This document shows, piece after piece, positions 1-34,048 of a DNA stretch of 34,048 nt. The position numbers and the translations under genes were made by a program. The stretch comes from Fonticula alba ATCC 38817. Lineage: Eukaryota > Protista > Nucleariida. Below the pieces are notes generated by a model. It was not told the origin of the DNA. It ran no database searches and worked only from the letters and a program-made list of their open reading frames with translations. Positions within the stretch are counted from its first letter, which is position 1; each line of letters starts with the position of its first letter. The DNA is taken from the NCBI GenBank assembly GCA_000388065.2, contig KB932208.1. One strand, given 5' to 3'.

Positions 1-3000
1 GCGTGCGTGGCCTGCTCGGCCAACTGCACGGCCTGCACCTCGACCAGCTCCTGCTCCGCCTGCCTGCCGGATCACTACGTGCATCTGGGCGCCTGTGTGT
101 CCTCCTGCCCGAGCGGCTTCTTTGTGTCCGGCGGGAGTTGCAAGGCCTGCTCGGCCAACTGCACGGCCTGCTCCTCGGCCACGGCCTGCACCACCTGCGC
201 CTCGGGCTACCTGAAGCACAATGATGCCTGCGTGTCGGCCTGCCCGGTGGGCTACTTCGCGGATGGGCCAGCCTGCTCGGCCTGCTCGGCCAACTGCAAT
301 GAGTGCACCTCGCCGAGCGTGTGTACCAATTGCAAGAGCAACTTCTTCCGGCACAACAACGCCTGTGTGTCCTCCTGCCCGAGCGGCTTCTTCGGCAGCG
401 GCAGTGTGTGCTCCTCGTGCTCCGGCAACTGCGACACCTGCACCTCCGGCAGCCACTGCACCACCTGCGCCGCGGGCTACCTGATGCACAACAGCGCCTG
501 TGTGGCCTCCTGCCCGGGGGGCTTCTTCAAGGATGGGGCCATCTGCTCGGCCTGCTCCAGTGGCTGCGGGTCCTGCACCTCGGCCAGCTCCTGTGGCGTT
601 TGCTTGCCGGGTTTCTTCCTGCACCATGGCGCCTGCGTGGGCTCCTGCCCGACGGGCTCCTTTGTGGAGGGCTCCCAGTGCACGGACTGCTCGGCCAACT
701 GCGCTGTCTGCACTTCGCCGACCTCCTGCACCACCTGCTCGGCCGGGAACTACCTGCACAACGGGGCTTGCGTGGCCACGTGCCCGTCGGGGTTCTTCTC
801 CGGCAGCGGCCGGTGCACGGCCTGCTCCAGCCATTGCACGGCCTGCTCCTCGGCCAGCAACTGCACTGCCTGCGCCGCGCCCCACTACCTGCACAATAGG
901 GCCTGCGTGGACAGCTGCCCGGCCGGGTTCTTCCCGGATGGGGCCCGGTGTGCCGGCTGCCCGGACACCTGTGCCTCCTGCACTTCCACCTCCAGCTGTG
1001 TTTCCTGCCTGCCGGGCTTCTCCCTGTTCGAGGGCCGATGCTTGTCCGCCTGCCCGGAGGGCTACTTCGACACCGGGGCCGAGGAGGGCGCCTGCGAGCC
1101 GTGTCTGCTGGGCTGCCGCGAGTGCAAGGCCGTCGACCGGTGTGGCCGGTGCCGGCTGGATCTCCTGGTGCTGGAGGGCGGTCCGGATGAGCCGGACCGG
1201 TGTGTGGCCAACTGCCCGGTGGGGCTGGCGGCCCAGGGCGACCGGTGCGTCGGCTGCGGCCCGGACTGCGCCGCCTGCTCCACTCCCGAGCAGTGTGACA
1301 CCTGCCATGGGGGCTTCCTCCTGCATGGAGATGCCTGTGTGGCATCGTGCCCGGGCGGGTTCTTCGCTTCCAATGGAGCATGCCTGGCCTGCTCGGACAA
1401 TTGCGACGCCTGCACCTCGGCCAGCAACTGCACGACCTGCCTGGGCGGGTACCTTCGCCATGCGGGGGCCTGTGTGGCCGCCTGCCCGGCGGGGTTCTTC
1501 CCTTCCGCCGGGGCATGCCAGAGCTGCTCGGCCCATTGCACCGCCTGCGCCTCGGTGGCCACCTGCACGGTGTGTGCCCCGGGCCATTACCTGCACCAGG
1601 GGGCCTGTGTGGCCGCCTGCCCGGCGGGGTTCTTCCCCTCCGGCGGGGCCTGTGCCGCCTGCTCGGCCCATTGCGACACCTGCGCCTCGGACACCCACTG
1701 CACCGTCTGTGCCCCGGGGTACCTGATGCATGGTGGTGCCTGTGTGGGCTCCTGCCCGACGGGCTTCTTTGCCGATGGCCCCACCTGCGCGGCGTGCTCG
1801 GCCGACTGCGCCAAGTGCACCTCGGCCAGTGTCTGCACCGCTTGCGATGTCGGGTCGCTCCTGCACAGGGGGGCCTGTGTGGGCGCCTGTCCGGGGGAGT
1901 TTTTCCCGCTGCAGGATACCTGCCAGGCTTGCCCGGAGCATTGTGACACGTGTGCCTCGGCCGATGCCTGTGACACCTGCCTGGTGCCGTACCTGCTGCA
2001 TGAGGGGGCCTGCCTGAGCAGTTGCCCGGTTGGCACGTTTGCCGACCCCACGGGCGTGTGTGCCGGCTGCCCGGCCGGGTGTGACGTTTGCACGGCCGGC
2101 GACCGGTGCGACCGCTGTGCCGGGGCCCTGGCCCTGCTGGAGGGGCGCGAGTGCGTCGGGTCCTGCCCGGTGGGTTACTTCCGCCAGGAGGGCACCATCC
2201 ACACGTGTGAGCCCTGCCATCCGCTGTGCGCCGCTTGCTTCGGGCCCGGGGCCTATGACTGCACGGCCTGCCCGCAGCCGTTGGTCATTCGCCAGCCCAT
2301 CCCGCCGGTGGTGCCGGCCCTGACCGAGGGCCCGTGCGTGCCGGATTGCCTGAACGACCCGTCGCAGTGCGCCGAGTGCGAGGACAATTGCGACCTCTGC
2401 CGGGCCCTGCCCAATGATGATACCTACTGTTTGGCCTGCAGCGAGCCGGGGCTGGCGCTGGATGGTAAGTGTGTGGAAAGTTGCCCGGCCGGCCATGCGC
2501 CGATGGTGGCGGCTGGCTATTGTGCCCGCTGCTCCGGGGCATGTGGCGATGCGTGCACCGGCTCCGGCAGCAACCAGTGCCTCAACTGCCCGCCGGGGAA
2601 GCTCCTCCAGGGGGGCGAGTGCCGTGACGCCTGCGCGGCCACCGGCTGGTTCCAGTCTTCGCCGAGCACCTGCACCCGGTGCGACAGCACCTGCCTGCAG
2701 TGTGTCGGCACCGGGCCCACCGACTGTGTCACCTGCCCCCGGGGGTCCTTCCGTTTGTCCCCGTCCGAGGGTCTCGGCAGCCGGTGTGTGCCCACCTGCC
2801 CGGATGGCCAGTTCCCGGACCATGGGCAGGCCGCCTGCCAGGCGTGCTCGGCCGAATGTGCCACCTGCTCCGGCCCGGACACCTGCCTGACTTGCCGGCC
2901 GGGCGAGTGGCTGCTGCCGGACGGCGCCGGCTGTGTGGCCGCGTGCCCGGTCGGCATGGTGCCCCTGGAAAAGGGGGCCTCTCGCCAGTGTCTGGCCTGC

Positions 3001-4284
3001 TCGGCCGGGTGCGTCGACTGCCGCCTGGACCCGCAGGAAGCCGCCCGCTGTGCCCAGTGCGAGGATGGCCTTCTGCTGCAGGTGTCGGGACAGTGCGCGG
3101 CCGGCTGTCCGGCCAGGCAATTCGATGAGGCTGGCGCCTGCCGGGCATGCGATGTGCAGTGTGCCCAGTGCCAGGGTGCCAGCAGCCACTGCACCGGGTG
3201 CGCCCAGCCGACCCCCCTGCTGCGCCCGGATGCCGGCCAGTGTGTGAGCAGCTGCCCTTCGGGCGAGGTCCAGGCCCCGGGCGATGGTGGCACTTGCCTG
3301 CCCTGTGACCCGGGGTGTGCCGAGTGCAGCGCCCCGGGGGATCCCCAGGCATGCACCGCCTGCCCATCGGCCTGGCATCTGCTCCGGGGCGCCTGTGTCG
3401 AGGCCTGCCCCGAGGCGCACTTCTCGGATGTCGGCACTTGCCGGGCCTGCCATGAGGATTGCCTTGCGTGCACGGGCCCCAGCTCGAAGGAGTGCCTGGC
3501 TTGCCGGGCGCCCGGGCTGCTGGTGCTGAATGGAGCGTGTGTTGACCGGTGCCCGGAGGATGGGTTCTGGCTCGACACCGAGGCCGCCACCTGCCGGGCG
3601 TGCGTCAGCGGATGCACCGTCTGCGAGCAGGGAGCCTGCTCGGCGTGCCAGGCGGACCTGGTGCTGCTCGAGGACCGGGTGCCCTCCTGCCTGTCGACCT
3701 GTCCGCCGGGGATGTTTGCCGACCGGGCTGGGGACCACAGCCGGGCTTCCTCCCGGTGTGTGGCCTGTGCCGAGGACTGTCACACGTGCTCCGGGCCGGA
3801 GCCCGGTCAGTGCGAGCTGTCCTGGTGCCAGGCCGAGGGGACGTGCTCGCGTTCGGGTGCGCCTTTTTCTTTTGATCTCCCTGCATATGTCGCATTTTTC
3901 CCGCCGCCTCGCTCGCCCCTTTCTCTCTCTCTCTCTCTCTCTCGCTCGCTCGCTGAGGGCGGCTCGTGCCTTGTCTCTGACTCCCGGGAATCCCCTCCGC
4001 CGGGGGAACTTGCCTTCAGCTCGCTCGGTGGTCCTGGGCGTGGCGGTCGGCGTGTCGGTGGGGCTGCTGCTGCTGTTGATCATCCTGATCGTGGTGTTTG
4101 CGGTCTGCCGTCGGCGCTACGCGACTGGCCTGGTGAAGGCCGCCGTCGAGGATGTGCGTCTTCCTCTTTGCAAGGGGGCCGGCCTCCCCCGGCCCCGCGT
4201 GTCGGCCATTCCCGGGCTCCTCGTTTTTTTTTGTCCGCCGGTGCCCTGGCAACTGACCTTTTCTCTGCCTTCTCTCTCAAACAC

Positions 4285-4330
<46 letters not shown>

Positions 4331-6282
4331 CAGGACGCCGACCGGACGGTCATGAACACCATGCTCGGTACGCCCTCCCCTCCCCGGGTCTCCTTGTGCC
4401 TGTCCTCCGGTGCTGCTGTGCTCTGGCATCATGTGCCCGGTGGGGCGAATGCCGCGGGCGCAAGGGCGCCGGGTTGGTGCATGGTGCTCTCCTGTCCTTT
4501 TTGCCGCCACCCGTGTCTAATTTCCGCCCCCTTCCATTTTGGCGCACACCGTGTGGCAGATCTCTCGATGCCGGGGTTCATGTTGTGCTCCTTCCATGAG
4601 GACATCCGCCTGGATGAGGCCAGTGGGGACATCGGCTCCGGCACGCAGGCGGCCATTGTTTCCGCCACCGCGCTCAAGCCGTCGCTGGTGAAGTTGGCTG
4701 GCAGCTCGCCGATTGTGGTCAAGTGTCTGCACAGTGCGTGTCGCCGGGGCGGGGGCCTCTTGCCCTCTCTTTCCTCTTCCTCTCTTCCTCTCTCCCTTTC
4801 TCTCGCACGCGCGTTCGTGTTGTCTCCGCTGAAAAGCTAACATGTGCCACCTGCCGGATCAGACGCCGACAAGCCTGACTTGCTCCCATCGGACCCGCTG
4901 TTGGCCATGTTCCGGAATGAGCTGTCGATCATTTGGTGCGTTCCCTTTTTCCCGGCCGCACGCCGGAGCAGGGGTGATTTTTTTTTTTTTTGATGTTGGG
5001 CCCCATGCTGCTGGAGAGCCGGCTTCTCTGACATCGCGCCATGTTGGCCCGGCAATGTCCCCCCCCCCCCCCCCGTGCAGGGCCCTGCAAGCTTCGCCGA
5101 ATGTGGTTCGCCTGCTTGGCTACTGCGAATCGCCCGCGGCGATGATCCTGACCCGCGAGCCAACCGACCTGCATCGGCTCCTGAACCGCGAGGAGCCCAT
5201 CTCCATGGAGGACTCGCGTGCGCTTCTGCATGGGCTGTGTACGTGCCTCGAGGGGCCTTCCCACCTTGAGCATCGCTCTGTCCTCGGCTCTCCCCCCCCC
5301 CCCCCTCCCTCGCTNNNNNNNNNNNNNNNNNNNNNNNNNNNNNNNNNNNNNNNNNNNNNNNNNNNNNNNNNNNNNNNNNNNNNNNNNNNNNNNNNNNNNN
5401 NNNNNNNNNNNNNNNNNNNNNNNNNNNNNNNNNNNNNNNNNNNNNNNNNNNNNNNNNNNNNNNNNNNNNNNNNNNNNNNNNNNNNNNNNNNNNNNNNNNN
5501 NNNNNNNNNNNNNNNNNNNNNNNNNNNNNNNNNNNNNNNNNNNNNNNNNNNNNNNNNNNNNNNNNNNNNNNNNNNNNNNNNNNNNNNNNNNNNNNNNNNN
5601 NNNNNNNNNNNNNNNNNNNNNNNNNNNNNNNNNGGCCGGGCGCCTCTTGCTTTCTTGCCCTTCTCCGGTTGATTTCCCTTCCCTTCCTTCCGCCACCTCG
5701 ATTTGCGGTCCTCCTCACCTGCCATTCGGCCGCGGTTGTTTGGCACATCCATTGACGCTGTCCTTCCCGCCGTGGCAGATCCTGCGGACCTTCGGCCAGC
5801 CGTCCGTCGCCCTGCTGGCCATTGACCACATGGCGGCCGACGTCTATTCCCTGGGCTCGGTCGTGTGGCATGTGCTGACGCATGAGCGCCCGTGGACCGG
5901 TATGTTTTGAATGCTGCCTCCGACTGCCTGCTTGCCGTGACCCGCCGATGTGCCGTGTGTTCCCCTCCCCCCCCCCCTGGGGGGGCCGAGCCGTGAGCTG
6001 ACTGTGTCTGTCCCTTTCCCGTGTGTGCTGCTCTCCCCCCCCCCCCCCTCTCGCCCGTGTCCTGGGCCGGTCGGTCGGACTTCAGGCCTCAGCCAGGACT
6101 CCGTGGTGGCCAGTGTGGTTGGTGGCCAGCTGCCCAGCTCGCACGGCTCCCCGCCGGTGGCTGACACCGGTGACGCCCTGGTGGCTTGGGCCTTGGCCAC
6201 TCTTCCCGGCATGTGGCACCTGGAGCCGATGCGGCGCCCGAAACTGGCCAGCCTCGCGGCCGAATGCCAGGCGCAAGCATGA
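1..6282 (+). CDS. Receptor-like Ser/Thr (TKL-like) kinase with long furin-like Cys-rich ectodomain, 5'-truncated. Exons <1-3856, 4020-4153 (TM), 4334-4367, 4560-4733, 4863-4935, 5081-5238, [gap 5315-5633], 5779-5899, 6086-6282
   Basis: About 1280 aa of CxxCxxxCxxC...C...C repeats in frame +1. GT..AG junctions keep the frame into TM helix RSVVLGVAVGVSVGLLLLLIILIVVFAVCRRR, then kinase motifs IGSGTQAAI, IVVK, RNELSIIW, NVVRLLGYCESP and AADVYSLGSVVWHVLTHERPW; stop TGA at 6280-6282. The catalytic loop and DFG region are presumably in the gap. Confidence 0.88.
3921..3944 (+). repeat. (CT)n microsatellite in intron
   Basis: Direct reading. Confidence 0.85.
4280..4324 (+). repeat. (CA)n microsatellite in intron
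   Basis: Direct reading. Confidence 0.9.
5315..5633. other. Assembly gap (N run)
   Basis: N bases; likely hides kinase subdomains VI-VIII of gene 1. Confidence 1.
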
Positions 6283-7059
6283 GTCAGCCGCCGGCTGGGT
6301 TTGGCCCTCCGAGTGTGGGGGACATTGTGGGCCTCCCTCTCCTGTGCGCTTCCCCCGGGCTCGGTGGAAGCCCGAGGTGCGGGGTCCGGGATTCCGGCGA
6401 CTTTCCTGGGTGCCCGGTGTGGCTTTTTTTTTTCCTGCCAGCTCCCCGCGCTCTGTCGCCCGCCGACGGTCTGCCGGGATCTGGTAAGATTCTGAGTACG
6501 CCCTGGGATCTGCTATTCCAACACCCGAAAATGTCATTATCCCATCCTAAGCCTGTTGTTCGGCTTCTGGCCCTGTTTCTGCCCCTGCGGCTGCGTGTGG
6601 GTGCGTGGGTGGCGCCGGTTGCCGCGCCGATCCGCAAAGCCCCGGCGAGTGTCTGCCACGGTGATTACCGCCATGGCGTGAGGCTCGCCCGGGCCGGGGC
6701 GCTTTTGGCTCGGTGTCCGCCCATGCCCCTTGTTGTGGGCCCCTCGATCTCTTGGCCCTAATATACACGCCCTATTCCCCGAGTGAGTGGCGGAGTTTGG
6801 TCAGATACTTTTACCAGGGTCACCCAGGCGGCATGTCCGAAGGACCGGGGCGAGGAGGGGGCCTTGGCGGGCCCGTGCGTGAAGGAGGAGGACCCGATTG
6901 GGGGATCACCGAGCGCCTGTGGGCCTGTGCACTGGTGTGGAGGGTTGCGGCCGGAGGGAGGCCGGGCCGGGTATGGGGGTGTGGGAGGATGCCGGTCCGA
7001 AACTGGGCACATCCTCAAGACAGATAAAATATAGGCCCGAGGGGAGTGCCTCAGTGTAT

Positions 7060-7141
7060 ATCACCGTGTCCGAGTGGTTAAGGAGTCCGATTAGAAATCG
7101 GATGGGCTCTGCCCGCGTAGGTTCAAATCCTGCCGGTGATG
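7060..7141 (+). tRNA. tRNA-Ser-AGA: tRNA-Ser(AGA)
   Basis: Acceptor ATCACCG/CGGTGAT, anticodon arm TCCGA-TTAGAAA-TCGGA, long variable arm GGGCTCTGCCC, GGTTCAAATCC T-loop, T-run about 10 nt downstream. Confidence 0.96.
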
Positions 7142-7404
7142 CATCTGCCTTCTTTTTGACTGGCAAGGGACCCTTGCGCCCCGCCGGGCGGGGGAAAGGC
7201 CTCGCTTTTGGTGTGCCGGGCGCGTGGTCGATGCTCCCGCGTTCCGGGCGGCGGATGTCTCTCCGTGGCCGCCCCTCTGTGTTTTGTCTCTTCGCCGATG
7301 GCGTTGTTGTGTATGCTTGTTTGGTTTTATGATGCGGACCTCTGGGAGGAGGAACGCGTGGGCAAGATTGATGAAACACCCGGGAGCAGGGATATCTATT
7401 CGCT

Positions 7405-7477
7405 TCCCATATAGTCTAGGTGGTTAGGATACGTGGCTCTCACCCACGAGACCCGGGTTCGAGTCCCGGTATGGGAA
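7405..7477 (+). tRNA. tRNA-Glu-CTC: tRNA-Glu(CTC)
   Basis: Acceptor TCCCATA/TATGGGA, anticodon arm CGTGG-CTCTCAC-CCACG, GGTTCGAGTCC, downstream TTTT. Confidence 0.96.
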
Positions 7478-7585
7478 TATCTTTTGGTCCCTTGGGTGCG
7501 GGCTCCCTTTTGTGTCTCCGCGACTTTTTTCGCGTCTTCCCGTTTCGGGAGCAGGCTTCGGGTGTGAGGGGCGAAAGTGGCAGGG

Positions 7586-7619
7586 CGGCGGCGGCGGCGG
7601 CGACGGCGGCGGCGGCGGC
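7586..7619 (+). repeat. (GGC)n trinucleotide repeat
   Basis: Direct reading. Confidence 0.8.
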
Positions 7620-7934
7620 AGCGAGAGGTGACCTGGAGGGGACCCGGGGGTAAGCCGCGTCGGCAGGGGGGGCCCGGTGCGCGTGTGGCGGCCATCGGAT
7701 GGCGTCGCAGAGGCCGTCCGGGCTCCGGAGGCGGGGCGGCGGACGCTGTGCATATATTTATAGTTATTTTCCCGGGAGCAGGTACCGGAAGCGCCGGGGG
7801 GACACTTCGCAGGAAGGGCAAGGTCGGAGCCTTGGGCACTTCCTTTGGGCGGGGGAGGGGGCCAACGGGCGGGGTCGTGTATCGGGAACCGCAGAGGGGA
7901 CATTTGGGAAAAGTGTGAGGCGCTTTCTCACGGA

Positions 7935-8004
7935 GGCCCCATAGCTCAGTTGGTTAGAGCGTCGTGCTAATAACGCGAAGGTCGTCAGTTCGATCCTGGC
8001 TGGG
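7935..8004 (+). tRNA. tRNA-Ile-AAT: tRNA-Ile(AAT), last few bases lost in gap
   Basis: GGCCCCATAGCTCAGTTGGTTAGAGC, anticodon arm TCGTG-CTAATAA-CGCGA, AGTTCGATCCT; runs into N gap. Confidence 0.93.
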
Positions 8005-8464
8005 NNNNNNNNNNNNNNNNNNNNNNNNNNNNNNNNNNNNNNNNNNNNNNNNNNNNNNNNNNNNNNNNNNNNNNNNNNNNNNNNNNNNNNNNNNNNNNNN
8101 NNNNNNNNNNNNNNNNNNNNNNNNNNNNNNNNNNNNNNNNNNNNNNNNNNNNNNNNNNNNNNNNNNNNNNNNNNNNNNNNNNNNNNNNNNNNNNNNNNNN
8201 NNNNNNNNNNNNNNNNNNNNNNNNNNNNNNNNNNNNNNNNNNNNNNNNNNNNNNNNNNNNNNNNNNNNNNNNNNNNNNNNNNNNNNNNNNNNNNNNNNNN
8301 NNNNNNNNNNNNNNNNNNNNNNNNNNNNNNNNNNNNNNNNNNNNNNNNNNNNNNNNNNNNNNNNNNNNNNNNNNNNNNNNNNNNNNNNNNNNNNNNNNNN
8401 NNNNNNNNNNNNNNNNNNNNNNNNNNNNNNNNNNNNNNNNNNNNNNNNNNNNNNNNNNNNNNNN
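8005..8464. other. Assembly gap (N run)
   Basis: N bases. Confidence 1.
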
Positions 8465-9007
8465 GAGAGAGAGAGAGAAGGGCACGAAAAGGGGCAAAGT
8501 AGCAGGCAGGGGGGATGCTCGCTCTGTGCGTGTACGGGGCGGGGCGCGATGCGGACGACAGGAGGCGGGCGCGGACACCGGAGCGCTCGCGACAAGGTGG
8601 GATCGCGCGGTTGGCCACATGTGGGACGTCGGCCGGGGCATGCCCCGGCCTGCTCGGCGCCCCTCGGGTTTACGCGGCCACACGACCACGCGTTCGTGTC
8701 CGAGGGTTGGTGTGGCCCATGGGCGAGCGGCTCTCGCCTGGCGAATGCCCCGGGGGTGCAGCGGAGGGCGGCCCGGGCACCGATTCCCCGAAGGCCCGGC
8801 GGCCGGGAGGGGATCCCTCCCCGTGCCGCAAGTATGACGGTGATCGGGGGGGCGGCCGCGCCAAGATCAGGTCCTCGCTTGTGTGGCGCATGGCCCGGGA
8901 TCGGGCCCGGGCTTGGCATCCTGGCGCGCCTTCAGGGGAGGGTGCTCACCGAGCCCGGCGAGGGCACCCGGCCGACACGGCAGGATACGTGGTCGCCGCT
9001 CGGGAGC

Positions 9008-9268
9008 GGGCACACCCAAGAGCCGATGCCGTTCGCCGGTGCTTGCCGACACCTGGGCCCGCCGGGGGGGGGGGGGGGGGGGGCGCTGGTCCTGTTGGGC
9101 CGCGTGTTCCCCTTTGAATGCAAAATCCCTGCAAGGGGTGGGCGGGGGCGGGGGGGGGGGTGGGGGGGGGGGGGGGGGGCGGGCACACCCAAGAGCCGAT
9201 GCCGTTCGCCGGTGCTTGCCGACACCTGGGCCCGCCTGGGGGGGGGGGGGGAGGGCGCTGGTCCTGTT
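9008..9268 (+). repeat. Two direct copies of a ~90-bp unit (period 173 bp) containing poly-G
   Basis: gggcacacccaagagccgatgccgttcgccggtgcttgccgacacctgggcccgcc + G-run + gggcgctggtcctgtt at 9008-9096 and 9181-9268. Confidence 0.9.
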
Positions 9269-9483
9269 CGGCCGGCTGTCTCCCATTGATAGCCAACTCC
9301 CTCGAAGATGTCGCTGGGGCTGAGGGTGTGGACCGGTGTGCGGTGTGGCCTTGTGCCTGACCTCGGAGCCGGTTCGAGCGTGCGAAGGGGTCCCCGCTGC
9401 TCCTGCCGGAGGGTGGGCCGGCACCGTCGACGAGAAGACCCGGCATTTTTCTTCTTGGCGCTCGGCTAGCCTCCCAGCGAGCA

Positions 9484-9555
9484 TCCCGATTAGTATAGTG
9501 GTGAGAATCCCCGCCTGTCACGCGGGAGGCCCGGGTTCAATTCCCGGATCGGGAG
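9484..9555 (+). tRNA. tRNA-Asp-GTC: tRNA-Asp(GTC), copy 1
   Basis: Acceptor TCCCGAT/ATCGGGA, anticodon arm CCCGC-CTGTCAC-GCGGG, GGTTCAATTCC, TTTTT terminator. Confidence 0.97.
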
Positions 9556-10569
9556 ATCCTTTTTGACCCGATCATATCGGCGAAGTGGGCCGCCCGATGC
9601 GGCGCGAGCCTTTTTCTTGCGCCCCCTTTGCCGCGCTCCCCCCCGTGCGCACTGGCACCCCCCCGCCCGATGGCGAGACGCATGCCGTCGCAGATCCCGG
9701 GCAATCGGCACCCCGGCGCAGCGCCATCCCCGAGGACCGAGCATGCCGGCCTCGGGGGGCAGGCGCCCCGAGGATCCCCCCCCCCCCCCCCCCGGTGCGC
9801 CGGCCGAGGAGGGTCGCGCGCCGCGTGTTTCCCCCCTCCCAGAGGGGCTGGGTAAGGTGCCTTGCACCGGGGACACGGGGTGGGGGTCCTCAGACTCGAA
9901 GAGTACGCTGCTCCGCCGGGCTCCGGTGCTCCGGGCCCCGGGTGTCGGTCCCTGCTCCCCACACAGCACTGGCCGAACAGGGGGGCCGAGGTTTTTAAGC
10001 TTCCATGAATGTGGCCGGCTCGAGGCTCTTGGCAGCCCTGTTCGAAGGTGTATCACCTCCCCAAGCGCTCGATGGGACACCTGCCGCCCTGCTCCGCCCC
10101 CTTCCCGCCATATTGGAAGCAAGCATATGCTGCGGGCTGGGTGTGGGCGGGTCTTTTGAACGACCGTCGCGGGCATGGGGGGGCGGTGCCCGGCTCGTGG
10201 CCCCCAGCCTCACTGGAGGAAAGGCGAAACAACACCCTCCAAGCCAATGGAGACCCACCGCTCGGCGGTGCTCAAGGTGTTGACTCTGTGCCGGACCCTG
10301 CGCCGGGTAGGGGGAGGGCGCCGAAAAGGCGAAGCCGGGCCAGTACCCGCGTGTGTGTGTGTGTGTGTGCGCCTCACGGCTGCGCGCCCCCTGTGTCCCT
10401 CCTTAGTGCCTCTTTTCTCCCCCGGTGGTGGAGATGGCAGCCACCGGCACGCAGACAGGCTGCTCTCCACAAGAACAAGACACGACCCCTCCCCTGCCCA
10501 GGCTCCGCTCTCTTTGGGAGAGGGGCACGCTCCCGGATCCCAGACCGCGGCCCGGGCAAAAGAGAAGGA

Positions 10570-10642
10570 AGCCCACTGTGGGGCTCGAACCCACGACCCT
10601 GGGATTAAGAGTCCCATGCTCTACCAACTGAGCTAAACAGGC
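10570..10642 (-). tRNA. tRNA-Lys-CTT: tRNA-Lys(CTT), copy 1
   Basis: Reverse complement GCCTGTTTAGCTCAGTTGGTAGAGCATGGGACTCTTAATCCCAGGGTCGTGGGTTCGAGCCCCACAGTGGGC; anticodon arm TGGGA-CTCTTAA-TCCCA. Confidence 0.96.
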
Positions 10643-10765
10643 ATGCAAGTGGGCAGCTGGGTTGCCATCAAGAAGCGTGGCGATTGGGTGCGTGCGCGCG
10701 CGCGCGGCATGCCAGTCTGTCTTGCTTGCGTCCTCCCGGCTCGGGGCGGGCGTTGGGCCGGCCAT

Positions 10766-10767
<2 letters not shown>

Positions 10768-10828
<61 letters not shown>

Positions 10829-10847
10829 CGTGTGTGTGTGTGTGTGT
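10768..10847 (+). repeat. (TG)n microsatellite just 3' of the minus-strand gene
   Basis: Direct reading. Confidence 0.92.
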
Positions 10848-10905
10848 ATTTGCCTGCGAGCTGCCCGAATGAGGGAGGGCAGGCAGAGGGGAGGCAGAGG
10901 GTCTG

Positions 10906-13900
10906 TCACTGCAGGAGGATGACCAGCTGGTGCAGGGTACGGAAGAGGAGCTGGACATTGGCCGGGTGGAACACGCCGCAGGCGACCTCCCGATGGTCAG
11001 GCCCGAGCATGTGCTCCACCGAGAGGACGAGTTTGACACCGTGGAAGTCCACCTCCCGGCGCTGGCGGGGCAAGAAGAAGAAGATGGACACGCGTCAGAG
11101 ATGGCGGGGGCACCCATGCGGCGAGTGTGGTGGTACTCCCTGTCGGGGCCGGGATGCGACTCGAGAAGGGAGGCGCGGCCGGCGCGCGCGCAGGGGAAAA
11201 AAAAAACAAAGCGCCCGAAGGCCGGGGGAAGGCCGTTGCCCTCGCCGGCCCCCGGGCGGCCGATGTATGTACCTCGAATTGGACAAGGGTCTGATCGGCG
11301 AAAATCCCAAAGAACAGGGCCACCAGATCCTGGCGGGGCAGATGCAGCGGCTCGACCTGGAGACCCGAAACGGAGGGGGAAACCCGCACGCGGGCAATTG
11401 CCACCCCCGGCGGCGGACGGACCACTTCCATGGTGACGATGCCCTCGCTTGGCAGGAGCCCGGCAAAGTGGTGGCTCATCTGGATCTCGGCGTCCTGGTC
11501 GTGGGCGGCCGAGAGCCTGGCCAGGGGGGCGGGGGGGGGGGGGGAGCGGCTTCGGGGTGAGTTGCGGGATGGGCCGGCGACCGAGGGATCCGGGCAGGGG
11601 GCGGGGCTTCGAGCAAAAGCGGGCGAGAAACGGAAAAAAGGACAAAGGCGACAGGGGCAACCCACCGGGCCAGGAAAAGGTGTTGAGCAAGGCGGAAGAA
11701 GACCGGGTCGCGTGGGCCCGCCGAGGCGGGCCCCGGCAGCCGGGCAAGCATGCAGCTCGGCATGCGCAGCCCCCGGTACAGGAGCGTCGGCATCGGGACA
11801 AGACGCAGGCCGGCTGCCAGGCTGAAGCCCGCACGCCGGCGGCTGGTCAGGAGGACGGTCGGCCGATTGCCGAGGATGGCCATGGATGCGGGTGGGTGTG
11901 AAGCTTGGAAGTGGAAGGATGTCCGCTCGCGGGACAGGACCCCGGCTCGGGTGCATGCGTCGCTGGTGGCAACCAGCTGCGCCGCGCTGACAGTCCACTG
12001 GCCATGCCGCGTGGTGATGTTGTATTCCTGCGGCCGGTCAGCCGGCCACCGGGGGGGCGCGGGTGTTTGGCACGGGCACATGCCGGTCAGGGGAAGAAGC
12101 CGGCCGGGGGCGCCAGAGCGGGGAAGGCGGGAGGGCAGCGAGGCATGGTGAAGGGGCAGGGCCAGCGGCGACGCACAAGGCCCATCTGCAGAGGCACGCC
12201 GTCGGAGAAGCAGTGGAGCATCAGCTCCCGGAGGTTTTGATGATGGACACATGGCTTGCCCGAGAGCCCGGGCATGGACACATGGATGTGGGCAAAGACA
12301 ATTTCCTCGATGTCGGTGCAGTATTCCAGGAGGAACTCCGGGTCGCCGGGCCCAAATGGCAGGGCTTCCATGTCGAAGTGCACGCCGTTGACGGGCGGAA
12401 TGCAGGTGTCCGCGGTGCCGGGGCTGGGGCAGGGGCCCGGGGGGGGGGGGGGGGGGGCGGGTAAGCAAACACGCAAACACGCGTACACACATGCACACGG
12501 GGGAGCCCGCGGGGGGCGGGGCCCCAAGGGGCAGGGCACCGGCGTGCGCAACGAACCGAAGGAGGAAGGCCCGATTGCGAAGTCGCACATAGTGGCGGCT
12601 GCCTCGGGGCAGGGCCGAGTGGTGTTCCAGCAGCTGGTATGTTTCCGGGGCCAGGAGCATCAGGCCACGGTGGCCGTGGGGGCCGTTGTCATTTTGGTAC
12701 ATGGAGCCGAGCTCGGCCGGGGCCGCCTCGTAGAAGAGCCGCAGGGGGGCCGGGCTGGCCGCGGCGGTGAGGCCCACCGGCCCGGGAAGCCGGAGGAGCG
12801 CGCTCCGGGGATCCCCAATGAGCGAGAGGGTCATGGGTTGCCCCTGTGAAGAGTCCGTTCGGAGGGAGAACCGGAAGCGGCATGACCGGTCCCTGGTGGC
12901 ATTGGATGGGAGGTAGGCCGATGTGAGAGGCTGCATATGCTGATCGACCATCGAGGTCGGCGTGACGACGAGCCAACGGGACAGCTGGATGAAGAAGGGC
13001 TGCCGAGCGAGAGGGAGGGCGGGGGCGGGGGCATCAGTGGAGGCCCGGGGAGGGGGGCAGGAGGGGGAGGGGAACCATCCGACGGGGGAGAGGGGACAAA
13101 GGGCATCATGCCATCACCCTGCCGAGCTCAATCCCCGGCAATGGAACGGCAAGGTGGGCGACCACCAGGCAGGCGGCTCTTTTCGCGGCCGGCCCCGCCA
13201 CTCAGACCCCCGAGGGGCATCTGCGCCGACATACCTGGCCGACATTCAGAACCGAGCAGTGCGGCGACCAGAAGCAGTCTCTCTCGATCACTTCGTGATT
13301 CAGCCGACCGAGCAGCTGGTCCTGGGGGTCCGCCAGGGCGATGGAGCACTCGATGGTCGTGGCGGCCGGCGCGTGGGCGGCGATGTGGGCACGCGCCCAG
13401 GGGCGCCCGGAGGGGAGCCCGGGGAAGCCGCCGTCAAGCAGCCGAACGCGGCCCTCGGCCAAGGTGGACCGGGGATTCTCATCGGGGCTGCCGGGGAGGG
13501 GGGGAGGGGGCCGGTCAGATGCGGCCGCGCGAGAAGGATCCCCGGGGCGGGCGGGGGGGGGGGGGGGGGGGGAAGGAAAGGGCCCGGTCGCCGGCGCACG
13601 GAGAGTCGGACGAACGCACGACAAAATCGAGAACCACTGGCCGACTTGGAGAAAAATATCCACTCCCGTCACATGGGGAGCCATCATGCGAATGTACCGG
13701 TAGGTGTTCGGGTGGACGAATGTCCGGCCGGCGAGGCGCTGGTGCTGAGCTCGGGCCGGGAAGGATGCACCGGAGGGCATGGGCTGAATGTCGACCGCCA
13801 GGGCCAGGGGCACGTCCGGCTCATCGAAGTGCAGGTAGAAGAGCGGCACGTCCGCCGGCGGGCCGGGGGCATGGGAAGGCAGGAGGGCGACGCGGGTGGC

Positions 13901-16166
13901 CGGGGCGCCGGCCACCCGGCCAAGGGGAGCCGGCTGGGCGTCCTCCGGCCAGCGCATGCGCTCGACCCGGGCCGGGAGCGAGGCGCCCTCCGGGCCGGGG
14001 ATGGCATATGTCTGGCACAGGGCATGGGGTGAGCTTGGCCCGGGGGGGCGTGGCGAAGGCCGAGTGGGGTTTTTTTATTTTCCCCCTTGAGCCCCATGTG
14101 CCCGCAGGCACATGTCGGCGGCGGGAGGGACGAAAGGCACGCACCTCGCCGAGCATCAAGGGGAGGTCCGACAAAGCGGCCAAGGCCGCCTGCACATCGA
14201 CGGGGCCCAGGCTCTCGGGGCCGAGCATGCGCAGGGTGAGCTCGGCCAGCGTGCGCGGCCGGGTGGTCCGCTCGAAGAGCAGCGGCTCGCCATCGTCCCA
14301 GCGGATGGCCGCCGCACTGTCCGAGTGGAGGAGGATCTCATGCTCGGCTGCCTGATCGTCGGAGCTGCGCGCGCGCAGGCCGGCGGGCGGGGGAGGGGGG
14401 ACCAGTCAGCGGGCGGGCCTCGGAGGGGGGCGGGGAAAGAGGCACGGACTTCAGGAGGAAGAACTCCCGATGCCGGGAGAAGTAGAGCCGGGAGGAGGCC
14501 GGCGGTGCCAGCTTCCGGCGCAGGAGGCCCATGGCCCCGGGCGAAAGGAGAGCCTCCCCGCGGCGGGGGCGATCGGAAATGACCACGCGTGCCAGGAGCA
14601 GCAGGGCTCCCGCGTCGATGAGCGACACGGCGGCCGGGACCGCGGGCAGACGGGGGACAAGCGCCTGGAGGAGGAGGGCCGCCCGGCCGGTGGCCACATC
14701 CTCCGGGGTGAATGCTCCGGCGGGCAGCGGATTCCCCTCGTGGTCTTGAAGGAGGGCAACCTCGCCGCACAGGCCCGGCAGGCTGATGGCCTGGCCGGTG
14801 CATAGGGCGAGGCAAATGCCCGACAGGCGTGAGTGCGGGCATTGATGTGTGGACGGCAGTGTGCCTCCATCGATCGACCAATGGATATACATGTGTGTGT
14901 GTGTGTGTGTGTGCGCGCGCGAGCAGGTACGGGTGTGTGCGTGTGTGTATGTGTGAGGGAGCCGCCCAGCCGGGCAGGCTCTCGTGGCGCCTGATCGCAC
15001 CTGGCCGAGGGACAGCGGGACGCCGGTGAAGTGCTGGAGGAAGGTGGCCTCGATGTCCGGCCGGAGGGTGGCCCCGGAGGACGCATGCAGGCGGAGGAGG
15101 GCCATGCGCAGAGCCGGGGGCCGGGGAGCTGGCATGAAGGTGAGCTGCGGATGGCGAGAGGGCGGGAAGAGGGAGTCCAGGTCGTCGGGGTGGGCGAAGA
15201 GGGTCCGCTGGGCCGGGGGCTCGGCCAGGGCCACGGTCCGCACGACAAAGGCCCGGCCTGCGTGGACGAAGTAGGGCTCATGCTCGGCATGCTGCAATGG
15301 CGTGGTGTCCGCGACAAAGAGGACGCCCGGGTAGAGGCGCGACCGGAGGGGCTCGGCCATGTAGAAGAGCGGGCCGGAGGGCGTGTCCAGCAGGGCCATG
15401 CGCTGGGTGCCGCGGACTCGCAGCCACGGGGGGAGGGCGAAAAAAAGCCGCGTCCCCGGGCCAAAGACCCCGACGGACAGGGGCCGGTGGGAGCCCTGCT
15501 CGCGCAAGGCGTCAAACGAAAGGCCGAGCTGGTGCCCGAGCACATGGGCCGGCAGGACCTAGGGCACCGTGTGTCGATGCGAGGCCGAGGGGAGGGGGGG
15601 GGGGGGCGGGCGAGGGGGTGAGCATGGTGGCGCGGCGGGAAGGGGGGCCGGCATGGCCTGGGGCCCGGCCGGTCGGCAGGCTGGCGTACCCTGCCGGTCG
15701 GGACGGGCATGCCCGGAGGCCATGGGGAGAGGTCGCCGGCCGAGAGCACCGCCGCGGGCCGGGGGGCCGGCCCGGCGGCGGCGGGATCCCCCAACGGGCC
15801 CGGAAGATCCACGGTGACACGCAGGTACTCGACGACCGGCGGGTCGGACACCATTTCCAGCTCCAAGCGATCGGTCCCCGGGGGGCAGAGCCGATCGCGA
15901 TCCGCCGGACTGAGATACACCGAGGGGGCATCGTCCTGTGGGAGGGTGTCCAGGGCAATGAGGCATAGAAGCTGGGCCTGGCCGGCGCGAACGTAGCACC
16001 GGGCGAGCGAGCGGCCGTCGAGGGCTTGCCGGAGCAGGGCAGCCGGGCAGGCCAGCTCCCCGGCCGCCAGGAGCATCCCCGGCGGGGGGATCCCCAGCGG
16101 CAGGTCGACCACCGGCGGCCCGGGGCCGGGCACGGGGCGGATCACCACGTGCGGGACCCGGGCCAT
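10906..16166 (-). CDS. ~1230-aa protein of six tandem NSF/CDC48 N-domain-like modules, no AAA domain. Exons (minus) 16166-15690, 15558-15001, 14790-14450, 14364-14145, 14011-13620, 13487-13235, 12999-12557, 12423-12177, 12027-11666, 11516-11273, 11061-10906
   Basis: Ten GT..AG introns (donors gtacgc, gtgcga, gtccgt, gtgcgt, gtgcgt, gtatgt, gttcgt, gtgcgt, gtgggt, gtacat) join into one open frame of 3693 nt from ATG (MARVPHVVIR) to TGA. Recurrent barrel-like motifs: VYLSPADRDRL, LFAHPDDLDSL, ILLHSDSAAAIRWDDGEPL, FVHPNTYRYI, LLAPETYQLL, IQMSHHFAGLL. Recurrent CDC48_2-like motifs: FLQHFTGVPLSLGQAISL, LSDLPLMLGETYAI, CFSDGVPLQMGLEYNI, FFGIFADQTLVQFERREVDFHGVKLVLSVEHM. The gene model is well supported; the fold call is by eye. 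Confidence 0.8.
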
Positions 16167-16629
16167 GGGGAGGAGCAGGGCCGGAGGTGGCAGCGGGCGG
16201 CGGCGGGAGAGGAGGAGGAGGAGTAGAGGTAGGGCAGATGGCAGAAGGGGGTCGGGGCAGATGGGCCGGGTGCCGGGCCACCGCTCGGGTGGGCTGGTCG
16301 CTCTTGTCGAGGGCCGGGGCCGGCATGCTCGCCCGGACGGACTCGCGGGGGGAGGTGACGTGTGTGTCTGTGTGTTGAGATGGCCCCTGTGAGCCGGGCG
16401 GGGACGCGAGCTCCGGGGGCCGAGGGAGCAGGGCGGATCTCGGCCGATCGACTGCCGGCCGCGGGGTCGGCACTTGGCCCGGCTCACCCGCGGCCTCGGG
16501 GGGGGTGGCCCGGTAGACGAGCCGGCTTTCGTGGGCTGAGTGGTCGAGCGGGGGAGCGCGCGCGCGCGCGATCGAAGGGCGCCCACAGGGGCATGTGGAA
16601 AAGTGATCTGGCAGCAAAAGGAAAGGAAT

Positions 16630-16702
16630 AGCCCACTGTGGGGCTCGAACCCACGACCCTGGGATTAAGAGTCCCATGCTCTACCAACTGAGCTAAACAG
16701 GC
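16630..16702 (-). tRNA. tRNA-Lys-CTT: tRNA-Lys(CTT), copy 2 (identical to copy 1)
   Basis: Same 73-nt sequence as 10570-10642. Confidence 0.96.
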
Positions 16703-17395
16703 TGTTCGAGAGAGGAGGGGGACGGCCGAATTTTTGATCCTGCCGCCGGGCGCGTCTCTTGTGGCGGGGTTCCAGGGGGCTGGCCGCGGCGGAACAGTGC
16801 GGGCGGGGGAGTCGGTCGGCATCCGGGCGGGCGGGGGGGGGGACATTGGGTCAAGATGCCGGAGGACGGGCACCGGCGCGCATGCCGGCAGTTCGGCCGA
16901 CTGCTCGACCGGCAGGGGCGCGGCAGGCGTTCTTCCTGTCCCAGGAGCGGGAGCCCAGGCCGGGGGAGGTCCGAGAGAGGGGCACATCCCCAGTCGGGGG
17001 CGGGGGTGCCCGGAAGGATGAAGTCCCCCCGCCCTGGCGAGCGGCGGTGCCGGAGGGGCGGGGCAGCAGCCTTTGCGATGCTGTTCTCTTGGCACATGTG
17101 CCATCGCCTGGGAGGCTCCTGCCGATGTGGGCGACAATGGGTGGCTGTGCCTCGGGGATGGCCCCCGGCGATGGGCGGGTACTTGGCCGGGGCCATCTTT
17201 TCGCCGGCCAACCGGGCATGGGCGCCCTGCGGCCGGTTTGTCGGAGGCTCCGACCGGGATGGCCGCGTGCATCGGCCGCGGGGGGAGAGGCCTGCGGGCT
17301 GGGGGGGGTGTGGGGGCCGGGGGGTGGGCGTGTCCTCGCGCCTCGTCAGGGCTCACGGATAAATGCATGTTCCACGGTCGGGCCTTCACATCCCA

Positions 17396-17467
17396 TCCCG
17401 ATTAGTATAGTGGTGAGAATCCCCGCCTGTCACGCGGGAGGCCCGGGTTCAATTCCCGGATCGGGAG
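17396..17467 (+). tRNA. tRNA-Asp-GTC: tRNA-Asp(GTC), copy 2 (identical to copy 1)
   Basis: Same sequence as 9484-9555, followed by TTTTTT. Confidence 0.97.
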
Positions 17468-17545
17468 ATCTTTTTTGGCAGGCGCTCGGCGCCCCGCCCC
17501 CTCGGCCCTCAGGATAAGTAGCCCGGTCTGGGCCGAGAGCCCCAT

Positions 17546-17619
17546 GGCCGCGTAGCTCAATTGGATAGAGCACCTGACTACGGATCAGGAGGTTGTGTGT
17601 TCGAGCCGCATCGTGGTCA
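17546..17619 (+). tRNA. tRNA-Arg-ACG: tRNA-Arg(ACG)
   Basis: Acceptor GGCCGCG/CGTGGTC, anticodon arm CCTGA-CTACGGA-TCAGG, GTTCGAGCC, T8 terminator. Confidence 0.95.
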
Positions 17620-17892
17620 ATGTTTTTTTTGTTGCCTCGCCAGGCGGGGCCGCCTCTGTCGCGGTCCTTCGGGGGTGAGGGTCCCCCGGTGCGAGGAGAG
17701 AGGGACCCGTCGATGGCGGTGGCCGGGCTTTTGTTGAGCCCGCCACAGGGTCCGCGCGGCGGGATGCCGCCGCCCGGGGGCGTTGTGCGGCCGGAGGGGG
17801 GGTGCTCTCTTCCTGGGACCCTCCACGCGGGCACCCCCTCACTTGGCCGAACCAGAAAAAACACACACACACATACGGCAGGGGACCCTTGA

Positions 17893-18132
17893 TCGACGGC
17901 GAGAGGACCTCCCGACGCCCGGGGGAGACGCTTGACTCGGTCTCGCGCCGGGGAAGGAGGGGGTCCCGCCCCCTCCCCGATGGCCTTGGGCCCCTTTCTT
18001 AGGAGATCGGAAGAGCACACGTCGACGGCGAGAGGACCTCCCGACGCCCGGGGGAGACGCTTGACTCGGTCTCGCGCCGGGGAAGGAGGGGGTCCCGCCC
18101 CCTCCCCGATGGCCTTGGGCCCCTTTCTTAGG
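17893..18132 (+). repeat. 111-bp exact duplication flanking an adapter; probable assembly artefact
   Basis: tcgacggcgagaggacc...cccctttcttagg at 17893-18003 and 18022-18132. Confidence 0.9.
18004..18023 (+). other. Illumina TruSeq adapter contamination
   Basis: Exact AGATCGGAAGAGCACACGTC. Confidence 0.97.
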
Positions 18133-18177
18133 GGGGGGGGGGGGCGAGTCGGAAGGATGGCGGATGAGCAGCTGCCC

Positions 18178-19146
18178 NNNNNNNNNNNNNNNNNNNNNNN
18201 NNNNNNNNNNNNNNNNNNNNNNNNNNNNNNNNNNNNNNNNNNNNNNNNNNNNNNNNNNNNNNNNNNNNNNNNNNNNNNNNNNNNNNNNNNNNNNNNNNNN
18301 NNNNNNNNNNNNNNNNNNNNNNNNNNNNNNNNNNNNNNNNNNNNNNNNNNNNNNNNNNNNNNNNNNNNNNNNNNNNNNNNNNNNNNNNNNNNNNNNNNNN
18401 NNNNNNNNNNNNNNNNNNNNNNNNNNNNNNNNNNNNNNNNNNNNNNNNNNNNNNNNNNNNNNNNNNNNNNNNNNNNNNNNNNNNNNNNNNNNNNNNNNNN
18501 NNNNNNNNNNNNNNNNNNNNNNNNNNNNNNNNNNNNNNNNNNNNNNNNNNNNNNNNNNNNNNNNNNNNNNNNNNNNNNNNNNNNNNNNNNNNNNNNNNNN
18601 NNNNNNNNNNNNNNNNNNNNNNNNNNNNNNNNNNNNNNNNNNNNNNNNNNNNNNNNNNNNNNNNNNNNNNNNNNNNNNNNNNNNNNNNNNNNNNNNNNNN
18701 NNNNNNNNNNNNNNNNNNNNNNNNNNNNNNNNNNNNNNNNNNNNNNNNNNNNNNNNNNNNNNNNNNNNNNNNNNNNNNNNNNNNNNNNNNNNNNNNNNNN
18801 NNNNNNNNNNNNNNNNNNNNNNNNNNNNNNNNNNNNNNNNNNNNNNNNNNNNNNNNNNNNNNNNNNNNNNNNNNNNNNNNNNNNNNNNNNNNNNNNNNNN
18901 NNNNNNNNNNNNNNNNNNNNNNNNNNNNNNNNNNNNNNNNNNNNNNNNNNNNNNNNNNNNNNNNNNNNNNNNNNNNNNNNNNNNNNNNNNNNNNNNNNNN
19001 NNNNNNNNNNNNNNNNNNNNNNNNNNNNNNNNNNNNNNNNNNNNNNNNNNNNNNNNNNNNNNNNNNNNNNNNNNNNNNNNNNNNNNNNNNNNNNNNNNNN
19101 NNNNNNNNNNNNNNNNNNNNNNNNNNNNNNNNNNNNNNNNNNNNNC
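18178..19146. other. Assembly gap (N run)
   Basis: N bases. Confidence 1.
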
Positions 19147-19223
19147 CCTTTCCCCCCCCCCCCTCCCCCTCCCTCCTCCTCGCCTGCCTTGTCCGTCGGT
19201 GCCTGACCCTTGGACGGAGCGCG

Positions 19224-20894
19224 ATGGCCCGCGGCCGAGTGCCTCCCGGCACATGGGGCCCCTGGCGGTCTTTGCCCGTCTTGGCGATCCTCCTGCTCGT
19301 GGGGCTGCTGGCCTCCCGGCCGGCGGGCGCCTGGCTGCGGACGATCGGGGATCGCTTTGTGTCCGAGCCGCCGACCGTCGTGCCGGAGGTGCACCTCGTG
19401 CGATCTGCCCGGCCCTTGTCCCCGATCGAGCCCGGCCCCTTCCTGGGCACCTATGTGGCCGGCCGCAGTGCGCAGCTGATCCGGCCCCTGATCAACCGCC
19501 AGGCCAATGTCTTTTCCCAGTGGGATCCCCAATCCAGCCCCCTTTCCCTCGACCGAGTGGGCGTCCACTTTTCGCCCACCCCACAGAGCACCCTCGGCAG
19601 TAGCATGCCCTTCGGGCCGCGGGACTACCCGATGGAGCCCGTGCCGAGCCTCTCCGGCCAACCGGCCCTCATGGGCATCCAGCCCGACTCGCTGGTGCTC
19701 GTGCTCGGGTCCGGGGAATACACCCACCAAGTGGGCACATTCAGCGTTCTGGCCGCGTCGGCCATAGACGAAAACTTGGTGGAGCTGCTGATCCGGCGCG
19801 ATGACATCGGTGACATCATGTTTGCTTGGCTCCAGGCCAACGATCTCCACCTCAGCCTGGTTCACCCGCCGGCCCAGATGGACCTGGCCGGCATCCGAGC
19901 GGCCGCCGGATTGGGGGGCAACTTTCACATGTGGCATGGCGAGTACTATGGCCGGGTGCTCTTGACGCCGGTCAGTGCTCCTGCCACCGGCCTGGCCGAC
20001 AGCCCGGGCCGGCCCGAAGCCCAGACCCTCCAGCAGGCCATCGTCAGTGCGACTTCCACCTCGGCCTGGCCCGGTCTCGCGGGAAGCCGCTTTTTGGATG
20101 TCCGCCCCACGCGACTGGTGCCCGGCAATGTGGAAGACACGGTGGCCCTGTTGGATAGTGGGATGGTGGTCATTTGCCGGGGTGGCCACTTGGCTGATTG
20201 CGCGAGTCCCCTTGTCATCGGCCTGCCGGGGCAGCTGTCCGCCAGCGCGCGCCTCATGGTCCCCTCCCCGAAGGACCTGGCCGGCCAGGCCATCGCATGG
20301 CTACAGGTGTATGATCCGCCGCCTTCGGGCCAGGCCCCGGTCATTTGGCATGCGGTCTTGGTGCCCGGGCGGGGGGATTTCATTCGCTGGCTGAAGCTGG
20401 TCCTGCCGCCGGGGGCCGGGTCCGCTGAGCCCTCCCTGAGGCCGATTCGCCTGGCATCCTCGGACCCGACATCGTCGAATTGGGTATTGGCCTCGAAATG
20501 GATCTTCCTCGATCCGGTGGCCTTCCGCTGCGACACGGACCGAAGCATCATCTGCAGCACCCCGGGCAATGTGCTGTCCAATGCCGATGGGTGGAAGTGC
20601 GCCCCGGGTCGAGAGCTGTCCTTCCTGGCAGGGCAGGAGGAGCTCTGTGCCGGATGCGCCGCGGGCTGGATGCTGACACAGGCTCCCTCGGGTCAACGTA
20701 CGCCCCTTTCACCGTGGGCCCGCCATTTGGCTCGTTCGGGGGTTCTTTTTTCCTGTCCTCCTGCCCGCCTGTCGGGCCGGGTGCCTGGGTTCCGGCTTTC
20801 CTGACCCCCCCCCCCCCCTGCTTGCATTGGCTTCCCTCTTGCCGGCGAGCCTGGCTTTCGAGCACGACCCTGGGCCGATCTCTGACCACCCTGC

Positions 20895-20933
<39 letters not shown>

Positions 20934-23900
20934 CTCCCCCCTTGCTTTCGTGACCTCGGCGGCGTGGCGAACGCCGGTGCCGGCAGGTCAATGCGTCGCC
21001 TGCCAGGACCCCCACTGCAGGACGTGCGTTGCCGGTGGGTGCCTTGTTTGCCAGGAAGGGTACCTGCTGGAGCTGGACCCATCGAGCGAGGTTCCCACCT
21101 GTGTGACCGGCTGCCGGTTGGGCTTCCGGCGGAATGGCTCCCTCTGCCAGCCGGCCCAGGCATCCGGCGCCCCGGTGGGCGTTGAGCTGTCCTCGGCGCC
21201 GACCGCCGGCGGCGGCGGCGGCTCGGCCGTCGAGCGGCTGGGCTTCCTGGCTCCGACGCGCCTGGTGGCTCTCCACCGGCCGGGGCATGAGACGGTCCTG
21301 CAGCTTCCGGAGGTCATCCCTCCCGGCGGCCCGGCACACTATTTGGGCTTCCCCGCGGACCCCAATGTCCCTCCTCGGTGGATGAAGCACCAGCAGCCCG
21401 ACCCGGCCACCCTGGACATCACTGACCTGCCGTCGACGAGCTTCCATGGGCTCGGCCCTTCCATTTTGCACTATGTCGAGCTGGAGCCAATGGTTGTCCC
21501 CTCGCAGGGGGGCTCCATCGGGGCGGTCTTTTGCACGGCCCAAAGCATCACCCTTGCGCGCTTCGTGTGCCTCCGGCCTGGGGTGCCCGAAGCGCCGGGG
21601 CTGTGCGACACCCGGCTGACATTGCAGACGGCTGTCAATCAGCCATGCGCCCAGCTCCGGGCACTGGACAGCCAGACGGTCCTGGCCTCGGTCGGCTCCT
21701 CTCTCTATATGCTGACCGTGGAGCCGGAGACGCTCTTGGTGGCCCTGGTCCCGTGGGTGTTGCTGGTGCCGGTGCGCTTCCCCGGGCCGGACGGCTGGCC
21801 GGACCTGTGGATGCGCCTGCACAGTGCCGGGCCGACCCATCAGGAGGGCTATGCGCTGGATTTGGTTGCCCTGGCCCGCGAGTCGGACATGCGGCTCGAG
21901 GGTCTGACCTCGGTGGTGGCCCGGCGTCCGGGCGAGGGGGTGGGCCACCGGCCGGCCCTCTTTGCGGCCACCCCCGGTCGACTGGCCCATGCCAGCGGGG
22001 CAGGCGAGGTGTTCCTGTCGGGCGTCCAAGTGCCGAGCGATGCGCCCACCGGGCCCGCCTATTGGGAAGCCATTCACCTGCCCCTCGGGGCGGTGCCCCA
22101 TGGGCGGACGTCCACCATGGTCGGCAATTCCCTGCTGCTGGCCGAGCTGCCGGACGGTGCGCCCCTCAACTACCAGGTGCTCGCGGTGCCGCTGGGCGAT
22201 CCGGAACACCCGGCGGCCCTGGTGCTGCTGACCAGCAATCTGCTGGGGGTGTCGGTCCTGCGGTGCTCGATCGGCAGCGGCTTTTGCCATCTGCAGCCTG
22301 GGCAGCTGTTTGATTTGCCACACACCCTGCCCTCGGTGGCCACCTCGTCCCTGGTGCCGGTGTCCGATCCGGGCCTCCAGTCCGACGCGCCGGGGCTCAA
22401 GCGGCGCCACCGGGCGAGCTTCCTGCTGGCCCTCGACCATGCCGACCCCTATCGGGTGGACTTGCAGGTGGAGTATTGCCCGGAGGGGACATTCGAGCCG
22501 GAATGCCTCGCATGCCATGGCCGGTGCATGGCCTGCACCGGGCCCGGTCCGGATGAGTGCTCTCGCTGCCGGCTGGCCCTGCACGAGGCGCCTGACGCCT
22601 GCTTGGATGCCTGCCCTGCTGGACTGCATGCCAACCACCGGACCGGCATGTGTGACTGTCCGCTCGAATGTGCCCTGTGTGGCCCGATCGGTGGCCCCCA
22701 GGCCGATGGTGCCCATGAGTGTACCCTTTGCCAGGCGGGCTTTGCCCTGGCGCAGCCCGGCGTCATGGGCCCATGTCTCCCTTGTCACCGGGACTGCGCC
22801 GAGTGCGCTGTCCCCTCGGCCAGGGCGGACTCCTGCACCCGGTGCCGGGCTGGCCGCATCCTCGTGGATGGGGCCTGCCTGGACGCCTGCCCCGAGGGGC
22901 GCTGGCTGGATGCCCAGGCGCAAGCGTGCCGGCCTTGCCTGGAGGGCTGCAAGCGGTGCACCTCGCCATGGGAGTGTGATGCCTGCCTCGGGGGACACTT
23001 TCGGTCGCCGGTCCAGGCGGGCGCCTGCAGGCGTTGTGATCCCTCCTGCGAGTGGTGCTCCGACGTGGACAGCTGCCTGGCGTGCTGGCATGGGCTGGTC
23101 TTCCTCGATACCAATCCCATGGTGGCCTCCCTTTGCGGGAGCACCTGCGCGCCGGGCGAGTATGTCGGCACGGNNNNNNNNNNNNNNNNNNNNNNNNNNN
23201 NNNNNNNNNNNNNNNNNNNNNNNNNNNNNNNNNNNNNNNNNNNNNNNNNNNNNNNNNNNNNNNNNNNNNNNNNNNNNNNNNNNNNNNNNNNNNNNNNNNN
23301 NNNNNNNNNNNNNNNNNNNNNNNNNNNNNNNNNNNNNNNNNNNNNNNNNNNNNNNNNNNNNNNNNNNNNNNNNNNNNNNNNNNNNNNNNNNNNNNNNNNN
23401 NNNNNNNNNNNNNNNNNNNNNNNNNNNNNNNNNNNNNNNNNNNNNNNNNNNNNNNNNNNNNNNNNNNNNNNNNNNNNNNNNNNNNNNNNNNNNNNNNNNN
23501 NNNNNNNNNNNNNNNNNNNNNNNNNNNNNNNNNNNNNNNNNNNNNNNNNNNNNNNNNNNNNNNNNNNNNNNNNNNNNNNNNNNCTGGAGGGTGCCTGTTT
23601 GTCTTCGTGCCCGGAGGGGACGACCGAGGAGGGCGGCTCGTGCGTCCCCTGCCCGGTGGGCTGCTCGGCATGCACGGACCCGGCTACCGGACAGTGCTCT
23701 GTTTGCCGGGCATCATGGGTGCTGCTTGCTGGCACCTGCGTCGAAAGCTGCCCCCCGGGACAGTATGCGGCCGATGCCGAGCTCGGGGGCCAGGTGTGCC
23801 GGGCGTGCGACGGCACATGCCTCGAGTGCTCCGGGCCCGGCCCGGCCAAGTGCTCGGCGTGCCCGCCGGGGCTGATGCTCCATGAGGGCCGGTGCGAGGG

Positions 23901-25751
23901 GTCTTGCCCGGCGGGCATGTTCGAGTGCCTGCTGGCCGGGCGGTGCGAGGCCTGCCCGGCCGGGTGCACGGCATGCACCGTGGCCGAGGAGAGCCCGGTG
24001 GGGTGCGCGGCCGCCTGCTCGGCCTGCCAGGGGGGCCTCTTCCTGTCCTTTGCCACGGGCGAGTGCCTGCCTGGCTGTCCGCTCGGGGAATATGCCCCGG
24101 CTGGCTTGGCATCCTGTGCTCCGTGCCAGGAGGATTGCATGAGCTGCCACCAGGTGGCCTCCCTGTGCACCAGCTGTCGGAGGGGCCTTCTGCTGGAACA
24201 TATGGGGGCCTGTGTGGCTGCCTGCCCGGGGTCGGGCTTTTCGCCGGAATGGCTGCCCAGCCCGGTGTGTCGTGCCTGCGCCGAGGATTGCGACCGTTGC
24301 ACCGCCGGCCCCAGCACGCCGGCGTGCGATGTCGCCCCCTCCGGGGCACTCACCTGCCCGATGGTGGACACCTGTGACCGATGCTCCGGGGACCGCCTCC
24401 TGCTAGGGGGCGTGTCATGTGTGCCCACTTGTCCGGAGGGCTTTTTCGCCGATCACGAGGCCCCGGCCCCGGCATGCGTCCCCTGCCACTCGGGCTGCGG
24501 CACATGCGTCGGGCCCGGGCTGGCTGACTGTCTTGACCGGCGGGACCGTGCCTCCAGGCGAGGCCTTGCCCTCGGTCTTGGGATTGGCCTGGGCCTTTTG
24601 GCGCTCCTGCTGCTGCTGGCAGGCCTGGCGGCGATGTACCTTCGCCATGGACGATCTCGCTCGGGCCGGAAGGGGTCCGACCATTTGGAAGACGATGTGA
24701 CCGTCCTGAACACGATCATTGAGCTCTCCCTGCCCGGCAGCATTCAGGTGAGCATTTCGAGCGACTTCACGCCATTGCCCGGGGAACAGCTCGGCACCGG
24801 GACCCAGGCCACGGTATATGCAGCCCGCGCGGTGGGCGCCGGCATCTCGGACCGGCTTGGCTGCCCGGCGGTTGTTGCCATCAAGCGGCTGAAGGCCGAC
24901 CGCCTGCGGCCTTCGCAGCTGTCGATGTTCCACAATGAGGTGGCCCTGATGTGGCTTTTGCGCGAGCACCCGGGCATCGTCCGGTTGTATGGCTACTCGG
25001 AGGCCCCGCCGGCCCTGGTGATGGAGCGCTTCCAAACGGACCTCGGCACGCTCCTCCACTCGGAGGCCCCGCTGACCGAGCCGACGGTGCTGGACATTGT
25101 TCGGCAGTGGGCCACCGGACTCGAGGCCATGCATGCCCAGGGGATGGCCCACTGCGACCTGAAGCCGGGGAATGTCTTCCTCAGTCTGGACGAGCATCGG
25201 GGATCCTGGCGCGCGGCCCTCGGCGACCTTGGCACAAGTAGGAACCTGAGTGCCGACCGGACGTCGGTGCTGGTGGCCGAGAGTCCGGCCTTGAATGCCA
25301 TGACAGCGCGCTACGCGGCGCCCGAGGTATTGACCGCCTTCCATCGCCGGAGACCCCTGGACCGGGAGCTCTACCTGCCGGCGGACATCTTCGCCGCGGC
25401 TGTCATGCTCTGGGAGTGCCTGCATCGTGCACTGCCCTGGAAAGGTACGTCCTATGTCCGACACGCCGACACTGCCCGGCATTCGGCGGGCAGGGGGGGG
25501 GGGCAGGAGGGGGCAGGGGGGATGCGGAGCCGATGCTGACCGATGCCTTGCTCGTTCTTGCCTCAGGGGCGGATTTCCAGACAATCTCCGAGTCTGTCAG
25601 GGCCGGCGCTCGACCGGAAGTGTCGGCTCCGCTCGCGGCCGGGCCTTTGGGCGACCTTCTGCAGCTCGCCTGGCATGCGGATCCCGGCTCTCGGCCACTG
25701 AGCTCCTCCTTCCGACAAAAGTGTGCCATGGCCGCGGCGCTCGAAATGTAG
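19224..25751 (+). CDS. Receptor-like non-RD Ser/Thr (TKL-like) kinase, about 2040 aa: signal peptide, beta-rich domain A, Cys-rich linker, beta-rich domain B, furin-like repeats, TM, kinase. Exons 19224-20697, 20987-25444 (contains gap), 25567-25751
   Basis: Signal-like LPVLAILLLVGLLASRPAGA. Phase-1 intron gtacgc..cag (20698-20986) fuses the 526-aa and 1570-aa ORFs. TM GLALGLGIGLGLLALLLLLAGLAAMYL. Kinase motifs LGTGTQATV, VAIK, HNE, HCDLKPGN, GDLG, YAAPE, ADIFAAAVMLWE. The final exon after gtacgt..cag ends at TAG. Confidence 0.9.
20896..20931 (+). repeat. (CTG)n repeat in intron 1 of kinase gene 2
   Basis: Direct reading. Confidence 0.9.
23174..23583. other. Assembly gap within Cys-rich repeat exon
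   Basis: N bases. Confidence 1.
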
Positions 25752-26581
25752 CGGCACCCAGCGTCCGACGCCTGGGCAGAGGGCCCTCCGACGGCGAGGG
25801 AGGCGCGGGGGGTGGGGGGGGGGGGGGCGTACTGCGATGGATGCGCGGTCCCCATCGCCGACTTGCCCGGCACATGGCTAAGATGCATCTGCCGGCGGGA
25901 ATGCACAACAGATTGTTCCCAGAAAGCAAAGGAAGGAGGAAGTGGGCGAGAAAAGGGGCATCGGCCAGGAGGCGCCCTCCTTGCCAGGAGGGGGGGGGGG
26001 AGATCCCCGCCTCCGGTGGCCGAAGGCGAGAGTTCCATGGTGTCGAGCGGGGTTAAATTCATTCGAGCCCGAAGAGAATGGCAAAATATATGCCACTATT
26101 AATATGGCTATTGATGGCTATTCCAGAATGCATACATTCCACCGTTAGTCACAAACTCAAAATTCCTTCTTCTTTTTGTCCGGCCCCACCGGGCACGCTG
26201 CCTCGCGAGACTTGAAGGGCAGGTGAATGTGCTGGCTCTGGTCAGGCTCGGCCGAGTTCGTCGGTGGCCAAAACTAGAAGTGTGCCCAGTGATCCCGGTC
26301 TATTCGATGGGCACCGGGAGTCGCTTGCCTGCTTGACGTGACATGTTGAGGCTTGCTACTGCGGCAGGGCCGGAGGGCGAGAGCACTTGGATGATGGCGG
26401 AGAATCAATGCGAGGGATGGGGAGGGGGGGGGGGGGAGATCCCGTCCATTCCTCCTCGGACGTTTAGCCGTCCTGCCCTGTCGGCTCTGTGCGTGCGGCC
26501 CGGCTCTTGGATGGCCCATCGTTCCTTGGTCGAATCGTGGGGTGTGGCCGAGGACCATCCGGAAGAGTCATGGGAAGAAGC

Positions 26582-26609
26582 CTCTCTCCCTCTCTCTCTC
26601 TCTCCCTCC

Positions 26610-26646
<37 letters not shown>

Positions 26647-26695
26647 GCTCTCTCTCTCTCTCTCGCTCTCTCGCTCTCTCTCTCTCTCTCTTTCT
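26582..26695 (+). repeat. (CT)n-rich microsatellite
   Basis: Direct reading. Confidence 0.92.
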
Positions 26696-27881
26696 CGGGC
26701 CACTTGTCGCTGGAATCTCTGAGGGAGTCGGATCAGGCTGGGTCGCCAAACAGTGTCACCGTGGCGACCGGCCGGCATGTCCCGGCAAACACAGGGAAAG
26801 CGCCGCCCCTGATGATGACCATGTCATGGACCGAGAACATTTGAGAAGGAAAGAGCGAGTGGGCGAGGGAGAGCGGCGCCTCTCGATTCCCGAGGGACCA
26901 TGACGGGGAGTGGCCCACCCAGCGCGGGGGTCACATTTCCCGACGGGCGGGCCTGGTCCAAGGGCTCGGCGGCCCTTTGGCCTGCCGATTGAGGGAGTTT
27001 CCTCCCTGGGCTTGGTGGTCTCCAGTGTGAGTCCGGATGAGGCATTGGCGGTGTCTCGCCCCCCGGCATCCAGCCCATGCTCAGGTGTGTCGAGGTTCTG
27101 ACGAGAGTACAATGTGGCCTCGGTCGCCGGTCTTGCCCGAGGCGCGATGCCCCCATGCGCATTCCACCGGCCCTCGGAAAATGCCAACGATTGGATATTG
27201 TCCGTCAGACTGCCGGAAAAAACCCTGTTGCGGTTACTCTGCTACGGAAGCTGACCAGGCCGCCTCTGCCGCGGGGGGGGCCTCACAGGGAGGTGGCGAG
27301 GTTTGGAAGTCCTTTTTCGGGGCCGGCCGCCGGAAGGATTGGCCCCGCTTCCTCGGGGCCCAGTCGAGGGCCGGAGAATGTCGTGTTGGCGGTGCACGCG
27401 GCCGCGGGGGGTGGCAGAGTGGTCGAATGTTGGCGGAGGGGGGCGCCGGTCGCCCTGGGAAGAGGCCGGCACCGGCGGCCGTCTCAACTGGCGGTCCGGC
27501 TGGCATCCGTTCGTGTTTCGGCATCAGCCTAGTACAACACCGCCCACGGGAGTCCGGATGGCGTCATTTTACACCCTCAACCCGGCGTGGGCGGGTGTGT
27601 GTGTGCGCGTGACTGCGACCGGTACCCAATCCGCTGGGCTGCTTTTGCCCTTATTCCCCTTGCTCCTGCCCCTGCGACGGATGTTGTCTCGGGCGATCTT
27701 GTCAGGAACCGGGCTCCGAGGCTCTTCGCCGGATATCCACTCAAAACCCCTCCCCCCGTCCCCTCTTGCATCCCTCTCTCGCTTCCTCTTTCTCCTCCCC
27801 CCCCCCGCTTTTACTTGCCGCATCCTTGTGCGGGGCCGTTGTCGACCGCTGCCCACGTCGCCGGCTCGGACGATCGCCACC

Positions 27882-30800
27882 ATGGTCCTATCGCGATTGG
27901 TCCCAAGGCCGTGGCACTTGGGCACCATGCTGTCGGTCGTGCTGGTGCTTTTGGGCACATGTGCCAGAAGCTCGGCCGGCAGGTCTCTGCTCTATTACCA
28001 AAAGGCCCCTGGACGTCTTTCCCCCGACCCCGGGGCCACAGTCCGACAGCTCCTGTTGCCCGGCCTGGCCGAGGCTCGCTGGGTCCGCGCCGATGGCAAG
28101 GTATACTATTCTGACCCGTCCAATATTGACTTCACCACCCTGGGGGAAGACCGCCTCGGGGCGGCTTTCCCGTTTCCAGTGGACATGATTTCGAATGGGC
28201 ATTCCTTTCCGACCTCTCCGAGCCACTCCTTGCACCATGTCCCGAGCCTGGTTGACGACCGCGGCGTGGTGGTTTTCTCTGCCACCAAGATGTCCTTCTA
28301 TGCGAATGACGGATTGCTGGGTGAGCATGAGGACAGCCAATTGGAGAGACTACTGGCCGCCGTCCAAGCCGAGCAACAAGCCGTGAGTGTGCTCTTCGGA
28401 AAGGCAGACGAGAACATATACTTCGGCCTCATCGATCACGCTACATCCCCACCGATTTTGCTTTCGACTCTGGGCTCTTCTGAACCGGAATTCCGAGCTT
28501 CTCTCGGCCTCGGTCCCGTCTTCCATGTGGTCAACAATCAGGCATATTTCCGCGTGGATGCCCTCACCGGGGAGGTGCAAAGGGATTCCCTCAGCGATGT
28601 CGATCGCATTCTTCAAGTCTTGCCGACGCGGCTGGTCTCCACCGATCCCGACAGCCAGGATGTGGTCTTTCTGCTGAACAGTGGGAGCATTTGCATTTGC
28701 ATCGATTGGCAGCCATCCGGTAACTGTCCCTCCCAGGGGGCATCCATCACCATTGCCCTGACGGATGTAGGAGCCTCCACATCCGGGGAGTTGTTGAATC
28801 CCCCGCCACAGGCCCTCGCTCAGGGTCTTTCCTACTTGCTTTACCATGATCCGGGAACAAGCGCCGTCTGGCGCTTTGATCTTCACCCCGATGGGACACA
28901 CATTACCAAACATCAAGAAATTGTCCTTGCAGGAATGTCAGGCTTCCCGTCTGTCGGAAATCTGCGCCTATTGGCTTTCAGGCACACGGGTTCGGCCGAA
29001 GATTGGGTCTTGTCGGATGGGGAGTTTGTCCACTTTGACCCGAATGCCTTCCGGTGCCAGGAAGACCCGTCCATTGTGTGTGACGATGAGAGCCGGTCGT
29101 CTGCCCAGGGCTGGTCATGCGCTGAGGGAAGGGTGCTGGCGCCGTTCGATTCGCAAGGCCACCTCTGTGGTGGCTGCGATGACGAGTGGACAAAAACCCG
29201 TCGAGATCCCTTTGATGGTGCGACCGACATTCGAACGCCGGAAGCTCACCCTGTCATGTGCCCCTGACGATTGCCCCATTTGCATATGACCTCTTTTCTG
29301 CCCTGCCCATCGTGTTTGCCGGCGGACGGCTGGCCAGGCTCATGTACCTTGTGCTTGATCGATGGCTGCCGCGTTTGCCACCAGAACCGGTGCCTGGTGT
29401 GTGTAGATGGCTACCGCCTCCATGTGGACACGGACAATGGGGATACCAGCTGTCTGGCTGACTGTCCGTCCGACTGGCCGGGCAGTGGTGGGGATCTCTG
29501 CACCCCGCCCGCCATGGGACGGCTGAGTCTTGCCTGGGGAGGGATGGACTTCCTTGAGCAGCCGCATGCCGGCGCTCTGGCGAGTTTGGCATCCGTCGCG
29601 GCCAGCCACCTCGTTTGGTCCCCCTCATTGGAGAAACTCATGCTTGAGTTTCCTCTGCCCTCGGCAAATACCCTGCTTGGTTTTGACCATGACTCCCAGG
29701 TGGTGGAACTGACAAGAGCGACAGATGGCAACTTTCTCCGCTCGCAGGCCATTCCTTTCCCCCTGGGTGCCCCTTCCATTGTGTGGTCTATGATGGAATT
29801 GGCCTTGCCCTTGGATGAAACCGCCTGGCCAGCCCTGGGCATGGTTCTTTGCGTTGGAGGTGCCTCTCTCCACTTTTTTATGGTGAGCTGCTCCCATCCC
29901 GGCGGAAGCCTGCCCACTGTGGGAGATTCTTGCCAGGCCAGCTTCCAATCCAAGGGTGATATGGACTGGCCGGGGTGCCATCTCCGGCGTCTGTCCAGGA
30001 CACACATCAGTGTGGAAGCCGGGCCGACCAGCTCCCCGGGCGCGGTCATTTCCTTCGATGCATCCGGCACTCCCTTGGTTGTCCGCCAGCCGGATACCCA
30101 TCGCCATGCGGCACTCTTCGCCGGGGTGCCGGGCGCCGGTGATCAACTCCTCTCGGTTGGCGGCCACGTGTCACGGATTCTGCCCTTGGCGCTGGGCGCG
30201 GATGATGTCCGACGGATAGCCCTGCCTGCGGCTGTGGCGGCTGATCCCCAGGGGTCGCATGGCTGGTATGGCATTTCGGTGGCCGACTTTTCGAATGATC
30301 GTACGATTGAAACCTTTCTCAATGACCTGGTTCCCGATGGGGAGAGCATCCTCTGGAGGGTGTTGCATCTGCCGCTCGGTGGGTTGCCACATGGCCGAGT
30401 GGCCGAGGTGCCTGGAAACACCCAAACCTTGGCCCAGCTACCGAGGGCATGGGACTCGGCCACGCTTGAGCCGGCCTTCCTGACAGTGGGCCCGCTGAGC
30501 GAGGAGTTTCCCGTCATTTTGCTGATGGTCATGCCGGGCGGTCTGGCAGCGGCGCCCTTGCGCTGCAATCCGGCCGCCAATCATCTGTGCTGGCTGAGGC
30601 AGGCCAGCTTCCATGCCTTCCCGGGGGGTGTGCAAGTCGTGCCTGCCGAGGTGACCGTTGCCCAGGTCCATGGCCCTGCCGCGGTCGGCACTTTGGCAGG
30701 GGAGGAGCCCTCCATCACGATTGTGTTTCAAGTCGCCACCGGGCCGGCCTGGACCATGGACATTCGGCTGGCGGCTTGCCCAGATGGAACGCACGGGCCG

Positions 30801-33800
30801 GAATGCGTCCTTTGTGATGAGAGCTGCGAGTTGTGCGATGGCCCGGGGCCGAGTCGGTGCACCGCGTGCAAGCTCCAGCTCCCGGATGGCGAATGTGTGG
30901 CCTCCTGCCCTCCGGGCATGGAGGAAGATGACAACAAGACCTGCACTTGCCCGCCGACCTGTGTCTCTTGCGTGCGGCTGGCCTCCCAGCGGTATGAATG
31001 CCAACAGTGCCAAGACAAGTATGTTTTGACCCAGGGAAGTGATCAGCAGCCCATTTGCCTACCCTGCCATGAGACCTGCGCCACGTGCGATCTTGCTGGC
31101 CATAAGGCAGGCTGCACCACTTGCGGGGCTGAAGCCTATCTTCACCACGGCATGTGCGTGGCCTCCTGTCCCGAGGGATACTTTGGTGGTGAACTGGGCG
31201 GAGAATGTGATGCCTGCCCGCGGGAGTGTGCAGCGTGCACGTCTCAGAGCTCTTGCACAGCTTGCAAGCCCTTTCATTTCCTCCATGACGGCGTTTCTTG
31301 CAGAAAATGCGATGGCTCATGCGCATCGTGCGAGAGTGCGGNNNNNNNNNNNNNNNNNNNNNNNNNNNNNNNNNNNNNNNNNNNNNNNNNNNNNNNNNNN
31401 NNNNNNNNNNNNNNNNNNNNNNNNNNNNNNNNNNNNNNNNNNNNNNNNNNNNNNNNNNNNNNNNNNNNNNNNNNNNNNNNNNNNNNNNNNNNNNNNNNNN
31501 NNNNNNNNNNNNNNNNNNNNNNNNNNNNNNNNNNNNNNNNNNNNNNNNNNNNNNNNNNNNNNNNNNNNNNNNNNNNNNNNNNNNNNNNNNNNNNNNNNNN
31601 NNNNNNNNNNNNNNNNNNNNNNNNNNNNNNNNNNNNNNNNNNNNNNNNNNNNNNNNNNNNNNNNNNNNNNNNNNNNNNNNNNNNNNNNNNNNNNNNNNNN
31701 NNNNNNNNNNNNNNNNNNNNNNNNNNNNNNNNNNNNNNNNNNNNNNNNNNNNNNNNNNNNNNNNNNNNNNNNNNNNNNNNNNNNNNNNNNNNNNNNNNNN
31801 NNNNNNNNNNNNNNNNNNNNNNNNNNNNNNNNNNNNCGTGCGCCGGGCAGCATGTGGCCCTGGCCGGGCGCTGCCTGCCCTGCCATCCGTCGTGCGAGGC
31901 ATGCTCCGGGGTGCGGAGCACCGAGTGCGTGGGCGCCTGTCCGGCAGGGCTGCAGGCCCTGCCGGCCGGGCAGACACCCATGCGCTGTGTGGCCGGCTGT
32001 CCGGTGGGCCATAACACCTCCGCCGGCGGGTGCTCGCCGTGCGGGTCCTCCTGCGCAAGCTGCCCCCTGTCGGCGGAGGAGTGTGTTCAGTGCGAGCGCG
32101 GCAAGGTGCTGGCAGGAACGATGTGTGTCAATTCCTGCCCGGAGGGCACCTTGGCCCAGGGCGGGCTGTGCGCCGGCTGTGCGGCCTCCTGTGCGACGTG
32201 CTTCGGGCCGGCGCGCGACCAGTGCCTGACATGTGCGCCGGAATGGCCGCTACTGCTGGAGGGTGCCTGTTTGTCTTCGTGCCCGGAGGGGACGGCCGAG
32301 GATGATGAACTGTGCGTCCCCTGCCATGAAACATGCGCCAAGTGTGTCGGCCCGGCGCGCGATGAGTGCACCTCCTGTCCGGTGCCCGATATCCTGTCCG
32401 GCAGCTTGTGTGTCAGTGTTTGCCCTGCCGGGTGGTATGCACCCCTGGATGGGGGGCTCAACACCTGCCAGGCGTGCCACCCCGCATGCAGTGCCTGCTC
32501 CGGACCCGGAGATGACCAATGCACCGCCTGTCCCGGGGAGCAGCTGCTCGAGGACCATCGCTGTGTGGATGCATGCTCGGCAGGGGCGTTTGCCTGTCTG
32601 CGAAAGCGCCAATGCGATCGCTGCCCTCCCGGCTGCCGGGAGTGCACACTGGCGTCCGAGACATCGGACCAGTGCACAAGCGCCTGCGTGGCCTGCGAGC
32701 AGGGCCTGCTCCTGCTGGACGGCAAGTGCCTGGCAGAATGCCCCGGAGGGACGTTTGCCGCCGGGCAGGAAGCCCACTGTCGGCCATGTGCCTCGGCTTG
32801 TGCGACGTGCATGGGAGAGGATGACTTTTGCACGAGCTGCCCCGCCGGCCTGTATTTGATGCCGCTTTCGGGCGGATGTGTGGTGGCATGCCCGGCGATC
32901 GGGTTTGCTCCGATCCAGGAGCCTGTCAACATGTGTGCTGCCTGTGCGGCTGGCTGTCAGCGCTGTGCGGCTGGGCCGAGGCAGGCCCATGCCGGGGCGG
33001 CGGATGGCCGGATGGCTGCCTCTTCCGAGGCAACCATCTGCACCCTGTGTCAGGGGCATTTGCTGCTGGACCGGGACTCGGGCTGCGTCGCCACATGCGG
33101 AGATGGCTTTTTCGCCGACCCGGAAGCCGCCGTGCCATCCTGCGTGCCTTGCCCAAAGCACTGTACCCTTTGCACGGGCCCTGATCGAGCAGACTGCCTT
33201 GACGGAACGGCCCCCTCCGGGCGAACCCTTGGTACGTGGGATCTCTTCGGGCAGTGTGTGGGATTTCAGCTGACTCTGGATTCTTCGGCGACTCCAGCCA
33301 TTGGCTTGGGAGTGGGTCTGGGCATGTTGCTGCTGCTGCTCATCTTGACGGGGGCACTCTTGGTCGTCTTCCTCCGTCGGGCTCGCCGAAAGCCGCAAGT
33401 ACGACTTTTTTTTTCCGCTGGCGCCCGCCCTGCCGGTGTGTGTGCCGTGTGCTGACCTTCCTGCTGGCGCTTCCGTCGGTCTTGATGCCGCCGTTGCTGC
33501 GAATGGCCGTGGCTTTTCAGTCGACCGAGGACACTTTAAATGAGGGTACGTCCGGCGGCGATGCGCCTTCGAAGCCCGGTCGTTTGGGAGAGCGGAGGGG
33601 GGCACGTGGGTGGGCAGGCGGGGAAAGTACGGAAAAGGCCGACCGACACTGATGCACCATCCCCCCCCCCTTCAGATGCCACCATGCTCAACACCATGGT
33701 TGAGCTGTCGCTTCCGGGCAGCATTATGGTCAATATTGCCACGGACTTTGCTCCCCTCGATGACCGGCCGCTTGGGTCGGGCACCCAGGCGTCGGTGTAT

Positions 33801-34048
33801 GCTGCGCGTGCTGTCGGGGCCGGTATTTCCGATCGCCTCGGTTGCCCGGAGGTTGTGGCCATTAAACAGCTCAAAGGTGTGTGTCCTTCTTATTTTATTT
33901 TATTTTTTTCCTTTGCCCGCCATTCGCTCTCGAGAGGGCGGGGGGGGGGGGGTGTTTGTTGGGGTTTCGTGCAGCCCGATGTCCATGGACACTGACATGG
34001 CGCATGTGCCAGATCCGGTCCTGCGCCCGAAGCAGCTTGCTCTCTTCC
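27882..34048 (+). CDS. Third receptor-like kinase paralog, 3'-truncated. Exons 27882-29217, 29338-33231 (contains gap), 33298-33398 (TM), 33521-33545, 33676-33876, 34013->34048
   Basis: Signal-like MLSVVLVLLGTCARSSAG; domains A and B homologous to gene 2; furin-like repeats; TM AIGLGVGLGMLLLLLILTGALLVVFLRR. Juxtamembrane and kinase N-lobe NTMVELSLPGSI...LGSGTQASVYAARAVGAGISDRLGCPEVVAIK are nearly identical to gene 2. All junctions are GT..AG and frame-consistent. Confidence 0.88.
31342..31837. other. Assembly gap within Cys-rich repeat exon
   Basis: N bases. Confidence 1.

What the first reader, a model, noticed from the sequence alone, without database searches (positions are those of the whole stretch)
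10906..16166. Single polypeptide of six tandem NSF/CDC48-type N-domains with no AAA ATPase: a possible one-chain mimic of the hexamer's N-tier
Seen in sequence: the spliced ~1230-aa protein divides into six ~200-aa modules (roughly 16166-15430, -14690, -13880, -12850, -11900, -10906). Each has a hydrophobic-(S/H/A)-P-x-x-x-x-x-L type segment, then a 'F..xP(L)xxG(Q/E)x(I/Y)x(I/L)' segment, then a terminal 'G.(F/V/L)...T.hydrophobic' strand. Module 6 (LVALFFGIFADQTLVQFERREVDFHGVKLVLSVEHM) reads most like the NSF/Sec18 N-domain. The chain stops right after module 6, and I found no Walker A (GxxxxGKT) in or downstream of it. Established: NSF/Sec18 and p97/CDC48 carry one N-domain (CDC48_N double-psi barrel + CDC48_2) per subunit and form hexamers, so six N-domains are displayed; these bind alpha-SNAP/SNARE or p97 cofactors. 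PEX1/PEX6 carry two N-domains each, attached to ATPases. Inference: an ATPase-less concatemer of exactly six N-domains could be a SNAP/cofactor decoy, scaffold or regulator of membrane fusion. I know of no described protein with this architecture but cannot verify novelty.
Basis: partly seen in the sequence, partly recalled or inferred. Interest (0 to 1): 0.92.

Follow-up and report, generated by a model that had tools for sequence, protein, structure and literature searches.

The report
Six N-domains, no ATPase motor
Fonticula alba, an amoeboid relative of fungi, transcribes a 1230-residue protein made of six very diverged tandem copies of the two-lobed "N-domain" that normally sits on Cdc48/NSF-type ATPase motors, with no motor attached; I found no description of this layout, and its job is unknown.

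Summary
On the minus strand, 16166-10906, lies an 11-exon, 3693-nt gene for a 1230-aa protein. All introns are GT..AG. RNA contigs show nine of the ten splice joints directly, and the transcript ends about 47 nt after the stop. There is no Walker A motif, and tRNA genes flank the gene on both sides.

The public record (Fonticula alba H696_05057, 757 aa) stops inside unspliced intron 6 and misses modules 5-6.

Six modules of about 190-225 aa are real but very diverged:
- Profiles built from five modules recognise the sixth in five of six cases.
- All ten introns sit at two recurring module positions.

The N-domain fold is supported for modules 2-3:
- Protein-language-model neighbours are CDC48_N, CDC48_2, PEX-1N and UFD1 clusters.
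- The ESM Atlas model of module 3 matches Cdc48 and Ufd1 N-domains at TM 0.56-0.69.
- No module passes a Pfam threshold, and my AlphaFold2 runs were poor.

Nothing ties the modules to NSF in particular. The hexamer-mimic idea is untested.

No homolog turned up in 1.8 billion cluster representatives. Earlier unchecked scan notes report similar genes on other scaffolds of this genome. This is a new architecture of a known domain.

The parts
10906..16166 (-). Coding span of the 11-exon gene (ATG 16166-16164, TGA 10908-10906); 1230-aa product
   Evidence: model; RNA contigs with spliced joints
15690..16166 (-). Exon 1 (aa 1-159)
   Evidence: the joint of intron 1 is seen in runs X1 and X2
15001..15558 (-). 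Exon 2 (aa 160-345)
14450..14790 (-). Exon 3 (aa 346-459, last codon split)
14145..14364 (-). Exon 4 (to aa 532)
   Evidence: the joint to exon 5 rests only on a 14-nt loose end in run X3
13620..14011 (-). Exon 5 (aa 533-663, last codon split)
13235..13487 (-). Exon 6 (to aa 747). The public model H696_05057 runs on from here into intron 6 and stops.
12557..12999 (-). Exon 7 (aa 748-895, last codon split); unannotated in the public record
12177..12423 (-). Exon 8 (to aa 977); unannotated
   Evidence: the contig spanning exons 7-8-9 has exactly the right length
11666..12027 (-). Exon 9 (aa 978-1098, last codon split); unannotated
11273..11516 (-). Exon 10 (to aa 1179); unannotated
10906..11061 (-). 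Exon 11 (aa 1180-1230 plus stop); the transcript ends near 10859
15427..16166 (-). Module 1 (aa 1-203, includes intron 1)
   Evidence: leave-one-out profile: 0 of 500 shuffles reach it; motif reading
14656..15426 (-). Module 2 (aa 204-390, includes intron 2)
   Evidence: Atlas features point to CDC48_N / CDC48_2 / PEX-1N / UFD1; Pfam CDC48_2 E=0.065; 2 of 500 shuffles
13877..14655 (-). Module 3 (aa 391-577, includes introns 3 and 4)
   Evidence: Atlas structure TM 0.56-0.69 to Cdc48 and UFD1 N-domains; VIA matches of its second lobe; 1 of 500 shuffles
12856..13876 (-). Module 4 (aa 578-795, includes introns 5 and 6)
   Evidence: 14 of 500 shuffles; intron positions
11899..12855 (-). Module 5 (aa 796-1020, includes introns 7 and 8)
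   Evidence: 1 of 500 shuffles; second-lobe profile test, 0 of 1000 shuffles, at the right place
10909..11898 (-). Module 6 (aa 1021-1230, includes introns 9 and 10)
   Evidence: Only motifs and the two homologous intron positions. The profile test is not significant, 102 of 500.

Best explanation
Shown: this is a real, spliced, transcribed Fonticula alba gene. Its 1230-aa product has no signal-peptide-like N-terminus and consists of six tandem, strongly diverged homologous modules. It has no ATPase and no other recognisable domain. The ten introns sit at two recurring module positions, so the array most likely grew by tandem duplication of a two-exon unit.

Supported for modules 2-3, and extended to the others by internal homology: each module is a two-lobed N-domain of the Cdc48/NSF/Pex1/Ufd1 superfamily, a double-psi beta-barrel followed by a beta-clam.

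Inferred: with no motor, the protein can only bind. I commit to an ATP-independent, multivalent adaptor or scaffold. Each module would hold a short peptide, beta-strand or ubiquitin-like partner in or near the cleft between its two lobes. This is how the ATPase-less N-domain of Ufd1 (UT3) holds ubiquitin and how the p97 N-domain holds cofactor motifs. Six such sites in one chain would give avidity for polymeric or multimeric partners. The Cdc48/ubiquitin system is the most likely partner, more likely than SNAP/SNARE.

Odds: architecture and fold class about 0.75; the binding-scaffold mechanism about 0.35.
For: - Gene model and transcription.
- No Walker A, no onward splice, tRNA genes on both sides.
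- Module homology: leave-one-out profiles; end-to-end hhalign alignments at P=4e-4 for two of eight splits; collinear pairwise alignments that end exactly at homologous introns.
- Intron regularity.
- Fold, language-model features: neighbours of aa 160-345 and 374-565 are CDC48_N, CDC48_2, PEX-1N and UFD1 clusters, scores 0.88-0.91.
- Fold, Atlas model: aa 374-565 aligns over 148-171 residues at TM 0.56-0.69 to clusters carrying CDC48_N+CDC48_2 or UFD1_N1+N2, in 8 of 10 rows.
- Fold, Pfam: CDC48_2 sub-threshold hit on the module 2 helix plus 'PLSLGQ' turn, E=0.065.
- Fold, AlphaFold2: the only moderately confident part of the module 3 model (pLDDT 57-73) is the second lobe. Among 48,161 PDB representatives its matches ranked 5, 6, 22 and 27 are the second lobes of UFD1 (2yuj), PEX1 (1wlf), Sec18 (1cr5) and NSF (1qdn).
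- Precedent for binding without a motor: Ufd1 UT3 has the same two lobes and binds two K48-linked ubiquitins at a ridge and a cleft site (bioRxiv 10.64898/2026.03.07.710261).
- Lysine is scarce: 3 K in 1230 aa against about 12 expected from codon-position composition. Lysine deserts are described for ubiquitin-proteasome components (PMC10169902).
Against: - No module reaches a Pfam gathering score, and CDC48_N is never hit.
- Sequence and profile searches of the PDB give only chance hits.
- The first lobe (double-psi barrel) is supported only by the low-confidence Atlas model (whole-protein pLDDT 0.54) and by motif reading.
- Modules 5 and 6 could not be given to any fold tool as intact domains. 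Module 6 fails the profile test. Exon 7 alone had no Atlas neighbours.
- No partner, localisation or ortholog is known, so the mechanism is inference only.
- Lysine is rare in this genome anyway: 0.78% in the neighbouring gene.
Confidence: 0.55

Rival explanations
1. The six modules reproduce in one chain the six N-domains displayed by an NSF or Cdc48 hexamer. The protein would then act as a decoy or regulator that soaks up alpha-SNAP/SNARE complexes or p97 cofactors.
For: There are exactly six modules. Unchecked scan notes report other genes in this genome with five to six such modules, which would suggest the number is held constant. N-domain fold class.
Against: Nothing links the modules to NSF rather than to Cdc48 or Ufd1. 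In known hexamers the D1 ring, absent here, positions the N-domains (general knowledge). The modules are so diverged from one another that six equivalent binding sites for one ligand seem unlikely. No ligand-contact residues could be checked without a reliable model.
Confidence: 0.12
2. A detachable N-tier. The chain docks in trans onto a six-fold AAA ring that has no N-domains of its own and supplies its substrate- or adaptor-binding layer.
For: The count of six. N-less members of the Cdc48 family exist in some lineages, for example plant Spaf-like (PMC5070193).
Against: There is no conserved N-D1 linker-like element. No precedent is known to me.
Confidence: 0.05
3. The modules are not N-domains. 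They would be a different repeated beta-rich fold, and the Cdc48/Ufd1 neighbours would be artefacts of low-confidence models and language-model features on a proline/alanine/leucine-rich orphan.
For: No Pfam or PDB sequence match passes threshold. AF2 models are poor, and Foldseek finds ACT, C2 and Ig-like folds at similar weak scores. The Atlas states that 4-10% of shuffled proteins reach a feature score of 0.9.
Against: Four independent weak signals point to the same superfamily: features for two different modules, the ESMFold structure, Pfam CDC48_2, and VIA on an AF2 model. The motif order fits both lobes in every module. N-domains are known to be poorly conserved, to the point that no single HMM covers them all (PMC5070193).
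Confidence: 0.15
4. A young, fast-drifting lineage-specific gene with no maintained function, transcribed and spliced but effectively neutral.
For: It is an orphan: no homolog in 1.84 billion representatives, in a word-filtered search of the 5.8-billion-protein set (8000 candidates scored), or in JGI metagenomes. The modules are extremely diverged. RNA depth is modest.
Against: 1230 codons stay open across 11 exons; at this composition about 2% of random codons would be stops (my estimate). GC3 is 0.85 against GC2 0.50, a coding-type bias. All ten splice sites are intact and used. Hydrophobic strand patterns are kept in every module.
Confidence: 0.08

Closest known systems
Ufd1 UT3 domain (UFD1_N1 PF03152 + UFD1_N2 PF24842)
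   Same: An N-domain-type two-lobed module (double-psi barrel plus alpha/beta lobe) that works with no ATPase in its own chain, purely by binding. UFD1 clusters are among the feature and structure neighbours of modules 2-3. 2yuj ranks 5th in the VIA search.
   Different: Ufd1 has one such domain followed by a UT6 region with Npl4- and Cdc48-binding motifs. Here there are six domains and no such tail. There is no detectable sequence similarity.
Pex1 / Pex6 tandem N-domains (N1-N2)
   Same: The only described case of consecutive N-domains in one chain (PMC5070193). Their second copies are likewise diverged beyond easy HMM detection. A PEX-1N cluster and 1wlf appear among the neighbours.
   Different: They have two copies, not six, always fused to D1-D2 AAA domains and working in a heterohexamer.
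Cdc48/p97/VAT N-domain (CDC48_N PF02359 + CDC48_2 PF02933)
   Same: Best structural neighbours of module 3 (TM by query 0.56-0.58 over about 150 residues). Pfam CDC48_2 gives a sub-threshold hit on module 2.
   Different: One copy per chain, fused to two AAA domains. Pfam thresholds are not met here, and cofactor-binding residues could not be compared.
NSF/Sec18 N-domain
   Same: Same fold class. By eye, the motif 'helix - P-h-x-h-G-Q - strand - strand' resembles the second lobe of NSF-N. 1cr5 and 1qdn rank 22 and 27 in the VIA search, aligned on their second lobes.
   Different: No evidence that NSF is closer than Cdc48, Ufd1 or Pex1. There is no D1/D2, and the SNAP-binding basic residues could not be checked.
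Stand-alone N-domain proteins of archaea and giant viruses (ESM Atlas clusters of 140-250 aa with CDC48_N and/or CDC48_2)
   Same: ATPase-less proteins made only of N-domain lobes. They are the top feature neighbours of modules 2-3.
   Different: They are single modules, uncharacterised, and occur in unrelated lineages.

Membership tests
Cdc48/NSF-type N-domain (Pfam CDC48_N PF02359 + CDC48_2 PF02933) | Sequence match to the family HMMs above the gathering score | tested here: not met
   No CDC48_N hit at E<=10 on any exon piece or on intact modules 1-4. CDC48_2 gives only 13.3 bits (cut-off 22.4, E=0.065), on module 2.
Cdc48/NSF-type N-domain (Pfam CDC48_N PF02359 + CDC48_2 PF02933) | Two-lobed fold: N-terminal double-psi beta-barrel followed by a beta-clam / alpha-beta lobe | tested here: met
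   Met for module 3 only. The Atlas ESMFold model of aa 374-565 aligns over both lobes (148-171 residues, TM by query 0.56-0.69) to Cdc48 and UFD1 clusters. The second lobe is weakly backed by AF2 plus VIA. Whole-protein model confidence is low (pLDDT 0.54). Modules 1, 2, 4, 5 and 6 were not tested by structure.
Cdc48/NSF-type N-domain (Pfam CDC48_N PF02359 + CDC48_2 PF02933) | Two psi-loop elements ('hhh-x-P/S-x-x-h-x-x-L') separated by a beta-hairpin in the first lobe | tested here: inconclusive
   Readable by eye in all six modules, for example aa 38-49 and 82-93 in M1, 223-234 and 278-289 in M2, and 425-435 and 468-479 in M3. A strict pattern finds only four, and no confident model confirms the loops.
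Cdc48 family AAA ATPases (Cdc48, NSF, Pex1, Pex6, Spaf and others) | Tandem D1-D2 AAA domains with Walker A/B after the N-domain | tested here: not met
   No Walker A in the protein or nearby in any frame. The transcript ends about 47 nt after the stop. tRNA genes flank the gene.
Ufd1 | A single UT3 domain followed by UT6 with SHP/Npl4-binding motifs | tested here: not met
   Six modules fill the chain to its last residue, so there is no C-terminal tail. No UFD1 Pfam hit.
Internal tandem repeat protein (six homologous units) | The units are recognisably homologous to one another | tested here: met
   Leave-one-out profiles: 0, 2, 1, 14, 1 and 102 of 500 shuffles reach the real score for M1-M6. 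hhalign gives P=4e-4 end to end for two splits. Intron phases and positions recur in each unit. M6 is supported only by introns and motifs.

The most novel reading that the evidence does not exclude
Six is not an accident. Fonticula would carry a family of single-chain 'hexa-N' proteins whose module number is held at six because each chain engages a six-fold partner. That partner could be an AAA ring, which the chain caps, replaces the N-tier of, or competes with, or a hexameric cofactor assembly. This would be a previously unknown, motor-less layer of regulation of Cdc48/NSF-type machines.
Probability: 0.1. Interest if true: 0.85.

Novelty: new variant of a known kind. Interest (0 to 1): 0.6.

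Why it matters
N-domains are the parts of Cdc48, NSF and Pex1/6 machines that select substrates and adaptors. They are known as one copy per subunit, two in the peroxins, or as the single free copy in Ufd1. A chain of six with no motor would be a new way to use this module. It would give a natural test of what N-domains can do alone: avidity binding, ubiquitin handling, or competition with hexamers. It also shows how far the domain can diverge and still be recognisable.

There are two practical points. The public gene model of H696_05057 is truncated and lacks the last 483 residues. If the scan's other notes are right, the gene may belong to a lineage-specific family in the closest amoeboid relatives of fungi.

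Tried and rejected
- Pfam on ten exon pieces, on intact modules 1-4 and on second-lobe pieces: only one sub-threshold CDC48_2 hit.
- phmmer or profile searches of PDB sequences with exon 2, M1, M3, exons 8 and 10, and two module alignments: only chance hits, namely a decarboxylase, Lhca5, a response regulator and TGF-beta receptor kinase.
- Homolog searches found only the protein itself. These were an exhaustive phmmer of exons 2+3 against 1.84 billion representatives, word-indexed searches with P0001 and with the exon 7/9 reading frame, and a JGI metagenome scan. The three other hits match the translated intron.
- AlphaFold2 of aa 1-747 without an alignment gave pLDDT 33, and Foldseek against the PDB was meaningless.
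- AlphaFold2 of module 3 with modules 1, 2 and 4 as the alignment gave pLDDT 45. Foldseek against the PDB and Swiss-Prot, and the Atlas shape search, were not significant.
- A ten-row alignment that included fragments of modules 5-6 was misregistered, so I did not use it.
- Modules 5 and 6 as intact domains could not be submitted to any tool. The public protein stops at aa 747, every module there is split by introns, and I did not type long sequences.
- tblastn of the modules against the window and L001 found no further copy nearby.
- The apparent 4-kb 'joints' at 11545/15589 are poly-C/G artefacts, not splicing.
- A lysine-desert argument was considered but kept as a side note, because lysine is rare genome-wide.
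- The paralog family reported by earlier scan notes could not be fetched or tested.

Full report
**What is there**

The window is about 70% G+C eukaryotic DNA. Reading the minus strand between 16166 and 10906 in three frames, and joining at GT..AG sites, gives 11 exons. They total 3693 nt, that is 1230 codons plus TGA.

Public RNA contigs from three runs of the same organism lie on the exons and skip the introns.
- The joints of introns 1, 2, 3, 5, 6, 8, 9 and 10 are listed outright.
- One contig runs from exon 7 through to exon 11. It leaves exactly the 247+1 nt expected for exon 8 between its exon-7 and exon-9 pieces, so intron 7 is spliced as modelled.
- Intron 4 is backed only by a 14-nt loose end that matches the start of exon 5.
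- Coverage stops at about 10859, 47 nt past the stop codon and just before a (GT)40 microsatellite. It is zero at 16260-16459. So the mRNA begins shortly upstream of the first ATG and does not splice on to anything downstream.

Codon-position G+C is 0.75 / 0.50 / 0.85, against 0.73 in introns, which is a coding pattern.

**Source and annotation**

An exhaustive phmmer search with exons 2+3 returned one real hit, a 757-aa protein. It lies on scaffold KB932208.1 of GCA_000388065.2. That assembly is Fonticula alba (bioRxiv 10.1101/2023.12.07.570557), and the protein is named hypothetical protein H696_05057.

The public model equals my exons 1-6 and then reads ten residues into intron 6 and stops. 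No gene is called over exons 7-11. The RNA contigs show intron 6 spliced, so the true product is 1230 aa, and modules 5-6 are missing from the databases.

**No ATPase**

The protein has no Walker A, even in relaxed form. The only G....GK[ST] strings in any frame of the window lie 11 kb or more away. tRNA-Lys(CTT) genes sit 264 nt downstream and 463 nt upstream of the coding region.

**Six modules**

Simple pairwise scores between units are mostly at noise level. Only two pairs stand out, at z=6.7 and z=3.9. The alignments that do appear are collinear and end exactly at homologous introns.

I set module borders by the recurring elements: aa 1-203, 204-390, 391-577, 578-795, 796-1020 and 1021-1230. 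A profile built from five modules then scores the sixth above nearly all of its shuffles for M1-M5 (0, 2, 1, 14 and 1 of 500 shuffles reach it). It does not for M6 (102 of 500). A profile of the second-lobe region alone finds M2 and M5 at the right place. hhalign of module sub-alignments gives end-to-end matches at P=4e-4 for two of eight splits; the rest are not significant.

The introns give independent support.
- Six phase-0 introns follow aa 159, 345, 532, 747, 977 and 1179, each directly after a 'P-L-x-h-G-x' turn.
- Four phase-2 introns split codons 459, 663, 895 and 1098, each after a hydrophobic strand (FFLL, FSIL, AFLL, LFLA) and 73-84 aa before the next phase-0 intron.
- None of 200,000 random placements was as regular.

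The array therefore grew by tandem duplication of a two-exon unit. Modules 1-2 either lost the phase-2 intron or predate it.

**Fold**

Sequence methods do not reach it. Pfam gives nothing on exon pieces or on intact modules 1-4, apart from CDC48_2 at 13.3 bits (cut-off 22.4; E=0.065) on the helix-plus-turn of module 2. PDB sequence and profile searches give only chance hits. This is not unusual for N-domains: a survey of the Cdc48 family could not build one HMM covering all of them (PMC5070193).

Three other kinds of evidence agree with one another.
1. Language-model features. For exon 2 (aa 160-345) the nearest ESM Atlas clusters carry CDC48_N, CDC48_2, PEX-1N or UFD1 families (best score 0.91; 8 of the 10 best family-bearing hits fall in one clan). 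The same holds for aa 374-565 (0.86-0.89).
2. The Atlas's own model. The Atlas holds an ESMFold model of the 757-aa protein (pLDDT 0.54 overall). Its residues 374-565 align over 148-171 residues at TM 0.56-0.69 to clusters of Cdc48, VCP, archaeal CDC48, a 246-aa CDC48_N+CDC48_2 protein and UFD1. That is 8 of 10 rows.

Against this:
- Foldseek on both AF2 models found nothing significant.
- AF2 of aa 1-747 alone failed (pLDDT 33).
- Exon 7 alone had no Atlas neighbours.
- Modules 5-6 could not be submitted as intact domains at all.

My reading is that the N-domain fold class is likely, about 0.75. It is shown for module 3, probable for module 2, and extended to the others by homology. 'NSF-type' in particular is not established.

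**Relatives**

No homolog was found in 1.84 billion cluster representatives, in the 8000 word-sharing candidates scored from the 5.8-billion set, or in JGI metagenomes. There is no second copy in the window.

Earlier notes of this scan list at least eight other stretches on other pieces of the same genome that were read as five to six tandem N-domains without an ATPase. One was followed up with the same conclusion. I could not fetch those loci, so this is a lead, not evidence. If it is true, the paralogs are too diverged or too poorly annotated for phmmer to find.

**How it probably works**

With no nucleotide-binding domain the protein can only bind. The nearest working precedent is Ufd1. Its UT3 domain has the same two lobes, carries no ATPase, and holds two K48-linked ubiquitins at a ridge site and a cleft site. 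The p97 N-domain uses its cleft for SHP motifs (bioRxiv 10.64898/2026.03.07.710261).

I therefore favour a cytosolic, ATP-independent multivalent adaptor or scaffold with six diverged binding modules in series. It is more likely connected to the Cdc48/ubiquitin system than to SNAP/SNARE.

A small side observation fits this. Only three lysines occur in 1230 residues, against about 12 expected from the gene's own codon-position composition. Lysine deserts are described for ubiquitin-proteasome components (PMC10169902). But lysine is scarce in this genome generally.

In known hexamers the D1 ring positions the N-domains, and these six modules differ so much that six equivalent sites seem unlikely.

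**Novelty and verdict**

The known arrangements are: one N-domain per AAA subunit; two in Pex1 and Pex6 (PMC5070193); one free copy in Ufd1; and single stand-alone copies in some archaeal and giant-virus proteins. Full-text searches found no description of a multi-N, ATPase-less protein.

This is a new architecture of a known domain. The function is unknown. The scan has noted similar genes elsewhere in this genome.

Noticed in passing
window 12557-13234 and downstream to 10906: The public gene model H696_05057 (757 aa) fails to splice intron 6 and stops ten codons into it. Exons 7-11 (483 aa, modules 5-6) are unannotated, although RNA contigs cover them.
   Followed up: yes
window 9484-10642 and 16629-17620: The gene is boxed in by tRNA genes: Asp(GTC)+ and Lys(CTT)- on one side, and Lys(CTT)-, Asp(GTC)+ and Arg(ACG)+ on the other. 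The two Lys copies have identical Rfam scores, as do the two Asp copies. Four more tRNAs lie at 7060-8009.
   Followed up: partly
window 13746: All three RNA runs read C where the assembly has T on the + strand. On the coding strand this changes codon 621 from CAG (Gln) to CGG (Arg) at 100% of depth. A strain or assembly difference is more likely than editing.
   Followed up: partly
window 11524-11546 and 15589-15610: Poly-C/G tracts inside introns 9 and 1 produce false 4-kb 'joints' in the contigs. They also attract reads from the unrelated organism of run X12.
   Followed up: yes
whole protein (aa 438, 951, 1189): Only three lysines in 1230 residues (0.24%), against about 12 expected from codon-position composition, while Asn is as expected. 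Arg is 8.2%.
   Followed up: partly
window 7-4599 (+): A long open frame with 13 Furin-like_2 cysteine-rich repeats (E=6e-63) plus weaker Furin-like and GF_recep_IV matches. It looks like a large cysteine-rich surface or receptor-type protein.
   Followed up: no
window 10768-10847: A (GT)40 microsatellite lies immediately 3' of the transcript end. CA/TG-rich tracts also occur inside intron 2.
   Followed up: no
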